Notes under the pieces: model-generated
The model's database searches: none
The model's input: only the letters and a program-made list of their open reading frames with translations
What the model was told of the DNA's origin: nothing
NCBI RefSeq assembly: GCF_058153355.1
Contig: NZ_CM177019.1
Length of the DNA stretch: 64,000 nucleotides
Strand: one strand, 5' to 3'
Shown here: in pieces, positions 1 to 64,000 of the stretch
How positions within the stretch are numbered: the stretch's first letter is position 1
How the letters are laid out: each line of letters begins with the position of its first letter
Position numbers and translations under genes: made by a program

Positions 1-143
1 CCGTAGCGCAGCAAAATGCCGCGTTCACCTTCATTAACGGTGTAATACGAGAGAAATGGCAGCACAACCACGGTAAGCACGCCAATGGCGATAGCAATAG
101 ATTTTTGTGGGCGAAATGAGGTTATTGAAACAGGTGCTTTCAT
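1..143 (-). CDS. SPFH/band-7 (HflC/HflK-like) membrane protein, N-terminal fragment; gene runs off the window start
   Basis: ATG at 141-143 on minus strand with AAGGAAG Shine-Dalgarno upstream; translation MKAPVSITSFRPQKSIAIAIGVLTVVVLPFLSYYTVNEGERGILLRY shows a TM helix followed by the YTVxEGERG motif typical of SPFH N-termini. Not in the ORF track because it is truncated. Confidence 0.45.
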   Translation of the reverse strand, partial: MKAPVSITSFRPQKSIAIAIGVLTVVVLPFLSYYTVNEGERGILLRY

Positions 144-517
144 GAGAATCTTCCTTGAGTAAAGTGTGGGAATATGTCACATGAGGTGAGGAGAAAACAG
201 CCAACAGGTGAGAATTCAGAATCTATAAAGGGGGAGAGCGAAAAACATCGGCTAAAAAAGTATGTTTTCGAACATTCAATAGATAAATAGAGATATGCAT
301 CACAAATACATAGGCAGATAAAACATTGGTTTTGTGATAAACATAACAAACACAAACTTGACTTTATAAGTATAAATTTCATGTTGTTGTTATTTAACAT
401 TTTATTATTTTGGTTCATGTTTTTTTTCTTCTCGCGTGCCAATTGCTTTCATTAAATCGCACGAGTATTTTATTTTTACCGCCGGACGGTACCCTAAAAA
501 TAAAATAAGGATAATTT
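144..517. promoter_or_regulatory. AT-rich divergent intergenic/promoter region upstream of cmtB
   Basis: Very AT-rich tract with homopolymer runs between two divergent gene starts; typical of nucleoid-protein-bound promoter DNA. The 100-aa ORF here (140..442 minus) is low-complexity. Confidence 0.4.
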
Positions 518-961
518 ATGCGGCTTATTGATTATTTTCCAGAATCATCAATCTCAGTTATACATTCAGCAAAAGACTGGCAGGAAGTTATCGATTTTTC
601 GATGGCATCATTGCTGGATAAAAACTATATCAGTGAGAATTACATTCAGGCTATTAAAGATTCCACCATTAACAATGGCCCTTATTATATTCTCGCACCA
701 GGCGTGGCAATGCCTCATGCGCGACCGGAATGTGGGGCGCTTAAAACCGGGATGTCTTTGACGTTACTTAAACAAGGCGTTTATTTTCCGGGGAATGACG
801 AACCGATTAAATTACTTATCGGTCTTTCTGCTGCCGATGCCGATTCGCACATTGGCGCTATTCAGGCGTTAAGTGAATTGCTGTGCGAAGAAGAAATACT
901 TGAACAACTCTTAACTGCAACATCAGAAAAACAATTAGCGGACATTATCAGCCGCGAATAA
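518..961 (+). CDS. cmtB: PTS mannitol-like enzyme IIA component
   Basis: 147-aa ORF; sequence recognised as CmtB (IIA-Mtl family); immediately followed by the IICB gene. Confidence 0.9.
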   Translation: MRLIDYFPESSISVIHSAKDWQEVIDFSMASLLDKNYISENYIQAIKDSTINNGPYYILAPGVAMPHARPECGALKTGMSLTLLKQGVYFPGNDEPIKLLIGLSAADADSHIGAIQALSELLCEEEILEQLLTATSEKQLADIISRE

Positions 962-988
962 TGACTCTCTCCTCTACAGGATAATATT

Positions 989-2377
989 ATGGAAAACAAG
1001 TCTGCTCGTGCAAAGGTCCAGGCTTTTGGGGGCTTTTTGACGGCAATGGTCATCCCCAATATTGGTGCTTTTATTGCCTGGGGTTTTATTACTGCATTAT
1101 TTATTCCTACTGGTTGGCTGCCTAACGAACATTTCGCCAAAATTGTCGGCCCGATGATTACCTATTTATTGCCCGTAATGATTGGTTCTACCGGTGGCCA
1201 TTTAGTCGGCGGTAAACGCGGCGCAGTCATGGGCGGAATAGGGACAATTGGTGTAATCGTCGGCGCAGAAATCCCGATGTTCCTTGGTTCAATGATCATG
1301 GGACCGTTAGGTGGGCTGGTCATAAAATATGTCGATAAGGCACTGGAAAAACGCATACCTGCTGGTTTTGAGATGGTTATCAATAACTTCTCATTAGGTA
1401 TCACCGGGATGCTCCTTTGTCTGCTGGGTTTTGAAGTTATCGGCCCGGCGGTGTTAATTGCCAATACTTTCGTCAAAGAGTGTATTGAGGCGCTGGTACA
1501 TGCGGGCTATCTGCCTTTGCTGTCAGTCATCAATGAACCGGCGAAAGTGCTTTTCCTCAATAACGCGATAGATCAGGGCGTCTATTACCCGTTGGGGATG
1601 CAACAGGCTTCAGTTAACGGTAAATCCATCTTCTTTATGGTGGCGTCCAACCCTGGGCCTGGCTTAGGACTGTTGCTGGCGTTTACTTTGTTTGGTAAAG
1701 GGATGAGTAAACGTTCTGCGCCCGGGGCGATGATTATTCACTTCCTCGGTGGGATCCACGAACTGTATTTCCCGTATGTGCTGATGAAGCCGCTGACCAT
1801 TATTGCCATGATTGCGGGCGGTATGTCTGGCACCTGGATGTTTAACTTACTGGACGGTGGTCTGGTGGCTGGCCCAAGTCCAGGCTCTATCTTTGCGTAC
1901 CTGGCACTGACGCCGAAAGGCTCATTCCTGGCGACAATTGCCGGTGTTACGGTAGGTACCCTGGTGTCCTTTGCTATCACTTCCGTAATACTGAAGATGG
2001 AAAAAACGGTGGAAACGGAGAGCGAAGATGAGTTTGTGCAGTCCGCCAATGCGGTTAAGGCGATGAAACAAGAAGGTACATTCTCGTTAAGCCGGGTTAA
2101 GCGTATCGCCTTTGTTTGCGATGCGGGAATGGGCTCCAGCGCGATGGGCGCAACCACCTTCCGTAAGCGCCTGGAAAAAGCGGGGCTGGCAATAGAAGTA
2201 AAACATTACGCGATAGAAAACGTGCCTGCGGATGTGGATATCGTCGTTACTCACGCTAGTCTGGAAGGGCGCGTGAAACGTGTGACGGATAAACCGCTGA
2301 TATTGATTAATAACTATATTGGCGATCCCAAACTCGACACTTTATTTAATCAATTAACCGCTGAACATAAAAACTGA
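989..2377 (+). CDS. cmtA: PTS mannitol-like enzyme IICB component
   Basis: 462-aa ORF with polytopic membrane N-terminus and C-terminal IIB domain; recognised as CmtA. Confidence 0.9.
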   Translation: MENKSARAKVQAFGGFLTAMVIPNIGAFIAWGFITALFIPTGWLPNEHFAKIVGPMITYLLPVMIGSTGGHLVGGKRGAVMGGIGTIGVIVGAEIPMFLGSMIMGPLGGLVIKYVDKALEKRIPAGFEMVINNFSLGITGMLLCLLGFEVIGPAVLIANTFVKECIEALVHAGYLPLLSVINEPAKVLFLNNAIDQGVYYPLGMQQASVNGKSIFFMVASNPGPGLGLLLAFTLFGKGMSKRSAPGAMIIHFLGGIHELYFPYVLMKPLTIIAMIAGGMSGTWMFNLLDGGLVAGPSPGSIFAYLALTPKGSFLATIAGVTVGTLVSFAITSVILKMEKTVETESEDEFVQSANAVKAMKQEGTFSLSRVKRIAFVCDAGMGSSAMGATTFRKRLEKAGLAIEVKHYAIENVPADVDIVVTHASLEGRVKRVTDKPLILINNYIGDPKLDTLFNQLTAEHKN

Positions 2378-2391
2378 TTGCCGAGGTAAAA

Positions 2392-3669
2392 ATGAAAACC
2401 AAAGTTGCTGCTATTTATGGCAAGCGGGATGTCCGTCTGCGCGAATTTGAACTGCCCGAAATTACCGATAATGAACTGCTGGTGAGTGTAATTTCTGACA
2501 GCGTGTGTTTATCGACCTGGAAAGCGGCGTTACTCGGTAGCGAACATAAACGGGTGCCCGACGATTTAGAAAATCATCCGGTCATTACCGGACATGAATG
2601 TGCCGGGATTATTGTTGAAGTGGGGAAAAATCTCACCGACAAATATAAAAAAGGCCAACGTTTTGTATTGCAACCGGCGATGGGGCTACCAAGCGGATAT
2701 TCAGCGGGATACAGCTACGAATATTTTGGCGGTAATGCTACCTATATGATTATTCCAGAGGTAGCCATTAATTTGGGCTGCGTATTACCGTATCACGGAT
2801 CTTATTTTGCTGCGGCGTCGCTGGCAGAGCCTATGTGCTGCATTATTGGCGCTTATCATGCCAATTATCACACCACGCAATATGTTTATGAGCATCGCAT
2901 GGGCGTCAAACCTGGCGGCAATATTGCGCTGCTGGCGTGTGCGGGCCCGATGGGGATAGGCGCTATCGATTACGCTATTCACGGCGGCATACAACCGTCG
3001 CGGGTAGTGGTGGTCGATATCGACGAAAAACGCCTGGCACAGGTGCAGAAGCTGCTGCCGGTGGAGCTGGCGGCCAGCAAAGGCATTGAGCTGATATATG
3101 TGAATACCAAAGGAATGAGCGACCCAGTCCAGAGGCTGCGGGCGCTGACAGGAGATGCCGGATTCGATGACATTTTTGTTTATGCGGCGGTGCCTGCTGT
3201 CGTTGAGATGGCTGACGAATTACTGGCGGAAGATGGCTGCCTGAACTTCTTTGCCGGGCCGACGGATAAAAACTTCAAAGTGCCGTTTAATTTCTACAAC
3301 GTCCATTACAACAGCACGCACGTTGTCGGTACATCCGGTGGTTCAACGGACGATATGAAAGAGGCGATTGCCCTGAGCGCCACGGGGCAGTTGCAACCGT
3401 CGTTTATGGTGACGCATATCGGTGGCCTGGATGCAGTGCCAGAAACCGTTCTCAATTTACCGGATATCCCCGGTGGTAAAAAACTCATTTACAACGGCGT
3501 TACCATGCCGCTCACCGCCATTGCCGATTTTGCCGAAAAAGGCAAAACCGATCCGCTGTTTAAAGAGCTTGCGCGGCTGGTTGAGGAAACGCACGGCATC
3601 TGGAATGAACAGGCCGAGAAATATCTGCTGGCGCAATTTGGCGTTGATATCGGGGAGGCCGCGCAATGA
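2392..3669 (+). CDS. yggP: zinc-type alcohol dehydrogenase-like protein
   Basis: 425-aa ORF, GHE-C-x-G and Rossmann GxGxxG motifs; K-12 YggP length. Confidence 0.85.
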   Translation: MKTKVAAIYGKRDVRLREFELPEITDNELLVSVISDSVCLSTWKAALLGSEHKRVPDDLENHPVITGHECAGIIVEVGKNLTDKYKKGQRFVLQPAMGLPSGYSAGYSYEYFGGNATYMIIPEVAINLGCVLPYHGSYFAAASLAEPMCCIIGAYHANYHTTQYVYEHRMGVKPGGNIALLACAGPMGIGAIDYAIHGGIQPSRVVVVDIDEKRLAQVQKLLPVELAASKGIELIYVNTKGMSDPVQRLRALTGDAGFDDIFVYAAVPAVVEMADELLAEDGCLNFFAGPTDKNFKVPFNFYNVHYNSTHVVGTSGGSTDDMKEAIALSATGQLQPSFMVTHIGGLDAVPETVLNLPDIPGGKKLIYNGVTMPLTAIADFAEKGKTDPLFKELARLVEETHGIWNEQAEKYLLAQFGVDIGEAAQ

Positions 3670-4631
3670 TGTCCCTGGCGTGGCCATTATTTCGCGTTAC
3701 GGAGCAGGCAGCGTTGGCTGCCTGGCCGCAAACCGGATGTGGCAACAAAAATAAAATTGATGGCCTGGCGGTCACCGCGATGCGCCAGGCATTAAACGAT
3801 GTCGCTTTTCGTGGGCGAGTGGTCATCGGCGAGGGAGAAATTGACCATGCGCCGATGCTGTGGATTGGCGAAGAGGTGGGCAAAGGCGATGGGCCAGAAG
3901 TCGATATCGCGGTTGATCCCATTGAAGGTACGCGGATGGTGGCGATGGGGCAGAGCAATGCGCTGGCGGTCATGGCTTTCGCCCCTCGAGATAGCCTGTT
4001 ACACGCGCCCGATATGTATATGAAAAAACTGGTTGTTAATCGGCTGGCGGCGGGCGCGATTGATCTGTCTTTGCCTCTGGCGGACAACTTGCGCAACGTG
4101 GCGAAAGCGTTAGGCAAACCGCTGGACAAGCTGCGTATGGTTACGCTGGATAAACCGCGCCTGAGTGCCGCAATTGAGGAAGCGACGCAACTGGGCGTGA
4201 AGGTTTTTGCCCTGCCGGATGGCGATGTCGCCGCCAGCGTGCTGACCTGCTGGCAGGATAATCCTTACGATGTGATGTACACCATCGGCGGTGCGCCAGA
4301 AGGTGTGATTTCTGCCTGTGCCGTTAAAGCATTAGGCGGGGATATGCAGGCCGAGCTGATTGACTTTTGTCAGGCCAAAGGGGATTACACGGAAAATCGG
4401 CAGATTGCAGAGCAGGAACGCCAGCGTTGCAAGGCAATGGGCGTTGACGTTAACCGTGTGTACTCGCTCGATGAACTGGTGAGGGGGAACGATATCCTCT
4501 TTAGCGCTACGGGCGTGACGGGCGGTGAGTTGGTGAACGGTATCCAACAGACGGCGAATGGGGTGCGGACGCAGACATTACTGATCGGCGGCGCGGACCA
4601 AACGTGTAATATAATAGACTCCCTGCATTGA
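3666..4631 (+). CDS. yggF: fructose-1,6-bisphosphatase class II (GlpX paralogue)
   Basis: 321-aa ORF overlapping yggP stop by 4 bp; GlpX-like sequence. Confidence 0.85.
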   Translation: MMSLAWPLFRVTEQAALAAWPQTGCGNKNKIDGLAVTAMRQALNDVAFRGRVVIGEGEIDHAPMLWIGEEVGKGDGPEVDIAVDPIEGTRMVAMGQSNALAVMAFAPRDSLLHAPDMYMKKLVVNRLAAGAIDLSLPLADNLRNVAKALGKPLDKLRMVTLDKPRLSAAIEEATQLGVKVFALPDGDVAASVLTCWQDNPYDVMYTIGGAPEGVISACAVKALGGDMQAELIDFCQAKGDYTENRQIAEQERQRCKAMGVDVNRVYSLDELVRGNDILFSATGVTGGELVNGIQQTANGVRTQTLLIGGADQTCNIIDSLH

Positions 4632-4652
4632 TGGTGATCTATCGGAAGACCA

Positions 4653-5162
4653 ATGGCGACGCTGACAGAAGATGATGTGCTTGAGCAACTGGATGCACAG
4701 GACAATTTATTTTCATTTATGAAAACTGCGCATTCTATTTTGCTCCAGGGGATACGCCAGTTTCTGCCGTCGCTGTTTGTCGATAACGATGAAGAGATCG
4801 TGGAATATGCAGTGAAGCCGTTACTCGCTCAAAGCGGCCCGCTTGACGATATTGATGTTGCGCTACGTTTGATTTTTGCACTGGGGAAAATGGACAAATG
4901 GCTGTACGCCGATATCACGCACTTTTCCCAGTTCTGGCATTACCTGAATGAACAGGATGAAACGCCCGGATTTGCCGATGACATGACCTGGGATTTTATC
5001 AGCAACGTCAATAGTATAACCCGCAATGCGACGCTCTATGACGCGTTGAAAGCGATGAAGTTCGCCGATTTCGCCGTCTGGTCAGAGGTGCGTTTTAGTG
5101 GGATGGTCAAAACGGCGCTGACGCTGGCAGTAACGACCACCTTAAAGGAATTAACGCCGTGA
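4653..5162 (+). CDS. yggD: MtlR-like transcriptional regulator
   Basis: 169-aa ORF; recognised as YggD. Confidence 0.8.
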   Translation: MATLTEDDVLEQLDAQDNLFSFMKTAHSILLQGIRQFLPSLFVDNDEEIVEYAVKPLLAQSGPLDDIDVALRLIFALGKMDKWLYADITHFSQFWHYLNEQDETPGFADDMTWDFISNVNSITRNATLYDALKAMKFADFAVWSEVRFSGMVKTALTLAVTTTLKELTP

Positions 5163-5872
5163 AAATCGAACTGACGGTGAATGGATTGAAGGTACAGGCG
5201 CAGTACCCGAACGAAGAGATTGAAAATGTGCATAAACCGTTGCTGCGTATGCTGGCAGCCTTACAGACGGTAAATCCGCAGCGGCGTACCGTGGTTTTTC
5301 TTTGCGCTCCGCCGGGGACGGGTAAATCTACCCTAACCACCTTCTGGGAATATCTCGCGCAACAAGACCCGGAACTACCCGCTATTCAGACGCTGCCGAT
5401 GGATGGTTTTCATCATTACAATAGCTGGCTGGATGCGCATCAATTGCGCCCCTTCAAAGGCGCACCAGAGACATTTGACGTTGCGAAACTGGCGGAAAAT
5501 CTGCGCCAGGTAATGGAAGGGGATTGTACGTGGCCGCAGTACGATCGACAAAAGCATGATCCTGTTGAAGATGCGTTGCACGTTACCGCACCACTCGTCA
5601 TCGTCGAAGGAAACTGGTTGTTGCTGGACGACGAGAAGTGGCGGGCGTTGGCATCGTTCTGCGATTTTTCTGTTTTTATTCATGCCCCCGTTCATATTCT
5701 GCGGGAACGCTTGATTAGTCGTAAAATTGCGGGGGGATTATCGCGGGATGAAGCCGAAGCTTTTTATGCCCGAACCGATGGTCCCAATGTCGAGCGTGTG
5801 CTGCTGAATAGTTGTCAGGCCAATCTGATATTAGAGATGACGGAAGAAGGCAGGTATCACTTCATAAGCTGA
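5159..5872 (+). CDS. yggC: P-loop nucleoside/pantothenate kinase-like protein
   Basis: 237-aa ORF with Walker A motif GTGKST; overlaps yggD stop by 4 bp. Confidence 0.8.
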   Translation: MKIELTVNGLKVQAQYPNEEIENVHKPLLRMLAALQTVNPQRRTVVFLCAPPGTGKSTLTTFWEYLAQQDPELPAIQTLPMDGFHHYNSWLDAHQLRPFKGAPETFDVAKLAENLRQVMEGDCTWPQYDRQKHDPVEDALHVTAPLVIVEGNWLLLDDEKWRALASFCDFSVFIHAPVHILRERLISRKIAGGLSRDEAEAFYARTDGPNVERVLLNSCQANLILEMTEEGRYHFIS

Positions 5873-6156
5873 CAATTTATTCCAGTTATTGCGTGGTTAT
5901 TATTACGCCAGTCTGGAATAAAGCCTCCTGCAAGAAGGGAAGAAAGTGTGATGCAAGTCAGATAATTGTCTTCTTTGACTGGACAATCATTCCTTTTATT
6001 CCACGTTTCGCTTATCCTAGCTGAAGCGTTTCAGTCGATTAAATGTTCGACAATTAACCAATCAGTCGCAGTTTGCGACAGGTAAGGTTTCCCCGGACGA
6101 TTTGCTGGATTACTCTGTCTGGCAAATTTGCTCAGGGAAAACCTTGCAGGAGATCT

Positions 6157-7176
6157 ATGACCGTACGCGTAGCGATAAATGGCTTCGGTCGCATCGGGCG
6201 TAATGTGGTTCGTGCTTTGTATGAATCCGGACGCCGGGCGGAAATTACCGTGGTGGCAATCAACGAACTGGCGGATGCTGCCGGCATGGCGCATTTGTTG
6301 AAATATGACACCAGTCATGGCCGTTTTGCATGGGAAGTACGACAGGAACGCGATCAACTTTTTGTTGGTGATGACGCCATCCGCGTATTGCACGAACGTT
6401 CACTGCAATCGCTCCCATGGCGTGAACTTGGCGTCGATGTGGTTCTCGACTGCACCGGCGTATATGGCTCCCGCGAGCATGGCGAAGCGCATATTGCCGC
6501 CGGGGCTAAAAAAGTGCTCTTTTCACATCCTGGCAGTAACGATCTCGATGCGACCGTGGTTTACGGCGTCAATCAGGATCAACTTCGTGCGGAACACCGC
6601 ATCGTTTCTAACGCTTCCTGTACCACGAATTGCATAATTCCCGTCATCAAATTGTTAGATGATGCGTACGGTATTGAGTCCGGCACTGTGACCACAATTC
6701 ACTCCGCCATGCACGATCAACAGGTTATTGATGCATATCATCCTGACCTGCGTCGCACCCGGGCAGCCAGCCAGTCGATCATTCCAGTCGATACTAAACT
6801 GGCCGCCGGTATCACACGATTTTTTCCGCAATTTAACGATCGCTTTGAAGCAATTGCGGTGCGTGTACCAACCATAAATGTGACGGCAATCGATTTAAGC
6901 GTGACGGTGAAGAAACCTGTAAAAGCCAATGAAGTCAACCTGTTGCTGCAAAAAGCAGCACAAGGTGCATTTCATGGTATAGTTGACTATACGGAATTGC
7001 CGTTGGTCTCTGTAGATTTTAACCACGATCCGCACAGTGCCATTGTCGATGGCACCCAAACCCGGGTCAGTGGCGCACACCTGATCAAAACGTTGGTCTG
7101 GTGCGATAACGAATGGGGCTTTGCTAACCGAATGCTCGACACGACGTTAGCTATGGCTACTGTTGCTTTCAGGTAA
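6157..7176 (+). CDS. epd: D-erythrose-4-phosphate dehydrogenase
   Basis: Start set at ATG 6157 ([15 protein letters not shown]); 339 aa; GAPDH-family with SCTTNC active-site motif. Confidence 0.92.
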
Positions 7177-7225
7177 GACGCAAGCAGCGTCTGCAAAACT
7201 TTTAGAATCAACGAGAGGATTCACC

Positions 7226-8389
7226 ATGTCTGTAATTAAGATGACCGATCTGGATCTTGCTGGGAAACGTGTATTTATCCGTGCGGATCTGAACGTACCA
7301 GTAAAAGACGGGAAAGTAACCAGCGATGCGCGTATCCGTGCTTCTCTGCCGACCATCGAACTGGCCCTGAAACAAGGCGCAAAAGTGATGGTAACTTCCC
7401 ACCTGGGTCGTCCTACCGAAGGCGAGTACAACGAAGAATTCTCTCTGCTGCCGGTTGTTAACTACCTGAAAGACAAACTGTCTAACCCGGTTCGTCTGGT
7501 TAAAGATTACCTCGACGGCGTTGACGTTGCTGAAGGTGAACTGGTTGTTCTGGAAAACGTTCGCTTCAACAAAGGCGAGAAGAAAGACGACGAAACCCTG
7601 TCCAAAAAATATGCTGCACTGTGTGACGTGTTCGTAATGGACGCATTCGGTACTGCTCACCGCGCGCAGGCTTCTACTCACGGTATCGGTAAATTCGCTG
7701 ATGTTGCGTGCGCAGGCCCGCTGCTGGCAGCTGAACTGGACGCGCTGGGTAAAGCACTGAAAGAACCTGCTCGCCCGATGGTGGCTATCGTTGGTGGTTC
7801 TAAAGTATCTACCAAACTGACCGTTCTGGATTCCCTGTCCAAAATCGCTGACCAGCTGATCGTGGGTGGTGGTATCGCTAACACCTTTATCGCGGCACAA
7901 GGCCACGATGTGGGTAAATCCCTGTACGAAGCTGACCTGGTTGACGAAGCAAAACGTCTGCTGACCACCTGCAACATTCCGGTTCCGTCTGACGTTCGCG
8001 TAGCAACTGAGTTCTCTGAAACTGCACCGGCTACCCTGAAATCTGTTAACGATGTGAAAGCTGACGAGCAGATCCTGGATATCGGCGATGCTTCTGCGCA
8101 GGAACTGGCTGAAATCCTGAAGAATGCGAAAACCATTCTGTGGAACGGCCCGGTTGGCGTGTTCGAATTCCCGAACTTCCGCAAAGGTACTGAAATCGTG
8201 GCTAACGCTATCGCAGACAGCGAAGCGTTCTCCATCGCTGGTGGCGGTGACACTCTGGCAGCAATCGACCTGTTCGGCATTGCTGACAAAATCTCCTACA
8301 TCTCCACTGGCGGCGGCGCATTCCTCGAATTCGTGGAAGGTAAAGTACTGCCTGCAGTAGCGATGCTCGAAGAGCGCGCTAAGAAGTAA
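7226..8389 (+). CDS. pgk: phosphoglycerate kinase
   Basis: Start at ATG 7226 ([16 protein letters not shown]); 387 aa; canonical Pgk sequence. Confidence 0.95.
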
Positions 8390-8452
8390 AAAATCACAGG
8401 GCAGGGAAACCTGCCCTTGTTGCAGCGCGCTTTTAGAGCACGCATTTTTTCA

Positions 8453-8577
8453 TACTCTAAATAATTCGAGTTGCAGGAAGGCGACAAGAGAGTGAATCCC
8501 CAGGAGCTTACATAAGTAAGTGACTGGGGTGAGCGAACGCAGACGCAGCACATGCAACTTGAAGTATGACGAGTATA
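8453..8577. repeat. ERIC (enterobacterial repetitive intergenic consensus) element, copy 1
   Basis: About 125 bp in the pgk-fbaA intergenic region containing GTGAATCCCCAGGAGCTTACATAAGTAAGTGACTGGGGTGAGCG; near-identical inverted copy at 21763-21887. Confidence 0.85.
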
Positions 8578-8603
8578 AGGCCCGACGATACAGGACAAGA
8601 GAC

Positions 8604-9683
8604 ATGTCTAAGATTTTTGATTTCGTAAAACCTGGCGTAATCACTGGTGATGACGTACAGAAAGTTTTCCAGGTAGCAAAAGAAAACAACTTCGCACTGC
8701 CAGCAGTAAACTGCGTCGGTACTGACTCCATCAACGCCGTACTGGAAACCGCTGCTAAAGTTAAAGCGCCGGTTATCGTTCAGTTCTCCAACGGTGGTGC
8801 TTCCTTTATCGCTGGTAAAGGCGTGAAATCTGACGTTCCGCAGGGTGCTGCTATCCTGGGTGCGATCTCTGGTGCGCATCACGTTCACCAGATGGCTGAA
8901 CACTATGGTGTTCCAGTTATCCTGCACACCGACCACTGCGCGAAAAAACTGCTGCCGTGGATCGACGGTCTGCTGGACGCGGGTGAAAAACACTTCGCAG
9001 CTACCGGTAAGCCGCTGTTCTCTTCTCACATGATCGACCTGTCTGAAGAATCTCTGCAAGAGAACATCGAAATCTGCTCTAAATACCTGGAGCGTATGTC
9101 CAAAATCGGCATGACTCTGGAAATCGAACTGGGTTGCACCGGTGGTGAAGAAGACGGCGTGGACAACAGCCACATGGACGCTTCTGCACTGTACACCCAG
9201 CCGGAAGACGTTGATTACGCATACACCGAGCTGAGCAAAATCAGCCCGCGCTTCACCATCGCAGCGTCCTTCGGTAACGTACACGGCGTATACAAGCCGG
9301 GTAACGTTGTTCTGACTCCGACCATCCTGCGTGACTCTCAGGAATATGTTTCTAAGAAACACAACCTGCCGCACAACAGCCTGAACTTCGTATTCCACGG
9401 CGGTTCCGGTTCTACTGCTCAGGAAATCAAAGACTCCGTAAGCTACGGCGTAGTGAAAATGAACATCGATACCGATACCCAATGGGCAACCTGGGAAGGT
9501 GTTCTGAACTACTACAAAGCGAACGAAGCTTATCTGCAGGGTCAGTTGGGCAACCCGAAAGGCGAAGATCAGCCGAACAAGAAATACTACGATCCGCGCG
9601 TATGGCTGCGTGCCGGTCAGACTTCGATGATCGCTCGTCTGGAAAAAGCATTCCAGGAACTGAACGCGATCGACGTTCTGTAA
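8604..9683 (+). CDS. fbaA: fructose-bisphosphate aldolase class II
   Basis: Start at ATG 8604 (MSKIFDFVKPGV); 359 aa; the longer ORF-track start at 8520 lies inside the ERIC repeat. Confidence 0.95.
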   Translation: MSKIFDFVKPGVITGDDVQKVFQVAKENNFALPAVNCVGTDSINAVLETAAKVKAPVIVQFSNGGASFIAGKGVKSDVPQGAAILGAISGAHHVHQMAEHYGVPVILHTDHCAKKLLPWIDGLLDAGEKHFAATGKPLFSSHMIDLSEESLQENIEICSKYLERMSKIGMTLEIELGCTGGEEDGVDNSHMDASALYTQPEDVDYAYTELSKISPRFTIAASFGNVHGVYKPGNVVLTPTILRDSQEYVSKKHNLPHNSLNFVFHGGSGSTAQEIKDSVSYGVVKMNIDTDTQWATWEGVLNYYKANEAYLQGQLGNPKGEDQPNKKYYDPRVWLRAGQTSMIARLEKAFQELNAIDVL

Positions 9684-9705
9684 GATATTCCTTTCTGCTT
9701 ATCTC

Positions 9706-9731
9706 AAGGCCCGCTCTGCGGGTCTTTTTTT
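9706..9731 (+). terminator. fbaA intrinsic terminator
   Basis: GC hairpin GGCCCGCTCTGCGGGTC followed by a T-run. Confidence 0.7.
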
Positions 9732-9747
9732 CGCCAAAAGAAAAAAT

Positions 9748-10996
<1,249 letters not shown>

Positions 10997-11026
10997 CATG
11001 CCTGCAATCTGGGAAACCGGGGTAGA

Positions 11027-11060
<34 letters not shown>

Positions 11061-11153
11061 ATCCTGCAATATATTGAATTTAAAGGCTTTTGTAGGTCTG
11101 GTAAGGCGTTAAAGCCGCATCCAGTATGACAAATCGCACATTGCTATCTGTCT

Positions 11154-11180
11154 GAGGCCCGCTCTGCGGATCTTTTTTCA
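11154..11180 (+). terminator. terminator-like hairpin plus T-run upstream of mscS (paralogous to the fbaA terminator)
   Basis: GAGGCCCGCTCTGCGGATCTTTTTT, near-repeat of 9706-9731. Confidence 0.45.
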
Positions 11181-11320
11181 CCAAAAGCAAGGTGATGCAG
11201 ATGAGAAATCTGTGATCTATTTGGCAAAATTATGCTTTATTGTTTACCCTTGTCAGACTGCCCGTCATAAGGCGGCGGAGTGTATTTCTCCATTTTGAGT
11301 CAGTTGAAAAGGAATATTGA

Positions 11321-12181
<861 letters not shown>

Positions 12182-12319
12182 TCAACGCTGAGGCCAGATA
12201 ATACTCTCTGGCCTCTCTCTTATTAGTTTTTCTGATTGCCAATTAATATTATCAATTTCCGCTAATAACAATACCGCGATATAGTCTCTTCATCAGATAC
12301 TTACTTCGGAATATCCAAC

Positions 12320-12955
12320 GTGTTTTCTTATTACTTTCAAGGTCTTGCACTTGGGGCGGCTATGATCCTACCGCTCGGTCCACAAAATGCTTTTGTGATG
12401 AATCAGGGCATACGTCGTCAGTACCACATTATGATTGCCTTACTTTGTGCTATCAGCGATTTGGTCCTGATTTGCGCCGGGATTTTTGGTGGCAGTGCGT
12501 TATTGATGCAGTCGCCGTGGTTGCTTGCGCTGGTCACCTGGGGCGGCGTAGCCTTCTTGCTGTGGTATGGTTTTGGCGCTTTTAAAACCGCAATGAGCAG
12601 TAATATTGAGTTAGCCAGTGCCGAAGTCCTGAAGCAAGGAAGATGGAAAATTATCGCCACCATGCTGGCAGTGACCTGGCTGAATCCGCATGTTTACCTG
12701 GATACTTTTGTGGTGCTGGGTAGCCTTGGTGGGCAGCTTGATGTTGAACCAAAACGTTGGTTTGCGCTCGGGACAATTAGCGCCTCTTTCCTCTGGTTCT
12801 TTGGTCTGGCTCTTCTCGCTGCCTGGCTGGCACCGGGTCTGCGTACGGCAAAAGCACAGCGCATTATCAATCTGGTAGTGGGATGTGTTATGTGGTTTAT
12901 TGCCTTGCAGCTGGCGAGAGACGGTATTGTTCATGCACAAGCCTTGTTCAGTTAG
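12320..12955 (+). CDS. argO: arginine exporter (LysE family)
   Basis: 211-aa ORF with GTG start; LysE-type membrane protein. Confidence 0.88.
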
Positions 12956-13047
12956 GCGCTATCTGATGGAAAAATAAAACAGAGGCGCTAAGCTTGCCTC
13001 CAGAGGTCCTGAATTTTGGGCAAGTCAATTAACACGGAGAGACTAAC

Positions 13048-13788
13048 GTGAAGTTCAAAGTTATCGCCCTGGCGGCATTAATGGGTATTAGCGGGATGGC
13101 AGCGCAGGCTAACGAATTGCCGGATGGACCGCATATTGTCACCTCCGGTACGGCAAGCGTGGATGCGGTGCCAGACATTGCCACTCTTGCGATTGAAGTC
13201 AACGTGGCCGCGAAGGATGCCGCTACTGCCAAGAAACAGGCGGATGAGCGCGTCGCACAATACATTTCCTTCCTTGAACTCAATCAGATCGCGAAAAAAG
13301 ATATCAGCTCAGCGAACTTACGCACCCAGCCAGATTATGATTATCAGGATGGTAAAAGTATCCTGAAAGGCTACCGTGCTGTGAGAACGGTGGAAGTCAC
13401 GCTCCGTCAGTTAGACAAACTGAATTCCTTGCTGGATGGTGCGCTGAAGGCGGGTCTTAACGAAATTCGTTCTGTATCGCTGGGCGTGGCGCAGCCGGAT
13501 GCCTATAAAGACAAAGCGCGTAAGGCAGCGATTGATAACGCGTTTCATCAGGCGCAGGAACTGGCGAACGGCTTTCATCGTAAACTAGGGCCGGTATATA
13601 GCGTGCGCTACCATGTTTCCAACTATCAGCCCAGCCCAATGGTGCGGATGATGAAAGCCGATGCCGCGCCGGTCTCAGCCCAGGAAACTTACGAGCAGGC
13701 TGCTATTCAGTTTGATGATCAGGTCGATGTGGTCTTCCAGTTAGAACCTGTGGATCAACAACCCGCTAAAACACCTGCCGCACAATAA
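13048..13788 (+). CDS. yggE: periplasmic oxidative-stress defence protein (DUF541/SIMPL)
   Basis: 246-aa ORF with signal peptide; recognised YggE. Confidence 0.85.
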   Translation: MKFKVIALAALMGISGMAAQANELPDGPHIVTSGTASVDAVPDIATLAIEVNVAAKDAATAKKQADERVAQYISFLELNQIAKKDISSANLRTQPDYDYQDGKSILKGYRAVRTVEVTLRQLDKLNSLLDGALKAGLNEIRSVSLGVAQPDAYKDKARKAAIDNAFHQAQELANGFHRKLGPVYSVRYHVSNYQPSPMVRMMKADAAPVSAQETYEQAAIQFDDQVDVVFQLEPVDQQPAKTPAAQ

Positions 13789-13955
13789 TACTTGTAGCCC
13801 GACGTATTGGTCGGGCTAATGCCTTTACCCGATATTGCCTCCTTTTTCTGTAATTTTCTGTAAAACCATGACGTAATCACCTATCTTTGCTCGCGGTTTC
13901 ATCAAGGATAGGCTGACTGAAACGGTTAAGCGGACAAGGATGCGGGGGAGCGGGG

Positions 13956-14852
13956 ATGGACATTTTTATTTCGAAAAAGATGCGCAATTTCATTTTATTA
14001 GCGCAAACCAATAATATTGCCCGGGCGGCAGAAAAAATCCATATGACGGCTTCGCCATTTGGCAAAAGCATTGCCGCGCTGGAAGAACAAATTGGCTATA
14101 CGCTATTTACCCGCAAAGATAATAATATCAGCCTCAATAAAGCCGGGCAGGAACTGTATCAAAAACTGTTCCCGGTTTATCAACGGCTTTCTGCGATTGA
14201 TAATGAAATCCATAACTCAGGACGTCGTTCACGAGAAATTGTGATAGGCATAGATAATACTTATCCGACCATTATTTTTGATCAGTTGATTAGTCTCGGA
14301 GATAAGTACGAAGGCGTGACCGCCCAGCCAGTTGAGTTCAGCGAAAACGGCGTTATCGATAATCTTTTTGACCGTCAGTTAGATTTTATAATCTCCCCAC
14401 AGCATGTATCTGCACGAGTTCAGGAACTGGAAAACCTGACTATCAGTGAACTACCACCGCTGCGATTGGGCTTTCTCGTTTCTCGCCGTTATGAAGAGCG
14501 ACAAGAGCAAGAGTTGCTTCAGGAGCTACCCTGGCTACAAATGCGCTTTCAGAACCGGGCCAACTTCGAAGCAATGATTGATGCGAATATGCGTCCTTGT
14601 GGGATCAATCCCACCATTATTTATCGACCTTACAGTTTTATGGCCAAAATCAGCGCCGTGGAGCGCGGACATTTTCTGACGGTGATCCCGCATTTTGCCT
14701 GGCGACTGGTGAATCCGGCAACGCTGAAATATTTTGATGCGCCGCACAGGCCGATGTATATGCAGGAATATCTTTATTCAATCAGAAATCATCGTTATAC
14801 CGCCACGATGCTTCAGCATATTGCTGAAGATCGTGACGGGACGAGTCATTAA
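13956..14852 (+). CDS. ygfI: LysR-family transcriptional regulator
   Basis: 298-aa ORF with N-terminal helix-turn-helix; divergent from the scp operon. Confidence 0.8.
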   Translation: MDIFISKKMRNFILLAQTNNIARAAEKIHMTASPFGKSIAALEEQIGYTLFTRKDNNISLNKAGQELYQKLFPVYQRLSAIDNEIHNSGRRSREIVIGIDNTYPTIIFDQLISLGDKYEGVTAQPVEFSENGVIDNLFDRQLDFIISPQHVSARVQELENLTISELPPLRLGFLVSRRYEERQEQELLQELPWLQMRFQNRANFEAMIDANMRPCGINPTIIYRPYSFMAKISAVERGHFLTVIPHFAWRLVNPATLKYFDAPHRPMYMQEYLYSIRNHRYTATMLQHIAEDRDGTSH

Positions 14853-16327
14853 CCCAGCATCGAGCCGGTTGCAATTAAATTACGGTGTAAATCGAAGACG
14901 TGGCTAAGATCGTGGTGAATATGTCCGCCGGGCGCATTTTCCAGATAGCGATGCAGATAATCCCGATACATAGGATGTGCACAATTATCAATGATGGTGC
15001 GGGCGCGTTGAAGCGGGGAAAGACCACGCAGATCGGCGATCCCTTGTTCGGTGATGATCACTTTGACGCTGTGTTCGCTGTGATCAACATGGCTGCACAT
15101 TGGCACGACGGTTGAGATCTTGCCTTCTTTAGCAATCGACGGGGCCATAAAGATCGACAGATACGCGTTGCGTTCAAAATCACCGCTGCCACCGATGCCG
15201 TTCATCAGATCGACCCCGGCTACGTGCGTTGAGTTGGCATGCCCGTAAATATCAAACTCCAGGCCGACGTTCAGAGCGATGACGCCCAGACGACGGATGA
15301 TTTCCGGGTTATTGGAAATCTCCTGCGGACGCAACACAATGCGGCTGGCAAAGTAATCCATATTGTCGTAAATCTTGCGCAGGGAATCGGCCGAGATAGT
15401 CAGGCTGGAGGCGCTGGCCCCGCTGATTTTGCCCGTTTCCAGTAAATGCACCACCGATTCCTGTAGCACTTCCGAATACATCATGAACGGAGGAATTTCC
15501 GGGTTTTCCCCTAGTCGCGCCATGACTGCATTATTGATATTGCCCACGCCACTTTGCAGCGGCAGAAATTCCGGCGGAATACGCCCATGCGCCATTTCCT
15601 GCAACAAGAACGTGACCACGTTATCGGCAATCTGCTGGCACATGGGATTTTGCTTATCCAGCATATTACCGGCGTCGGGCAAGTTGGTTTCCACGACGGC
15701 GACAATCTTTTTCGGATCGATTTGCACATAGCGGGTACCGACGCGATCCATTGCATGGAAGATCGATACGCTATTGCGCCGCGGTGGCGCGCCAGGAATC
15801 ACAATATCCGCCAGTTCTGCAACGCGCGGATCGTGATAGTGATTGAGTTCAATGATCACTTTCTTCGCCCGCAGCAGCCAGGTCGGCGCATTACCGATCC
15901 CGCTGGTTAACCAGACTCGACCATCCGGTGCCAGTGCCGATGCTTCAATGACGGCAACATCAATTTCGCCGAAGAAACCGTAATTGACCATTTGCGCCAC
16001 TTCGCTCAAATGCAGGTCAACGAAACTCACCGCGCCCTGATTGATCTTTTTACGTAAACCGGACGATGTTTGATATGGCGCACGCCAGGAAACAGCATCG
16101 GCGTCAGAAAGTACATCGTCAGCGGCGGCGCTGATTGACGCCCCCGTCAGTAGGCGGATTTGATACGGCTTTTTGGCCTCATGCTGTTCGTTAGCTCTGC
16201 GGGCAATGGCGGTGGGAAGGGCTTTCGGCGAACCCGCCGGGGTAAAGCCGCTAAATGCCACCATGTCGTTATGCTGGATAATTTCTGCCGCTTCATCGGC
16301 GGTCATCCTTGTCCACTGAGTTTCCAT
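14849..16327 (-). CDS. scpC: propionyl-CoA:succinate CoA transferase
   Basis: 492-aa ORF; recognised YgfH/ScpC. Confidence 0.9.
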   Translation of the reverse strand: METQWTRMTADEAAEIIQHNDMVAFSGFTPAGSPKALPTAIARRANEQHEAKKPYQIRLLTGASISAAADDVLSDADAVSWRAPYQTSSGLRKKINQGAVSFVDLHLSEVAQMVNYGFFGEIDVAVIEASALAPDGRVWLTSGIGNAPTWLLRAKKVIIELNHYHDPRVAELADIVIPGAPPRRNSVSIFHAMDRVGTRYVQIDPKKIVAVVETNLPDAGNMLDKQNPMCQQIADNVVTFLLQEMAHGRIPPEFLPLQSGVGNINNAVMARLGENPEIPPFMMYSEVLQESVVHLLETGKISGASASSLTISADSLRKIYDNMDYFASRIVLRPQEISNNPEIIRRLGVIALNVGLEFDIYGHANSTHVAGVDLMNGIGGSGDFERNAYLSIFMAPSIAKEGKISTVVPMCSHVDHSEHSVKVIITEQGIADLRGLSPLQRARTIIDNCAHPMYRDYLHRYLENAPGGHIHHDLSHVFDLHRNLIATGSMLG

Positions 16328-16350
16328 TTTTACTCCTTCGTTCGCAGGGA

Positions 16351-17136
16351 TTAATGACCAACGAAATTAGGTTTACGTTTTTCGAGGAAAGCGTTCATCC
16401 CTTCCTGGTAATCTTCGCTGTCATAAACCGCGCGGCGCATCCCCTGAATACGTTCAAATTCATCGGAGTTCATGGTGTGCGCTTCGCCCAGTACACGCAG
16501 TTCTTCTTTGATAACGGCAATGGCTAACGGCGCTTTCTCAGAGATGTGGTGCGCCATTTGTAAGGTGAAATCTTCCAGTTCTTCCACTTCCACAACATGA
16601 TTGAGGATGCCGACAGCCAGCGCGCGCTGGGCTGTGATTGGCGAAGCGGTAAAAATCAGCTCTTTGACAATGTGGAAGCCCGCGTCGCGGGTCAGGTTGT
16701 GAATGCCGACCAGGTTATACGGGACGCCGAGGTTTACAGGCGTCATTGAGAAGGTTGAGGTACTGGCGGCGATGATCAGATCGGAACTCATGATCATTTC
16801 AAATGCTCCCCCCCAAACACTACCTTCCACCATCGAAATGATCGGTTTCGGGAATTTTTGGATCATGCGGGTGATTTGACGCAACGGATCATCATAAGAG
16901 AGCGGATCGCGACCGCCAGACGGAAGTTCGTGAATATCGTGACCTGCGGAGAAGACTTTGGATCCACTCGGCGCGCGCAAAATGATACAGCGAATTTCCG
17001 GCCGGTTGAGATCGCTTAATGCCTGCATAAGATCATCAATAAAGACTTTACTTAAGGCATTAAGTTTTCGGCCATAGTTAAACTCAATGACCGCCACTTT
17101 GTTGATAGTGGCAACGTTCACATGCTGATAAGACAT
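16351..17136 (-). CDS. scpB: methylmalonyl-CoA decarboxylase (crotonase fold)
   Basis: Start at 17136 (MSYQHVNVATINKVAVIEF); 261 aa. Confidence 0.88.
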   Translation of the reverse strand: MSYQHVNVATINKVAVIEFNYGRKLNALSKVFIDDLMQALSDLNRPEIRCIILRAPSGSKVFSAGHDIHELPSGGRDPLSYDDPLRQITRMIQKFPKPIISMVEGSVWGGAFEMIMSSDLIIAASTSTFSMTPVNLGVPYNLVGIHNLTRDAGFHIVKELIFTASPITAQRALAVGILNHVVEVEELEDFTLQMAHHISEKAPLAIAVIKEELRVLGEAHTMNSDEFERIQGMRRAVYDSEDYQEGMNAFLEKRKPNFVGH

Positions 17137-17146
17137 AAAAATTCCT

Positions 17147-18142
17147 TTAATCAAAATATTGCGTCTGGATAAATTCACTAAGCTGCCGCAGGCCGGTGCG
17201 CGGTGAGAGCGTATTATTTTTGACCGCTAAAAGCGTCTGGCGGTAATAGCGATCGAAATCTTCATTCGCGAACAGGTGATTCAGTACTTCTTCTTCGGTC
17301 TGCTTACGCAGCCATTCCACCGATTGTTGTTGCCGCACTTGCTGTAAACGACCACTGGCAGTTAGCGCGGTTTTGAAGTCGATGATGGCGTGCCAGATCT
17401 CATCGATTCCACGTTTTTCCAGTGCGCTACAAGTCAGAACTCGTGGCTGCCATTCGTCGTATTTACGTCGCAGAATATGCAGGGCACTCTCGTACATATG
17501 CCGGGCAATGGCGACATTGGTATGGTTATCGCCATCGTCTTTGTTGATAACGATCAGATCTGCCACTTCCATCAGTCCCTTTTTAATCCCCTGCAGATCA
17601 TCGCCGCCACCGGCAATTTGCAACGAGATAAAACAGTCCACCATGCGGGCGACTTCCGTTTCCGACTGTCCGACGCCAACCGTTTCGACAATCACTACGT
17701 CATAACCCGCCGCTTCGCATAACAGCATTAATTCCCGCGCTCGCTGACTGGCACCGCCCAGATGGCTGGAGGATGGTACCGGGCGAATAAACGCCGCCTC
17801 GGCACGCGCCAGGTCATTCATGCGGGTTTTATCCCCGAAAATGCTACCGCCAGTGACCGGGCTGCTGGGATCGACCGCAATAACCGCAACCTTTAGTCCC
17901 TCACGAATCAACAACATGCCAAAGGCTCCAAGAAAGGTACTTTTCCCCGCGCCGGGTGTGCCGGTAACACCCAGTCGCAGGGCGTTACCACAGAACGGCA
18001 TAATGGCATCAAGCAGTTGCGTACTTAGCGCCTGATGACGCGGGTGACGGCTTTCCACCAGCGTCATGGCCTGGGCGAGCGTGGCACGCTCACCCTGACG
18101 TAAGCGGCGAATACTTTCTGCCAGCGTGGCTTCATTAATCAT
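17147..18142 (-). CDS. argK: methylmalonyl-CoA mutase-associated GTPase (MeaB/ArgK)
   Basis: 331-aa ORF with P-loop GTPGAGKST; overlaps scpA stop. Confidence 0.9.
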
Positions 18143-20279
18143 GATGCTGGCTTATCAGATTCAGTACGTCGCGCACGCTGTCGAGCATAGGCGTACCTGG
18201 ACCATAAATCGCCGCCACGCCGCGCTCCTGCAGGAAGGCGTAATCCTGCGGTGGAATGACGCCACCCGCGACCACGAAAATATCTTCGCGATTCCATTTC
18301 TTCAGCGCTTCGACCAGTTCCGGGATCAGCGTTTTATGACCGGCAGCCAGTGAAGATGCGCCCACTATGTGAACGTCGTTTTCTACTGCCAGGCGGGCGA
18401 TCTCTTCAGGTGTAGAGAACATCGGGCTTAAATCTACGTCGAAACCGAGATCGGAATAGGCGCTGGCGATCACTTTCGCGCCGCGATCGTGCCCATCCTG
18501 GCCCATTTTGGCGATCAGAATGCGCGGGCGACGACCATTGTCGGCAAGGAACTGCTCCGTTTGCGCAACAATGGCATCGAACTCGGAGGCCGATTTCTCA
18601 GACTGATGATAGCTTTGCGCAATCACGCCGGTAACACACTGGCTTGGCACCAGATAACGGTCGAAAGCGGCTTCCAGCGCATCGGAAATTTCACCCAGGG
18701 TGGCGCGAACGCGAGCGGCATTAACAGCGGCAGCCAGCAGGTTTTCGTTGTGCTGTGCGGCGTGAGTCAGGGCGTTCAACGCGGCGGTTACGGCGGCATC
18801 ATCACGGGTGGCGCGAATGCGTTCCAGCGAAGCAATTTGCTCGTTACGCACCATCACGTTGTCGATCTCAAGTACATCGGTTTCGTCTTCGTGATCCAGT
18901 TTGTACTTGTTGACACCAACGATGACACGCTTGCCCTGGTCGATCAACGACTGTTCGCGCGCGGAGGCCTCTTCGATCATTCGTTTTGGCAGACCTGCTT
19001 CGATCGCTTTCGCCATGCCACCGGCTTCGTCGATCTGTTGGATAATGGCTCTGGCTTGTTTGACGATTTGATCGGTCAGCGATTCAACGTAATAGGATCC
19101 GGCCAGTGGATCGACGGTGCGGCAGAGTTCTGATTCTTCCTGAATGATGATCTGGGTATTGCGGGCAATGCGTGCTGAGAAATCGGTTGGCAAACCCAGC
19201 GCTTCATCAAAGGCGTTGGTATGCAATGACTGAGTACCGCCCAGCGTTGCAGCCAGTGCTTCAATGGTGGTGCGGATAACGTTGTTATACGGATCCTGTT
19301 CAGTCAGGCTCCAGCCTGAGGTCTGGCAGTGGGTACGCAGCGCCAGTGATTTCGGATCCTGTGCGCCAAATCCACTGACCGCTTCGCTCCATAAATAACG
19401 TGCCGCACGCAACATGGCGACGTTCATAAACAGATCCATGCCAATGCCGAAGAAAAACGACAGGCGAGGAGCAAAGTCATCAATTTTCAGCCCAGCGGAG
19501 ATTGCTGCTTTGATGTACTCAATCCCATCAGCGAGCGTAAATGCTACCTGCTGCACGCAGTTGGCACCCGCTTCACCCATATGGTAACCGCTGATACTGA
19601 TGGTATTAAATCGCGGCATGTTGCCGGAACACCAGGCGATGATGTCTGCGATAATACGCATTGACGGTTTTGGCGGGTAAATATAGGTGTTGCGGCAAAG
19701 ATACTCTTTGAGGATATCGTTCTGAATGGTGCCTGTCAGTTTATCGGGTGTAACACCTTGCTCTTCTGCGGCGACAATATAAAACGCCAGTACTGGTAGT
19801 ACTGCGCCATTCATGGTCATCGAAACCGACATTTTATCCAGCGGGATCTGGTCGAACAGGACTTTCATATCTTCCACGGTGTCGATGGCGACGCCCGCTT
19901 TGCCGACGTCACCCGCAACGCGCGGGTTATCGGAGTCGTAGCCACGGTGGGTGGCAAGGTCAAACGCAACGGAAAGACCTTTTTGCCCGGCGGCCAGGTT
20001 ACGGCGATAAAAAGCGTTAGACTCTTTTGCTGTCGAGAAACCGGCATACTGACGGATAGTCCACGGTTGGGCGGTATACATAGTGGCACGCGGGCCACGA
20101 ACGTAGGGTGGCAAACCAGGAAGGGTACCGGTCACTTCCAGATTATCGAGATCGGCTTCAGTATACAGCGGCTTGATGGCGATCCCTTCTGCGGTTTGCT
20201 GAACCAGCGAGTCGACAGTTTTCTCCCGACGGCTCAATTCCTTGTTGGCAAGCTGTTGCCACTCCTGCACGTTAGACAT
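18135..20279 (-). CDS. scpA: methylmalonyl-CoA mutase (sleeping beauty mutase)
   Basis: Start at 20279 ([14 protein letters not shown]); 714 aa; B12-dependent mutase sequence. Confidence 0.92.
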
Positions 20280-20482
20280 TATTTGCTCCATAAAACGCAA
20301 TCAAAATGAGGGTATTTGCGCTTACGGTGAGCTTTTTACGTGGGTTTGTCGCCAGCAAAAAAAATGCATTCAGACGTCGTTTTTTGCCGCCTGAGATTTG
20401 TCTATTTTGTGATGTGATTCAAGGAATACAAAAAGAACTGGAGGTGATGCCTGGTATGTATTACCAGGCATTATTTGATGGA

Positions 20483-21376
20483 TTATTCCTGACGAAGAAC
20501 TTTGTGACCATAATCGAGCAACGCATCAGTGACTTTACGCATCATGCGGCTTTCAGGAGCAAAGCGGTGCCAGTAGAGCATCCGGCGTTGAAATAGCCCT
20601 GGCGTTAAGTCAATCAGTTCGCCGCTGGCCAGTTCTTTCTCGATTTGCAGATGTGGGATCATACAGCAGGTGGTCCCCTGACGAGCAAGTTGCACGAACG
20701 CTTCTGAAGAATTAACGATATGGCAGGGTACGCTGCCTGGAGGCAGATCAAAGTTTTGCTGCAAAAAGGCCTGGTGCATATCATCAAGATGGTCAAAGGC
20801 GACCACTGGCGCTTTCAGTAATGCCGAACGCGTTACGCCGTTAGGGAAATATTTTTCGGCGAACGGTTTTGAGCTGACGAACAGATAGTCGAGCGCACCG
20901 AGCTTATCGACAAGACAACTCGGTAGCGCCTGATGTTGAATACTCACCGCGCCGACCACTTCGCCGCGACGCAGACGTTCCTGAGTGCGGGTTTCATCTT
21001 CTACCTGCAAGTTGAGGCGGATAGGCGAATCAGCTAACACAGGAGCCAGCGCCGGAAGCAACCACGTCGCCAGACTGTCAGCGTTGACCGCCAGTGAAAG
21101 CAGCAGCGGAGTTGAACCGGTTTGTTCATCGCCCAGCCACTCTTCTTCCAGTAACTCCACCTGGCGTAGCAGTGCCAGCAGTTTTTGCCCTTGTTCCGTC
21201 GGGCGCGGCGGTACGGTACGCACCAACAGCGGCTGCCCGAACATATTTTCCAGTTGCTTAATGCGCTGTGAGACGGCTGATTGTGTAATGCACAGCTTTT
21301 GTGCCGCGCGCTCAAATCCTCGTTCACGTATCACCGCATCCAGTGCCTGTAATGTTCTGTAGTCCGGGCGTTTCAT
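20483..21376 (-). CDS. argP: LysR-family regulator ArgP (IciA)
   Basis: Start at 21376 ([15 protein letters not shown]); 297 aa. Confidence 0.9.
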
Positions 21377-21516
21377 TGCTGTTGTCTGCTCCTGGTAAAT
21401 GCTTTTTCCTGCACTATGACACAATTTTGCGTCAGGTTGCATATACCGAAGCCGTCGGCGGGTACATTTGTATCAGTGGTTAAACACGCAGCTTAAAAGA
21501 TCAGGGATTTGCGCTA

Positions 21517-21747
21517 TTGCATTTCGCTCAGCGAGTTCGCGCCCTGGTTGTGTTGAATGGCGTGGCGTTATTGCCTCAATTTGCCTGTAAACAGGGGCTT
21601 GCCAACGGTGAACTGGTGCGCCTGTTCGCACCGTGGAGCGGCATACCCAGACCGTTGTATGCTTTATTTGCCGGGCGAAAGGGGATGCCCGCCATTGCGC
21701 GATATTTTATGGATGAGTTAACCACGCGGCTTGCCAACGGGGTCTGA
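21517..21747 (+). pseudogene. yqfE: LysR-family regulator C-terminal remnant
   Basis: 76-aa ORF resembling only the C-terminal effector-domain end of a LysR regulator; no N-terminal helix-turn-helix domain present. Confidence 0.55.
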
Positions 21748-21762
21748 ATCGCTTTTTTTGTA

Positions 21763-21887
21763 TATACTCGTCATACTTCAAGTTGCATGTGCTGCGTCTG
21801 CGTTCGCTCACCCCAGTCACTTACTTCTGTAAGCTCCTGGGGATTCACTCTCTTGTCGCCTCCCTGCAACTCGAATTATTTAGAGTA
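21763..21887. repeat. ERIC element, copy 2 (inverted relative to copy 1)
   Basis: Reverse complement matches 8453-8577 with about 3 mismatches. Confidence 0.85.
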
Positions 21888-21925
21888 TAATGCGAGTGAA
21901 ATTTCATACCACAGGCGAAACGATC

Positions 21926-22585
21926 ATGACGCAGGATGAATTGAAAAAAGCAGTAGGATGGGCGGCACTTCAGTATGTTCAGCCCGGCACCATTGTTGGT
22001 GTAGGTACAGGTTCCACCGCCGCACACTTTATTGACGCGCTCGGCACGATGAAAGGCCAGATTGAAGGGGCCGTTTCCAGTTCGGATGCGTCCACTGAAA
22101 AACTGAAAAGCCTCGGCATTCACGTTTTTGATCTCAACGAAGTCGACAGCCTTGGCATCTACGTCGACGGTGCAGATGAAATCAACGGCCACATGCAGAT
22201 GATCAAAGGCGGCGGCGCGGCGCTGACCCGTGAAAAAATCATTGCTTCGGTTGCGGAAAAATTTATCTGTATTGCAGACGCTTCTAAGCAGGTTGATATT
22301 CTGGGCAAATTCCCGCTGCCAGTAGAAGTTATCCCGATGGCACGTAGTGCAGTGGCGCGCCAGCTGGTGAAACTGGGCGGTCGTCCGGAATACCGCCAGG
22401 GCGTGGTGACCGATAACGGCAACGTGATCCTCGACGTCCACGGCATGGAAATCCTTGACCCAATAGCGATGGAAAACGCCATAAATGCGATTCCGGGCGT
22501 GGTGACTGTTGGCTTATTTGCTAACCGTGGCGCGGACGTTGCGCTGATTGGCACACCTGACGGTGTCAAAACCATTGTGAAATGA
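21926..22585 (+). CDS. rpiA: ribose-5-phosphate isomerase A
   Basis: Start at 21926 ([15 protein letters not shown]); 219 aa. Confidence 0.93.
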
Positions 22586-22840
22586 TCTGACGGGGGAATC
22601 TCCCCCGTTAAAAAAATTCTCTTCGTTAAATTTGGTGACATGTGTCACGTTTTTACCTGGCTATTGTCGATTGCTCTAAATAAATCCTCTAATCCAGCAT
22701 ATTCATCCAAGAAAAACCTTTGCGTGATATTTCCTCAACATCGCGACGCAAACGTTCATATTGCCGCAATATTATTTTTTGATATGTTGAAAGGCGGATG
22801 CAAATCCGCACACAACATTTCAAAAGACAGGATTGGGTAA

Positions 22841-24073
22841 ATGGCAAAGGTATCGCTGGAGAAAGACAAGATTAAGTTTCTGCTGGTAGAAGGCGTGCAC
22901 CAAAAGGCGCTGGAAAGCCTTCGTGCAGCGGGTTACACCAACATCGAATTTCACAAAGGCGCGCTGGATGATGAACAATTAAAAGAATCCATCCGCGATG
23001 CCCACTTCATCGGCCTGCGATCCCGTACCCATCTGACTGAAGACGTGATCAACGCCGCAGAAAAACTGGTCGCTATTGGCTGTTTCTGTATCGGAACAAA
23101 CCAGGTTGATCTGGATGCAGCTGCAAAACGCGGGATCCCGGTATTTAACGCACCGTTCTCTAATACGCGCTCTGTTGCGGAGCTGGTAATTGGCGAACTT
23201 CTGCTGCTATTGCGCGGCGTACCGGAAGCCAACGCTAAAGCGCACCGTGGTGTCTGGAACAAGCTGGCAGCTGGCTCTTTTGAAGCGCGCGGCAAAAAGC
23301 TGGGTATCATCGGCTATGGTCATATTGGTACACAGTTGGGCATTCTGGCTGAATCGCTGGGAATGTATGTTTACTTTTATGATATTGAAAACAAACTGCC
23401 GCTGGGCAACGCCACTCAGGTACAGCATCTTTCTGATCTGCTGAATATGAGCGATGTGGTGAGTTTGCATGTGCCAGAGAATCCGTCCACCAAAAATATG
23501 ATGGGCGCGAAAGAGATTTCACTAATGAAGCCCGGCTCGCTGCTGATTAATGCCTCGCGCGGAACGGTGGTGGATATTCCGGCGCTGTGTGACGCGCTGG
23601 CGAGCAAACACCTGGCAGGTGCGGCAATCGATGTCTTCCCGACGGAACCGGCGACCAACAGCGATCCATTTACCTCTCCGCTGTGTGAATTCGACAACGT
23701 CCTTCTGACGCCACATATTGGCGGTTCGACTCAGGAAGCGCAGGAGAATATCGGCCTGGAAGTTGCGGGTAAATTGATCAAGTATTCTGACAATGGCTCA
23801 ACGCTCTCTGCGGTGAACTTCCCGGAAGTCTCGCTGCCACTGCACGGTGGGCGTCGTCTGATGCACATCCACGAAAACCGTCCGGGCGTGCTAACTGCGC
23901 TCAACAAAATTTTTGCCGAGCAGGGCGTCAACATCGCCGCGCAATATCTGCAAACTTCCGCCCAGATGGGTTATGTAGTTATTGATATTGAAGCCGACGA
24001 AGACGTTGCCGAAAAAGCGCTGCAGGCAATGAAAGCTATTCCGGGTACCATTCGCGCCCGTCTGCTGTACTAA
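22841..24073 (+). CDS. serA: D-3-phosphoglycerate dehydrogenase
   Basis: 410-aa ORF MAKVSLEKDKIKFLLVEGVHQ...; canonical SerA. Confidence 0.95.
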   Translation: MAKVSLEKDKIKFLLVEGVHQKALESLRAAGYTNIEFHKGALDDEQLKESIRDAHFIGLRSRTHLTEDVINAAEKLVAIGCFCIGTNQVDLDAAAKRGIPVFNAPFSNTRSVAELVIGELLLLLRGVPEANAKAHRGVWNKLAAGSFEARGKKLGIIGYGHIGTQLGILAESLGMYVYFYDIENKLPLGNATQVQHLSDLLNMSDVVSLHVPENPSTKNMMGAKEISLMKPGSLLINASRGTVVDIPALCDALASKHLAGAAIDVFPTEPATNSDPFTSPLCEFDNVLLTPHIGGSTQEAQENIGLEVAGKLIKYSDNGSTLSAVNFPEVSLPLHGGRRLMHIHENRPGVLTALNKIFAEQGVNIAAQYLQTSAQMGYVVIDIEADEDVAEKALQAMKAIPGTIRARLLY

Positions 24074-24093
24074 ATCCCCTTCTCTGAAAATCA

Positions 24094-24125
24094 ACGGGCA
24101 GGTCACTGACTTGCCCGTTTTTTTA
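24094..24125 (+). terminator. serA intrinsic terminator
   Basis: Hairpin ACGGGCA...TGCCCGT followed by TTTTTTT. Confidence 0.75.
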
Positions 24126-24229
24126 TCCCTTCTCCACACCGTTGCCGCATTGCGCATTCTACTTTGCGAGTCTGCTCCAGAAAATAAATCAAAGTCAGAT
24201 CAATGCGTTGTGTTTGTTTAATGAGGATT

Positions 24230-24375
24230 TAGGATGGCGAGGCAGCATAGGGCTACAACGGTAAAGCCCTCACCGAAGCGAGGGCTTGAAGGAGAAGGGT
24301 TATGATGCGACTCGTCATCATACTGATTGTACTGTTACTCATAAGTTTCCCAGCTTATTAACAGTCAGTCACAGG
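24230..24375 (-). ncRNA. sibC: SibC antisense sRNA (antitoxin to ibsC); ends approximate
   Basis: Inferred from the known Sib/Ibs arrangement in which the sRNA fully overlaps the toxin ORF on the opposite strand; boundaries not determinable from sequence alone. Confidence 0.45.
24302..24361 (+). CDS. ibsC: type I toxin IbsC (19-aa hydrophobic peptide)
   Basis: GAAGGAGAAGGG Shine-Dalgarno then ATGATGCGACTCGTCATCATACTGATTGTACTGTTACTCATAAGTTTCCCAGCTTATTAA = MMRLVIILIVLLLISFPAY; too short for the ORF track. Confidence 0.8.
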   Translation: MMRLVIILIVLLLISFPAY

Positions 24376-24461
24376 GGAGGAGCAATCCTCCCTTACCCTT
24401 ACTCACTAAATTAGGTCAAAGAATCAACGATGTCAATCAGGGCGATGCAGGTGTGTCGCCC

Positions 24462-25010
24462 TCACCACTCCCAGACTTTCGACGGCGTAACTACTGCAGG
24501 AAGTGGAATATCCCACTCTTCAACGGGGAGTTTTTCTACCAACTGACAATCATGCGCATAACCCACCGGTTGCATTTGATAGCGCTGCCAGTTTTGTAAG
24601 GTCCGATCATAAAAACCACCGCCCATTCCCAGGCGCTGACCGTACTCATCAAAGGCGACCAGCGGTGTGATCAACACGTCTAATCGGGAAAGGGGTAGCA
24701 CGTCACGCACATCCAGTTTTGGCTCATGGATCTTCAACCTGTTCATCACCAGTTCGCTTTGCGGATGGTAATTCAGGAACAGCAAATTACCGGCACTAAA
24801 GGGATGCAAAACTGGAAGATATACGCGCTTACCGGCGCGCCAGAGTTGTTCTATGAGTGGCTGGGTGTCGAGTTCGCCATCAAAAGAGAGGAATACAGCG
24901 ACCGTATGCGCCATCACCACCGGGGGATAAGTCATCATCCGGGTAGCAGCTTGTTGACCCATTTCTTGCTGTTGTTTCGGCGTTAACGCACGACGACGTT
25001 GCCGAATCAT
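24462..25010 (-). CDS. ygfA: 5-formyltetrahydrofolate cyclo-ligase
   Basis: Start at 25010 (MIRQRRRALTP); 182 aa; downstream of ssrS in the same transcript. Confidence 0.85.
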   Translation of the reverse strand: MIRQRRRALTPKQQQEMGQQAATRMMTYPPVVMAHTVAVFLSFDGELDTQPLIEQLWRAGKRVYLPVLHPFSAGNLLFLNYHPQSELVMNRLKIHEPKLDVRDVLPLSRLDVLITPLVAFDEYGQRLGMGGGFYDRTLQNWQRYQMQPVGYAHDCQLVEKLPVEEWDIPLPAVVTPSKVWEW

Positions 25011-25082
25011 TTTGCGGATTTCTTGTCGATATAATGTCAGTGGGATTTCTGGTAGTTGCGTCATGGCTGGTGCCAGATAAGA

Positions 25083-25268
25083 AGGGAATCTCCGAGATGC
25101 CGCCGCAGGCTGTAACCCTTGAACCCTTGGTTCAAGGTGAATGTGTCGTCACAGTTTTAAGGCTTCTCGGACGGACCGAGCATGCTCACCAACCGCGGAG
25201 CGCCACATTCTTGTGGTATGAAATATCGGCTCAGGGGACTGGCCCGCTTGCGAACATCTCAGAGAAAT
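25083..25268 (-). ncRNA. ssrS: 6S RNA
   Basis: Reverse complement reads ATTTCTCTGAGATGTTCGCAAGCGGGCCAGTCCCCTGAGCCGATATTTCATACCACAAGAATGTGGCGCTCCGCGG...GGAGATTCCCT, the 6S RNA sequence. Confidence 0.93.
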
Positions 25269-25309
25269 TTTGTCTTCACGGTTACTCTACCACAGTAAAC
25301 CGAAAAGTG

Positions 25310-25705
<396 letters not shown>

Positions 25706-25806
25706 CTATAGCTACCCTGATGAGAAGAGACAAGCCCTTTTCTGGTCCACCAGGGCCCAAAGTGGTAGCATATCATGAATATTCCTCCCTTTGACGACGA
25801 ATGCTT

Positions 25807-26385
25807 ATGTCTATACAGAACGAAATGCCTGGTTACAACGAAATGAACCAGTATCTGAACCAACAAGGGACGGGTCTGACCCCTGCTGAGATGCATGGTT
25901 TAATCAGTGGGATGATATGTGGTGGTAACGATGACAGCTCATGGCTGCCACTGCTTCACGACCTGACGAACGAAGGCATGGCTTTCGGTCATGAGCTGGC
26001 ACAGGCATTGCGCAAAATGCACTCTGCTACCAGCGATGCCCTGCAGGATGACGGCTTCCTTTTTCAGCTTTATCTGCCTGATGGCGATGATGTCAGTGTT
26101 TTCGATCGTGCTGATGCGCTGGCAGGTTGGGTCAATCACTTCCTGCTTGGTCTTGGCGTTACGCAACCGAAGCTGGACAAAGTGACCGGCGAAACCGGTG
26201 AAGCCATCGACGATCTGCGTAACATCGCGCAGCTGGGCTACGACGAAGACGAAGATCAGGAAGAGCTGGAAATGTCGCTTGAAGAGATCATCGAGTACGT
26301 CCGTGTTGCCGCGCTGTTATGCCACGACACCTTTACTCATCCGCAACCGACCGCGCCAGAAGTACAAAAACCGACTCTACACTAA
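25807..26385 (+). CDS. ygfB: UPF0149 family protein
   Basis: About 192 aa; first gene of the ygfB-pepP-ubiH-ubiI cluster. Confidence 0.8.
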
Positions 26386-26410
26386 AAACAAAAAACGTAA
26401 GGAGAGTGTT

Positions 26411-27736
26411 ATGAGTGAGATATCCCGGCAAGAATTTCAGCGTCGCCGTCAGGCCCTGGTAGAGCAAATGCAACCCGGCAGCGCCGCGCTGATTTTCGCG
26501 GCACCAGAAGTGACCCGTAGCGCCGACAGCGAATACCCCTATCGTCAGAACAGTGACTTCTGGTACTTCACCGGCTTTAACGAACCGGAAGCGGTGCTGG
26601 TACTGATTAAAAGTGATGACACTCATAACCACAGCGTTTTGTTTAACCGCGTGCGCGACTTGACGGCGGAGATCTGGTTTGGCCGTCGTTTAGGTCAGGA
26701 TGCCGCGCCAGAGAAACTGGGCGTTGACCGCGCACTGGCGTTCAGTGAAATCAATCAGCAACTTTATCAACTGCTTAATGGTCTGGATGTGGTTTACCAC
26801 GCTCAGGGCGAATATGCCTATGCTGATGAAATCGTGAACAGCGCGCTGGAAAAGCTGCGTAAAGGCTCGCGACAAAATCTCACCGCGCCAGCAACGATGA
26901 TCGACTGGCGTCCTGGTGTTCATGAAATGCGCCTGTTCAAATCGCCGGAAGAGATTGCCGTACTTCGCCGCGCGGGTGAAATCACTGCCCTGGCGCATAC
27001 CCGGGCGATGGAAAAATGCCGTCCGGGGATGTTCGAGTACCATCTGGAAGGCGAAATTCACCACGAATTTAACCGCCACGGTGCGCGTTACCCTTCCTAT
27101 AACACCATTGTTGGCAGCGGTGAAAACGGCTGCATTCTGCATTACACCGAAAACGAGTGTGAAATGCGCGACGGCGACCTGGTGCTGATTGATGCTGGTT
27201 GTGAATACAAAGGTTACGCTGGCGATATTACCCGCACCTTCCCGGTTAACGGTAAATTCACTCAGGCTCAGCGTGAAATCTACGACATTGTGCTGGAGTC
27301 TCTTGAAACCAGCTTGCGCCTGTATCGTCCGGGAACGTCCATTCAGGAAGTCACCGGTGAAGTGGTGCGCATCATGGTTAGCGGCCTGGTAAAACTCGGC
27401 ATCCTGAAAGGTGATGTTGATGAACTGATCGCTCAGAACGCCCATCGTCCTTTCTTTATGCATGGCCTTAGCCACTGGTTAGGTCTGGATGTCCATGATG
27501 TTGGTATTTATGGTCAGGATCGCTCGCGCATTCTGGAACCGGGCATGGTACTGACCGTAGAGCCGGGGCTGTACATTGCGCCGGATGCGGATGTACCAGA
27601 ACAATATCGCGGTATCGGCATTCGTATCGAAGACGACATTGTGATTACCGAAACCGGCAATGAAAACCTCACTGCCAGCGTAGTGAAAAAGCCGGAAGAA
27701 ATTGAAGCGTTGATGGCTGCTGCGAGAAAGCAATGA
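26411..27736 (+). CDS. pepP: Xaa-Pro aminopeptidase
   Basis: Start at 26411 (MSEISRQEFQRRRQ); 441 aa; the long ORF-track start is in the ygfB frame tail. Confidence 0.92.
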   Translation: MSEISRQEFQRRRQALVEQMQPGSAALIFAAPEVTRSADSEYPYRQNSDFWYFTGFNEPEAVLVLIKSDDTHNHSVLFNRVRDLTAEIWFGRRLGQDAAPEKLGVDRALAFSEINQQLYQLLNGLDVVYHAQGEYAYADEIVNSALEKLRKGSRQNLTAPATMIDWRPGVHEMRLFKSPEEIAVLRRAGEITALAHTRAMEKCRPGMFEYHLEGEIHHEFNRHGARYPSYNTIVGSGENGCILHYTENECEMRDGDLVLIDAGCEYKGYAGDITRTFPVNGKFTQAQREIYDIVLESLETSLRLYRPGTSIQEVTGEVVRIMVSGLVKLGILKGDVDELIAQNAHRPFFMHGLSHWLGLDVHDVGIYGQDRSRILEPGMVLTVEPGLYIAPDADVPEQYRGIGIRIEDDIVITETGNENLTASVVKKPEEIEALMAAARKQ

Positions 27737-28911
27737 GCGTAATCATCGTCGGTGGCGGCATGGCGGGCGCGACGCTGGCGCTGGCTATTTCCCGGTTAAG
27801 TCACGGGGCGCTGCCGGTACATTTGATTGAAGCGACTGCGCCAGAGTCACATGCTCATCCGGGCTTTGATGGACGAGCTATTGCGCTGGCGGCGGGTACT
27901 TGTCAGCAACTGGCGCGCATCGGCGTCTGGCAATCTCTGGCTGATTGCGCAACCGCCATCACCAGCGTGCATGTCAGCGATCGTGGTCATGCCGGATTCG
28001 TCACCCTCGCCGCAGAAGATTACCAACTGGCGGCGCTGGGGCAGGTTGTCGAATTGCATAATGTCGGGCAACGGCTGTTTGCATTGCTGCGCAAAGCACC
28101 TGGCGTAACGCTGCATTGTCCGGATCGCGTGGCTAACGTTGCCCGTGCTCAGAGTCACGTTGAAGTGACGCTGGAGAGTGGCAAGACGTTGACGGGGCGT
28201 GTGCTGGTCGCTGCTGATGGCACCCATTCCGCGTTAGCCACCGCGTGCGGTGTTGACTGGCAGCAGGAGCCTTACGAACAACTGGCCGTGATTGCGAACG
28301 TTGCGACTTCCGTTGCGCACGAAGGCCGGGCGTTTGAGCGTTTCACACAATATGGCCCGTTGGCGATGTTGCCGATGTCTGACGGACGCTGTTCGCTGGT
28401 CTGGTGCCATCCACTGGAACGGCGCGAAGAGGTGCTGTCGTGGAGCGACGAGACGTTTTGCCGTGAACTCCAGTCGGCCTTTGGCTGGCGACTTGGGAAA
28501 ATTACCCACGCTGGTAAACGCAGTGCTTACCCGCTGGCGTTAACCCGCGCCGCCAGACCTGTTACCCATCGTACCGTGCTGGTGGGCAATGCGGCGCAAA
28601 CCCTGCACCCGATTGCCGGGCAAGGATTTAACCTCGGTATGCGTGATGTGATGAGCCTTGCGGAAACGCTGACTCAGGCTCAGGCACGTGAAGATGACAT
28701 CGGTGATTACGGCGTATTGTGCCGTTATCAGCAGCGTCGGCAGAGCGATCGCGAAGCAACCATCGGTGTCACGGACAGCCTTGTACATCTTTTTGCTAAC
28801 CGTTGGGCACCGTTGGTTGTCGGGCGCAACCTCGGGCTGATGACGATGGAATTATTCACCCCAGCACGCGATGTGCTGGCGCAGCGCACCCTCGGTTGGG
28901 TGGCGCGTTAA
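27733..28911 (+). CDS. ubiH: 2-octaprenyl-6-methoxyphenol hydroxylase (FAD monooxygenase)
   Basis: 392-aa ORF with N-terminal GGGMAG FAD fingerprint; overlaps pepP stop by 4 bp. Confidence 0.9.
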   Translation: MSVIIVGGGMAGATLALAISRLSHGALPVHLIEATAPESHAHPGFDGRAIALAAGTCQQLARIGVWQSLADCATAITSVHVSDRGHAGFVTLAAEDYQLAALGQVVELHNVGQRLFALLRKAPGVTLHCPDRVANVARAQSHVEVTLESGKTLTGRVLVAADGTHSALATACGVDWQQEPYEQLAVIANVATSVAHEGRAFERFTQYGPLAMLPMSDGRCSLVWCHPLERREEVLSWSDETFCRELQSAFGWRLGKITHAGKRSAYPLALTRAARPVTHRTVLVGNAAQTLHPIAGQGFNLGMRDVMSLAETLTQAQAREDDIGDYGVLCRYQQRRQSDREATIGVTDSLVHLFANRWAPLVVGRNLGLMTMELFTPARDVLAQRTLGWVAR

Positions 28912-28933
28912 AGGCGGCTTTAAGGAATAAACA

Positions 28934-30136
28934 ATGCAAAGTGTTGATGTAGCCATTGTTGGCGGCGGCATGGTGGGGCTGGCGGTTGCCTGCGGCTTGC
29001 AGGGCAGCGGCTTACGCGTTGCCGTACTGGAGCAGCGCGTACCGGAACCTCTGGCGGCGGATGCACCACCACAACTGCGCGTTTCGGCTATCAATGCCGC
29101 CAGCGAAAAATTACTCACCCGTCTTGGCGTCTGGCAGGACATTCTCTCTCGTAGGGCCAGCTGTTATCACGGTATGGAAGTGTGGGACAAAGACAGCTTT
29201 GGTCACATTTCGTTTGACGATCAAAGCATGGGCTATAGCCATCTTGGGCATATCGTTGAAAATTCAGTCATTCACTACGCGCTGTGGAACAAAGCACAGC
29301 AGTCCTCAGATATCAGCCTGCTAGCCCCTGCAGAATTACAGCAAGTCGCCTGGGGAGAGAACGAAACCTTCCTGACGCTGAAAGACGGCAGCATGTTAAC
29401 GGCGCGTCTGGTAATTGGCGCAGACGGCGCTAATTCCTGGTTGCGCAACAAAGCCGATATTCCGCTGACTTTCTGGGATTATCTGCATCACGCGCTGGTG
29501 GCGACCATTCGCACGGAAGAACCGCATGATGCGGTGGCGCGACAGGTTTTCCATGGCGAAGGCATTCTGGCCTTTTTGCCGCTTAGCGATCCGCATCTTT
29601 GCTCAATTGTCTGGTCACTGTCGCCAGAGGAAGCACAGCGGATGCAGCAGGCAGGTGAAGACGAATTTAATCGCGAGTTAAATATCGCTTTTGATAATCG
29701 CCTGGGCTTATGCAAGGTTGAGAGTGAACGCCTGGTGTTCCCGCTGACTGGGCGTTATGCGCGCCAGTTTGCCGCGCACCGTCTGGCGCTGGTGGGCGAC
29801 GCCGCACATACCATTCACCCGTTGGCGGGGCAGGGGGTGAATCTCGGCTTTATGGATGCTGCAGAGCTGATTGCTGAACTGAAACGGTTGCATCGTCAGG
29901 GTAAAGACATCGGGCAGTACATTTACCTGCGTCGCTATGAGCGTAGCCGCAAGCACAGTGCGGCGCTGATGCTGGCAGGTATGCAGGGATTCCGCGATCT
30001 GTTTTCCGGGGCTAATCCGGCGAAAAAACTGCTGCGTGATATTGGCCTGAAACTGGCCGACACGCTTCCTGGCGTTAAACCACAACTTATCCGTCAGGCA
30101 ATGGGATTAAACGATTTGCCTGAATGGCTGCGCTAA
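28934..30136 (+). CDS. ubiI: 2-octaprenylphenol hydroxylase (FAD monooxygenase)
   Basis: 400-aa ORF, paralogue of ubiH (VisC). Confidence 0.9.
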   Translation: MQSVDVAIVGGGMVGLAVACGLQGSGLRVAVLEQRVPEPLAADAPPQLRVSAINAASEKLLTRLGVWQDILSRRASCYHGMEVWDKDSFGHISFDDQSMGYSHLGHIVENSVIHYALWNKAQQSSDISLLAPAELQQVAWGENETFLTLKDGSMLTARLVIGADGANSWLRNKADIPLTFWDYLHHALVATIRTEEPHDAVARQVFHGEGILAFLPLSDPHLCSIVWSLSPEEAQRMQQAGEDEFNRELNIAFDNRLGLCKVESERLVFPLTGRYARQFAAHRLALVGDAAHTIHPLAGQGVNLGFMDAAELIAELKRLHRQGKDIGQYIYLRRYERSRKHSAALMLAGMQGFRDLFSGANPAKKLLRDIGLKLADTLPGVKPQLIRQAMGLNDLPEWLR

Positions 30137-30583
30137 AAATTTCTCTTCTGCTGTTTATTTGATACCCATCACACTTTCATCTCCCGGTTTTTTCGCCGGG
30201 AGATTTTCCTCATTTGAAATAAACTAATTTCACCTGCGATTTCGCATTATATTTTCTAATGCCACGAATTTTTGATTTGGTGTTTTTTGACATTTTTTCA
30301 GTTCTTAATGTTGCCTTATTCAAATTAACTTTCTCATCTAATTATCTTTGTATAGAGATTGGTTCTTTTTTTGGTTTTTTATTCTGTTGTGATTTTGGCG
30401 TTTTTTAACCATAAGCTAATGTGATGATCAATTTTACCTTATGGTTAACAGTCTGTTTCGGTGGTAAGTTCAGGGAAAAGAGAACGATTGCGTTGGGGAC
30501 CGGGAGTGGCTCCGATGCTGGGTTTCGTGGTGATAATTTCACCATGAAAAAGTTGTCAGCCCCGCTTATTCAATGAGGACAAG
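30137..30583 (+). promoter_or_regulatory. gcvTHP promoter/regulatory region
   Basis: About 450-bp AT-rich upstream region with T-tracts; known in E. coli to carry GcvA/Lrp/PurR/CRP sites. Individual sites not mapped here. Confidence 0.5.
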
Positions 30584-31678
30584 ATGGCACAACAGACTCC
30601 TTTGTACGAACAACACACGCTTTGCGGCGCTCGCATGGTGGATTTCCACGGCTGGATGATGCCGCTGCATTACGGTTCGCAAATCGACGAACATCATGCG
30701 GTACGTACCGATGCCGGAATGTTTGATGTGTCACATATGACCATCGTCGATCTTCGCGGCAGTCGCACCAGGGAGTTTCTGCGTTATCTGCTGGCGAACG
30801 ATGTGGCGAAGCTCACCAAAAGCGGCAAAGCCCTTTACTCGGGGATGTTGAATGCCTCTGGCGGTGTGATAGATGACCTTATCGTCTACTACTTTACTGA
30901 AGATTTCTTCCGCCTCGTTGTTAACTCCGCCACCCGCGAAAAAGACCTCTCCTGGATTACCCAACACGCTGAACCCTTCGGTATCGAAATTACCGTTCGT
31001 GATGACCTTTCCATGATTGCCGTTCAAGGACCGAATGCGCAGGCAAAAGCTGCCACACTGTTTAATGATGCTCAGCGTCAGGCGGTGGAAGGGATGAAAC
31101 CCTTCTTTGGCGTGCAGGCTGGCGATCTGTTTATTGCCACCACCGGTTATACCGGTGAAGCGGGCTACGAAATTGCGCTGCCCAATGAAAAAGCGGCGGA
31201 TTTCTGGCGTGCGCTGGTGGAAGCGGGCGTTAAGCCCTGCGGTCTGGGCGCTCGTGACACACTGCGTCTGGAAGCGGGTATGAATCTTTATGGTCAGGAG
31301 ATGGACGAAACCATTTCTCCTTTAGCAGCCAACATGGGCTGGACCATCGCCTGGGAACCGACTGATCGTGACTTTATCGGTCGTGAAGCTCTGGAAGCGC
31401 AGCGTGAACATGGCACAGAAAAACTGGTTGGTCTGGTGATGACCGAAAAAGGCGTGCTGCGTAATGAACTGCCGGTACGTTTTACCGATGCGCAGGGCAA
31501 TCAGCATGAAGGCATTATCACCAGCGGTACTTTCTCCCCGACGTTGGGTTACAGCATTGCGCTGGCACGCGTGCCGGAAGGTATTGGCGAAACGGCGATT
31601 GTGCAAATTCGCAACCGTGAAATGCCGGTAAAAGTGACGAAACCTGTTTTTGTGCGTAACGGCAAAGCCGTCGCGTGA
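30584..31678 (+). CDS. gcvT: glycine cleavage system T protein (aminomethyltransferase)
   Basis: 364-aa ORF. Confidence 0.95.
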
Positions 31679-31700
31679 TTTACTTTTTGGAGATTAATTG

Positions 31701-32090
31701 ATGAGCAACGTACCAGCAGAACTGAAATACAGTAAAGAACACGAATGGCTGCGTAAAGAAGCCGACGGCACTTACACGGTTGGCATCACTGAGCACGCTC
31801 AGGAGCTGTTAGGCGATATGGTGTTTGTTGACCTGCCGGAAGTGGGCGCAACGGTAAGCGCGGGCGATGACTGCGCGGTTGCCGAATCGGTAAAAGCGGC
31901 GTCAGACATTTATGCGCCAGTAAGCGGTGAAATCATGGCGGTAAACGACGCACTGAGCGATTCTCCGGAACTGGTGAACAGCGAACCGTATGCAGGCGGC
32001 TGGATCTTCAAAATCAAAGCCAGCGATGAAAGCGAACTGGAATCACTGCTGGATGCGACCGCATACGAAGCATTGTTAGAAGACGAGTAA
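31701..32090 (+). CDS. gcvH: glycine cleavage system H protein
   Basis: 129-aa ORF starting [16 protein letters not shown]. Confidence 0.95.
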
Positions 32091-32208
32091 CAGCTTTATT
32101 CCTCTTCTGCGGAAGAGGATCAGGGTGAGGAACATTTACGCCTCACCCTCACTCTCTTCGCAAGGAGAGAGGTTCACAATTCACTGCACGTTTCAGGAAC
32201 CATCGCTC

Positions 32209-35082
32209 ATGACACAGACGTTAAGCCAGCTTGAAAACAGCGGCGCTTTTATTGAACGCCATATCGGACCGGACGCCGCGCAACAGCAAGAAATGCTGAA
32301 TGCCGTTGGCGCACAATCGTTAAACGCGCTGACCGGCCAGATTGTGCCGAAAGATATTCAGCTTGCGACCCCGCCGCAGGTTGGCGCACCGGCGACCGAA
32401 TACGCCGCGCTGGCGGAGCTCAAGGCTATTGCCAGTCGCAATAAACGCTTCACGTCTTACATCGGCATGGGTTACACCGCCGTGCAGCTACCGCCGGTTA
32501 TTCTGCGTAACATGCTGGAAAATCCGGGCTGGTATACCGCGTATACTCCGTATCAACCTGAAGTCTCCCAGGGCCGCCTTGAAGCACTGCTCAACTTCCA
32601 GCAGGTAACGCTGGATTTGACCGGGCTGGATATGGCTTCGGCTTCTCTTCTTGACGAAGCCACTGCTGCTGCCGAAGCAATGGCGATGGCAAAACGCGTC
32701 AGTAAACTGAAAAATGCCAACCGCTTCTTCGTTGCTTCTGACGTGCATCCGCAAACCTTAGATGTAGTACGTACACGCGCAGAAACCTTTGGTTTTGAAG
32801 TGATTGTCGACGATGCGCAAAAAGTTCTCGATCACCAGGACGTCTTCGGCGTGCTGTTACAGCAGGTTGGCACTACCGGTGAAATTCACGACTACACTGC
32901 GCTTATCAGCGAACTGAAATCACGCAAAATTGTGGTCAGCGTCGCCGCCGATATTATGGCGCTGGTGCTGTTAACCGCGCCGGGTAAACAGGGCGCGGAT
33001 ATTGTCTTTGGTTCGGCGCAACGCTTCGGCGTGCCGATGGGCTACGGTGGCCCACATGCGGCATTCTTTGCGGCGAAAGATGAATACAAACGCTCAATGC
33101 CGGGCCGTATTATTGGTGTATCGAAAGATGCTGCGGGCAATACCGCGCTGCGCATGGCGATGCAGACTCGCGAGCAACATATTCGCCGTGAGAAAGCGAA
33201 CTCCAACATTTGTACTTCCCAGGTACTGCTGGCAAACATCGCCAGCCTGTATGCCGTTTATCACGGCCCGGTTGGCCTGAAACGTATCGCTAATCGCATC
33301 CACCGTCTGACCGATATCCTGGCAGCGGGCCTGCAACAAAAAGGTCTGAAGCTGCGCCATGCGCACTATTTCGATACTTTGTGTGTGGAAGTGGCCGACA
33401 AAGCGGGCGTGCTGGCGCGTGCCGAAGCGGCTGAAATCAACCTGCGTAGCGATATTCTGAATGCGGTTGGGATCACCCTTGATGAAACCACCACGCGCGA
33501 AAACGTGATGCAGCTTTTCAGCGTACTGCTGGGCGATAATCACGGACTGGACATCGACACGCTGGACAAAGACGTGGCTCACGACAGCCGTTCTATTCAG
33601 CCTGCAATGCTGCGCGATGACGAAATTCTCACCCATCCGGTGTTTAATCGCTACCACAGCGAAACCGAAATGATGCGCTATATGCACTCGCTGGAGCGTA
33701 AAGATCTGGCGCTGAATCAGGCGATGATCCCGCTGGGTTCCTGCACCATGAAACTGAACGCCGCCGCCGAGATGATCCCAATCACCTGGCCGGAATTTGC
33801 CGAACTGCACCCGTTCTGCCCGCCGGAACAGGCCGAAGGTTATCAGCAGATGATCGCGCAACTGGCTGACTGGCTGGTGAAACTGACCGGTTACGACGCC
33901 GTCTGTATGCAGCCGAACTCTGGCGCTCAGGGCGAATACGCGGGGCTGCTGGCGATTCGTCATTATCATGAAAGCCGCAACGAAGGGCATCGCGATATCT
34001 GCCTGATCCCGGCTTCTGCGCATGGCACTAACCCGGCTTCCGCGCATATGGCAGGAATGCAGGTGGTGGTTGTGGCGTGTGATAAAAACGGCAACATCGA
34101 TCTGACTGACCTGCGCGCGAAAGCGGAGCAGGCGGGCGATAATCTCTCCTGCATTATGGTGACCTATCCTTCCACCCACGGCGTGTACGAAGAAACGATC
34201 CGTGAAGTGTGTGAAATCGTGCATCAGTTCGGCGGTCAGGTTTACCTTGATGGCGCGAACATGAACGCTCAGGTTGGCATCACTTCGCCGGGCTTTATTG
34301 GCGCGGACGTTTCGCACCTTAACCTGCATAAAACTTTCTGCATTCCGCACGGCGGTGGTGGTCCGGGTATGGGACCGATCGGTGTGAAAGCGCATTTGGC
34401 ACCGTTTGTTCCGGGTCATAGTGTGGTGCAAATCGAAGGCATGTTAACCCGTCAGGGCGCGGTTTCTGCGGCACCGTTCGGTAGCGCTTCTATTCTGCCA
34501 ATTAGCTGGATGTACATCCGCATGATGGGCGCAGAAGGGCTGAAAAAAGCAAGCCAGGTGGCAATTCTTAACGCCAACTATATTGCCAGCCGCCTGCAGG
34601 ATGCCTTCCCGGTGCTGTATACCGGTCGCGACGGTCGCGTGGCGCACGAATGTATTCTCGATATTCGCCCGCTGAAAGAAGAAACCGGCATCAGCGAGCT
34701 GGATATTGCCAAGCGCCTGATCGACTACGGTTTTCACGCGCCGACTATGTCGTTCCCGGTGGCGGGGACGCTGATGGTAGAACCGACTGAATCTGAAAGC
34801 AAAGTGGAACTGGATCGCTTTATCGATGCGATGCTGTCTATCCGCGCAGAAATCGACCAGGTGAAAGCCGGTGTTTGGCCGCTGGAAGATAACCCGCTAG
34901 TGAACGCGCCGCACATTCAGAGCGAACTGGTCGCCGAGTGGGCGCATCCGTACAGCCGTGAAGTTGCAGTATTCCCGGCAGGCGTGGCAGACAAATACTG
35001 GCCGACAGTGAAACGTCTGGATGATGTTTATGGCGACCGTAACCTGTTCTGCTCCTGCGTACCGATTAGCGAATACCAGTAA
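32209..35082 (+). CDS. gcvP: glycine dehydrogenase (decarboxylating), P protein
   Basis: Start at 32209 ([18 protein letters not shown]); 957 aa. Confidence 0.95.
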
Positions 35083-35104
35083 TTTACTGATCCGACTATC
35101 TTCT

Positions 35105-35307
35105 AAAGGCGCTTCGGCGCCTTTGACACTGATGTCAAACTCAACATTGCCTGATACACCTCGTTTATCAGGCCTACATAGTCTGTGCAATGTATTGAAT
35201 TTGCACGATTTTGTAGGCTGGATAAGGCGTTCACGCCGCATCCGGCATAATAAAAGCACTTTGTCATCAATAATTTGAAAGGCGCTTCGGCGCCTTTATT
35301 TTTTTAG
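35105..35307. repeat. BIME/REP cluster flanked by two copies of a terminator hairpin
   Basis: AAAGGCGCTTCGGCGCCTTT at 35105-35124 and again at 35277-35296, the second followed by a T-run; REP-like palindromes between them. Confidence 0.7.
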
Positions 35308-35315
35308 GAAAACAA

Positions 35316-36059
35316 ATGACTATAGCACTTGTGACCGGTGGCAGTCGCGGCATCGGGCGGGCAACTGCATTACTGTTGGCGCAAGAAGGATATACGGTGG
35401 CGGTTAATTATCAGCAAAACCGCCACGCAGCGCAGGAAGTTGTGAACTTAATAACTGAAGCAGGTGGCAAAGCGTTTGCGCTCCAGGCGGATATCAGTGA
35501 CGAAAATCAGGTCATCGCAATGTTTACAGCAATCGATCAGCACGATGAACCGCTAGCCGCGCTGGTCAATAACGCCGGGATCTTGTTTACCCAGTGCACC
35601 GTAGAAAACCTTACCGCAGAGCGAATCAACCGGGTACTTTCCACCAATGTGACGGGATATTTTCTCTGTTGCCGCGAGGCGGTAAAACGCATGGCGCTTA
35701 AAAATGGCGGTAATGGCGGTGCTATCGTCAATGTCTCTTCAGTGGCCTCACGGCTGGGATCTCCGGGGGAATACGTTGATTATGCGGCCTCGAAAGGGGC
35801 GATTGATACGTTAACCACCGGACTATCGCTGGAAGTCGCCGCGCAGGGGATCCGCGTTAACGGCGTGCGGCCAGGGTTTATTTATACCGAAATGCACGCC
35901 AGCGGTGGCGAGCCTGGACGCGTTGATCGCGTTAAGTCGAATATCCCCATGCAGCGTGGCGGACAGGCGGAAGAGGTCGCGCAGGCCATCGTCTGGCTGT
36001 TAAGTGATAAAGCCTCTTATGTCACGGGAAGTTTTATCGATTTGGCGGGTGGAAAATAA
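35316..36059 (+). CDS. ygfF: short-chain dehydrogenase/reductase
   Basis: 247-aa ORF with TGGSRGIG cofactor motif. Confidence 0.88.
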   Translation: MTIALVTGGSRGIGRATALLLAQEGYTVAVNYQQNRHAAQEVVNLITEAGGKAFALQADISDENQVIAMFTAIDQHDEPLAALVNNAGILFTQCTVENLTAERINRVLSTNVTGYFLCCREAVKRMALKNGGNGGAIVNVSSVASRLGSPGEYVDYAASKGAIDTLTTGLSLEVAAQGIRVNGVRPGFIYTEMHASGGEPGRVDRVKSNIPMQRGGQAEEVAQAIVWLLSDKASYVTGSFIDLAGGK

Positions 36060-36077
36060 AACAGGACAGTTGTCTGA

Positions 36078-36108
36078 CCGGATGCAACGCAACAAGTATT
36101 GCATCCGG
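36078..36108. terminator. bidirectional terminator between convergent ygfF and bglA
   Basis: 10-bp perfect stem CCGGATGCAA/TTGCATCCGG. Confidence 0.6.
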
Positions 36109-36120
36109 TACTTCATCGAC

Positions 36121-37581
<1,461 letters not shown>

Positions 37582-37598
37582 TTACAGGAAATAGTACC

Positions 37599-37910
37599 AT
37601 GCAGCCAAACGACATCACTTTTTTTCAACGTTTCCAGGATGACATTCTGGCTGGGCGTAAAACCATCACCATCCGCGACGAGTCTGAATCGCACTTCAAA
37701 ACGGGTGATGTGCTTCGTGTCGGGCGCTTTGAAGATGACGGTTATTTTTGCACGATTGAAGTCACTGCAACCTCAACCGTAACGCTGGATACACTGACGG
37801 AAAAACATGCAGAGCAGGAAAATATGCCCCTGACTGATCTGAAAAAGGTCATTGCCGATATCTATCCCGGCCAGACACAGTTTTATGTGATTGAATTTAA
37901 ATGCCTTTAA
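37599..37910 (+). CDS. yqfB: ASCH-domain protein (N4-acetylcytidine amidohydrolase)
   Basis: 103-aa ORF. Confidence 0.85.
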
Positions 37911-38070
37911 ATTGAACTCACGCCTGTTAGTTGAAATTTCGCATTTAATTTCATGATTTTTCGGAGATTAGTCTCAAATCAGAATTTATTTTAGCTAACA
38001 GGTGTTCACTGGAACTATTCTCAGTTACGCTGGAGAAGTGTTCACGTGCGTGTACGTTTCTCCGGAGTAA

Positions 38071-38733
<663 letters not shown>

Positions 38734-38745
38734 TGAGTGTGCCTT

Positions 38746-38776
<31 letters not shown>

Positions 38777-38806
38777 TCTACCCCGGTTTCCCAGATTGCA
38801 GGCATG

Positions 38807-40190
<1,384 letters not shown>

Positions 40191-40207
40191 CGGAGCGATA
40201 CAGAGAT

Positions 40208-41188
40208 TTACTCTTCGAGCGAATACGGCAGCGGCTCGATATGCAATGTATTCATATCGTCGCGTACGCGGAAGATGCTGTCCGGTTCCATATCGTTATT
40301 CATGACGACCTGTACCACGACCTGACCATCTTCCAGTTTTACCGCAGCCAGCACCGTACCGGTACGACGCCAGTTCTCGCCCATTTTCAGCTCTAAATCT
40401 TCACCCGCTTCCGGCAGTCGGCTGGCGCTACCTGCCAGCAGCCAGAGGGCACGTTTGTTGGCACCGCGGAATTTAGCTCGTGCCACCATCTCTTGTCCGG
40501 TATAACAGCCTTTTTTAAAGCTGATGCCGCCCAGCGCCTGGAGGTTGGTCGCCTGTGGGATAAACTGCCCGCTGTTGGCGGCATCAATCACCGGAAAACC
40601 CGCTTCAATGTTTAATGCCAGCCACTGTTGGCTATTGTTCAGTTCCGCTTCACCGCGCAGTTTATCGGTCAGCGTATTGGCGGTAGCTTCATCGGTTACG
40701 ATCAGGAAACGTTCTGCTGGGTGTTCAAACCATAGCAGGGTAGTCGCACCTTCTCTGATAACCTGCTTTTCCTTCGAAGGTAATTCACTAAAGAGGTTAG
40801 CCAGCGCAGCGCGTGCCTGAAAACCGGCAACACCAAGCAGCACACGTTCATCGTCTGGCGCGATGGTCACTTTAGAGAACACCGCATATTTTTTCAGTTC
40901 AGTCAGTTGCGACTCGCGCACGCTGCGCCGTTCAATCCACGCAAAGCCATCGCCGTCGCGGAACAGACGTAAATTGCTCCACATTTTACCTTTGGCGTCG
41001 CAATGGGCGGCGAGCAGGTGCTGATCTTCTGTCATCTGGCTGACATCTGCTGTCACCTGACCCTGCATATATTTTTCGCTGTCCGTGCCAGTAATGGTGG
41101 CAAGCGCCCAGTCATCAAGCGTCATCAGCGTCAGCGGTAAACGGGCAGAAGCCGTAGGCTGACGGGGAGGAAAAGGTGTAAAAGCCAT
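40208..41188 (-). CDS. ygfZ: folate-binding tRNA-modification protein
   Basis: Start at 41188 ([19 protein letters not shown]); 326 aa. Confidence 0.9.
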
Positions 41189-41427
41189 AATGGAGTCCTG
41201 TTTTACAAACGGCGTATTTATGACTAATGGTAAAAGAGCTATGAGGCAATGCAAGTGCTTTCACTACGCGATCTGTGCCTTCTGATATGCTTTGCGAGGC
41301 GACTTCCAAAAAAATGAAGCCCTTGAAATATTGTGGGTTAATTTCGCGATCGCGATTGTGTTTACTGATATTCCCGCAAAAGAAGTCGAAAAACACGTTA
41401 CAATAGCCTGGTACTGGATTTTCGTGA

Positions 41428-42094
<667 letters not shown>

Positions 42095-42133
42095 AGATGA
42101 CGGCAAAGGCTGTGTGCTAAGCCGTCAGTGACA

Positions 42134-42655
42134 TCAGGCGTAATGCTCTGCCATTTCGTTGAGGATTTGCTCGCACCAGCTCTGAATACGCTCGTCGCTA
42201 AGGTCATACTGGTTAGTTTCGTCCAGTGCCAGACCCACGAACAGTTGCCCGTCAGCAATCACCGGTTTCGGGCTGGTAAACTCATATCCTTCCGTTGGCC
42301 AGTAGCCGACGAACTTCACGCCTTTGGTCGAGAGTTTGTCATGCAGCATGCCGAGCGCATCGAGGAACCACTCGCCGTACCCCAGTTGATCGCCAAGCCC
42401 ATACAGCGCAACAATTTTACCTTCGAGATTCAGGTCGTCGAGCTGATCCCAGACGGCTTCCCAGTCTTCCTGGATTTCGCCAAAATCCCAGGTCGGGATA
42501 CCCAGAATGAGCACATCGTACTGCTCCATTAATTTCGGGGAGTCGTCCTTGAGGTTATGTAAGGTCACCAGTTCTGGGCCGATAATATCGCGGATTTTTT
42601 CTGCCGCCATTTCGGTATAACAGGTGCTGGAACCATAAAAAAGACCCATATTCAT
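42134..42655 (-). CDS. fldB: flavodoxin 2
   Basis: 173-aa ORF. Confidence 0.9.
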
Positions 42656-42766
42656 AACGTAAGCTTCTCGATTCTGCTGTGGCTTTTGCGGCTAGTGTAT
42701 CAGAATCGCTTTAGTCACGGCACAATAAGGCATAATGGATCAAATGAGTGACCATAAGGGGCGCAA

Positions 42767-43663
42767 GTGAAACAGGATCTGGCACGCATCGAGCAGTTTC
42801 TTGATGCTCTGTGGCTGGAAAAAAATCTGGCTGAAAATACGTTGAACGCATACCGTCGCGATCTGTCAATGATGGTGGAGTGGTTGCATCACCGCGGGTT
42901 GACGCTGGCGACGGCGCAAAGTGACGATTTGCAGGCATTACTGGCAGAACGGCTGGAGGGCGGGTATAAAGCCACCAGCTCAGCGCGTTTGCTGAGTGCA
43001 GTGCGACGATTGTTCCAGTATCTTTATCGCGAAAACTTTCGTGAAGACGATCCCAGCGCGCATCTGGCTTCGCCGAAATTGCCCCAGCGTTTGCCAAAAG
43101 ATTTAAGCGAAGCGCAGGTCGAACGATTATTACAGGCACCATTAATTGATCAGCCACTGGAGCTGCGCGATAAAGCCATGCTTGAAGTGTTGTATGCTAC
43201 CGGGCTGCGTGTCTCTGAACTGGTCGGGCTGACAATGAGTGATATCAGCCTGCGTCAGGGCGTAGTGCGGGTCATTGGTAAAGGCAACAAAGAACGCCTT
43301 GTGCCGTTAGGTGAAGAGGCGGTTTACTGGCTGGAAACTTATCTGGAACACGGGCGACCGTGGTTGCTAAACGGTGTGTCGATTGACGTGTTGTTTCCCA
43401 GCCAGCGCGCGCAGCAGATGACGAGACAAACCTTCTGGCACCGCATTAAACATTATGCTGTGCTGGCGGGGATCGACAGCGAAAAGCTGTCACCGCATGT
43501 GTTGCGTCACGCCTTTGCCACTCATTTATTAAATCATGGTGCGGATTTACGCGTGGTTCAGATGCTACTGGGCCACAGCGATCTTTCCACCACGCAAATT
43601 TATACGCATGTCGCTACCGAGCGTCTGCGGCAACTTCATCAACAGCATCACCCGCGGGCGTGA
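42767..43663 (+). CDS. xerD: site-specific tyrosine recombinase XerD
   Basis: 298-aa ORF with GTG start; C-terminal HxxR...Y catalytic motifs. Confidence 0.93.
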   Translation: MKQDLARIEQFLDALWLEKNLAENTLNAYRRDLSMMVEWLHHRGLTLATAQSDDLQALLAERLEGGYKATSSARLLSAVRRLFQYLYRENFREDDPSAHLASPKLPQRLPKDLSEAQVERLLQAPLIDQPLELRDKAMLEVLYATGLRVSELVGLTMSDISLRQGVVRVIGKGNKERLVPLGEEAVYWLETYLEHGRPWLLNGVSIDVLFPSQRAQQMTRQTFWHRIKHYAVLAGIDSEKLSPHVLRHAFATHLLNHGADLRVVQMLLGHSDLSTTQIYTHVATERLRQLHQQHHPRA

Positions 43664-43687
43664 TGTCTGAAAAGAACGGGAAGATTT

Positions 43688-44398
43688 ATGAAGAAAGGTT
43701 TTATGTTATTTACGTTGTTGGCGGCGTTTTCTGGTTTTGCTCAGGCTGATGACGCGGCAATTCAACAAACGTTAGCCAAAATGGGCATCAAAAGCAGCGA
43801 TATTCAGCCTGCACCCGTGGCTGGCATGAAGACAGTTCTGACTAACAGCGGTGTGTTGTACATCACCGATGACGGTAAACATATCATTCAGGGGCCAATG
43901 TATGACGTTAGCGGAACGGCTCCGGTCAATGTCACCAATAAGATGCTGTTAAAGCAACTGAACGCGCTTGAAAACGAGATGATCGTTTATAAAGCGCCGC
44001 AGGAAAAACACGTCATTACCGTGTTTACTGATATTACCTGTGGTTACTGCCACAAACTGCATGAGCAAATGGCAGACTACAACGCGCTGGGGATCACCGT
44101 GCGTTATCTTGCTTTCCCTCGCCAGGGGCTGGAGAGCCAGGCTGAGCAACAAATGAAAGCCATCTGGTGTGCGAAAGATAAAAAGAAAGCGTTTGATGAT
44201 GTGATGGCGGGTAAAGCTGCCACTCCGGCAAGTTGCGATATCGATATTGCCGATCATTACGCACTTGGCGTCCAGCTTGGCGTTAGTGGCACTCCGGCAA
44301 TTGTGCTGAGCAATGGCACACTTGTTCCGGGTTACCAGCCGCCGAAAGAGATGAAAGAATTCCTCGACGAACACCAAAAAATGACCAGCGGTAAATAA
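43688..44398 (+). CDS. dsbC: periplasmic disulfide isomerase
   Basis: 236-aa ORF with signal peptide and CGYC active site. Confidence 0.93.
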   Translation: MKKGFMLFTLLAAFSGFAQADDAAIQQTLAKMGIKSSDIQPAPVAGMKTVLTNSGVLYITDDGKHIIQGPMYDVSGTAPVNVTNKMLLKQLNALENEMIVYKAPQEKHVITVFTDITCGYCHKLHEQMADYNALGITVRYLAFPRQGLESQAEQQMKAIWCAKDKKKAFDDVMAGKAATPASCDIDIADHYALGVQLGVSGTPAIVLSNGTLVPGYQPPKEMKEFLDEHQKMTSGK

Positions 44399-44403
44399 TT
44401 CGC

Positions 44404-46137
44404 GTGAAACAACAGATACAACTTCGTCGCCGTGAAGTCGATGAAACGGCAGACTTGCCCGCTGAATTGCCTCCCTTGCTGCGCCGTTTATATGCCAGCC
44501 GGGGAGTACGCAGTGCGCAAGAACTGGAACGTAGTGTAAAAGGTATGCTGCCCTGGCAGCAACTGAGCGGCGTCGAAAAGGCCGTTGAGATCCTTTACAA
44601 CGCTTTTCGCGAAGGAACGCGGATTATGGTGGTCGGTGACTTCGACGCCGACGGTGCCACCAGCACGGCTCTAAGCGTGCTGGCGATGCGCTCGCTTGGT
44701 TGCAGCAATATCGACTACCTGGTACCAAACCGTTTCGAAGACGGTTACGGCTTAAGCCCGGAAGTGGTCGATCAGGCCCATGCCCGTGGCGCGCAGTTAA
44801 TTGTCACGGTGGATAACGGCATTTCCTCCCATGCGGGGGTTGAACATGCTCGATCGTTGGGCATTCCGGTTATTGTTACCGATCACCATTTGCCGGGCGA
44901 AACATTACCCGCGGCGGAAGCGATCATTAACCCTAACTTGCGCGACTGCAATTTCCCGTCGAAATCACTGGCAGGCGTGGGTGTGGCGTTTTATTTAATG
45001 CTGGCGCTGCGCACCTTTTTGCGTGATCAGGGCTGGTTTGATGAGCGCGGCATCGCAATTCCTAACCTGGCAGAACTGCTGGATCTGGTCGCGTTGGGGA
45101 CAGTGGCGGACGTCGTGCCGCTGGACGCTAATAATCGCATTCTGACCTGGCAGGGGATGAGTCGCATCCGTGCCGGAAAGTGCCGTCCAGGGATTAAAGC
45201 GTTGCTGGAAGTGGCCAACCGCGATGCGCAAAAACTCGCCGCCAGCGATTTAGGTTTTGCGCTGGGGCCACGTCTCAATGCAGCTGGGAGACTGGATGAT
45301 ATGTCCGTTGGTGTGGCGCTGTTGCTGTGCGACAACATCGGCGAAGCGCGAGTACTGGCAAATGAACTCGATGCGCTAAACCAGACGCGAAAAGAGATCG
45401 AACAGGGAATGCAGGTTGAAGCCCTGACCCTGTGCGAGAAACTGGAGCGCAGCCGCGACACGCTACCCGGCGGGCTGGCAATGTATCACCCGGAATGGCA
45501 TCAGGGCGTGGTTGGTATTCTGGCTTCGCGTATTAAAGAGCGTTTTCACCGTCCGGTTATCGCTTTTGCGCCTGCGGGTGACGGTACGCTGAAAGGTTCC
45601 GGTCGCTCCATTCAGGGGCTGCATATGCGTGATGCGCTGGAGCGGCTAGACACACTCTACCCCGGCATGATGCTGAAGTTTGGCGGTCATGCGATGGCGG
45701 CAGGCCTGTCGCTGGAAGAGGATAAATTCGAACTCTTTCAGCAACGGTTTGGCGAACTGGTTACTGAGTGGCTGGACCCTTCGCTATTGCAAGGCGAAGT
45801 GGTGTCAGACGGTCCGCTAAGCCCAGCCGAAATGACCATGGAAGTGGCGCAGCTGCTGCGCGATGCTGGCCCGTGGGGGCAGATGTTCCCGGAGCCGCTG
45901 TTTGACGGTCATTTCCGTCTGCTGCAACAGCGACTGGTGGGTGAACGTCATTTGAAAGTCATGGTCGAACCGGTCGGCGGCGGTCCGCTGCTGGACGGTA
46001 TTGCTTTTAATGTCGATACCGCCCTCTGGCCGGATAACGGCGTGCGCGAAGTGCAACTGGCTTACAAGCTGGATATCAACGAGTTTCGTGGCAACCGCAG
46101 CCTGCAAATTATCATCGACAATATCTGGCCAATTTAG
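44404..46137 (+). CDS. recJ: single-stranded-DNA-specific 5'-3' exonuclease RecJ
   Basis: 577-aa ORF with GTG start; DHH motif. Confidence 0.93.
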   Translation: MKQQIQLRRREVDETADLPAELPPLLRRLYASRGVRSAQELERSVKGMLPWQQLSGVEKAVEILYNAFREGTRIMVVGDFDADGATSTALSVLAMRSLGCSNIDYLVPNRFEDGYGLSPEVVDQAHARGAQLIVTVDNGISSHAGVEHARSLGIPVIVTDHHLPGETLPAAEAIINPNLRDCNFPSKSLAGVGVAFYLMLALRTFLRDQGWFDERGIAIPNLAELLDLVALGTVADVVPLDANNRILTWQGMSRIRAGKCRPGIKALLEVANRDAQKLAASDLGFALGPRLNAAGRLDDMSVGVALLLCDNIGEARVLANELDALNQTRKEIEQGMQVEALTLCEKLERSRDTLPGGLAMYHPEWHQGVVGILASRIKERFHRPVIAFAPAGDGTLKGSGRSIQGLHMRDALERLDTLYPGMMLKFGGHAMAAGLSLEEDKFELFQQRFGELVTEWLDPSLLQGEVVSDGPLSPAEMTMEVAQLLRDAGPWGQMFPEPLFDGHFRLLQQRLVGERHLKVMVEPVGGGPLLDGIAFNVDTALWPDNGVREVQLAYKLDINEFRGNRSLQIIIDNIWPI

Positions 46138-46227
46138 CGTCATATTATCTATAAAAAAGAGCGTGGATTGGGTACAATCCCGCTCTTATCACCGCATTTT
46201 GACTAGCTCAATAAAAGAAATCAGACC

Positions 46228-47326
46228 ATGTTTGAAATTAATCCGGTAAATAATCGCATTCAGGACCTCACGGAACGCTCCGACGTTCTTAGGGGGTATC
46301 TTTGACTACGACGCCAAGAAAGAGCGTCTGGAAGAAGTAAACGCCGAGCTGGAACAGCCGGATGTCTGGAACGAACCCGAACGCGCACAGGCGCTGGGTA
46401 AAGAGCGTTCCTCCCTCGAAGCCGTTGTCGACACCCTCGACCAAATGAAACAGGGGCTGGAAGATGTTTCTGGTCTGCTGGAGCTGGCTGTAGAAGCTGA
46501 CGACGAAGAAACCTTTAACGAAGCCGTTGCTGAACTCGACGCCCTGGAAGAAAAACTGGCGCAGCTTGAGTTCCGTCGTATGTTCTCTGGCGAATATGAT
46601 AGCGCCGACTGCTACCTCGATATTCAGGCAGGTTCTGGCGGTACGGAAGCACAGGACTGGGCGAGCATGCTTGAGCGTATGTATCTGCGCTGGGCTGAAT
46701 CGCGTGGTTTCAAAACTGAAATCATCGAAGAGTCGGAAGGTGAAGTGGCGGGTATTAAATCCGTGACTATCAAAATCTCCGGCGATTACGCTTACGGCTG
46801 GCTGCGTACTGAAACCGGCGTTCACCGCCTGGTGCGCAAGAGCCCGTTTGACTCCGGCGGTCGTCGCCACACGTCGTTCAGCTCCGCGTTTGTTTACCCG
46901 GAAGTCGATGATGATATCGATATCGAAATCAATCCGGCGGATCTGCGCATCGACGTTTATCGCGCATCCGGCGCGGGTGGTCAGCACGTTAACCGTACCG
47001 AATCTGCGGTGCGTATTACTCACATCCCAACCGGGATTGTGACCCAATGCCAGAACGACCGTTCCCAGCACAAGAACAAAGACCAGGCCATGAAGCAGAT
47101 GAAAGCGAAGCTTTATGAACTGGAGATGCAGAAGAAAAATGCCGAGAAACAGGCGATGGAAGATAACAAATCTGACATCGGCTGGGGCAGCCAGATTCGT
47201 TCTTATGTCCTTGATGACTCCCGCATTAAAGATCTGCGTACCGGGGTAGAAACTCGTAACACGCAGGCAGTGCTGGACGGCAGCCTGGATCAATTTATCG
47301 AAGCAAGTTTGAAAGCAGGGTTATGA
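46228..47326 (+). CDS. prfB: peptide chain release factor 2, requires programmed +1 frameshift
   Basis: Frame-0 ATG at 46228 runs 25 codons to in-frame TGA at 46303-46305 within AGGGGGTATCTTTGAC; +1 frame from 46304 continues to 47326 and contains the SPF and GGQ motifs. Confidence 0.93.
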
Positions 47327-47335
47327 GGAACCAAC

Positions 47336-48853
47336 ATGTCTGAACAACACGCACAGGGCGCTGACGCGGTAGTCGATCTTAACAATGAACTGAAAACGCG
47401 TCGTGAGAAGCTGGCGAACCTGCGTGAGCAGGGGATTGCCTTCCCGAACGATTTCCGTCGCGATCATACCTCTGACCAATTGCACGCAGAATTCGACGGC
47501 AAAGAAAACGAAGAACTGGAAGCGCTGAACATCGAAGTTGCCGTTGCTGGCCGCATGATGACCCGCCGTATTATGGGTAAAGCGTCTTTCGTTACCCTGC
47601 AGGATGTGGGGGGCCGCATTCAGCTGTACGTTGCTCGTGACGATCTGCCGGAAGGCGTTTACAACGAGCAGTTCAAAAAATGGGACCTCGGCGATATCCT
47701 CGGCGCGAAAGGTAAACTGTTCAAAACCAAAACCGGCGAACTGTCTATCCACTGCACCGAGCTGCGTCTGCTGACCAAAGCACTGCGTCCGCTGCCGGAC
47801 AAATTCCACGGTTTGCAGGATCAGGAAGCGCGCTATCGTCAGCGTTATCTGGATCTCATTTCTAACGATGAATCCCGCAACACCTTTAAAGTGCGTTCGC
47901 AGATCCTCTCTGGCATTCGCCAGTTCATGGTGAATCGTGGCTTTATGGAAGTTGAAACGCCGATGATGCAGGTGATCCCAGGCGGCGCGGCGGCGCGTCC
48001 GTTTATCACCCATCACAATGCGCTGGATCTCGACATGTACTTGCGTATCGCGCCGGAACTGTACCTCAAGCGTCTGGTGGTTGGTGGCTTCGAGCGTGTA
48101 TTCGAAATCAACCGTAACTTCCGTAACGAAGGTATCTCCGTACGTCATAACCCAGAGTTCACCATGATGGAACTCTATATGGCTTACGCTGATTACAAAG
48201 ATCTGATCGAGCTGACCGAATCGCTGTTCCGTACTCTGGCACAGGATATTCTCGGTAAGACCGAAGTGACCTACGGCGACGTGACGCTGGACTTCGGTAA
48301 ACCGTTCGAAAAACTGACCATGCGTGAAGCGATCAAGAAATATCGCCCGGAAACCGACATGGCGGATCTGGACAACTTCGACTCTGCGAAAGCGATTGCT
48401 GAATCTATCGGCATCCACGTTGAGAAGAGCTGGGGTCTGGGCCGTATCGTTACCGAGATCTTCGAAGAAGTGGCAGAAGCACATCTGATCCAGCCGACCT
48501 TCATTACTGAATATCCGGCAGAAGTTTCTCCGCTGGCGCGTCGTAACGACGTTAACCCGGAAATCACTGACCGCTTTGAGTTCTTCATTGGTGGTCGTGA
48601 AATCGGTAACGGCTTTAGCGAGTTGAATGACGCGGAAGATCAGGCGCAGCGCTTCCTGGATCAGGTTGCCGCGAAAGACGCAGGCGACGACGAAGCGATG
48701 TTCTACGACGAAGATTACGTCACCGCACTGGAACACGGCTTACCGCCGACAGCAGGTCTGGGAATTGGTATCGACCGTATGGTAATGCTGTTCACCAACA
48801 GCCATACCATCCGCGACGTTATTCTGTTCCCGGCGATGCGTCCGGTGAAATAA
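47336..48853 (+). CDS. lysS: lysyl-tRNA synthetase (constitutive)
   Basis: 505-aa [28 protein letters not shown]... Confidence 0.95.
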
Positions 48854-48888
48854 GCATTACGTTATGCTCACAACCCCGGCAAATGTCG

Positions 48889-50314
48889 TAATGCCAGTCA
48901 GTTAAGCAACTGACTGGCTCTTTTTCGGGGCTGTGGGGTATTTCCAGGGCCTCTCCTTTACCACTCTCGGGAAGGCCCTTTCCCTTCTTGTCGGTAATTT
49001 CACAAGTTGTCCCATACTTGCAAGATCGCGCATCAGCTCCGGTATACGTCCCGGTGAAGCGCCCTGCAATGTCATCAGCATTCTCATCACCATTCCGCAT
49101 GATTCTGAGAAACTCAGTTGATTCGGCCAGTAACCTTTCAGATGTTCCGCCATTTTAATCATCTGATATCTCACCAGATTATAAGCCAGTAAGACACCCC
49201 ACAGCTCTTGCTCCACAAGCTCCGGCTTTTTACTTCTCAGCGTCAGCCTGCTCAGTTGCATCGTCTGTTTTATCTCCCTGTATCCCAGTTCGATTTCCCA
49301 GCGATGACTGTACAGATCCGCCATTTCTCCTCCGGGGAAGCGCATGGCGTCCGTCATCGACGTCAGCAGATGGCAGACTTTTCCTTTGCGCGTCACGGTC
49401 AGCAGGCGGGCTGTCACTTCATTTCCCAGTCCCGGCCACTTTTTTCGTGCCTGCGGGCTGGTTTTCAGCTTCACCAGATGATCGCCTTTACCCAGTTTTC
49501 TGATCTCTTCATATTGCGCTCCCTTTCTGAGAGGTATCATCCAGTGGCGGTGTTCTCCCGCCAGGCTCCAGGCATTTAACAGTCCCAGTGAGTAATAACC
49601 TTTATCCATTAACGTCAGAGTGTTATCGCCGGTTTGTTCTATAAGTTGCTCAGCAAGCTCATTTTCGCTGTTCTTCATCGTGCCGAAGGCTGCAGCCGTC
49701 AGCAGATGGCTGGTCAGTTCCATCTGGCAGACCATTTTGACCTGCGGGTAGAGCGCCGGGTTCCCGGCATGTGTCTGGCGGGGGAAGGCTGCATCGTTCT
49801 CTGGTGTATCCGGTGTGCGCCAGAACACACCATCGATGGCCAGCAGGGTCAGGCCGCACCAGTGCGGATGCGGCGTGGCGTTATGCCAGAGCTGCGCTGT
49901 TTTCGTGAACACGCGGCGGACAGCCTCACTTCCCAGGCGCTGGCGGGCCTGAATAACGGCACTGGGGGCAACGAAGGGGCGATTGCCCGGCAGCATGATG
50001 TCCAGGCGATTCACAATCTGGTGAAGAGGTTCTTTACGCTCAAGCGCCATGCCAACAATACACCAGACCATCATTTCGAGGGGAAGACGGCGCTTGCGTA
50101 GCGTTACAGTACCTGATTCGGCAAGGCAACGAGAGATGAGTTCGGGGTCGAGGTAATCCCCCAGAGAAGTCAGTGGGTTACGCAGAGAATCGTAACGGGA
50201 TACCAGATCAAGAGCCTGTCCAATGTGCATAAAAAAATCCGGAAACAAGTGAGCGTTTCCGGATTCTTACACAGCCACTGGATCGGTCAACTGATCCTTA
50301 ACTGATCGGCATTA
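48889..50314 (-). mobile_element. IS4 insertion sequence
   Basis: 1426 bp; 18-bp imperfect terminal inverted repeats TAATGCCAGTCAGTTAAG (48889-48906) and CTTAACTGATCGGCATTA (50297-50314); flanked by 12-bp direct repeat CGGCAAATGTCG at 48877-48888 and 50315-50326. Confidence 0.92.
48902..50230 (-). CDS. insG: IS4 transposase
   Basis: Start at ATG 50230 ([14 protein letters not shown]); 442 aa; the ORF-track start at 50248 is not ATG. Confidence 0.9.
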
Positions 50315-50333
50315 CGGCAAATGTCGGGGTTTT

Positions 50334-50877
50334 TTATTTAAGCTGGGTAAATGCAGATAATCGTTTTCTGGCTTCGCGATTTGTCGCCTGCATCACCATC
50401 CACGGACTGAACGCCCACGGCGTGGCATCAATACCGCGTAAAACCGCTGCTAAATCACACCATTGATAATCCATCACTTCATCATCGTTGATCTGTAACG
50501 CACTGGTCGTGCGTGCGGCAAATACCGGACATACTTCATTTCTACAATGCCATTCGGATCGGTGGCGCGATAGCGAAAGTCAGGATAGATTCAGGAGGTG
50601 TAATTTCCACGCCAAGCTCATAACGGCAACGGCGGATCACCGCGTCTTCGTTGCTTTCTCCCAGTTGTGGGTGCCCACAAACCGAGTTAGTCCACACGCC
50701 CGGCCATGCTTTTTTGCTAAGGGCGCGGCGGGTAACTAATAATTGCCCTTTGGCATTAAACAGCCAGCAGGAGAACGCGAGATGTAAGAGAGTGTCTGCC
50801 GTGTGTGCGGCATACTTTTCCAGCGTACCCGTGGGAACTCCCTGTGCATTCAATAAAATGACGTGTTCCGTTTGCAT
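50334..50877 (-). pseudogene. idi: isopentenyl-diphosphate isomerase, disrupted by frameshifts
   Basis: N-terminal 111 codons (50542-50877) end at a premature stop; the Idi-like C-terminus ([13 protein letters not shown]...[17 protein letters not shown]) continues in a different frame to the stop at 50334-50336. Locus is 544 bp against 549 expected for a 182-aa gene. Confidence 0.7.
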
Positions 50878-50998
50878 AATTTCTCACATGTAATTCTAAT
50901 CACTCATCATTATAGATAATTGAAGAGTGAAATGATTAACCAAGTGAGCGTTTATCGACAACCGCCCGTTTTGAGCGGATGTCGACAGGTAAAACCAT

Positions 50999-51124
50999 TT
51001 AAAAAAGCAGCATCATATATTTGAAGCGACTTTCAATGGCCATTGCAACACAGTCAGAAATGACAGGAATAGAGAGAGTAAAAAGCAACAACAGACTGAA
51101 TATAGCGCGCATTAAAAGATTCAT
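50999..51124 (-). CDS. small hydrophobic protein (41 aa), possibly coupled to uacT
   Basis: ATG at 51122-51124 lies 1 nt after the uacT stop (TAATATG) with GGAG 9 nt upstream; product MNLLMRAIFSLLLLFTLSIPVISDCVAMAIESRFKYMMLLF; below the ORF-track length cut-off. Confidence 0.4.
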   Translation of the reverse strand: MNLLMRAIFSLLLLFTLSIPVISDCVAMAIESRFKYMMLLF

Positions 51125-51125
51125 A

Positions 51126-52574
51126 TTATTCTCCATGCTCATTTTTCTTCAGCTTGCGCATCAGAAGCCACATACGTACTGTCCTGACTTTTAAATCTTT
51201 ATCAGAGACGGATTCCTTCACCAGATCAGCATGATGCTGATAGCCATTAAAGAAGACGTTCAGCGCAACGGCGCTAAGGGTTGCGAGCATAATGCCGCTA
51301 TGCAGCAACGGTTGCAGTACGGCCGGTAACTTAGAAAAGAAATCGTGAGAGAGCGTCGGAGTCATGCCAACGCCGAGACTGATCGCCACAATATAGAGGT
51401 TGTAACGGTTAGTGGTGTAGTTACAGCGCGACAGAATTCGAATCCCCGTCGCCAGTACCATGCCGAACATCACCAGCCCTGCGCCGCCAAGCACAAATTG
51501 CGGAATCGAGGCTACCAGCACCGCCATTTTGGGCACCATGCCAAACATGATTAATATGATCCCCGAAGAAATACACACCCAGCGACTATGAACGCGAGTC
51601 ACGCTAACCAGGCCAACGTTTTGAGAAAATGACGTGTGGGGGAAGCTGTTAAACGTTCCGCCTATCATTGTCCCTACACCATCGACACGCAGCCCGCGAA
51701 TAATATCGTGCGAAGAGAGTTTACGACCGACTATTTCACCCAGTGCCAGGAACATCCCCATCGACTCGATAAACACGATGATTAACACAGCGGTCATGGT
51801 TAGAATAGAAACGGGGTCAAATACCGGCATACCAAACGACATTGGGGTGACAATCGCAAACCACGAAGCATCATGTAGCCCGGACAAATTGACTTCATTC
51901 ATCATCCACGAAAGTAAAAAGCCAAATACAATCCCCAGTAATACGGCGACGTTGGACATAAATCCTTTCGCATAGCGAGTAATGAGCAAGATAAAAATTA
52001 AGACGGCAAAGGAGATACCTAAATAAACGGGATTACCATATTGCGGATTCCCTTCACCTCCAGCGGCCCAGTCAATACCGACCTGAATAATGCTAAGCCC
52101 GATAGAAGTAATAACCACACCGGTAACCAGTGGCGGGAATAAAGGCATTAAGCGACCGATAAGTGGTGCTAATAATGTGGTGATAAATCCCGCGGCGATA
52201 GTGGCACCAAATATCCCCAGCAGGCCGATATCCGGGTTCATGCCAATGGCTATCATTGGTGTTACAGCAGCAAAGGTTACCGACATAATCACCGGCAGAC
52301 GGATCCCCATAAAGCGGCCGATACCGATACATTGTAATAATGTGACGATCCCGCAGCAAAAGAGATCCGAGCTAATGAGCATCGCAATAGCTTCTTTTGA
52401 GAGGCCCAGTCGGTCACCAATCATAAGAGGAACAGCGACTGCACCTGCGTACATTACAAGGACGTGTTGCAGACCGAGTATGATCAGCTTTCCTGGTGAT
52501 AATATGCGGTCAACCTCATCAGTTGGGCGGTCTTGCCCTGAAGATGAGGGAAGTTGGGAATCTATGGCGCTCAT
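51126..52574 (-). CDS. uacT: uric acid:proton symporter (NCS2 family)
   Basis: Start at 52574 (MSAIDSQLPSSSGQDR); 482 aa. Confidence 0.88.
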   Translation of the reverse strand: MSAIDSQLPSSSGQDRPTDEVDRILSPGKLIILGLQHVLVMYAGAVAVPLMIGDRLGLSKEAIAMLISSDLFCCGIVTLLQCIGIGRFMGIRLPVIMSVTFAAVTPMIAIGMNPDIGLLGIFGATIAAGFITTLLAPLIGRLMPLFPPLVTGVVITSIGLSIIQVGIDWAAGGEGNPQYGNPVYLGISFAVLIFILLITRYAKGFMSNVAVLLGIVFGFLLSWMMNEVNLSGLHDASWFAIVTPMSFGMPVFDPVSILTMTAVLIIVFIESMGMFLALGEIVGRKLSSHDIIRGLRVDGVGTMIGGTFNSFPHTSFSQNVGLVSVTRVHSRWVCISSGIILIMFGMVPKMAVLVASIPQFVLGGAGLVMFGMVLATGIRILSRCNYTTNRYNLYIVAISLGVGMTPTLSHDFFSKLPAVLQPLLHSGIMLATLSAVALNVFFNGYQHHADLVKESVSDKDLKVRTVRMWLLMRKLKKNEHGE

Positions 52575-53009
52575 CAGTGTTTCTCCTTTCGCCCGCCAGA
52601 GTAAAAAGCAACCGTTTACGTTATTGAAACTGTCTAAACATATGCTCGTGGAGTGCCAGTTTTTGCGAGGAAGGGGAGTTAGAGACAGGAATTGCGGAGG
52701 CAATCACATAATCGTGGTTAAACCACGAAAATGAGAAGAGAACCTGACAATGGAATTATCTGTAATTTTCTCATATTGATATTTTATTAATCATTCTGGC
52801 ATGTCGCACTCTCGCATTTAATCGTTTTTATCTGGATAGCGCTCTTTTGGTCGGCAATGTTGAAATAATGAAAGCGGCACAGATTGAGGGGCAATAATTT
52901 GAACTCAGTCGCAAAATTATAATTAAAACGGTCATGCTACCTAATATATGCCCGTTTATTGCATCGCGAACTTTGAGAAGACATAACTCATTAAATGAAA
53001 GGGATGCAA

Positions 53010-54929
53010 ATGAATAAGTTTATCGCTGCTGAAGCTGCGGAATGTATAGGCTGTCATGCTTGTGAAATTGCCTGTGCGGTGGCACATAATCAAGAAAACT
53101 GGCCGCTGAGTCACAGTGACTTTCGACCGCGTATCCACGTTGTAGGGAAAGGCCAGGCTGCGAATCCGGTGGCCTGCCATCATTGCAACAATGCCCCTTG
53201 CGTTACGGCTTGTCCGGTTAATGCTCTGACTTTCCAGCCCGATAGCGTACAACTGGACGAGCAAAAATGTATTGGTTGTAAAAGATGCGCAATCGCTTGC
53301 CCCTTTGGCGTCGTTGAGATGGTCGATACGATTGCGCAGAAATGCGACCTTTGTAACCAGCGCAGTTCCGGCACGCAAGCCTGTATTGACGTATGCCCAA
53401 CACAGGCGTTACGGCTGATGGACGATAAAGGGTTGCAGCAGATAAAGGTGGCCCGCCAGCGCAAAACGGCAGCAGGAAAAGCGTCATCAGACGCTCAGCC
53501 ATCTCGCAGTGCAGCGTTGCTCCCCGTTAACTCGCGTAAAGGCGCAGATAAAATTTCAGCGAATGAACGGAAAACCCACTTTGGCGAAATTTATTGCGGG
53601 CTGGATCCACAACAAGCGACTTATGAGAGTGACCGCTGTGTTTATTGCGCCGAAAAAGCTAACTGCAACTGGCATTGCCCGCTGCATAACGCTATTCCGG
53701 ATTACATCCGTCTGGTGCAGGAAGGAAAGATTATTGAAGCGGCAGAACTTTGCCACCAGACCAGTTCCTTACCAGAAATCTGCGGCAGGGTATGTCCACA
53801 GGACCGTCTTTGTGAAGGCGCATGTACTTTGAAAGATCACTCTGGCGCAGTCTCTATCGGGAATCTGGAACGCTACATCACCGATACCGCGCTGGCGATG
53901 GGCTGGCGTCCTGATGTCAGCCATGTTGTTCCCCGTATCGAAAAAGTGGCGGTGATTGGCGCAGGGCCTGCAGGGTTAGGGTGTGCTGATATTCTGGCGC
54001 GCGCAGGAGTTCAGGTTGATGTCTTTGATCGCCATCCAGAAATTGGCGGTATGCTGACTTTTGGCATACCTCCTTTCAAACTCGATAAAACGGTATTAAG
54101 CCAGCGGCGAGAGATATTCACCGCAATGGGAATCGACTTTCATCTTAACTGTGAAATTGGCCGCGATATTACCTTTAGCGATTTAACTTCTGAATATGAT
54201 GCAGTTTTCATCGGCGTGGGGACTTACGGGATGATGCGAGCAGATCTGCCGCATGAAGATGCGCCCGGTGTCATTCAGGCTCTACCGTTCCTGACTGCCC
54301 ATACCCGCCAGCTCATGGGGTTGCCGGAGTCTGAAGAGTATCCGCTGACGGATGTGGAAGGTAAGCGAGTTGTGGTATTGGGCGGTGGCGATACGACCAT
54401 GGATTGTTTGCGGACTTCCATCCGCCTCAATGCCGCCAGCGTGACCTGCGCCTATCGTCGTGATGAAGTCAGTATGCCGGGCTCGCGCAAAGAGGTGGTC
54501 AATGCGCGCGAGGAAGGTGTCGAGTTTCAGTTCAATGTTCAGCCGCAATATATCGCTTGTGACGAAGATGGGCGTTTAACTGCGGTGGGCCTGATTCGTA
54601 CCGCTATGGGGGAGCCGGGGCCGGATGGTCGCCGTCGTCCTCGTCCGGTAGCGGGTTCAGAGTTTGAGCTGCCCGCCGATGTTCTGATTATGGCCTTTGG
54701 TTTCCAGGCGCATGCCATGCCGTGGTTGCAAGGCAGCGGAATTAAGCTCGATAAATGGGGCCTGATTCAAACCGGGGACGTCGGGTATTTACCCACCCAG
54801 ACGCATCTGAAAAAAGTCTTTGCTGGTGGTGATGCAGTTCATGGCGCGGATCTGGTCGTCACTGCAATGGCTGCAGGAAGGCAAGCGGCGCGCGATATGT
54901 TAACTCTGTTTGATTCGAAGGCATTGTGA
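53010..54929 (+). CDS. ygfT: fused 4Fe-4S ferredoxin / GltD-like NAD(P)H oxidoreductase
   Basis: Start at 53010 ([19 protein letters not shown]); 639 aa; multiple CxxCxxCxxxCP clusters and FAD/NAD GxGxxG motifs. Confidence 0.88.
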
Positions 54930-55417
54930 TGAAATCGTTAATTGTCGTTAATCCGGCTGATTGTATTGGCTGCCGTACTTGTGAAGTAGCCTGTGTGGTC
55001 GCTCATCCTTCAGAACAGGCGTTGAATGCCGATGTCTTTTTACCCCGGCTGAAGGTACAGCGACTGGACTGCATCAGTGCGCCGGTGATGTGCCATCAGT
55101 GTGAAAACGCCCCTTGTGTTGGCGCTTGCCCCGTGGGAGCGCTGACGATGGGCGAGCAGGTGGTGCAGGCCAATTCTGCCCGTTGTATTGGCTGTCAGAG
55201 TTGCGTCAGTGCGTGCCCGTTTGGGATGATAACCATTCAGTCGTTGCCGGGGGATACCCGGCAACAAATTGTGAAATGCGATCTCTGTGAACAGCGGGAA
55301 GAGGGGCCTGCCTGCGTTGAATCTTGCCCGACACAGGCACTGCAGTTGCTTACTGAAAGAGAACTCAGGCGAGTCCGCCAGCAGCGTATTGTTGCCAGCG
55401 GTGAGAATCCTCTCTGA
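54926..55417 (+). CDS. ygfS: 4Fe-4S ferredoxin-type protein
   Basis: About 162 aa; overlaps ygfT stop; four Cys clusters. Confidence 0.85.
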
Positions 55418-55419
55418 AA

Positions 55420-55451
55420 GAATTCTCCGCGCTGAAAGGCGCGGAGAATCT
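55420..55451. terminator. bidirectional terminator between convergent ygfS and ghxQ
   Basis: Perfect palindrome ATTCTCCGCGC...GCGCGGAGAAT. Confidence 0.65.
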
Positions 55452-55452
55452 A

Positions 55453-56820
55453 TTAGATAGCCCATCCACCCGCGTAAAATGCGACCAGTGCGGCAGTAAT
55501 GATTACCGTACCAATATTCAGCTTTTGCCATTCGCGTGCAAAGACGCGGCCTACGACCAGTGTCACAAAGCCCAGCATAATACCGGTAACGATATTACAA
55601 GTCAGAACGATAAACACGGCACACACCAGGCCAGCCATTGCGTCAATAAAATCGTTGAAATCCAGCTTCGAGACGTTACTTAACATCAGCAAACCTACGT
55701 ACATCAGAGCGGGTGCAGTGGCGTAACCAGGGATCAAAAATGACAGTGGTGATAAAAACAGAATCAACAGGAATAACGCCCCCACTACGGTTGCGGTCAA
55801 CCCTGTTTTACCCCCGGCGGCGGTTCCTGCCGCTGATTCGATATAAACCGCTGCGGGCGCAGCACCCACCAGGCCGGAGAATATTGAACTTACTGAGTCA
55901 CTGGTCAGGGCTTTACCGCCGTTGATGATCTGGTTGTCTTTATCTAACAAATTCGCCTGACCGGCGACGGCACGGATGGTACCGGTGGCGTCGAACACTG
56001 CGGTCATCACCAATGCCAGTACACTCGGAAGTACAGTTGGCTGGAGTGCCCCCATAATATCGAGGCTGAAAATCAGAGACTTACCATCTTCGCCAGTCAG
56101 ACTGGGCATCGCCACCAGACCGTGGTACTTCACCGCTGGATCAAAGATTAAGCCGATGATCGAAATTGCAATAATCACCAACAAGATCCCGCCAGGTACG
56201 CGGCACTTTTCCAGACCGAAGATGACCGCCAGACCCAGTAAGCTCATCATCACCGGGAAGGAGGTAAACGCGCCGAGCGCCACCGGCAAGCCTTCAATCG
56301 GGTTTTTGATAACCATTCCCACACCGTTAGCAGCAATCAGCAGCAGAAACAGGCCGATACCGATACCTGTGCCGTGAGCGATACCCATCGGTAAATTACG
56401 TAATATCCAGGTTCGCACACCGGTTACAGAAATGGCGGTGAAGATGACGCCCATCAGAAAGACCGCGCCCAGTGCGACAGGAACGCTAATTTGTTGCCCG
56501 AGTACCAGACTGAATGCGGTAAATGCCGTTAAGGAAATAGCGCAACCAATCGCCATTGGCAAGTTGGCCCACAAGCCCATCAGCAACGAGCCGAAGCCCG
56601 CGACCAGACAGGTGGCAACAAACACAGCTGCGGGAGGAAAACCTGCTTTGCCCAGCATTCCCGGAACGACGATAACGGAATAAACCATGGCCAGAAAGGT
56701 CGTTAAGCCAGCCAGTACTTCCTGACGAACGGTACTGCCACGAGCGGTAATTTTAAAATAATTATCCAGCGCGCCTTGTGGCTTTGGTGCGTCCGGTGTT
56801 TGTAGGATGTCTCCAGACAT
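55453..56820 (-). CDS. ghxQ: guanine/hypoxanthine permease
   Basis: 455-aa membrane ORF. Confidence 0.88.
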
Positions 56821-56855
56821 AATGATGTCCTCACGAGGATGTTAAAGTTTTATTA

Positions 56856-58175
56856 TTAGTTGCGTTCGTACACCAGACGACCATCAACGTAGGTGCGGTA
56901 GATCGAACGGTCATCGCCCAACGTCATCATCACGAACAATTTGTCGACTAAAGAAACAGAGTTGTCATAGCGCAGCTGCTGTAGCGGGGTGGCGGTGGGT
57001 TCCATCACCACGAAATCAGCCTCTTTGCCAGGTAAAAAGTTGCCAATCAAATCGTCAAGGCCCAGAGATTTCGCCCCGCCGAGCGTGGCAAGGTAAAACG
57101 CTTCATATGCCGAGAGGCGATAGCCTTGTAATTGCAACACTTTGTAGGCTTCGTTCAGCGTTTGCAGCATGTTGAAAGTTGTTCCTGCGCCAATGTCAGT
57201 CCCCATGCCCACTTTGACTTTCTTCTGCCATGCTTTTTTCAAGTTGAATAAGCCACTGCCGAGGTAAAGGTTGGAGGTAGGACAGAAAGCAATGCTGGAT
57301 TTGGTTTCGCTGAGACGATCCCACTCTTTCTCTTCGAGATGGACGCAGTGAGCAAAGACACAATTTTTACCTGTCAGACCGTACTGATGGTAAACATCCA
57401 AATAACCATCATGGTCAGGATAAAGCGATTTGACCCAGGCAATTTCATCTTTATTTTCACAAAGATGGGTATGTACCCATGTGTCGGGATACTCTTCTTT
57501 CAGGCGTTGCGCCATCGCCATCTGTTCAGGAGATGAGGTTGGGGCGAAGCGTGGCGTAATCGCATACAACAGACGACCATTTTTGTGCCAGCGTTCGATC
57601 AGTTCTTTGCTTTGGTGATAGCTGCTTTCGGCAGTGTCGAGCAGATAATCCGGTGCGTTGCGGTCCATCATCACCTTACCGGCAATCATACGCATATTGA
57701 TATGACTGGCGGCTTCAAACAGCGCATCAACGGATTGCGGATGAACGGTACCAAACACCAACGCTGTGGTGGTTCCGTTACGTAAAAGCTGCTTGATGAA
57801 GAACGCCGACATTTCGCGGGCGTACTCTAAATCCTCATAACGACGTTCAGTAGGGAAGGTGTGTTTATTCAACCACTCCAACAATTGTTCACCATAGGCC
57901 CCAACCATTTCACTTTGCGGATAATGGATATGTGTATCGACAAAGCCCGGTACTACCAGTTTGCCGCGATAGTCGCGCACGCGAATGGTGTCAGGAATTT
58001 GATGCTTTCCGTCTTCCCATTCGCCAAACCATTCCACTTTTCCCTGTTTAATGAGTAATAAACCATCCTCAATAAACCGCAGCGCAGAGGCAATCTCTTC
58101 CGGGTTATCGACCGTACGGGTGACATCAATAAAACTGCCTCGTACCGCTTTTAACGTGTGTTCTCCTGACATCAT
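56856..58175 (-). CDS. guaD: guanine deaminase
   Basis: Start at 58175 (MMSGEHTLKAVRGSF); 439 aa; amidohydrolase HxH metal motif. Confidence 0.9.
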   Translation of the reverse strand: MMSGEHTLKAVRGSFIDVTRTVDNPEEIASALRFIEDGLLLIKQGKVEWFGEWEDGKHQIPDTIRVRDYRGKLVVPGFVDTHIHYPQSEMVGAYGEQLLEWLNKHTFPTERRYEDLEYAREMSAFFIKQLLRNGTTTALVFGTVHPQSVDALFEAASHINMRMIAGKVMMDRNAPDYLLDTAESSYHQSKELIERWHKNGRLLYAITPRFAPTSSPEQMAMAQRLKEEYPDTWVHTHLCENKDEIAWVKSLYPDHDGYLDVYHQYGLTGKNCVFAHCVHLEEKEWDRLSETKSSIAFCPTSNLYLGSGLFNLKKAWQKKVKVGMGTDIGAGTTFNMLQTLNEAYKVLQLQGYRLSAYEAFYLATLGGAKSLGLDDLIGNFLPGKEADFVVMEPTATPLQQLRYDNSVSLVDKLFVMMTLGDDRSIYRTYVDGRLVYERN

Positions 58176-58189
58176 TGACTCCTTTACTG

Positions 58190-59590
58190 TTAATCCATCT
58201 CTTCCGCTGAGGTAATACCAGGCAGAACGTTTTCCTGTCGGTAGCCACCAGGGAGGATAATATTTAATAAAATCGCAGTTAATCCACCAGCACAAATAGG
58301 GTTTTCAACTAATACATAAATAGAGGCTGGCAATATTTTAAAAATTTCCGGGTCGTAGGAGACGCCAAGCCCTAAACCTAAAGAAGTGGCGACAATAAGT
58401 GTTTCACGGCGCTTTAATCCGTTGGTGATGATGATGCGAATCCCAGCGATGGCAATCATGGAAAACATCAACGTCATTGCGCCTCCCAGAACAGCCGAGG
58501 GAATGGTCGTGAAGAAGCCGCCAATCATCGGAAACAAGCCGAGAATAACCAACATGACCGCGATGGTTCGCCCGACATAACGTGAAGCGACACCGGTCAT
58601 CTGAATAACCCCATTATTTTGCGCAAACGTGGTTAACGGTAATGAACCGACAGCGGAAGCGATAACCGAAACCAGGCCATCTGCCAGTACGCCGCCTTTC
58701 AGACGCGACTGATACTCTTCTCCCTGGATGGGGCGGCGGGAAACCATTGCCGTGGCGGTGATATCACCGACAGCTTCCAGCACGCTAAGCAAATAAATCG
58801 TGCCGACCACCAGGAACTGATGGAAGCTGAAACTAAACCCGTATTTGAACGGATGCGGGATGGTGATTAACGGCAAATTGCGCATACTGCTGAAATCCAC
58901 CATGCCCAGGCATAACGACGCGATATAACCGACACATAGCCCAATGGCAATCCCTCCCATGCGTAGTAACGGACTGCGGCAGCAGTTAAAGCCGATCACC
59001 ACAATCAAAACCAATAAACCAACGCCGAGATGTTCGTAATTGCCGAACGTACCGCTGCTTTTGGCAGCAAATCCTCCACCAAAATCGATAATGCCGACTT
59101 TAATCAGGCTTAAGCCGATCATCAGCACCACAATGCCGCTAACGGTAGGTGTAATAACCCGACGTAAATAGGGCAGGATAAAAGAAGAGCCGACAACCAG
59201 AAATGCGCCAACGAAGGAGACGCCGAGAAGCGACGACATGATTAACTCTTCGTGAAAACCATCGCTTTTCATGCTGCTGCCCAGCGCAATCATGACTGTA
59301 ACAAATGAAAAATTGACTGACTGAATTGAGAGTAGGCCAGAACCGACGATGCCATAGCGGTTTACCTGTAACCAGGTACCAATACCAGAGGCGATCATCG
59401 CCATAGAAACAAGATAGGCGGTTGTTTCAGCGGAAAGCTGTAAGGCCGCACCCACGATTAACGCAGGGGTTACCATCGGAACGAAAATTGCCAACAGATG
59501 GGTAATGGCACCAACGAGAGCCTGATGAAAGGGAGGGCGATCCTCCAGTTCAAATATAAGGTCAGAACCTGCATGGTTTATATCAGACAT
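58190..59590 (-). CDS. xanQ: xanthine permease (NCS2 family)
   Basis: Start at 59590 (MSDINHAGSDLIFELEDRPPF); 466 aa. Confidence 0.9.
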   Translation of the reverse strand: MSDINHAGSDLIFELEDRPPFHQALVGAITHLLAIFVPMVTPALIVGAALQLSAETTAYLVSMAMIASGIGTWLQVNRYGIVGSGLLSIQSVNFSFVTVMIALGSSMKSDGFHEELIMSSLLGVSFVGAFLVVGSSFILPYLRRVITPTVSGIVVLMIGLSLIKVGIIDFGGGFAAKSSGTFGNYEHLGVGLLVLIVVIGFNCCRSPLLRMGGIAIGLCVGYIASLCLGMVDFSSMRNLPLITIPHPFKYGFSFSFHQFLVVGTIYLLSVLEAVGDITATAMVSRRPIQGEEYQSRLKGGVLADGLVSVIASAVGSLPLTTFAQNNGVIQMTGVASRYVGRTIAVMLVILGLFPMIGGFFTTIPSAVLGGAMTLMFSMIAIAGIRIIITNGLKRRETLIVATSLGLGLGVSYDPEIFKILPASIYVLVENPICAGGLTAILLNIILPGGYRQENVLPGITSAEEMD

Positions 59591-59717
59591 CCCTTCACTC
59601 CTTTTAAAGTAAATTTGATCATCTGAATCAGTAAAATAAATTCCCACGAATTTGGGGCGCAGGACGCCTTGAGAACGGCTTATCTCATTTTCGCAGTCAA
59701 CTATTTAGTCATCGTTC

Positions 59718-59746
59718 AAACAGAGAAACAGGCCGCCGAAGCGGCC
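59718..59746 (-). terminator. putative terminator downstream of xdhD
   Basis: GGCCGCTTCGGCGGCC hairpin followed on the minus strand by a T-rich tract. Confidence 0.45.
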
Positions 59747-59755
59747 ATTTATTAT

Positions 59756-62626
59756 TTATATTTTTTCCAGCGCGGTGAGTATTTTCTCCGGTGTGAAATG
59801 CCATTCGCGTAACCAGATGCCGCAGGCATCGTGAATTGCGGTAGCAATCGCCGGAGCTGCGCCATTTACACCGATTTCTGAGATTGATTTCGCCCCGAAT
59901 GGGCCGACTTTATCGTCGCTCGGCACCAGCACAGCGCGGAAATCACGCGGAATGTCACCAATTTTCGGTGCGCCGTAACTGCGTAAATCACGCGTTAACG
60001 GGTGGCCTTCGGCGTCATAAATGATTTCTTCGCTCATACTGTGCCCGATAGCACGCAGGGTGGCTCCGTAGATTTGTCCCAACGCTAACTCTGGATTGAC
60101 CGGTGTACCACAGTCCAGCAAGGCGTAGAATTTATCCAGGCGGATTTCACCCGTACGTGTGTTGACGGCAACTTCAGCAAAGTTTGCGCCATACGGGAAG
60201 GCGAAATCAGGCGTGATATAACTGGCAGTTCCCACCAGTGAACCAAAACCGGTGCCGGTTTCGCCTTTATGGGCAATATCCCCGAAACTAACTTCGCCTT
60301 TCTTGCCGCGCACGACGCCCGGCGTTGCTAGTTGAACATCTGCCACTGGCTCACCCAACATTTGCGCGCCGTGGAACAGAATTTTATCCCGCAGATTTTC
60401 CGCTGCCAAACGCGCCGCGTTACCCGAGAAGCAAGTACCGGACGAGGCATATGCGCCTTTATCAAACAACGCATGATCGGTATCACCGGAGATAACATGC
60501 ACGTCCTGCGGTGGGCAGTGCAGCACTTCTGCTGCCAGTTTCGTCACCACGGTATCCAGACCAGTACCAATATCCGCACCGCCAGAATGAACAATAAAGG
60601 TACCGTCCGATTCCAGTTTAATCATGCAGTTAGCCTGATCGATATCCGGGATCCCCGATTTCTGCATGATAATGGCGACGCCGCGACCGATGTGCCAGTC
60701 ACCATTTTGCGGTTTTGGTGAAGACCATTGGATCATCTCGCGACCCTGACGCAGGATCTCTTCCAGCGCGCAGCTGGCGGCGGAAGGAACGGAGGTCGGC
60801 GCTTTACCTTCACCAATCGCACCGAGAATTTTCAGCTCTTGCCCTTCGTGTACCCGGTTACGTTCGATAATTTCCAGTTGGTCGATCTGTAACTGTTCAG
60901 CCAGTTCCGCTAATGCCATGGTGATAGCGAAGTTACCTTTCGGTGCGCCATAACCCTGATAAGCACCATTTGGGCAAATGTTGCTGTAGTAGGTGGTGAC
61001 CTGGAAATCGACGTTATCGCACGGATATAACGGCAGCGACAGCGCCGGTCCGTTACACGGTACGGTGAGTGAGTGGTTGCCGTAAGGGCCTGTGTTGGCG
61101 CGGAAATCCATCTTCACAGCCGTCAGGCGACCATCTTTCTTTGCCCCCAGTTTGACGGTGACTTTCGCGACGTGACGAGAGGTGTTAGCAATAAACTCTT
61201 CTTCACGGGTGTAGCGGAACAGTACCGGACGCCCGGTCACGCGGGTTGCCCAGGCGCACACTTCTTCCAGCAGGATGTCCTGTTTGGAACCAAAACCACC
61301 GCCTACGCGTTCTTTAATGACATGAACTTTATGTTGTTTCATGCCCACGAGGCGCGCAACCTGGCGGCGCAAGTGCCATGGTACCTGGGTGGAGGCGTGG
61401 ATCACCAGACGGTCGCCATCCATACGGGTAAAGCAGATATGTGTTTCAGTCGGGCATTGCTGCGCCTGAGTTGAGTTATAGGTTCGTTCAATGATCACAT
61501 CGGCATCGGCAAAGCCTTTATCCATATCGCCAATATGACCATGAATACTGGCGGCGATATTTTTACGAGGGCGAGAACCGATAGGGAAGTTGATGATCAT
61601 ATGCTCGCCGCGCTGGGCTGCATGGCTGTTATCGTCTTCCAGAGTGTCTGGCGCACCCGCCACATACACCACCGGTTCATCGTGTACGACAGGCGCATCT
61701 TCCGCCATTGCCTCGTCAATCGACATTACCGGCTTAAGCACTTCATATTCAACGTCGATGAGCTTCAGTGCTTCGAGCGCAATTTCTTCACTTTCAGCGA
61801 CTACCGCAGCAACGCGATCGCCGACGTGACGCATTTTCTTGCCGAACATACGGCGGTCAAGCGGTGACGGTTCCGGTGCGCTCTGACCACCCGGGGTATA
61901 GTAGATATCCGGGCAATTCAGGTGAGTAATAACGTGAACGACGCCCGGTAAGGCTTCAGCTTTGCTGACATCCAGATGAGTAATCAGTGCGTGAGCGTGT
62001 GGGCTACGTAACATTTTAATGACGCAGGCGTCAGCCGTTACGCGGTCTTCAACATAGCAGGGTTTCGCCTGCACCATTTTTGCGGCATCAGTTTTAGGAT
62101 AATGCTTACCAATGACTTCAAGGTCATCGCGGAAAGTCGGAGCGATATCAATGGTGGCCTGCGGGTTATTTTTACGTGCAATTGCCAGTTCAACGACCTG
62201 ATAGTATTGTTGCCAGCCTGCATCGCGACTGAACAAACCAGAAAGCGCGTCGTCGATCTCTTCGCGGGTCGGTGCGGCGATACGCTCGAGCAGATCAGTG
62301 ATAATCAGAGCAGCAGCAGGATCGTTATAACCAGACTGCACCACGCCAACATCAACCATTGCCTGTTGAACCAGACTTAACTCGTTCCATTTTCCCAGAG
62401 ACTCTGCCGTACGAATATCAGCCTTCTCTATCTGTGCGGCAATAAGTAAGGACGCGTTAACGATATTACCGTTAAAGATAATTGCGTCAGAACCGGCAAA
62501 CCCGAATCCATCATCGCTGTTGCGTACAGAGTGCATTCCCATGTTAAACAACAGCTTTTGCACGTTTTCGCCTGGATTAACGGTTAGCTCCTGAGGCGCG
62601 CCATTTAAAGTAAAGTGGATGATCAT
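59756..62626 (-). CDS. xdhD: molybdopterin-dependent hydroxylase, fused Fe-S/Mo-binding subunit
   Basis: 956-aa ORF. Confidence 0.9.
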   Translation of the reverse strand: MIIHFTLNGAPQELTVNPGENVQKLLFNMGMHSVRNSDDGFGFAGSDAIIFNGNIVNASLLIAAQIEKADIRTAESLGKWNELSLVQQAMVDVGVVQSGYNDPAAALIITDLLERIAAPTREEIDDALSGLFSRDAGWQQYYQVVELAIARKNNPQATIDIAPTFRDDLEVIGKHYPKTDAAKMVQAKPCYVEDRVTADACVIKMLRSPHAHALITHLDVSKAEALPGVVHVITHLNCPDIYYTPGGQSAPEPSPLDRRMFGKKMRHVGDRVAAVVAESEEIALEALKLIDVEYEVLKPVMSIDEAMAEDAPVVHDEPVVYVAGAPDTLEDDNSHAAQRGEHMIINFPIGSRPRKNIAASIHGHIGDMDKGFADADVIIERTYNSTQAQQCPTETHICFTRMDGDRLVIHASTQVPWHLRRQVARLVGMKQHKVHVIKERVGGGFGSKQDILLEEVCAWATRVTGRPVLFRYTREEEFIANTSRHVAKVTVKLGAKKDGRLTAVKMDFRANTGPYGNHSLTVPCNGPALSLPLYPCDNVDFQVTTYYSNICPNGAYQGYGAPKGNFAITMALAELAEQLQIDQLEIIERNRVHEGQELKILGAIGEGKAPTSVPSAASCALEEILRQGREMIQWSSPKPQNGDWHIGRGVAIIMQKSGIPDIDQANCMIKLESDGTFIVHSGGADIGTGLDTVVTKLAAEVLHCPPQDVHVISGDTDHALFDKGAYASSGTCFSGNAARLAAENLRDKILFHGAQMLGEPVADVQLATPGVVRGKKGEVSFGDIAHKGETGTGFGSLVGTASYITPDFAFPYGANFAEVAVNTRTGEIRLDKFYALLDCGTPVNPELALGQIYGATLRAIGHSMSEEIIYDAEGHPLTRDLRSYGAPKIGDIPRDFRAVLVPSDDKVGPFGAKSISEIGVNGAAPAIATAIHDACGIWLREWHFTPEKILTALEKI

Positions 62627-63402
62627 ACGGCTTCCTCCCCAGCCTGTTGGCAGTCGGCATAAAGGTCGGCTACCAGAACTCCCGTGATATAGCGTTTATA
62701 GGCCACGCTGCCCCGCAAATCTTCCTGCGGGAAAATGGCGTTGGCGACAGCCTGTTCAAGGGCATCGCCTTCCAGGTTTTGTTTTTCAACATCGTGCAGA
62801 CGCAGTGCTTTACTGGCCACGCCATCCAACGCAATTCGCATACCGTCGTGATCGGTTAACGCAACGGCTGCCGTTACTACCGTTAACCCAGCCTGAGAAC
62901 GGCTAATTTTGCGAGTCGCACAGGTGCGATACGGATCTTTAATGATGATTTCGGTTAGCAGGCGATCGCATGGGCAGGCCAGGTACTCCTCAATTGACAG
63001 AGTTTCACCGTTGCCAAAAACCAGTTCGGCATCCAGTGCCAGCAGGACGGGAAGCAGCACCGACTCTTCCTGCCGGGCGGCGATTTCACCACCAATGGTC
63101 GACTGATTACGAATATGGCGAGAGTAGACAAAGCCGAGAGCCTCACGCAGTGCTGCAGGAATAAACCGTGCATCACGCAGTGTTTGCAAGCGAGACATCG
63201 CGCCAATCCGCAATGCACCGTTATCCCAGTCAACCCAGTCCAGTTCCAGATCCTGTAAGGATATGGCAATCTTTTTATCGGTACGGGTTGGTGTGGCGTT
63301 GAGTTTACTGCCTCCGGCAAACCAGACAGCTTCATCCTGATAGCGGCGCTTCAGTTCCAGCGCCTGTTCGACAGAGTCGGGTCTGAAAAATTGTTCAATC
63401 AT
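62623..63402 (-). CDS. ygfM: FAD-binding subunit of molybdenum hydroxylase
   Basis: 259-aa ORF overlapping xdhD start by 4 bp. Confidence 0.85.
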   Translation of the reverse strand: MIEQFFRPDSVEQALELKRRYQDEAVWFAGGSKLNATPTRTDKKIAISLQDLELDWVDWDNGALRIGAMSRLQTLRDARFIPAALREALGFVYSRHIRNQSTIGGEIAARQEESVLLPVLLALDAELVFGNGETLSIEEYLACPCDRLLTEIIIKDPYRTCATRKISRSQAGLTVVTAAVALTDHDGMRIALDGVASKALRLHDVEKQNLEGDALEQAVANAIFPQEDLRGSVAYKRYITGVLVADLYADCQQAGEEAV

Positions 63403-63452
63403 CTTCTTTCCTTATTTAACCCTCTTCCTTTAAGGAAGAGGGTATCTGTCAT

Positions 63453-64000
63453 TTATGCCAGCGCATCCATCCGACGCCACATAGCAGCGGCGGCTTTTTG
63501 GGCTTGCGCATAAATGGAATCGCAATCGAAGTTAAACTGACGGTCTTCATAGACCATAACGCCGTTGACCATCACGCTGTGGACGCTGCCTGAACCCATG
63601 CCGAAAGCGATATGTCCAGCGATATTGTCTGCCAGCAGTGGCGTCGGCGAGTTGTAATCGCAAATGGTTAAATCGGCTTTATAACCGGTTTCCAGCAGGC
63701 CAAATTTCGCGCCAAAGTTGCGGCTCATCAGTTCGTTGCCGTTAGCCAGAGCTTTGGCAAAGCTGTCAGGCCACAGCGGACCACCCGCATCGCGATGTTT
63801 AAAGAAGGCAAATTTCATCTCTTCAAACATATCTGAACCAATACCGTCCGTACCCAACGCCAGATTGCGGATGTCGCAAAGATGATGGTTGTAGCCGACA
63901 TGGTTGTTCATGTTTGAACGGGCGTTATGCACCAGGAATGCATCACGCTGATTGAGCAACGCGATGTCGTCTTTAGACAGATAAAGCCCATGAGCGACCA
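63453..64000 (-). CDS. ssnA: amidohydrolase-family protein SsnA, C-terminal part; 5' end beyond window
   Basis: Open minus-strand frame from the window end to the stop at 63453; last 168 aa listed in the ORF track. Confidence 0.8.
   Translation of the reverse strand, partial: VAHGLYLSKDDIALLNQRDAFLVHNARSNMNNHVGYNHHLCDIRNLALGTDGIGSDMFEEMKFAFFKHRDAGGPLWPDSFAKALANGNELMSRNFGAKFGLLETGYKADLTICDYNSPTPLLADNIAGHIAFGMGSGSVHSVMVNGVMVYEDRQFNFDCDSIYAQAQKAAAAMWRRMDALA

Follow-up and report, generated by a model that had tools for sequence, protein, structure and literature searches.

IS4 of Escherichia coli K-12 (insG) is the founding member of the IS4 family. Its historic insertions in the pheST attenuator terminator and in galT reportedly share a target with an A-run and a T-run, and a target consensus AAA-N20-TTT, partly based on the pheST attenuator terminator insertion, is said to go back to work by Mayaux et al. 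published in Gene in 1984. Class C group II introns insert downstream of terminators. For IS10 and IS50, structures at the element's end limit the activation of the transposase by host-gene read-through; in IS10, this is done by sequestering the ribosome-binding site within read-through transcripts. IS1397/ISKpn1 and IS110-family elements use REP sequences, i.e., intergenic stem-loops, as harmless landing sites (PMC1525189, PMC12288879). De Palmenaer et al. is cited here alongside the A-run/T-run target comparison; the literature also contains a general remark on the target-arm specificity of the IS4 subgroup. Within the searchable literature, we found no explicit statement that IS4 targets terminators and no AAA-N20-TTT consensus. 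A genome-wide link between IS4 and natural terminators and the idea of replacement terminators, both discussed below, were not found there either.

The stretch of DNA analysed here, in the following called the window, comprises 64,000 nucleotides of contig NZ_CM177019.1 (RefSeq assembly GCF_058153355.1) and carries a complete IS4 between lysS and idi. Respective coordinates are provided in Table 1. The copy is 99.9% identical to E. coli IS4 over 1426/1426 nt, and its terminal inverted repeats (18 bp, 16/18 matching, i.e., imperfect) end in TAATGCC. The transposase reading frame is intact and codes for 448 aa when started from TTG or 442 aa when started from the ATG at 50230. Its product is identical to WP_000483766 and matches the NCBIfam model NF033592 'IS4 family transposase' with 304 bits (cutoff 115), while the Pfam domains PF13006 and PF01609 are recorded on the identical protein. 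Length and identity, the inverted repeats, a DDE transposase with the IS4 N-terminal domain and a target duplication within the 11-13 bp class place the element in IS4 (IS4 family, IS4 subgroup). Compared with insG of K-12, it shows the same 1426 bp at 99.9% identity, the same 18-bp inverted repeats, one transposase ORF and the same 11-13 bp duplication class, such that location is the sole difference. Given its intact ends and ORF, the copy is probably still active. Near-full-length IS4 is common in the species (2479/5426 complete E. coli genomes), where RefSeq labels it 'IS4-like element IS4 family transposase'.

Table 1. Features of the lysS-idi locus in the window (positions count from the first nucleotide of the window).
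Feature	Coordinates	Strand	Basis
lysS (lysine--tRNA ligase), intact, 505 aa; stop TAA at 48851-48853	47336..48853	+	ORF list; annotation of homologous E. coli loci
Left part of the disrupted lysS terminator: 5' arm AACCCCGGC, loop AAAT, first 4 nt of the 3' arm	48872..48888	+	empty-site fold
Target-site duplication, left copy, CGGCAAATGTCG	48877..48888	.	repeat family D13
IS4, complete, 1426 bp	48889..50314	-	99.9% identity, full length
Terminal inverted repeat, end distal to the transposase start, TAATGCCAGTCAGTTAAG	48889..48906	.	16/18 match to the other end
Inward-facing terminator-like structure: perfect 11-bp stem, loop AAGC, then TCTTTTTC	48893..48926	+	top terminator-scan match; inverted repeat I12; folds
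IS4 transposase CDS, intact	48902..50248	-	ORF list, WP_000483766, NF033592, PF13006, PF01609
Inward-facing terminator-like structure AAUCCGGAAAC...GUUUCCGGAUU + U7, directly before the transposase ATG	50231..50268	-	inverted repeat I8; folds
Promoter-like TTGACC-16-AAGAAT (with TG)	50263..50290	-	consensus match only; regional count equals shuffle expectation
Terminal inverted repeat, transposase-proximal end, ...CTTAACTGATCGGCATTA	50297..50314	.	end-to-end comparison
Target-site duplication, right copy, CGGCAAATGTCG	50315..50326	.	exact repeat
Right remnant: second loop copy, 3' stem arm, T-run TTTTTTATTT	50315..50339	+	terminator scan, folds
idi (isopentenyl-diphosphate isomerase) pseudogene	50334..50877	-	alignment with the intact L020 idi; ORF list

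The element is bordered by an exact 12-bp direct repeat that is extendable on neither side; an exact 12-mer on either side of a known IS is far beyond chance. Deleting IS4 together with one repeat copy yields the empty site ACAACCCCGGCAAATGTCGGGGTTTTTTATTT (in its fuller context ...GCTCACAACCCCGGCAAATGTCGGGGTTTTTTATTTAAG...). In the lysS direction, the respective RNA has a stem of 9 bp (AACCCCGGC/GUCGGGGUU) capped by a loop of 4 nt, after which U6AUUU comes; the U-tract adjoining the stem on its 3' side reads GGGGUUUUUUAUUU. The hairpin alone has an energy of -14.8 kcal/mol, and its 52-nt context scores z = -4.2 against shuffled sequences. The reconstructed site thus shows the G/C-rich stem-loop and the U-tract of an intrinsic terminator in the lysS direction and is predicted to act as one. 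In about 5392/5426 complete E. coli genomes, one place covers a 1-kb reconstruction of the empty site, and the same unbroken hairpin sequence can be read directly in the IS-free locus L020. This makes the hairpin a host sequence rather than a piece of IS4. We also considered a REP identity for the lysS hairpin, which is rejected given that it has neither REP-like sequence nor an naRNA4 match in Rfam; the Rfam search reported no RNA family within or near the IS4 element.

The initial annotation had described an IS4 insertion at 48877-50326 with a 12-bp target duplication, where removing the element and one repeat copy restores a hairpin with a T-run. All of this is borne out: the full-length match to E. 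coli IS4 copies confirms the identity, the two repeats are identical to each other, the fold of the reconstructed site agrees with the IS-free L020, and the coordinates are exact to the base, the repeats directly abutting the element. The two outcomes it had named as failures, i.e., no hairpin on reconstruction or unequal flanking repeats, were both checked and did not occur.

The genes lysS and idi are indeed convergent, as had been proposed, with stop codons about 43 nt apart and the idi stop codon overlapping the terminator T-run. It is this geometry on which the label of a 'shared' lysS/idi terminator rests. Read in the idi direction, the empty-site hairpin reaches only -10.9 kcal/mol and continues into UUGUGAGC / UUGUGAGCAU, that is, it lacks the U-tract expected on this side of a bidirectional terminator. 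Because of the weaker hairpin and the lack of a U-tract on the idi side, the folds identify the empty-site hairpin as a canonical terminator for lysS only.

The idi copy of the window is a pseudogene. Compared with the intact 182-aa idi of L020, it shows a 4-bp deletion at about 50590/50591 (one ATCT unit of the tandem ATCTATCT) and, as a second lesion, a 1-bp deletion at about 50541/50542, and its reading frame ends after 111/182 codons. The exact 111-aa truncated Idi has matches only in three read-archive (Logan SRA) assemblies, whose respective contigs end about 250 nt past the Idi fragment, i.e., roughly at the start of IS4. The suggestion that idi may have lost its terminator is moot because idi is already inactivated by the two frameshift deletions.

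For transcripts entering IS4, terminator-like structures are found just inside both of its ends. From the lysS side, the first such structure starts 5 nt inside the element: its hairpin (48893-48918, -17.5 kcal/mol) is followed by UCUUUUUC and constitutes the top site of the terminator scan. Relative to the lysS stop codon, the predicted 3' end of the transcript moves from about 44 nt at the empty site to about 72 nt in the presence of IS4. From the idi side, transcripts first meet the hairpin directly preceding the transposase start (12-15 bp, -15.5 to -18.3 kcal/mol). This structure is missing from the sites listed by the consensus terminator scan, probably because its stem can extend into the T-run. 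Termination is thus predicted from the folds for the native hairpin as well as for the two IS4 hairpins. Since the hairpin and U-run structures face inward at both ends, we predict long read-through from neither lysS nor idi; transcripts from either gene would end some 30-100 nt further on. The read-through of lysS into IS4 put forward in the initial annotation therefore holds in so far as transcripts do enter the element, but the 11-bp hairpin is predicted to stop them there.

The structure in front of the transposase gene resembles the protection known from IS10 and IS50 in that IS4 likewise has an end structure, i.e., a hairpin with U7 directly before the start codon. It differs from IS10 in that it resembles an intrinsic terminator, as far as can be predicted, instead of sequestering a ribosome-binding site. 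The -10 hexamer of the promoter-like site within IS4, a weak consensus match, overlaps the 5' arm of this hairpin. Transcripts started there would lack the full stem and might escape termination.

Further folds are possible at the junctions. On the right, a weak hybrid hairpin (-7.1 kcal/mol) can arise in front of the native T-run from the final 8 nt of IS4 together with the duplicated loop. In the fold of the junction on the left, the 5' arm of the lysS hairpin that has lost its partner, CACAACCCCGG (48869-48880), pairs with the IS4-internal UCGGGGCUGUG (48926-48935) and thereby encloses the IS4 hairpin. This pairing is probably a coincidence; it would make a structured 3' end of the lysS transcript more stable still.

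IS4 target sites were compared across loci gathered in two ways, namely by similarity of 20 nt of flank to lysS-idi, which is a biased criterion, and by exact identity to one of three transposase protein variants, for which the flanks were ignored. The sample comprises 21 distinct IS4-occupied loci aligned on their duplication, 5 of which were found through flank similarity. All in all, the targets follow a common order of an A-run, three G/C-rich bases, a duplication of 11-14 bp (C...G), again three G/C-rich bases and a T-run. That is, A is observed at positions -8 to -4 in 15-20/21 loci and T at positions +4 to +8 in 16-20/21. The duplication starts with C in 17/21 loci and ends with G in 17/21, while the three bases flanking it on each side are in general mostly G/C. 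At the 20 loci other than lysS-idi, its length is 11-14 bp, and the spacer between A-run and T-run measures 18-20 bp in 14 of the 16 sites for which it can be determined. An A3/T3 rule holds for 15/21 sites compared to 0.2% of the window positions; the rule was picked after the data had been seen, such that an exact P value is not trustworthy, and the effect is very large.

The lysS-idi site matches this profile perfectly in its right arm (TTTTTT from 3 nt past the duplication) and weakly in its left arm, which provides AA only. In the historic IS4 targets, the duplication reportedly lies between an A-run and a T-run that are separated by about 20 bp, and the insertion falls into a terminator stem-loop; the 21-locus profile gives the same picture. 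The lysS-idi site resembles these targets in its stem-loop and T-run and differs from them in its reduced left arm.

Concerning structure, the fold energy of 17/29 site variants is no higher than the 5th percentile of random 40-mers, and many sites are located 33-79 nt past a stop codon (adhE, aroA, mukB, glmS, glgP, eno, bipA, pgi). Most sampled IS4 sites are thus terminator hairpins just after stop codons. Motif sites without a hairpin also exist (L036 with 0 kcal/mol, L037, L040); one motif site is found in a divergent promoter region (ravA-kup) and another inside a TonB-dependent receptor gene (L031/L035). These hairpin-free, promoter-region and in-gene sites speak for recognition of the sequence motif as such, with terminators being its most frequent natural form.

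The tips of IS4 (TAATGCCG.../...CGGCATTA; 48889-48896 / 50307-50314) resemble the preferred target core, and target duplications often start with CGGCA and end with TGCCG or TGTCG. Due to the resemblance of the tips to the target core, IS4 junctions can re-form short hairpins (e.g., 50306-50327).

The use of intergenic stem-loops as landing sites is shared with IS1397/ISKpn1, IS110-family elements and class C group II introns. IS4 differs from these REP- or terminator-homing elements by its DDE transposase, by the 11-14 bp duplication centred on the hairpin apex and by an A/T-flanked motif in place of a REP sequence or RNA-guided pairing.

The lysS-idi site is a recurrent hot spot of IS4. Among the 5426 complete E. 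coli genomes, 4 have IS4 at exactly this position, inserted in the same orientation (L016-L019), with copies that differ from that of the window by 1-12 nt. The best match to the window's occupied site has an identity of 98.3%, such that the window's genome is not one of these complete genomes; taken with the IS load and the idi pseudogene, this would suggest a Shigella-like or draft Escherichia genome. The duplication of L016 is the same as in the window. L017 shows CGGCAACCGTCG, i.e., a variant loop, in both repeat copies and is therefore an independent insertion, since a different loop allele was duplicated. L018 combines the window's duplication with a divergent flank on the idi side. In L019 (E. 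coli FDAARGOS_944, L019:3300-5402), the right-hand duplication is lost and IS4 directly adjoins a truncated ISEc60, beyond which hok/gef and cysH are found. There, a rearrangement involving ISEc60 removed everything up to the cysH region, such that idi and its neighbours are deleted or rearranged. The five copies at the site form two sequence groups, i.e., window/L018/L019 and L016/L017, which are 9-15 nt apart. At least one of the four other occupancies is thus independent.

The shared orientation of the five lysS-idi copies corresponds to about 3 independent events and is not significant. A fixed orientation as a general rule for IS4 is rejected, since both orientations are found at aroA-ycaL, mdoH-yceK and adhE-tdk. 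In summary, the window carries a known element in a typical kind of target, and four E. coli genomes in RefSeq already have the lysS-idi occupancy annotated. That such sites are the normal target preference of IS4 and that lysS-idi is repeatedly hit had been missed by the initial annotation.

Two of the sampled loci, L027 and L028, both from GCA_052122925.1, show exchanged flanks (aroA-IS4-mukB and ldtD-IS4-ycaL) and have no matching duplications. This indicates an inversion through recombination between the IS4 copies borne by the aroA-ycaL and mukB-ldtD terminators. The window itself holds two further mobile elements of another kind, i.e., two 100% identical, inverted IS110-family copies of 1295 nt at 9763-11057 and 38746-40040, which are 27.7 kb apart. 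Each encodes a 326-aa transposase with a match of 253 bits to NCBIfam NF033542 'IS110 family RNA-guided transposase', and this transposase looks IS621-like. As expected of a REP-targeting IS, the second copy abuts a REP/naRNA4 Rfam match at 40030-40107. The pair could mediate an inversion of the intervening segment. Above the Rfam gathering score, the window also shows SIB RNA, 6S RNA (ssrS) and the ES036 sRNA (24286-24436, 25085-25268, 35170-35212), as is usual for this part of the E. coli chromosome.

Alternative explanations concern the extent of the element, the origin of the target pattern and the consequences for the locus. Since the target is palindromic, the inverted repeat I1 seemingly spans 35 nt with 83% complementarity (48872-48906 / 50297-50331), as if the hairpin halves belonged to a longer mobile element with 35-nt inverted ends instead of an IS4 within a host terminator. 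We give this practically no credence and reject it, given the IS-free intact hairpin at the lysS-idi locus in about 5392 E. coli genomes and the different sequences that directly border the 1426-bp element at 20 further loci; none of the other IS4 loci sampled showed the hairpin halves moving along with the element. It is also very improbable that IS4 inserts near-randomly and that the terminator copies are merely the harmless survivors. Most sites of the sample are intergenic and closely follow genes, where an insertion harms least, and in-gene insertions are generally under-represented in Shigella. Furthermore, every observed insertion has passed selection, such that targeting and survivorship are not fully separable. 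The register is however too exact for survival alone: in most sites, 3 nt separate the duplication from the end of the A-run on one side and from the start of the T-run on the other, and its C start and G end recur in 17/21 loci. Motif sites without a hairpin (again L036, L037 and L040), the one within the TonB-dependent receptor gene, the independent insertions at the identical nucleotide of lysS-idi and the many other harmless intergenic positions that are unused likewise speak against it. We infer that the target preference stems from recognition by the transposase and not only from the survival of harmless insertions.

That the insertion is truly regulatory, i.e., that it alters the 3'-end formation or stability of the lysS transcript or that IS4 transcripts run antisense into lysS or idi, we regard as unlikely. 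The native terminator is physically split, and the minus strand shows no terminator-like structure between the transposase stop and lysS, which makes antisense transcription into the lysS 3' end possible. Yet the IS4 hairpin that replaces the native one is no less stable and carries a U-rich tail, and the insertion is tolerated in four E. coli lineages despite lysS being an essential-class housekeeping gene. Furthermore, the expression of the IS4 transposase is expected to be low.

We are highly confident that the locus carries a complete IS4 that was inserted by DDE-type cut-and-paste transposition into its preferred kind of target, with the native terminator destroyed and the hairpins of the IS4 ends predicted to take over. 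According to this reading, the transposase would have cut the two strands in a staggered way, with 12 bp between the cuts and the apex of the lysS terminator hairpin at their midpoint, and the repair of the resulting gaps would have produced the 12-bp duplication. The lysS-idi site would have been chosen because it fits the preferred target, in which a G/C-rich and usually palindromic core is bracketed by an A-run and, 18-20 bp away, a T-run; in nature, this arrangement would be met most often in terminators that have an A-tract to one side and a T-tract to the other. The insertion would have destroyed the native lysS terminator, while the inward hairpins and U-runs just inside both IS4 ends would stop transcripts from the lysS side as well as from the idi side, the latter before the transposase start codon. 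Apart from a lysS 3' end that is somewhat longer, hardly any net effect would be expected.

A broader picture, which we put forward tentatively and hold to be somewhat short of an even bet, is that of IS4 as a terminator-homing element that chooses the apexes of A-tract/hairpin/T-tract sites, i.e., terminators of the bidirectional type, and brings along inward-facing replacement terminators at both ends that shield its transposase from host read-through, such that its insertions are near-silent and independent lineages are hit repeatedly at the same terminators. It is supported by the data presented here; one part of it, the A/T-flanked target motif, is old knowledge, and its functional half is a prediction.

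For the locus itself, the effect of the insertion is expected to be small: lysS is intact and predicted to keep a terminator supplied by IS4, and idi is already dead. Because the lysS-idi terminator is a recurrent landing site, IS4 at this position is a poor marker of common descent. Beyond the single locus, IS4 copies in terminators constitute portable homology that is able to drive rearrangements, as seen for the aroA/mukB inversion and the deletion in L019.

Follow-up and report, generated by a model that had tools for sequence, protein, structure and literature searches.

In Escherichia coli K-12, idi (b2889) encodes a type 1 isopentenyl-diphosphate Delta-isomerase (Idi) of NUDIX fold for which several structures are available (PDB 1HZT, 1I9A, 1NFS and others), and lies between yqfH and lysS. 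The enzyme binds its metal through His25, His32, His69, Glu114 and Glu116. Its catalytic residues, as given in the passage of PMC3509576 that cites Wouters et al. 2003, are Cys67, Tyr104 and Glu116. The gene is nonessential according to the passages of PMC6833178 and PMC10434171 that cite Hahn et al. 1999, and a Keio delta-idi strain is viable (PMC10434171). In wild-type E. coli, Idi is below detection (<10 copies per cell), and the output of IspH has an IPP:DMAPP ratio of about 5:1 (PMC6833178). Frameshifted idi genes that carry the same 4-bp lesion as the one described below are already annotated in other E. coli genomes.

Here we describe the idi locus of a divergent E. coli, contained in a window of 64,000 nucleotides (the whole stretch of DNA analysed; contig NZ_CM177019.1 of RefSeq assembly GCF_058153355.1). 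This gene is the orthologue of K-12 idi and likewise stands between yqfH and lysS; unlike K-12 idi, its frame is broken twice, so that only native residues 1-98 remain and Tyr104, Glu114 and Glu116 are missing from the product. We consider it very probable that the locus is a real and very recent pseudogene which arose through two slippage-type deletions, and whose loss is tolerated by way of IspH.

Methods

The window allele was aligned with K-12 idi at the nucleotide level, translated in the three frames of the minus strand, and compared with intact alleles from complete RefSeq genomes. Recurrence of the 4-bp deletion was assessed with a 50-nt query spanning the deletion junction, which could match 2112 complete E. 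coli genomes. Reproducibility of the lesions was judged from Logan assemblies of SRA runs, reached via an exact look-up of the 111-aa product of the broken gene; one of these runs, SRR31441161, possibly derives from the window isolate itself. Protein and RNA features were assigned with NCBIfam and Rfam models. Coordinates of all features discussed are collected in Table 1.

Table 1. Positions of the idi lesions and of neighbouring and other features in the window
Feature	Position	Strand	Description
IS110-family copy 1	9763-11057	+	1295 bp; between fbaA and mscS
Sib antitoxin RNA	24286-24436		Rfam match; ibsC on opposite strand
6S RNA (ssrS)	25085-25268		Rfam match
IS110-family copy 2	38746-40040	-	1295 bp; between trhA and ygfZ
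naRNA4 (REP-derived)	40030-40107	both	Rfam match; abuts end of second IS110-family copy
prfB programmed +1 frameshift site	46291-46306		AGGGGGTATCTTTGAC
Left target-site duplication	48877..48888		12 bp, CGGCAAATGTCG
IS4	48889..50314	-	1426 bp; inserted in hairpin common to lysS and idi 3' ends
Terminator-like hairpin, IS4 left end	48893-48918		11 pairs, then T-run; begins 40 bp past lysS stop
IS4 transposase ORF	48902-50248	as idi	NF033592 IS4 family, 304 bits versus cut-off 115
Right target-site duplication	50315..50326		12 bp, CGGCAAATGTCG
idi pseudogene	50334..50877	-	orthologue of K-12 b2889 with two frameshifting deletions; 544 bp versus 549
3' remnant of idi	50334..50538	-	third frame, native residues 115-182, to ...FTQLK and stop; no start codon joined
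1-bp deletion site	50539..50541	-	AAA versus AAAA in intact alleles; directly 3' of premature TAG
Remaining 5' ORF of idi	50542..50877	-	longest from native ATG; 111 codons + TAG at 50542-50544
GTG-to-GTA variant (Val113)	50542-50546		synonymous; source of out-of-frame TAG
4-bp deletion site	50584..50590	-	residual ATCTATC; intact alleles ATCTATCTATC (K-12 idi nt 288-298)
yqfH	50932-51002	+	30-codon ORF instead of 23 codons

Results and discussion

Comparison of the locus with K-12 and with intact alleles

Alignment of the window gene to b2889 gives 95.3% identity over 549 columns, with 21 substitutions and 5 gap positions, and the surrounding genes (ygfT / uacT-yqfG / yqfH / idi / lysS-prfB) are arranged as in K-12, so that the conserved context uacT-yqfG-yqfH-idi-lysS-prfB is retained. 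Once the five missing bases are restored, the gene encodes a 182-aa Idi that differs from the K-12 protein at 5 of 182 residues and aligns over residues 1-182 with PDB 1I9A (E = 1e-121), that is, with full-length homology to the characterised E. coli enzyme. The closest intact allele among complete RefSeq genomes is that of strain 24A16CRGN010, from which the window gene differs by the two deletions only; with zero substitutions separating the two alleles, inactivation must have been very recent. The protein of the repaired gene is also encoded in 745 blocks of public assemblies; at each of the eight places shown among these, lysS comes directly after the intact gene and IS4 is absent.

Individual genes of the window are about 93-99% identical to their K-12 counterparts, and the idi-proximal third of the window shares 99.0-99.4% identity with the closest complete RefSeq genomes. 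Apart from idi, the complete K-12 coding sequences compared in the window align without gaps and keep their frames, with the single exception of the 23-codon yqfH. General genome decay of the kind seen in Shigella was considered for the window and rejected, as these other coding sequences are intact, yqfH excepted, despite the presence of three IS copies.

The yqfH difference is a 1-nt indel relative to K-12 that lengthens the ORF. The closest relatives whose idi is intact have the same variant, with the annotation 'hypothetical protein'; it is therefore a variant of the lineage and no part of the decay of idi. Elsewhere in the window, a Sib antitoxin RNA and 6S RNA are found at their expected K-12 positions.

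Two deletions and the remaining product

The 4-bp gap is placed by the nucleotide alignment at K-12 idi nt 288-291 and could be put anywhere within the ATCTATCTATC tract; it amounts to the loss of one ATCT unit and affects codons Ser97-Ile98-Tyr99. The 1-bp gap falls at nt 341, in the A4 run (nt 341-344) of GAAAAT, at codons Glu114-Asn115. In the minus-strand translation, frame 1 reads MQTEH...EITPPESI, frame 3 takes over after PPESI and encodes IYPDF, and frame 2 holds the 3' part of the gene, ending in ...SAFTQLK and the stop codon.

The original prediction, made from the letters alone, had described this three-frame switch, a locus of 544 bp instead of 549, a 4-bp loss in a tandem tetranucleotide repeat and a 1-bp loss in an A run, all of which the translation and the alignment to b2889 reproduce. 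It had further read the 4-bp lesion as a change of ESIYPDF into ESI/DF; one ATCT unit is indeed gone, but the residues are not lost, as ESI (frame 1) and IYPDF (frame 3) overlap on the ATCTATC that remains. Its main claim, that idi is a pseudogene, agrees with a frame that is not restored and a TAG after codon 111.

Together the two deletions remove a net 5 bp, so the second does not compensate the first. Translation from the native ATG would yield native residues 1-98 followed by 13 out-of-frame residues, and this 111-aa product matches the NCBIfam idi model NF002995 only at profile positions 4-102 of 185. The TAG comes as early as it does because of the GTG-to-GTA variant of the window allele. 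An uninterrupted frame of 182 codons is thus no longer present, nor are Cys67, Tyr104 and Glu116 joined in one polypeptide, since Cys67 is kept and the other two are absent; Glu114, which we take to be a ligand of the metal, is likewise missing. We would expect no residual Idi activity from the broken gene.

All three pieces of idi are still readable and undecayed, as they would be if the gene were kept functional through translational recoding, with two ribosomal frameshifts, or as a split enzyme; this lack of decay is explained by the recency of the lesions, and we give such continued function practically no credence. For recoding, the ribosome would have to shift twice, at points about 50 nt from each other and the first time ahead of the in-frame TAG, and one codon would be missing from a conserved segment. 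Neither a slippery heptamer nor a Shine-Dalgarno-like stimulator like that at prfB was seen when idi was inspected by eye. As for a split enzyme, the 3' piece has been cut off from the start codon, and the only ORF listed within it is a 47-codon GTG ORF.

The programmed +1 frameshift site of prfB is itself present and intact in the window, and contrasts with the non-programmed frameshifts of idi.

Reproducibility of the lesions

The 111-aa ORF occurs on three Logan contigs, two of which were returned (from runs SRR8656992 and SRR31441161). Both contain the two deletions as well as the IS4 junction, and both stop about 30 bases into the end of IS4; a contig break at a repeat is expected of short-read assembly. 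Over 10,587 bp the SRR31441161 contig is identical to the window, and that of SRR8656992 differs from it by 3 SNPs in 10,587 bp, which means that at least two distinguishable isolates carry both lesions. The lesions are reproduced, then, in independent sequence data of the lineage.

These observations bear on whether the indels might be errors of sequencing or assembly, with an intact idi in the organism. The step from A4 to A3 does lie in a homopolymer, a classic error site on some platforms, and exact queries in two allele contexts find the 1-bp deletion in no complete RefSeq E. coli genome. The loss of 4 bp is, however, no homopolymer error, the two lesions occur in two separately assembled SRA runs of which one represents a distinguishable isolate, and an A6 run elsewhere in the same gene, longer than the one affected, is unchanged. 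Every other complete coding sequence compared in the 64-kb window, yqfH aside, also aligns to K-12 without a gap. An artefact is accordingly very unlikely, and the correct annotation of the locus is that of an idi pseudogene (frameshifted), not of a gene and not of a sequencing error.

The adjacent IS4 insertion

IS4 has a canonical length of 1426 bp and duplicates 11-13 bp of its target. The element next to idi has this length, a DDE transposase, terminal inverted repeats (its ends are TAATGCCAGTCAGTTAAG and CTTAACTGATCGGCATTA) and target-site duplications within this range. That the deletions lie in a gene right next to IS4, as had been predicted, holds closely: 19 bp separate the right end of the element (50314) from the last base of the idi stop codon (50334), and 12 of these are target-site duplication. 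Comparison with the empty sites of K-12 and 24A16CRGN010 reveals that IS4 split the hairpin CCCCGGCAAATGTCGGGG of the convergent genes lysS and idi. The left end of the element brings a strong terminator-like hairpin of its own (Table 1), which could substitute for the native terminator destroyed by the insertion.

Among complete E. coli genomes, the same IS4 junction is matched in strains BEN5202, GCUET01, MS 21-1 and FDAARGOS_1249, whose idi alleles are about 95-97% identical to that of the window. In BEN5202, where this was checked directly, IS4 has the same position and orientation as in the window, yet the idi coding sequence is an intact 549 bp. GCUET01, MS 21-1 and FDAARGOS_1249 are represented here by a match through the junction, and their gene is listed as idi. 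The occurrence of one junction next to several idi alleles suggests that the lysS/idi terminator is a sequence-specific hot spot for IS4.

A role of IS4 in the decay of idi, whether through a transposition-associated deletion or by polar silencing that came first, might be read from its distance of 19 bp from the idi stop codon, from the split of the shared terminator hairpin, and from the fact that every carrier of the double deletion also has the IS4 junction. The element lies downstream of idi, though, and hence cannot be polar on it, and the deletions are 225-275 bp away from the IS end and in simple repeats. Moreover, an intact idi stands beside an IS4 of identical site and orientation in BEN5202, the junction is matched in three more strains, and strains PK6 and ET846 have lost the 4 bp without having IS4 there (see below). 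We regard such a role as extremely improbable. IS4 is a neighbour of the idi pseudogene, and nothing observed connects it causally with the decay.

Recurrence of the 4-bp deletion

An identical 4-bp deletion is present in two of the 2112 matchable complete genomes, those of PK6 (NZ_CP042588.1) and ET846 (NZ_CP100895.1), and in both the RefSeq/PGAP annotation describes idi as 'frameshifted'. The same ATCT unit has been lost at the same tract as in the window; unlike the window, PK6 and ET846 have no IS4 downstream and no 1-bp deletion, and their shifted frame, without the GTG-to-GTA variant, runs to codon 135 rather than 111. Apart from the deletion, PK6 has the K-12 allele, and the ET846 allele is separated from that of PK6 by 26 substitutions and from that of the window by 31. 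At the SNPs that flank the deletion most closely, 9 nt upstream and 21 nt downstream of it, the three carriers are not alike. Parsimony therefore strongly favours three independent origins over a transferred patch of less than 30 bp.

The neighbourhood of idi in ET846 (NZ_CP100895.1; positions 1-2219 of the locus examined) is altered in another respect. An IS1 copy lies just upstream of yqfH and directly beside xdhA, from which it follows that uacT and many neighbours have been deleted or rearranged near the frameshifted idi.

Loss of one unit of a tandem repeat is a classic product of slipped-strand mispairing. The ATCTATCTATC tract comprises 2.75 tetranucleotide units and is, by a simple script, the longest non-triplet short tandem repeat in idi; Tandem Repeats Finder reported no repeat in the gene, the tract being too short for it. 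Slipped-strand mispairing is the probable origin of the deletions in idi, and the tract is a slippage hot spot whose tandem repeat adequately explains the recurrence of the 4-bp loss.

No exact match to the 1-bp deletion was obtained among complete E. coli genomes with two allele contexts as queries, a search that carriers with nearby SNPs could escape. The exact 72-nt sequence spanning both deletions has no match among genomes representing each GTDB species once, and an exact-product look-up returned no record of the protein that the 1-bp deletion alone would give. The broken idi allele is restricted to a small sub-lineage of divergent E. coli.

Probable origin of the two lesions and expected tolerance of the loss

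In the course of events that we favour, there would have been two slippage-type deletions, one taking an ATCT unit out of the tandem repeat and the other an A out of the A4 run, and whichever deletion came first would have inactivated idi. On its own, the 4-bp deletion would already lead to a TAG after 111 codons and to a product without Tyr104 and Glu116; the other lesion would then have struck, neutrally, a gene no longer under selection. Either lesion may have been the earlier one: the 111-aa product is the same with or without the 1-bp deletion, and the protein expected from the 1-bp deletion alone has no record. With about 50 bp between them and zero substitutions, the indels are somewhat more clustered than is expected of independent neutral hits, and if two hits were placed uniformly over 544 bp, they would lie this close together ~19% of the time (a rough estimate). 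Both indels may therefore stem from one complex event or from a mutator episode.

The dispensability of idi, assumed in the original prediction, has support in the literature (Hahn et al. 1999, in the passage of PMC6833178 that cites it). Loss of the gene would be tolerated because IspH makes both IPP and DMAPP: with this enzyme of the MEP pathway supplying the two, E. coli would have no need of the isomerase, and the loss of idi would be neutral.

The identical deletion on three allele backgrounds, together with two hits in the window idi next to untouched neighbours, could also be taken to indicate that loss of idi is adaptive, the recurrence reflecting parallel selection for inactivation and not only a hot spot. 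We hold this to be unlikely. The deletion is rare, with two carriers among 2112 matchable complete genomes, and the broken window allele is on 3 contigs versus 745 blocks for the intact form. All of the carriers look like tip lineages in which decay has gone no further. Idi is barely expressed, so that removing it would save little cost, and the recurrence needs no more explanation than a tandem repeat of a tetranucleotide. It is just as doubtful that ATCTATCTATC (ATCT-ATCT-ATC) serves as a recurrent mutational switch, by which selection in some niche would shut off the interconversion of IPP and DMAPP. The loss of idi in the window, by our preferred reading of slippage in a dispensable gene, is an ordinary, recent and lineage-restricted one.

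In strains of the sub-lineage, the DMAPP:IPP ratio would be set by IspH alone, which is relevant only if such a strain is used in terpenoid engineering. The 4-bp deletion on three backgrounds also provides a small case of homoplasy where a tandem repeat is prone to slippage, and phylogenetic and pan-genome pipelines should not take it, where shared, as a sign of shared ancestry.

IS110-family copies elsewhere in the window

Two 100% identical copies of an IS110-family element that resembles IS621 are present at a distance from idi. The 326-aa protein of each copy scores 253 bits against NCBIfam NF033542 ('IS110 family RNA-guided transposase'). Both copies are intergenic and absent from K-12 at their respective sites. 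They are inverted relative to each other and about 27.7 kb apart, and recombination between them could invert the intervening segment. An Rfam match to naRNA4, which is REP-derived, abuts the end of the second copy (Table 1). Insertion targeted to REP sequences has reportedly been observed for IS621, and the adjacency to naRNA4 would fit an insertion of this kind.

What the first reader, a model, noticed from the sequence alone, without database searches (positions are those of the whole stretch)
50999..51124. Unlisted 41-codon hydrophobic ORF coupled to the uacT stop
The ATG sits 1 nt past the uacT stop codon (TAATATG) with a GGAG Shine-Dalgarno, and encodes a signal-peptide-like or single-TM peptide. 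This may be a small membrane protein co-translated with the uric acid transporter. I am not sure whether it is already annotated in reference genomes.
Basis: seen in the sequence. Interest (0 to 1): 0.4.

Follow-up and report, generated by a model that had tools for sequence, protein, structure and literature searches.

The report
Known small membrane protein gene yqfG
The 41-codon ORF just after the uric-acid transporter gene is yqfG, a small E. coli membrane protein gene that is already annotated and has been studied experimentally, so the finding is real but not new.

Summary
On the minus strand, ATG 51124..51122 lies 1 nt after the uacT stop (TAATATG). GGAG sits 6 nt upstream, and the 41 codons encode a very hydrophobic peptide.

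It is not unannotated. It is yqfG (b4684 in MG1655), called "protein YqfG" in RefSeq E. coli genomes. It is 40/41 identical to the K-12 protein.

Published work treats YqfG as a small inner-membrane protein of unknown function, predicted N-in/C-out. It is a validated substrate of the intramembrane protease RseP, both in vivo and in vitro.

My own tests confirm protein-level selection. pN/pS is 0.04-0.19 within Escherichia, and 12-13 of 15-16 substitutions fall at third codon positions.

The family is tiny and has no Pfam or NCBIfam model. It also occurs in Citrobacter, Kluyvera, Klebsiella, Enterobacter and Apirhabdus. In every locus examined it lies directly 3' of a urate-type NCS2 permease, usually -1 to +4 nt from the stop. 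The permeases fall into two clades only 41-45% identical, and the downstream gene differs between loci.

That supports a permease-linked role. A crude AlphaFold fusion test gave no support for docking, so function remains unknown.

Verdict: already known, low interest.

The parts
50999..51124 (-). yqfG CDS (41 codons plus TAA), a small single-pass membrane protein. N-tail MNLLMR, hydrophobic segment about residues 7-29, 12-residue C-tail IESRFKYMMLLF.
   Evidence: Sequence and translation. DNA-identical region annotated yqfG in strain 203740, and the same CDS in K-12 and MG1655. 40/41 identical to K-12 YqfG. pN/pS 0.04-0.19. Published TM/tail partition. AlphaFold predicts helices 3-17 and 20-40.
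51131..51134 (-). GGAG Shine-Dalgarno-like motif for yqfG, inside the last codons of uacT, 6 nt before the ATG.
   Evidence: Direct reading. The equivalent motif is GGTG in E. albertii and cryptic clades, AGGA in Citrobacter and GGAGGGG in Klebsiella. The local mRNA is not structured (z +1.3).
51126..52574 (-). uacT (ygfU), urate:H+ symporter, 482 aa. Its TAA stop (51128..51126) lies 1 nt before the yqfG ATG.
   Evidence: The translation matches UacT at 97-98% in Escherichia loci. Annotated uacT in RefSeq.
50953..50987 (-). Stable hairpin beginning about 12 nt after the yqfG stop. Probably the 3'-end structure or terminator of the uacT-yqfG transcript, although it has no canonical T-tract.
   Evidence: MFE -22.9 kcal/mol, z -4.6. 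Structurally equivalent hairpins with different stem sequences occur in E. albertii (z -6.2), cryptic Escherichia (z -5.0) and Citrobacter (z -4.5). The consensus terminator scan did not call it.
50932..51024 (+). Antisense small ORF corresponding to yqfH (b4753). It is 30 aa here, against 23 aa in K-12, and overlaps the yqfG 3' end by 26 nt.
   Evidence: ORF list. Annotated yqfH in K-12 and 'hypothetical protein' in the identical strain. K-12 sequence from PMC6001520. A 1-nt indel in a T-run changes its C-terminus.

Best explanation
The ORF is yqfG, a genuine small protein gene that is already annotated.

Shown here or in the literature:
- It encodes a 41-residue hydrophobic protein whose amino-acid sequence is under purifying selection.
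- As an HA-MBP fusion, the K-12 protein (one residue different) is integral to the inner membrane.
- The K-12 protein is cut within its membrane segment by the site-2 protease RseP. This was seen with plasmid-borne RseP, with chromosomal RseP and with purified enzyme.

Inferred:
- It sits N-in/C-out, with residues about 7-29 in the membrane, a conserved Pro20 kink, a small-xxx-small motif at positions 25 and 29, and a 12-residue periplasmic tail carrying an invariant R-F (a nearly invariant S-R-F) and a hydrophobic/aromatic C-terminus.
- It is made from the uacT mRNA. Ribosomes either terminate at the uacT stop and restart 1 nt downstream, or initiate directly at the open GGAG-N6-AUG site.
- Its short tail and hydrophobic C-terminus let it enter RseP without a prior site-1 cut, so RseP sets its lifetime.

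Most likely function, which I put at only about 0.3: a non-essential accessory or modulator of the urate-type NCS2 permease it is encoded with, in the manner of other small proteins that bind transporters.
For: Identity:
- The same CDS is annotated yqfG in MG1655 (b4684), NEB5-alpha and a DNA-identical strain.
- 29 of 30 evenly sampled E. coli genomes list yqfG under the match, and 5347 of 5426 genomes hold the region.
- 40/41 identity to K-12 YqfG.

Coding constraint:
- Sd 7 / Nd 1 against E. albertii, and Sd 9.5 / Nd 5.5-6.5 against cryptic clades.
- Third-position excess, p = 0.003 to 0.0001.
- Natural in-frame indel alleles.

Family:
- 29 representatives among 1.84 billion, at E <= 0.001.
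- Members in Citrobacter, Kluyvera, Klebsiella, Enterobacter and Apirhabdus/Erwinia sp.
- P20, R33 and F34 are invariant. R6 and S32 are conserved in at least 90% of members.

Linkage:
- Every member examined lies directly 3' of a 482-490-aa Xan_ur_permease. The junction is -1, +1 or +4 nt, except +66 nt in Kluyvera.
- The next gene is idi, an FdhF-like molybdoenzyme or a phosphatase, depending on the locus.
- The permeases form two clades only 41-45% identical.
- A family HMM hits nowhere else in 98 loci.

Membrane and RseP: PMC4597795 and PMC10470546, including its supplement.

Helical model: mean pLDDT 84.
Against: - The function is unknown in the literature, and nothing here shows a physical or functional link to UacT.
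- In a UacT-linker-YqfG AlphaFold model, the YqfG segment scored lower (66/63/57/42) than it did alone (90/92/87/71). No confident docked pose was found.
- Close UacT orthologues in Serratia oryzae, Pluralibacter, Hafnia and Edwardsiella lack the peptide, and Cedecea keeps only a decayed stub. It therefore cannot be an obligatory subunit.
- Within Escherichia and Citrobacter, the adjacency could be plain inherited synteny.
- Topology is a TMHMM prediction that has not been tested experimentally.
- RseP cleavage was shown on N-terminally tagged constructs, not on the native peptide.
- I could not retrieve ribosome-profiling or native-expression data. The primary discovery papers are not held in the library.
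Confidence: 0.9

Rival explanations
1. YqfG is a precursor, not a membrane anchor. Its N-terminal part acts as a Sec signal peptide and is removed by signal peptidase I. This releases a 12-18-residue periplasmic peptide (for example IESRFKYMMLLF), the most conserved part of the family. RseP then merely clears the leftover signal peptide.
For: - It has n-h-c architecture: Arg6, a hydrophobic run of about 13 residues, then Pro20.
- The residue aligned with position 29, just before the tail, is always small (A/G/S). Position 27 is usually A/S/T, though N, E or I occur in six members. This loosely resembles a -3/-1 cleavage site.
- The tail carries the invariant R-F.
- RseP is known to degrade remnant signal peptides.
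Against: - The putative cleavage site lies about 10 residues after the helix-breaking Pro. That is longer than a usual c-region.
- N or E at -3 in some members is unfavourable for cleavage.
- The same small residues fit a small-xxx-small helix-packing motif equally well.
- HA-MBP-YqfG behaved as a full-length integral membrane protein that RseP cut directly, without a prior processing step.
- No signal-peptidase predictor or experiment was available here.
Confidence: 0.08
2. Only the act of translating the ORF matters, in cis. Ribosomes running to the yqfG stop would protect the uacT 3' end, prevent Rho termination, or control formation of the downstream hairpin and read-through into idi. On this view the peptide itself has no role.
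For: - The ORF ends about 12 nt before a conserved stable hairpin.
- The junction with uacT is very tight.
Against: - The amino-acid sequence is conserved, not just the open frame. pN/pS is 0.04-0.19.
- P20, R33 and F34 are invariant across genera whose nucleotide sequences and downstream genes differ.
- In Klebsiella and Enterobacter another gene follows 17-27 nt later, with no hairpin.
Confidence: 0.04
3. YqfG is a hydrophobic type I toxin-like peptide, like the Hok or Ibs families. Its expression would be checked by an antisense transcript from the yqfH side and by RseP degradation.
For: - It is small, hydrophobic and single-pass.
- An antisense ORF or transcript (yqfH) overlaps its 3' end.
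- RseP also degrades Hok toxins.
Against: - It has no promoter of its own and no long folded 5' leader. It is embedded in a transporter operon with an open ribosome-binding site.
- It is strictly single-copy and always next to a permease.
- The passages of the RseP papers that I read mention no toxicity for the tagged YqfG constructs, whereas HokA expression is described as severely growth-inhibiting.
- The yqfH sequence is not conserved even within Escherichia.
Confidence: 0.03
4. It is a chance ORF with no product, kept open only by composition.
For: A 41-codon open frame occurs in about 12% of random sequences of this composition.
Against: - Third-position substitution bias.
- Conservation across six genera.
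- Published experimental work on the K-12 protein, using N-terminally tagged constructs expressed from plasmids or synthesised in vitro.
Confidence: 0.01

Closest known systems
YqfG of E. coli K-12 (b4684, YP_002791254.1 / WP_001010156.1)
   Same: Same locus, strand relationship, length, junction with uacT and downstream hairpin. 40 of 41 residues are identical.
   Different: Leu3 instead of Phe3. In this lineage the antisense yqfH reading frame is 7 codons longer, and idi next door is a pseudogene.
Other small RseP-cleaved inner-membrane proteins of E. coli (YkgR, YshB, Blr, HokB/E; 'Class I' substrates in PMC10470546)
   Same: Fewer than 50 residues, a single predicted N-in/C-out span, a very short periplasmic tail, and direct cleavage by RseP.
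   Different: No sequence relationship. YqfG is the only one encoded immediately after an NCS2 permease.
Transporter-associated small membrane proteins (KdpF with KdpABC, AcrZ with AcrB, MgtS with MgtA/PitA, CydX with CydAB). Their roles are taken from established knowledge, not tested here.
   Same: A single hydrophobic helix. Like kdpF and cydX, it is encoded in the operon of the membrane complex it would act on. It is dispensable in some lineages.
   Different: No binding to UacT and no effect on it has been shown. The AlphaFold fusion test gave no support. There is no homology to any of these proteins.
Sec signal peptides
   Same: A positively charged N-end, a hydrophobic core, a helix breaker, then small residues. 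Signal peptides are also RseP substrates.
   Different: No mature domain follows, only 12 residues. The published behaviour is that of an intact membrane protein.

Membership tests
YqfG (E. coli small membrane protein) | CDS located between uacT and idi, on the uacT strand, starting 1 nt after the uacT stop | tested here: met
YqfG (E. coli small membrane protein) | Sequence identity to the reference protein over the full length | tested here: met
   40/41 identical to K-12. 41/41 identical to WP_001050745.1 of strain 203740.
YqfG (E. coli small membrane protein) | Protein-coding constraint in this reading frame | tested here: met
   pN/pS 0.04-0.19. 12-13 of 15-16 differences at third positions, p about 1e-4.
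YqfG (E. coli small membrane protein) | Single membrane-spanning hydrophobic helix | tested here: met
   Hydropathy up to 2.18 over 19 residues. AlphaFold helices 3-17 and 20-40. Published TMHMM partition. All of these are predictions.
YqfG (E. coli small membrane protein) | Protein is made, is membrane-integral and is cleaved by RseP | not testable with these tools
   Published for the K-12 allele with N-terminally tagged constructs, not the native peptide (PMC4597795, PMC10470546). Not tested for this allele.
Bacterial lipoprotein | Lipobox L-[AS]-[GAS]-C with an invariant Cys | tested here: not met
   The sequence is V-I-S-D-C, with Asp at -1. The Cys is replaced by G, S or A in Citrobacter, Kluyvera, Klebsiella and Enterobacter.
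Cleavable Sec signal peptide | n-h-c regions with small residues at -3/-1 within about 3-7 residues of the hydrophobic core | tested here: inconclusive
   The n and h regions are present. A small residue at column 29 is invariant, but it lies about 10 residues past Pro20, and -3 is N or E in some members. No cleavage predictor or experiment was available.
Transporter-bound small accessory protein (KdpF/AcrZ/MgtS type) | Encoded with, or co-regulated with, the transporter | tested here: met
   Directly 3' of the permease in every family member examined, across two permease clades.
Transporter-bound small accessory protein (KdpF/AcrZ/MgtS type) | Physical association with the transporter | tested here: inconclusive
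   In the fusion AlphaFold model, pLDDT of the peptide was lower than when modelled alone. This is a crude test: monomer only, 11 paired rows, and no PAE or coordinates.
Transporter-bound small accessory protein (KdpF/AcrZ/MgtS type) | Alters transporter activity or stability | not testable with these tools
   Needs genetics and uptake assays.
Any curated protein or RNA family | Match to a Pfam, NCBIfam or Rfam model above threshold | tested here: not met
   No hit reaches its cut-off.

The most novel reading that the evidence does not exclude
YqfG-family peptides are dedicated partners of urate-type NCS2 permeases. They would be made in fixed proportion to the permease by translational coupling, bind it through the small-xxx-small helix face and the periplasmic S-R-F tail, and be removed by RseP. 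Envelope proteolysis would then tune urate uptake. This would be the first small-protein partner described for the NCS2/NAT transporter family, as far as I know.
Probability: 0.25. Interest if true: 0.45.

Novelty: already known. Interest (0 to 1): 0.12.

Why it matters
As a discovery it does not matter much. The gene has been in the K-12 annotation for years and serves as a model substrate for the RseP protease.

What remains open is its function. This holds even where the permease is only 41-45% identical and the other neighbours differ.

That makes a permease-linked role directly testable with a start-codon knockout and a urate-uptake assay. It would also give physiological meaning to the published RseP cleavage.

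Tried and rejected
- **Primary papers.** Hemm 2008, Hemm 2010, Fontaine 2011 and the EcoSal review are not held in the library. Native expression data for YqfG are therefore cited only through later papers. My recollection that YqfG was detected by chromosomal SPA-tagging is from memory.
- **Ribosome profiling.** The initiation-complex profiling preprint has no supplementary tables held, so I found no footprint data.
- **Curated libraries.** Pfam, NCBIfam and Rfam give nothing above threshold.
- **Promoter and terminator scan.** No sigma-70-like promoter for yqfG, and the post-yqfG hairpin was not called as a terminator because it lacks a T-tract.
- **RBS occlusion.** The idea that mRNA structure hides the ribosome-binding site and enforces coupling is rejected. 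The junction folds no better than shuffled sequences.
- **Lipoprotein reading.** Rejected: Asp at -1 and a non-conserved Cys.
- **AlphaFold fusion of UacT and YqfG.** No gain in confidence for the peptide. This is inconclusive rather than negative, because only pLDDT is returned and UacT-type permeases are thought to work as dimers (from established knowledge).
- **Longer gene-caller versions.** The 57-66-aa versions turned out to be stop-loss alleles with C-terminal extensions (one of them also called from an upstream ATG), and P0012 (51 aa) has an unrelated N-terminal extension. None points to a conserved upstream start, so they do not challenge the annotated start.

Full report
**1. The observation**

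The ORF is on the minus strand.
- The uacT stop TAA occupies 51128..51126, followed by a single T.
- The ATG is at 51124..51122 and the frame closes with TAA at 51001..50999, giving 41 codons.
- GGAG lies at 51134..51131, 6 nt before the ATG.
- The product is MNLLMRAIFSLLLLFTLSIPVISDCVAMAIESRFKYMMLLF, with GRAVY +1.44.

A 41-codon open frame alone is weak evidence, because about 12% of random sequences of this composition stay open that long. A mechanical ORF list shows it as 47 aa from an in-frame ATG inside uacT.

**2. What it is**

A 381-nt query across the junction matched 5369 of 5426 complete E. coli genomes. In 29 of 30 evenly sampled records the feature under the match is "yqfG: protein YqfG".

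The annotation tables place a 126-nt yqfG CDS 1 nt after uacT and before idi in three records:
- NEB5-alpha.
- Strain 203740, which is DNA-identical to the window over this stretch.
- MG1655, where it is b4684, YP_002791254.1, at 3032817..3032942.

The window's protein differs from K-12 YqfG at one residue, L3 against F3. So the ORF is not unannotated.

**3. What is published**

PMC4597795 describes YqfG as a small membrane protein of unknown function and cites Hemm et al. 2008. It is predicted to be N-in/C-out.
- HA-MBP-YqfG is integral to the membrane and is cleaved by wild-type RseP, but not by catalytically dead RseP.
- Helix-destabilising substitutions at residues 8-15 modulate the cleavage.

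PMC10470546 classes YqfG as a Class I RseP substrate. It was positive with plasmid-borne RseP, with chromosomal RseP and with purified RseP.

Its supplement gives the partition MNFLMR | AIFSLLLLFTLSIPVISDCVAMA | IESRFKYMMLLF and notes that the orientation has not been examined experimentally.

A 2014 promoter survey lists a constitutive promoter in the yqfG-idi spacer.

I could not open the primary discovery papers or find ribosome-profiling tables.

**4. Independent test of coding**

| Comparison | Synonymous differences | Nonsynonymous differences | At third codon positions |
|---|---|---|---|
| E. albertii | 7 | 1 | 7 of 8 |
| Cryptic Escherichia clades | 9.5 | 5.5-6.5 | 12-13 of 15-16 |

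pN/pS is 0.04-0.19, and the binomial p for the third-position excess is 0.003 to 0.0001. Natural alleles include in-frame insertions and deletions.

**5. The family**

A single-sequence search found only Escherichia and Shigella. I then looked downstream of uacT in other species:
- Citrobacter sp. R56 has a 41-aa orthologue (54% identity) with the same TAA-N-ATG junction.
- Kluyvera has a 38-aa relative 66 nt after the stop.
- Cedecea has a decayed stub.
- Serratia oryzae, Pluralibacter, Hafnia and Edwardsiella have nothing.

Profile searches found more Citrobacter members and divergent 38-41-aa members. Cluster names place these in Klebsiella michiganensis/oxytoca/pasteurii, Enterobacter, and Apirhabdus/Erwinia sp..

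The exhaustive search returned only 29 representatives at E <= 0.001 among 1.84 billion. There is no Pfam or NCBIfam model.

The alignment shows:
- Invariant P20, R33 and F34.
- R6, L14 and S32 conserved in at least 90% of members.
- Small residues at columns 25 and 29.
- A hydrophobic/aromatic C-terminus.

**6. Linkage to the permease**

Every member whose context I read lies directly 3' of a 482-490-aa Xan_ur_permease. The junctions are:
- TAATG, a 1-nt overlap, in Klebsiella and Enterobacter.
- +1 nt in Escherichia, Citrobacter and Apirhabdus/Erwinia sp.
- +4 nt in one unnamed lineage.
- +66 nt, with its own AGGA site, in Kluyvera.

The stop codon itself varies (TAA, TGA, TAG) while the spacing is kept.

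The gene after the peptide varies. It is idi, an FdhF-like molybdoenzyme or a phosphatase.

The permeases form two clades. Clade A (Escherichia, Citrobacter, Kluyvera) is 81-93% identical within the clade. Clade B (Klebsiella, Enterobacter, Apirhabdus, the unnamed lineage) is 72-88% identical. The two clades are only 41-45% identical to each other.

A family HMM scanned against all ORFs of 98 loci hit only these positions. The association is therefore with the permease and not with idi. It is also dispensable, since several close UacT orthologues lack it.

**7. Mechanism**

Published for the K-12 protein, using N-terminally tagged constructs: membrane integration and RseP cleavage. Inferred: everything else.
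- **Start site.** The mRNA around it is unstructured (z +1.3 and +1.8 for E. coli and E. albertii). Translation may be by reinitiation or by direct initiation. Occlusion-enforced coupling is not supported.
- **Structure.** AlphaFold models the peptide alone as two helical segments broken just before Pro20, with mean pLDDT 84.
- **Docking.** In a UacT-(GGGGS)5-YqfG fusion with 11 paired rows among 44 sequences, the peptide's pLDDT fell to 66/63/57/42. That gives no support for a confident docked pose. The test is crude.

I therefore rate the accessory-subunit idea at about 0.25-0.3. Rivals are a cleavable signal peptide releasing the conserved tail, cis-only translation, a toxin-like peptide and a chance ORF. 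I rate each lower, for the reasons given in the rival explanations.

**8. Surroundings**

- A stable hairpin follows the yqfG stop (50953..50987, z -4.6). It is conserved in structure, with different stem sequences, in E. albertii, cryptic clades and Citrobacter.
- The antisense yqfH ORF (PMC6001520) runs across this hairpin. In this window a 1-nt indel makes it 30 aa instead of 23 aa.
- idi is a pseudogene here, with 4-nt and 1-nt deletions.
- An IS4 copy sits between lysS and idi, an arrangement seen in only 3 of 5426 complete genomes.

**9. Verdict**

The finding is real, was correctly read, and is already known. The family-level linkage to urate permeases is a modest addition that makes the function testable.

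Noticed in passing
window 50334..50877 (-): idi (isopentenyl-diphosphate isomerase) is a pseudogene here. It is 95% identical to K-12 idi but has a 4-nt and a 1-nt deletion that break the frame into 111-aa and 47-aa ORFs. uacT and yqfG next to it are intact.
   Followed up: partly
window about 48868..50335: An IS4 copy (transposase ORF 48902..50248, minus strand) lies between lysS and idi. Only 3 of 5426 complete E. coli genomes have IS4 at this spot, and at only about 98.3% identity, so the window comes from a lineage poorly represented there.
   Followed up: partly
window 50932..51024 (+): The antisense small ORF yqfH is 30 aa here (MINQVSVYRQPPVLSGCRQVKPFKKAASYI), against 23 aa in K-12, because of a 1-nt length change in a T-run. 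It overlaps the yqfG 3' end by 26 nt. RefSeq labels this version 'hypothetical protein'. Its sequence is not conserved in E. albertii.
   Followed up: partly
window 50953..50987 (-); L003 about 1950..1982; L017 about 4092..4121: The hairpin after yqfG is conserved in structure, with compensatory stem changes, between E. coli, E. albertii, cryptic Escherichia and Citrobacter. It lacks a T-tract and was not called as a terminator. yqfH is read antisense straight across it.
   Followed up: partly
C-terminus of the permease: window about 51129..51190 (-); L092, L094, L096, L097 just before position 4001: The cytoplasmic tail motif VRT[VM]RM[WF]LL[LM]RK is conserved in both permease clades, although they are only 41-45% identical overall. 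At least its last part (MWLLMRK / LLRK) is also present in the peptide-less Serratia oryzae and Pluralibacter permeases. AlphaFold gives it low confidence. Its role is unexplained.
   Followed up: no
L008 3636..3668 (Cedecea): An ATG 1 nt after the uacT stop (TAAGATG) opens MNFLALLQSY followed by two stops. This is apparently a decayed yqfG remnant.
   Followed up: no
proteins P0001, P0005, P0014, P0018, P0024, P0039, P0040: Minority E. coli alleles of yqfG. Stop-loss versions are extended by 16-21 residues through the hairpin region, and there are in-frame insertions or deletions of 2-4 residues in the hydrophobic segment.
   Followed up: no
L092 4138.., L094 4144.., L096 4145..: In Klebsiella, Enterobacter and one unnamed lineage, an FdhF-like molybdopterin oxidoreductase gene starts 17-27 nt after the peptide stop. 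The operon there reads permease, peptide, molybdoenzyme.
   Followed up: no
protein P0042: A 'protein YqfG, partial [Vibrio parahaemolyticus]' entry sits on a 216-nt contig and is 97% identical to the E. coli protein. It is most likely contamination or mislabelling.
   Followed up: no
window 51126..52703 (-): The mechanical ORF for uacT runs 525 aa from an upstream TTG. The annotated and conserved protein is 482 aa, starting at 52574.
   Followed up: no

Follow-up and report, generated by a model that had tools for sequence, protein, structure and literature searches.

Distal part of the Escherichia coli purine/urate utilisation island, with an XdhD subunit devoid of the iron-sulfur ligands of its family

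Anaerobic degradation of urate via 2,8-dioxopurine has been described in E. coli and in clostridia. In E. coli, XdhD-YgfM reduces urate to 2,8-dioxopurine, and YgfK and SsnA open the ring (PMC12507026); the same biochemistry and genetics are covered in bioRxiv 10.1101/2025.04.24.650524 and in a commentary (PMC12990295). The uricolytic cluster of Clostridium sporogenes and C. difficile, with XdhAC (DOPDH), follows the same pathway logic: SsnA, HyuA, YgeY and YgeX are common to both, and the first step is likewise the conversion of urate to 2,8-dioxopurine by a molybdenum enzyme of the xanthine dehydrogenase family. However, the clostridial enzyme lacks an FAD subunit, works without NAD(P)H and, as described, contains Fe-S-binding domains, whereas the E. 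coli type retains the FAD subunit and is without Fe-S ligands; the XdhD proteins of C. difficile and E. coli share only about 25% identity. The E. coli island also encodes a canonical xanthine dehydrogenase of the same superfamily, XdhABC (b2866-b2868), with all eight cysteine ligands present in XdhC and a full-length FAD subunit, XdhB; XdhABC and then XdhD act in sequence, from xanthine to urate to 2,8-dioxopurine. In its domain layout, XdhD resembles the aldehyde oxidoreductases of Desulfovibrio gigas and D. desulfuricans (MOP; PDB 1sij, 1dgj), in which a single chain likewise has a pair of [2Fe-2S]-type domains at its N-terminus, joined to the domains for the molybdenum cofactor (Moco). Finally, AegA (E. 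coli b2468), a paralogue of YgfT with the same architecture of a HydN-like ferredoxin domain and a GltD-like part, is implicated together with YgfT in formate-dependent urate utilisation.

We analysed a stretch of DNA of 64,000 nucleotides (the window), of which positions 52995-64000 comprise the distal third of the chromosomal purine/urate utilisation island of E. coli (Table 1). The eight genes that the sequence-only reading had placed in one neighbourhood are all present in the order and on the strands expected, with ygfT-ygfS on the plus strand followed by ghxQ, guaD, xanQ, xdhD, ygfM and the 3' part of ssnA on the minus strand. The genes contain no internal stops, and their lengths equal those of their K-12 counterparts. 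Since 5163 of 5426 complete E. coli genomes carry at least 80% of this 11-kb stretch, a chance arrangement is excluded; the neighbourhood is ordinary and well studied in E. coli, and the island has already been characterised. In the b2878-b2888 region of K-12 MG1655 (ygfK-ssnA-ygfM-xdhD-xanQ-guaD-ghxQ / ygfS-ygfT / uacT), order, orientation, gene lengths and junctions are identical. The nucleotide divergence from MG1655, 2-8%, is nearly all synonymous, with 0-7 residue differences per protein; in ghxQ and xanQ, 46 and 48 nucleotide changes, respectively, leave the proteins unaltered. Measured against K-12, the intact genes are under strong purifying selection (dN/dS 0.00-0.13). The ygfM-ssnA end represents a rare allele: in 98% of E. 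coli genomes, the corresponding sequence is about 93% identical. The genes ygfK, hyuA, ygeWXY, yqeA, xdhABC and ygeV lie beyond the window end, and their presence is deduced from syntenic genomes only.

Table 1. Features of the analysed part of the island, in window coordinates
Feature	Position	Strand	Basis or remark
uacT (ygfU), urate:H+ symporter	51126..52574	-	RefSeq synteny; same system, just outside the region of interest; divergent from ygfT
uacT-ygfT control region	52575..53009		between divergent genes
sigma-54 element TATGCCCGTTTATTGCA, weak	52947-52963	+	exact match to published ChIP-seq site OS32 upstream of ygfT
ygfT (uacF)	53010..54929	+	NF009451 equivalog; Pfam domains
ygfS, 162 aa, ferredoxin-like, 4Fe-4S dicluster	54929..55417	+	Fer4 families; HydN/AegA N-terminal matches
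palindromic hairpin, convergent ygfS/ghxQ junction	55420..55450		fold energy
ghxQ, guanine/hypoxanthine NCS2 (AzgA-like) transporter	55453..56820	-	RefSeq name; Pfam Xan_ur_permease, E=1e-80
guaD, guanine deaminase	56856..58175	-	TIGR02967; Amidohydro_1
xanQ, xanthine:H+ symporter	58190..59590	-	RefSeq name; Xan_ur_permease
hairpin GGCCGC-TTCG-GCGGCC	59731..59746	-	terminator scan; 10 nt past xdhD stop, then U-rich tract
xdhD, molybdenum subunit of urate to 2,8-dioxopurine reductase	59756..62626	-	TIGR03313; MoCoBD_1/2; hammerhead
XdhD residues 1-165, [2Fe-2S]-domain homologue	62132..62626	-	all eight Cys ligands replaced
ygfM, FAD-binding subunit	62623..63402	-	TIGR03312; FAD_binding_5
hairpin in ssnA-ygfM spacer	63419..63443	-	fold energy -18.2 kcal/mol, z -4.7
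ssnA, C-terminal 181 codons, cut by window end	63453..64000	-	RefSeq synteny

All gene names are backed by RefSeq synteny, Pfam and NCBIfam, and the domain searches supported every assignment, those of XdhD and YgfT included, with GuaD, XdhD, YgfM, YgfT and XanQ scoring above the model cutoffs. YgfT, an equivalog hit to 'formate-dependent uric acid utilization protein YgfT' (1498 bits vs a cutoff of 1154), begins with a HydN-like ferredoxin domain containing four Cys groups, followed by GltD-like Fer4_20 and an FAD/NAD(P)H domain; the Pfam matches are 4Fe-4S dicluster, Fer4_20 and Pyr_redox_2, the Cys motifs lie at residues 12-129 and 210-272, and a GAGPAG motif at 317. The start proposed previously, 52995, is indeed where the open frame has its first ATG, but RefSeq and K-12 begin 15 nt later, at 53010; the latter start fits the MNKFI N-terminus common to YgfT and YgfS, and is supported by the NCBIfam YgfT and AegA models, which align from residue 1. 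YgfS, whose 16 Cys fall into four groups, is paralogous to the N-terminal domain of YgfT (45% identity to residues 1-157, E=2e-40). The aegA gene is not linked to the island, and its induction by urate is only modest; that of ygfT is strong, and ygfT has this extra ferredoxin gene directly downstream. One preprint reports the strong induction of ygfT by urate and cites Iwadate and Kato 2019 for the requirement of YgfT/AegA in formate-dependent urate use (bioRxiv 10.1101/2022.07.24.501321). Among the remaining proteins, UacT matches Pfam Xan_ur_permease (E=9e-124) and TIGR03173 (509 bits vs 414), XanQ the NCS2 superfamily model TIGR00801 (455 vs 292), GuaD its model with 633 bits vs 375, and YgfM, which keeps the motifs FAGGSKL and RNQSTIGG, its own with 486 vs 241.5; tandem ATGs in guaD allow a protein of 439 aa (the K-12 start) or 438 aa (start at 58172). 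The transporters presumably carry xanthine (XanQ), guanine and hypoxanthine (GhxQ) and urate (UacT), in line with their RefSeq product names. The ssnA fragment matches TIGR03314 and NF005540 over model positions 258-444; SsnA is the amidohydrolase responsible for opening the ring of reduced 2,8-dioxopurine.

XdhD scores 2115 bits (cutoff 1102), has Pfam MoCoBD_1, MoCoBD_2 and hammerhead matches, and contains E606, which has been proposed to orient urate and is invariant among the 43 family members examined. Two older names compete with its assignment as a urate reductase. The older annotation as a selenate reductase survives in the RefSeq/TIGRFAM name 'putative selenate reductase subunit' and in the NCBIfam model names Se_sel_red_Mo, Se_sel_red_FAD and Se_ygfK, and a gene table published by Haft and Self (2008) is in line with it. 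That YgfK-YgfM-XdhD reduces selenate is, however, highly improbable: reconstitution in vitro and mutant metabolites assign urate to 2,8-dioxopurine to XdhD and reduction of the latter compound to YgfK, and the link to selenium is better explained by a selenium-dependent molybdenum cofactor (YqeB/YqeC/SelD) than by a selenate substrate. The K-12 GenBank record, in turn, names XdhD a 'fused putative xanthine/hypoxanthine oxidase', and a role in salvage would suit a locus shared with guaD, xanQ and ghxQ; yet an xdhA deletion mutant with intact xdhD cannot consume xanthine, whereas an xdhD deletion mutant consumes it, with urate accumulating and no 2,8-dioxopurine being formed, which leaves very little room for this function.

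The one worthwhile lead in this otherwise known region is the N-terminal part of XdhD. A canonical enzyme of the xanthine oxidase type, with Moco, two [2Fe-2S] clusters and FAD, is implied by the RefSeq name 'Mo/Fe-S-binding subunit' and by published modelling on the xanthine dehydrogenase of R. capsulatus. Several observations are in accord with it: Fer2_2 matches residues 73-145 (E=2e-12), the first 165 residues can be aligned over their full length with [2Fe-2S] subunits of solved structure, the AF2 model (pLDDT 90.8) superposes over its whole length on D. gigas aldehyde oxidoreductase, and NADH-dependent product formation by XdhD-YgfM has been reported. However, residues 1-180 contain no Cys, and the eight ligand columns, as set by alignment to NdhS (3hrd_D, E=7e-17), E. 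coli XdhC and close homologues with eight Cys, are occupied by D, A, D, S and S, N, S, D. Nor does Fer2 (PF00111) match XdhD, though it does match the neighbouring true small subunits. A canonical two-cluster XdhD is hence rejected at the level of the sequence, and we regard it as extremely improbable. The replacement pattern is kept even in relatives that are only about 50% identical, so that neither a sequencing error nor a strain-specific defect accounts for it; the dN/dS value of the N-terminal region is 0.047. Ligand loss recurs across phyla, and close homologues with all eight Cys are found in the same setting of urate genes. In structure, the XdhD model is matched best by MOP (TM 0.84-0.89 over about 990 columns, at 24-25% sequence identity). 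MOP binds two [2Fe-2S] clusters and has no FAD partner, whereas XdhD has the FAD-containing partner YgfM and no cluster ligands; the absence of an FAD domain from MOP is documented (PMC3958847).

The sequence-only reading had spoken of a cluster with Fe-S and molybdenum hydroxylase genes. This description holds for YgfT/YgfS as Fe-S proteins and for XdhD as a molybdenum protein, but not for the '2Fe-2S' domain of the latter, and the Fe-S content predicted for the cluster lies in YgfT and YgfS, outside XdhD. Since XdhD is without Fe-S ligands, electrons could not take the usual two-cluster wire of the family from the FAD of YgfM to molybdenum. The published picture of electron flow from NADH via the FAD of YgfM to Moco is based on end-point measurements with the enzyme at 10 uM, without kinetics (PMC12507026). 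The published urate model leaves the path from FAD to molybdenum in XdhD-YgfM unexplained. A search of the accessible literature found no mention of the ligand loss.

As to expression, ChIP-seq has located sigma-54 sites upstream of xdhA, ygeW, ygfK and ygfT, the last with a motif score of just 4.5 (PMC4591121). The uacT-ygfT control region differs from K-12 at 6 of 435 positions, compared with 2-8% divergence in coding DNA; in the window as a whole, no excess of sigma-54 consensus matches over expectation was found. YgeV, annotated as a sigma-54-dependent activator, has given its name to an iModulon. As published, this comprises xdhABC, ygeWXY, hyuA, ygfK, ssnA, ygfM, xdhD, ygfT and uacT; its gene run ends at xdhD, with xanQ, guaD and ghxQ outside.

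Coupled translation had been suggested from 4-bp overlaps at two junctions. The one between ygfM and xdhD stands, as the ygfM stop overlaps the xdhD start in an ATGA (gtATGAtc, 62623-62626). At the ygfT/ygfS junction, ttGTGATGaaa, a 4-bp GTGA overlap requires the in-frame GTG at 54926, one codon upstream, to be the ygfS start; both RefSeq annotations begin at the ATG at 54929, which gives a 1-bp TGATG overlap with the ygfT stop. The other junctions are gaps of 14 nt (xanQ-guaD), 35 nt (guaD-ghxQ), 50 nt (ssnA-ygfM) and 165 nt (xdhD-xanQ). The hairpin between ygfS and ghxQ (-27.1 kcal/mol, z -6.3, on the plus strand; -22.2 kcal/mol, z -5.8, on the minus strand), with one substitution relative to K-12, is likely a bidirectional terminator. 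The hairpin past xdhD (-13.9 kcal/mol, z -3.4) is a candidate terminator or attenuator parting xdhD from xanQ. Could all seven minus-strand genes, from ygfK to ghxQ, still form one operon with translation coupled throughout? The shared strand, the short xanQ-guaD and guaD-ghxQ gaps, the ATGA overlap and the failure to find a sigma-70-like promoter above chance in the 165-nt spacer speak for it; the GC hairpin with its U-rich tract ahead of that spacer, the iModulon that spans ygfK through xdhD only, and the single true 4-bp overlap make it unlikely. Judging by the hairpins at the block borders and the published co-expression, the genes, while one neighbourhood, probably constitute at least three transcription units.

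Taken together, these data are best read as an island of three blocks, to which, as a whole, we assign a probability of about 0.9. In the first, the Fe-S flavoprotein and the HydN-like ferredoxin encoded by ygfT-ygfS would supply urate degradation with reducing power derived from formate. In the second, probably a separate unit behind the hairpin, the products of xanQ-guaD-ghxQ would take up xanthine, guanine and hypoxanthine and convert guanine to xanthine by deamination. The third, (ygfK)-ssnA-ygfM-xdhD, would account for the first reactions of the anaerobic 2,8-dioxopurine pathway: XdhD-YgfM would strip the C6 oxygen from urate, YgfK, encoded just beyond the window end, would reduce the resulting 2,8-dioxopurine and SsnA would hydrolyse the ring, with island enzymes encoded outside the window taking the product to pyruvate, ammonia and carbamoyl phosphate. 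The first and third blocks both have sigma-54 sites and are co-expressed in the YgeV iModulon, and coupling of ygfM to xdhD through the ATGA fits the 1:1 XdhD-YgfM complex. Enzymatic and genetic activities, sigma-54 binding and co-expression are taken here from the experiments of others, gene identity, integrity, junctions, hairpins and purifying selection from the present analysis; with proteins 0-7 residues off K-12, we infer that the functions apply to this strain. The earlier label of purine salvage/catabolism is right yet outdated in detail, as work of 2019-2025 places xdhD-ygfM-ssnA, ygfT and uacT in anaerobic reductive urate degradation.

The order ssnA-ygfM-xdhD is found again in seven gammaproteobacterial loci (two in Edwardsiella, one each in Hafnia, Aeromonas, Arsenophonus, Endozoicomonas and a Rhodocyclaceae MAG), and ssnA, ygfK, ygeW and ygeY lie near xdhD in Spirochaete loci. 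Complete XdhABC-like sets stand directly upstream of a Cys-less xdhD in Kluyvera, Clostridia and Spirochaetes. Compared with K-12 MG1655, there is very little change in the control region and in the terminator hairpin, the xdhD-xanQ spacer of this strain has one additional T, and the ssnA-ygfM hairpin differs in the loop with the stem conserved. The ssnA-ygfM junctions of Edwardsiella and Aeromonas also contain GC hairpins, of unrelated sequence.

The genes under study occupy 52995-64000 of the window, a stretch that is ordinary E. coli chromosome: by megablast, it is matched in 5,208 of the 5,426 complete E. coli genomes, with at least 80% of its length covered in 5,163 of them. The best match, 99.6% identical, is the goat isolate NZ_CP074749, and most genomes are 95-99% identical. 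Gene coordinates were taken from the RefSeq annotations of NZ_CP074749 and of the reference strain E. coli K-12 MG1655 (below, K-12), transferred to the window; an ORF listing was also made. The sequence-only reading had named these genes and their order as one purine salvage and catabolism neighbourhood; both names and order agree with the transferred annotation, and domain searches, which it had suggested as a check for XdhD and YgfT, support every gene name when run with Pfam and NCBIfam. Its starting point, 52995, is indeed the first in-frame ATG, but the annotated start of ygfT is at 53010. As a cluster, the region is nothing new; it is a correct re-identification of an already known and characterised E. 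coli locus, conserved in the species, whose role in anaerobic urate use was worked out in 2019-2025 and which bears on gout and on the clearance of urate in the gut.

Genes in and next to the region, from transferred RefSeq annotation
Gene	Position	Strand
uacT	51126-52574	-
ygfT	53010-54929	+
ygfS	54929-55417	+
ghxQ	55453-56820	-
guaD	56856-58175	-
xanQ	58190-59590	-
xdhD	59756-62626	-
ygfM	62623-63402	-
ssnA	63453 to window end	-

Of the reductive urate cluster, the window takes in no more than xdhD, ygfM and a portion of ssnA; ygfK, hyuA, ygeW, ygeY, ygeX and yqeA lie beyond its end, to judge from NZ_CP074749 and K-12. In syntenic genomes, ygfK and the adjoining mocA, yqeC and yqeB follow just past 64000. 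The genes of the region are intact and equal in length to those of K-12, from which each differs in 2-8% of its nucleotides and in 0-7 amino acids, with dN/dS of 0.00-0.13; in xanQ and ghxQ, 46-48 silent changes go with no replacement at all, so that both proteins are 100% identical to their K-12 counterparts. By these measures the genes are functional and strongly constrained. The ygfM-ssnA segment (62623-64000) is 90-95% identical to its counterpart in 5079 of 5177 E. coli genomes and at least 99% identical in only 6; dS relative to K-12 rises from 0.08 in ygfT to 0.27-0.37 in ygfM and ssnA, with dN/dS steady at 0.03-0.05. The segment is a rare allele and looks like an imported divergent haplotype.

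According to Li et al. (2025, PMC12507026), K-12 XdhD co-purifies with a protein of ~30 kDa, taken as YgfM, and the preparation converts urate to 2,8-dioxopurine ("yanthine") with NADH; YgfK and SsnA then reduce this compound and open its ring, and HyuA, YgeW, YgeY and YgeX take the opened product on to pyruvate. In their xdhD deletion mutant, urate builds up from xanthine and no yanthine is formed. The same pathway was found independently by Liu et al. (2025, bioRxiv 10.1101/2025.04.24.650524), who tie it to selenium-dependent molybdenum hydroxylases, a class marked by a labile selenium cofactor and a need for SelD, YqeB and YqeC, selenium dependence being demonstrated for the C. sporogenes enzyme only; a commentary covers both studies (PMC12990295). 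The XdhD encoded in the window differs from the K-12 enzyme in 7 of 956 residues.

XdhD, the molybdenum subunit, carries the molybdenum cofactor (Moco)-binding domains and the a/b hammerhead domain by which the xanthine oxidase family is recognised (MoCoBD_1, E=2e-73; MoCoBD_2, E=1e-67; Ald_Xan_dh_C, E=3e-31) and scores 2115 bits on TIGR03313, against a cutoff of 1102, over model positions 1-951. Its AF2 model matches solved members of the family with Foldseek E-values down to 1e-77 and superposes as a whole, with TM scores of 0.84-0.89, on the aldehyde oxidoreductases of D. gigas and D. desulfuricans, in which two [2Fe-2S] clusters and Moco are housed in one fused chain. Glu917 belongs to the motif GAKSISE and does not vary among 43 family sequences; we take it for the counterpart of bovine Glu1261, the catalytic glutamate conserved close to the C-terminus. 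Glu606, which in a published, as yet unproven model orients urate for C6 dehydroxylation (PMC12507026), is present and invariant in all 43 aligned relatives. YgfM, the FAD subunit, reaches 486 bits on TIGR03312 (cutoff 241.5; model positions 1-257), matches FAD_binding_5 at E=3e-20 and contains FAGGSKL and RNQSTIGG, which fit the FAD motifs AGG[TS] and TxGG; its C-terminal match to CO_deh_flav_C is weak, at 23.3 bits under a 25.5-bit cutoff.

The eight cysteines that hold two [2Fe-2S] clusters in this family are missing from XdhD: when Cys motifs were counted, residues 1-180 turned out to contain no cysteine. The domain is nonetheless homologous to [2Fe-2S] small subunits (nicotinate dehydrogenase NdhS, E=7e-17; Pfam Fer2_2, E=2e-12), and in an alignment with NdhS, E. 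coli XdhC and close eight-Cys homologues the ligand columns read D,A,D,S,S,N,S,D. The motif GC..ECGAC has become SD..FAGSD, the fourth ligand has changed from C to S, VQCGYCTPG has become VQSGYNDPA, and NLCRCTGY is replaced by LFSRDAGW. With no cysteine and replaced ligands, XdhD is a homologue by its fold and Moco domains, and not a canonical Mo/2x[2Fe-2S]/FAD enzyme; its RefSeq name, "Mo/Fe-S-binding subunit", is contradicted by its own sequence. The domain is nevertheless not in decay. The K-12 protein is likewise Cys-less, its N-domain differing from that of the window only by L66I, D114E, I145V and V149I; dN/dS of the domain relative to K-12 is 0.047, a value indicative of purifying selection, and the AF2 model is confident (mean pLDDT 90.8 overall, 79-96 across the N-domain blocks). 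The absence of cysteines is plainly visible in the public K-12 sequence; we found no mention of missing cysteines or missing Fe-S in XdhD (YgfN) in the open-access papers searched. The Cys-less "2Fe-2S" domain is a real, checkable anomaly in a medically topical enzyme.

Relatives were sought among 1.84 billion representative proteins. Of the fused relatives of XdhD (~900-980 aa), most retain the full set of eight cysteines; several that are ~50% identical are Cys-less, and a single one has the ligands of the second cluster only (D-G-D-G-C-C-C-C). A search with the XdhD N-domain returned short fragments only, which gave ligand patterns and a few organism names, without gene context. Scanning one genome for each GTDB species yielded 80 loci, of which 57 passed a contiguity filter: 32 Cys-less, 17 with all eight cysteines, 6 with half of them and 2 others. 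The pattern of E. coli, D-[ACTV]-D-[SNG]-S-N-x-x, is shared by Gammaproteobacteria (Kluyvera, Edwardsiella, Hafnia, Arsenophonus, Aeromonas, Photobacterium, Endozoicomonas) and by a Rhodocyclaceae MAG placed among these; many Spirochaetes, Clostridiales/Lachnospiraceae/Oscillospiraceae and one Bacteroidetes MAG have it too. All eight cysteines are present in other Spirochaetes and in MAGs of Dependentiae, Phycisphaerales and Terriglobia, which are 52-57% identical to XdhD, just as the Cys-less ones are. The half form (D-x-D-G-C-C-C-C) occurs in Anaerolineae, and a second Cys-less pattern, S/A-T-x-D/E-S-S-D-E, in Chloroflexi, Acidimicrobiia and Acidobacteria. One seemingly all-Cys Aeromonas locus (L048) proved to be an artefact, its xdhD being cut off at the contig start. 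By neighbour joining on the Moco part, a rough approach taken without support values, the ligand types fall into separate clades, which suggests at least two or three separate losses of ligands within the XdhD-type family.

Cys-less and all-Cys loci of Spirochaetes share the neighbours ssnA, ygfK, ygeW and ygeY; on the strength of these neighbours and of the invariant E606, the two forms are treated here as having the same function. Genes for ygfM-like FAD subunits lie directly upstream of xdhD in Cys-less, all-Cys and half types, and the proteins of all three keep the FAD motifs AGG[ST] and RNxxTxGG. A separate [2Fe-2S] subunit might be thought to have replaced the lost clusters, as genes for Cys-containing subunits of this kind occur near 13 of the 32 Cys-less loci and near 3 of the 17 all-Cys ones. 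At the three loci analysed with Pfam (L024, L036 and L038 in the numbering of the scan), these extra genes adjoin Mo and FAD subunit genes of their own, and the layout is alike in Kluyvera and Photobacterium, as seen from ORF size or sequence. Hence we take them to belong to adjacent XdhABC-like sets and reject orphan replacement as a general explanation. At L008, L013, L023, L024, L031 and L036-L038 (from Kluyvera, Photobacterium, Clostridiales and Spirochaetes), a second, canonical XDH with Mo, FAD and eight-Cys [2Fe-2S] subunits, assigned by Pfam at the same three loci and from ORF sizes or sequence at the others, is encoded immediately upstream of the ygfM-like gene that precedes the Cys-less xdhD. 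Such a pair could carry xanthine to urate with NAD+ and urate on to 2,8-dioxopurine with NADH, a conversion that would be redox-neutral overall.

[quoted passage not shown] With hops of this length, the direct distance from FAD to the pterin is well past the usual tunnelling range. Judging by its ligand columns, XdhD cannot have this two-cluster relay. The NADH-dependent activity reported for it was an end-point LC-MS measurement at 10 uM enzyme, without a rate (PMC12507026), and very slow NADH-driven transfer is therefore compatible with that observation. Taken together, these data incline us, at odds slightly better than even (about 0.55), to the view that the E. coli type of XdhD is a naturally Fe-S-free enzyme whose molybdenum is reduced in vivo by a non-canonical route: the two [2Fe-2S] domains would persist as a well-folded "ghost" under purifying selection, beside an FAD subunit that looks functional, with no relay from FAD to molybdenum. 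This view includes at least two losses of ligands, with the patterns D-x-D-x-S-N and S/A-T-x-D/E-S-S-D-E and the half-lost D-x-D-G-C-C-C-C, and close eight-Cys homologues in the same urate gene context. The electrons could plausibly come from an external Fe-S donor, either the formate-linked YgfT/YgfS or AegA, or YgfK; other plausible routes would be a substrate that reduces the molybdenum site directly, or an unrecognised intramolecular path. On the view of a non-canonical route, the activity that NADH drives in vitro would be a slow side path. Should an Fe-S-free XdhD be confirmed biochemically, the accepted electron path of the first, committing step would need revision, a concrete job would be found for YgfT, YgfS and AegA, Fe-S proteins that still lack an explanation, and the engineering of uricolytic probiotics would be affected, as electron supply to XdhD may limit the rate.

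YgfT scores 1498 bits on the equivalog model NF009451 (cutoff 1154), and its Pfam domains (4Fe-4S dicluster, Fer4_11, Fer4_20, Pyr_redox_2) and motifs (four Cys groups in residues 12-129, further Cys at 210-272, and the dinucleotide-binding GAGPAG at 317) correspond to the YgfT/AegA architecture, that is, a HydN-like part predicted to bind 4x[4Fe-4S] followed by a GltD-like part with Fer4_20 and FAD/NAD(P)H sites. YgfT and AegA are implicated in formate-dependent urate use in the work of Iwadate and Kato (2019), as it is cited in bioRxiv 10.1101/2022.07.24.501321. YgfS is a ferredoxin of 162 aa with 16 Cys, 45% identical to the N-domain of YgfT; by NCBIfam score, it is nearer to AegA (N-terminal domain, 165 bits) than to the adjacent YgfT (N-terminal domain, 137 bits). 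Among the other products, GuaD has the amidohydrolase fold (TIGR02967, 633 bits, cutoff 375; Amidohydro_1, E=8e-80), and the ssnA fragment matches the C-terminal portion of SsnA models. XanQ, GhxQ and UacT are NCS2 permeases (Xan_ur_permease, E=1e-80 to 9e-124); XanQ falls just under the cutoff of TIGR03173 (413.7 against 414.15 bits) and GhxQ has no NCBIfam match. Their substrate specificities are presumably those of the published K-12 work and of the RefSeq names.

Published ChIP-seq places sigma-54 sites upstream of xdhA, ygeW, ygfK and ygfT (PMC4591121). An exact-match search found the published ygfT motif, TATGCCCGTTTATTGCA, at 52947-52963, in a uacT-ygfT spacer that differs from K-12 at 6 of 435 nt and is thus better conserved than the coding DNA; a search for the sigma-54 consensus with up to two mismatches gave 33 matches, against 44 expected by chance, and missed this weak site. 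Urate strongly induces ygfT and ygfK (bioRxiv 10.1101/2022.07.24.501321). The YgeV iModulon comprises xdhABC, ygeWXY, hyuA, ygfK, ssnA, ygfM, xdhD, ygfT and uacT; xanQ, guaD, ghxQ and ygfS are not on the list.

The interpretation of the neighbourhood in the sequence-only reading is supported, with two corrections, to one gene overlap and to the implied single unit. It had counted 4-bp overlaps at both ygfM/xdhD and ygfT/ygfS. The former is there in the sequence (ATGA); the latter (ttGTGATGaaa) is 1 bp (TGATG) with the annotated ATG and reaches 4 bp only if the GTG a codon earlier is used. In both RefSeq annotations ygfS begins at the ATG, from which the YgfS N-terminus, MKSLIV, pairs residue for residue with MNKFIA of YgfT. 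Both junctions have the stop/start overlap of putatively coupled pairs, and the other junctions are gaps of 14, 35, 50 and 165 nt. Where ygfS and ghxQ converge, a strong palindrome (55420-55450) has folding energies of -27 and -22 kcal/mol for its two strands (z ~ -6); 10 nt past xdhD, ahead of the 165-nt spacer, comes a GC hairpin (59731-59746) with a U-rich tract behind it. These hairpins, together with the published iModulon membership, argue for at least three transcription units, ygfT-ygfS, ygfK-ssnA-ygfM-xdhD and xanQ-guaD-ghxQ. The practical value of the analysis is that of an annotation check: one overlap of 1 bp instead of 4, several transcription units probable, and the XdhD product name contradicted.

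A further hairpin, at 63419-63443 (-) in the ssnA-ygfM spacer (-18.2 kcal/mol, z -4.7), keeps its stem in K-12 with a different loop. The same junction has unrelated strong GC hairpins in Edwardsiella and Aeromonas and none in Arsenophonus; the element may serve in intra-operon processing, stability or attenuation. The xdhD-xanQ spacer (59591-59755) has one T more than in K-12 (TAGTTGACT against TAGTGACT), creating the -35-like hexamer TTGACT, for which no good -10 partner was seen. A generic scan for sigma-70 promoters and terminators gave counts at or below those of shuffled sequence, with only the hairpin after xdhD being useful, and an Rfam scan of the whole window returned no RNA family between 51 and 64 kb.

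Elsewhere in the window, two IS110-family copies of 1295 bp, 100% identical and inverted, stand ~28 kb apart at 9763-11057 (+) and 38746-40040 (-), each encoding a 326-aa DEDD transposase (PF01548 + PF02371). Both are missing from NZ_CP074749, and the second abuts a REP/naRNA4 match at 40030-40107. At ~5803-5937, the window is without a ~3.3-kb block that NZ_CP074749 has between the fumE-side kinase gene and epd, and whose genes are for an ECF transporter (two ATPases, T and S components) and for a protein with a PPC domain. The Rfam matches at 24286-24436, 25085-25268 and 35170-35212 are a Sib antitoxin RNA beside ibsC, 6S RNA (ssrS) and the ES036/CssrF sRNA; all three, outside 52995-64000, are expected for this part of the chromosome.
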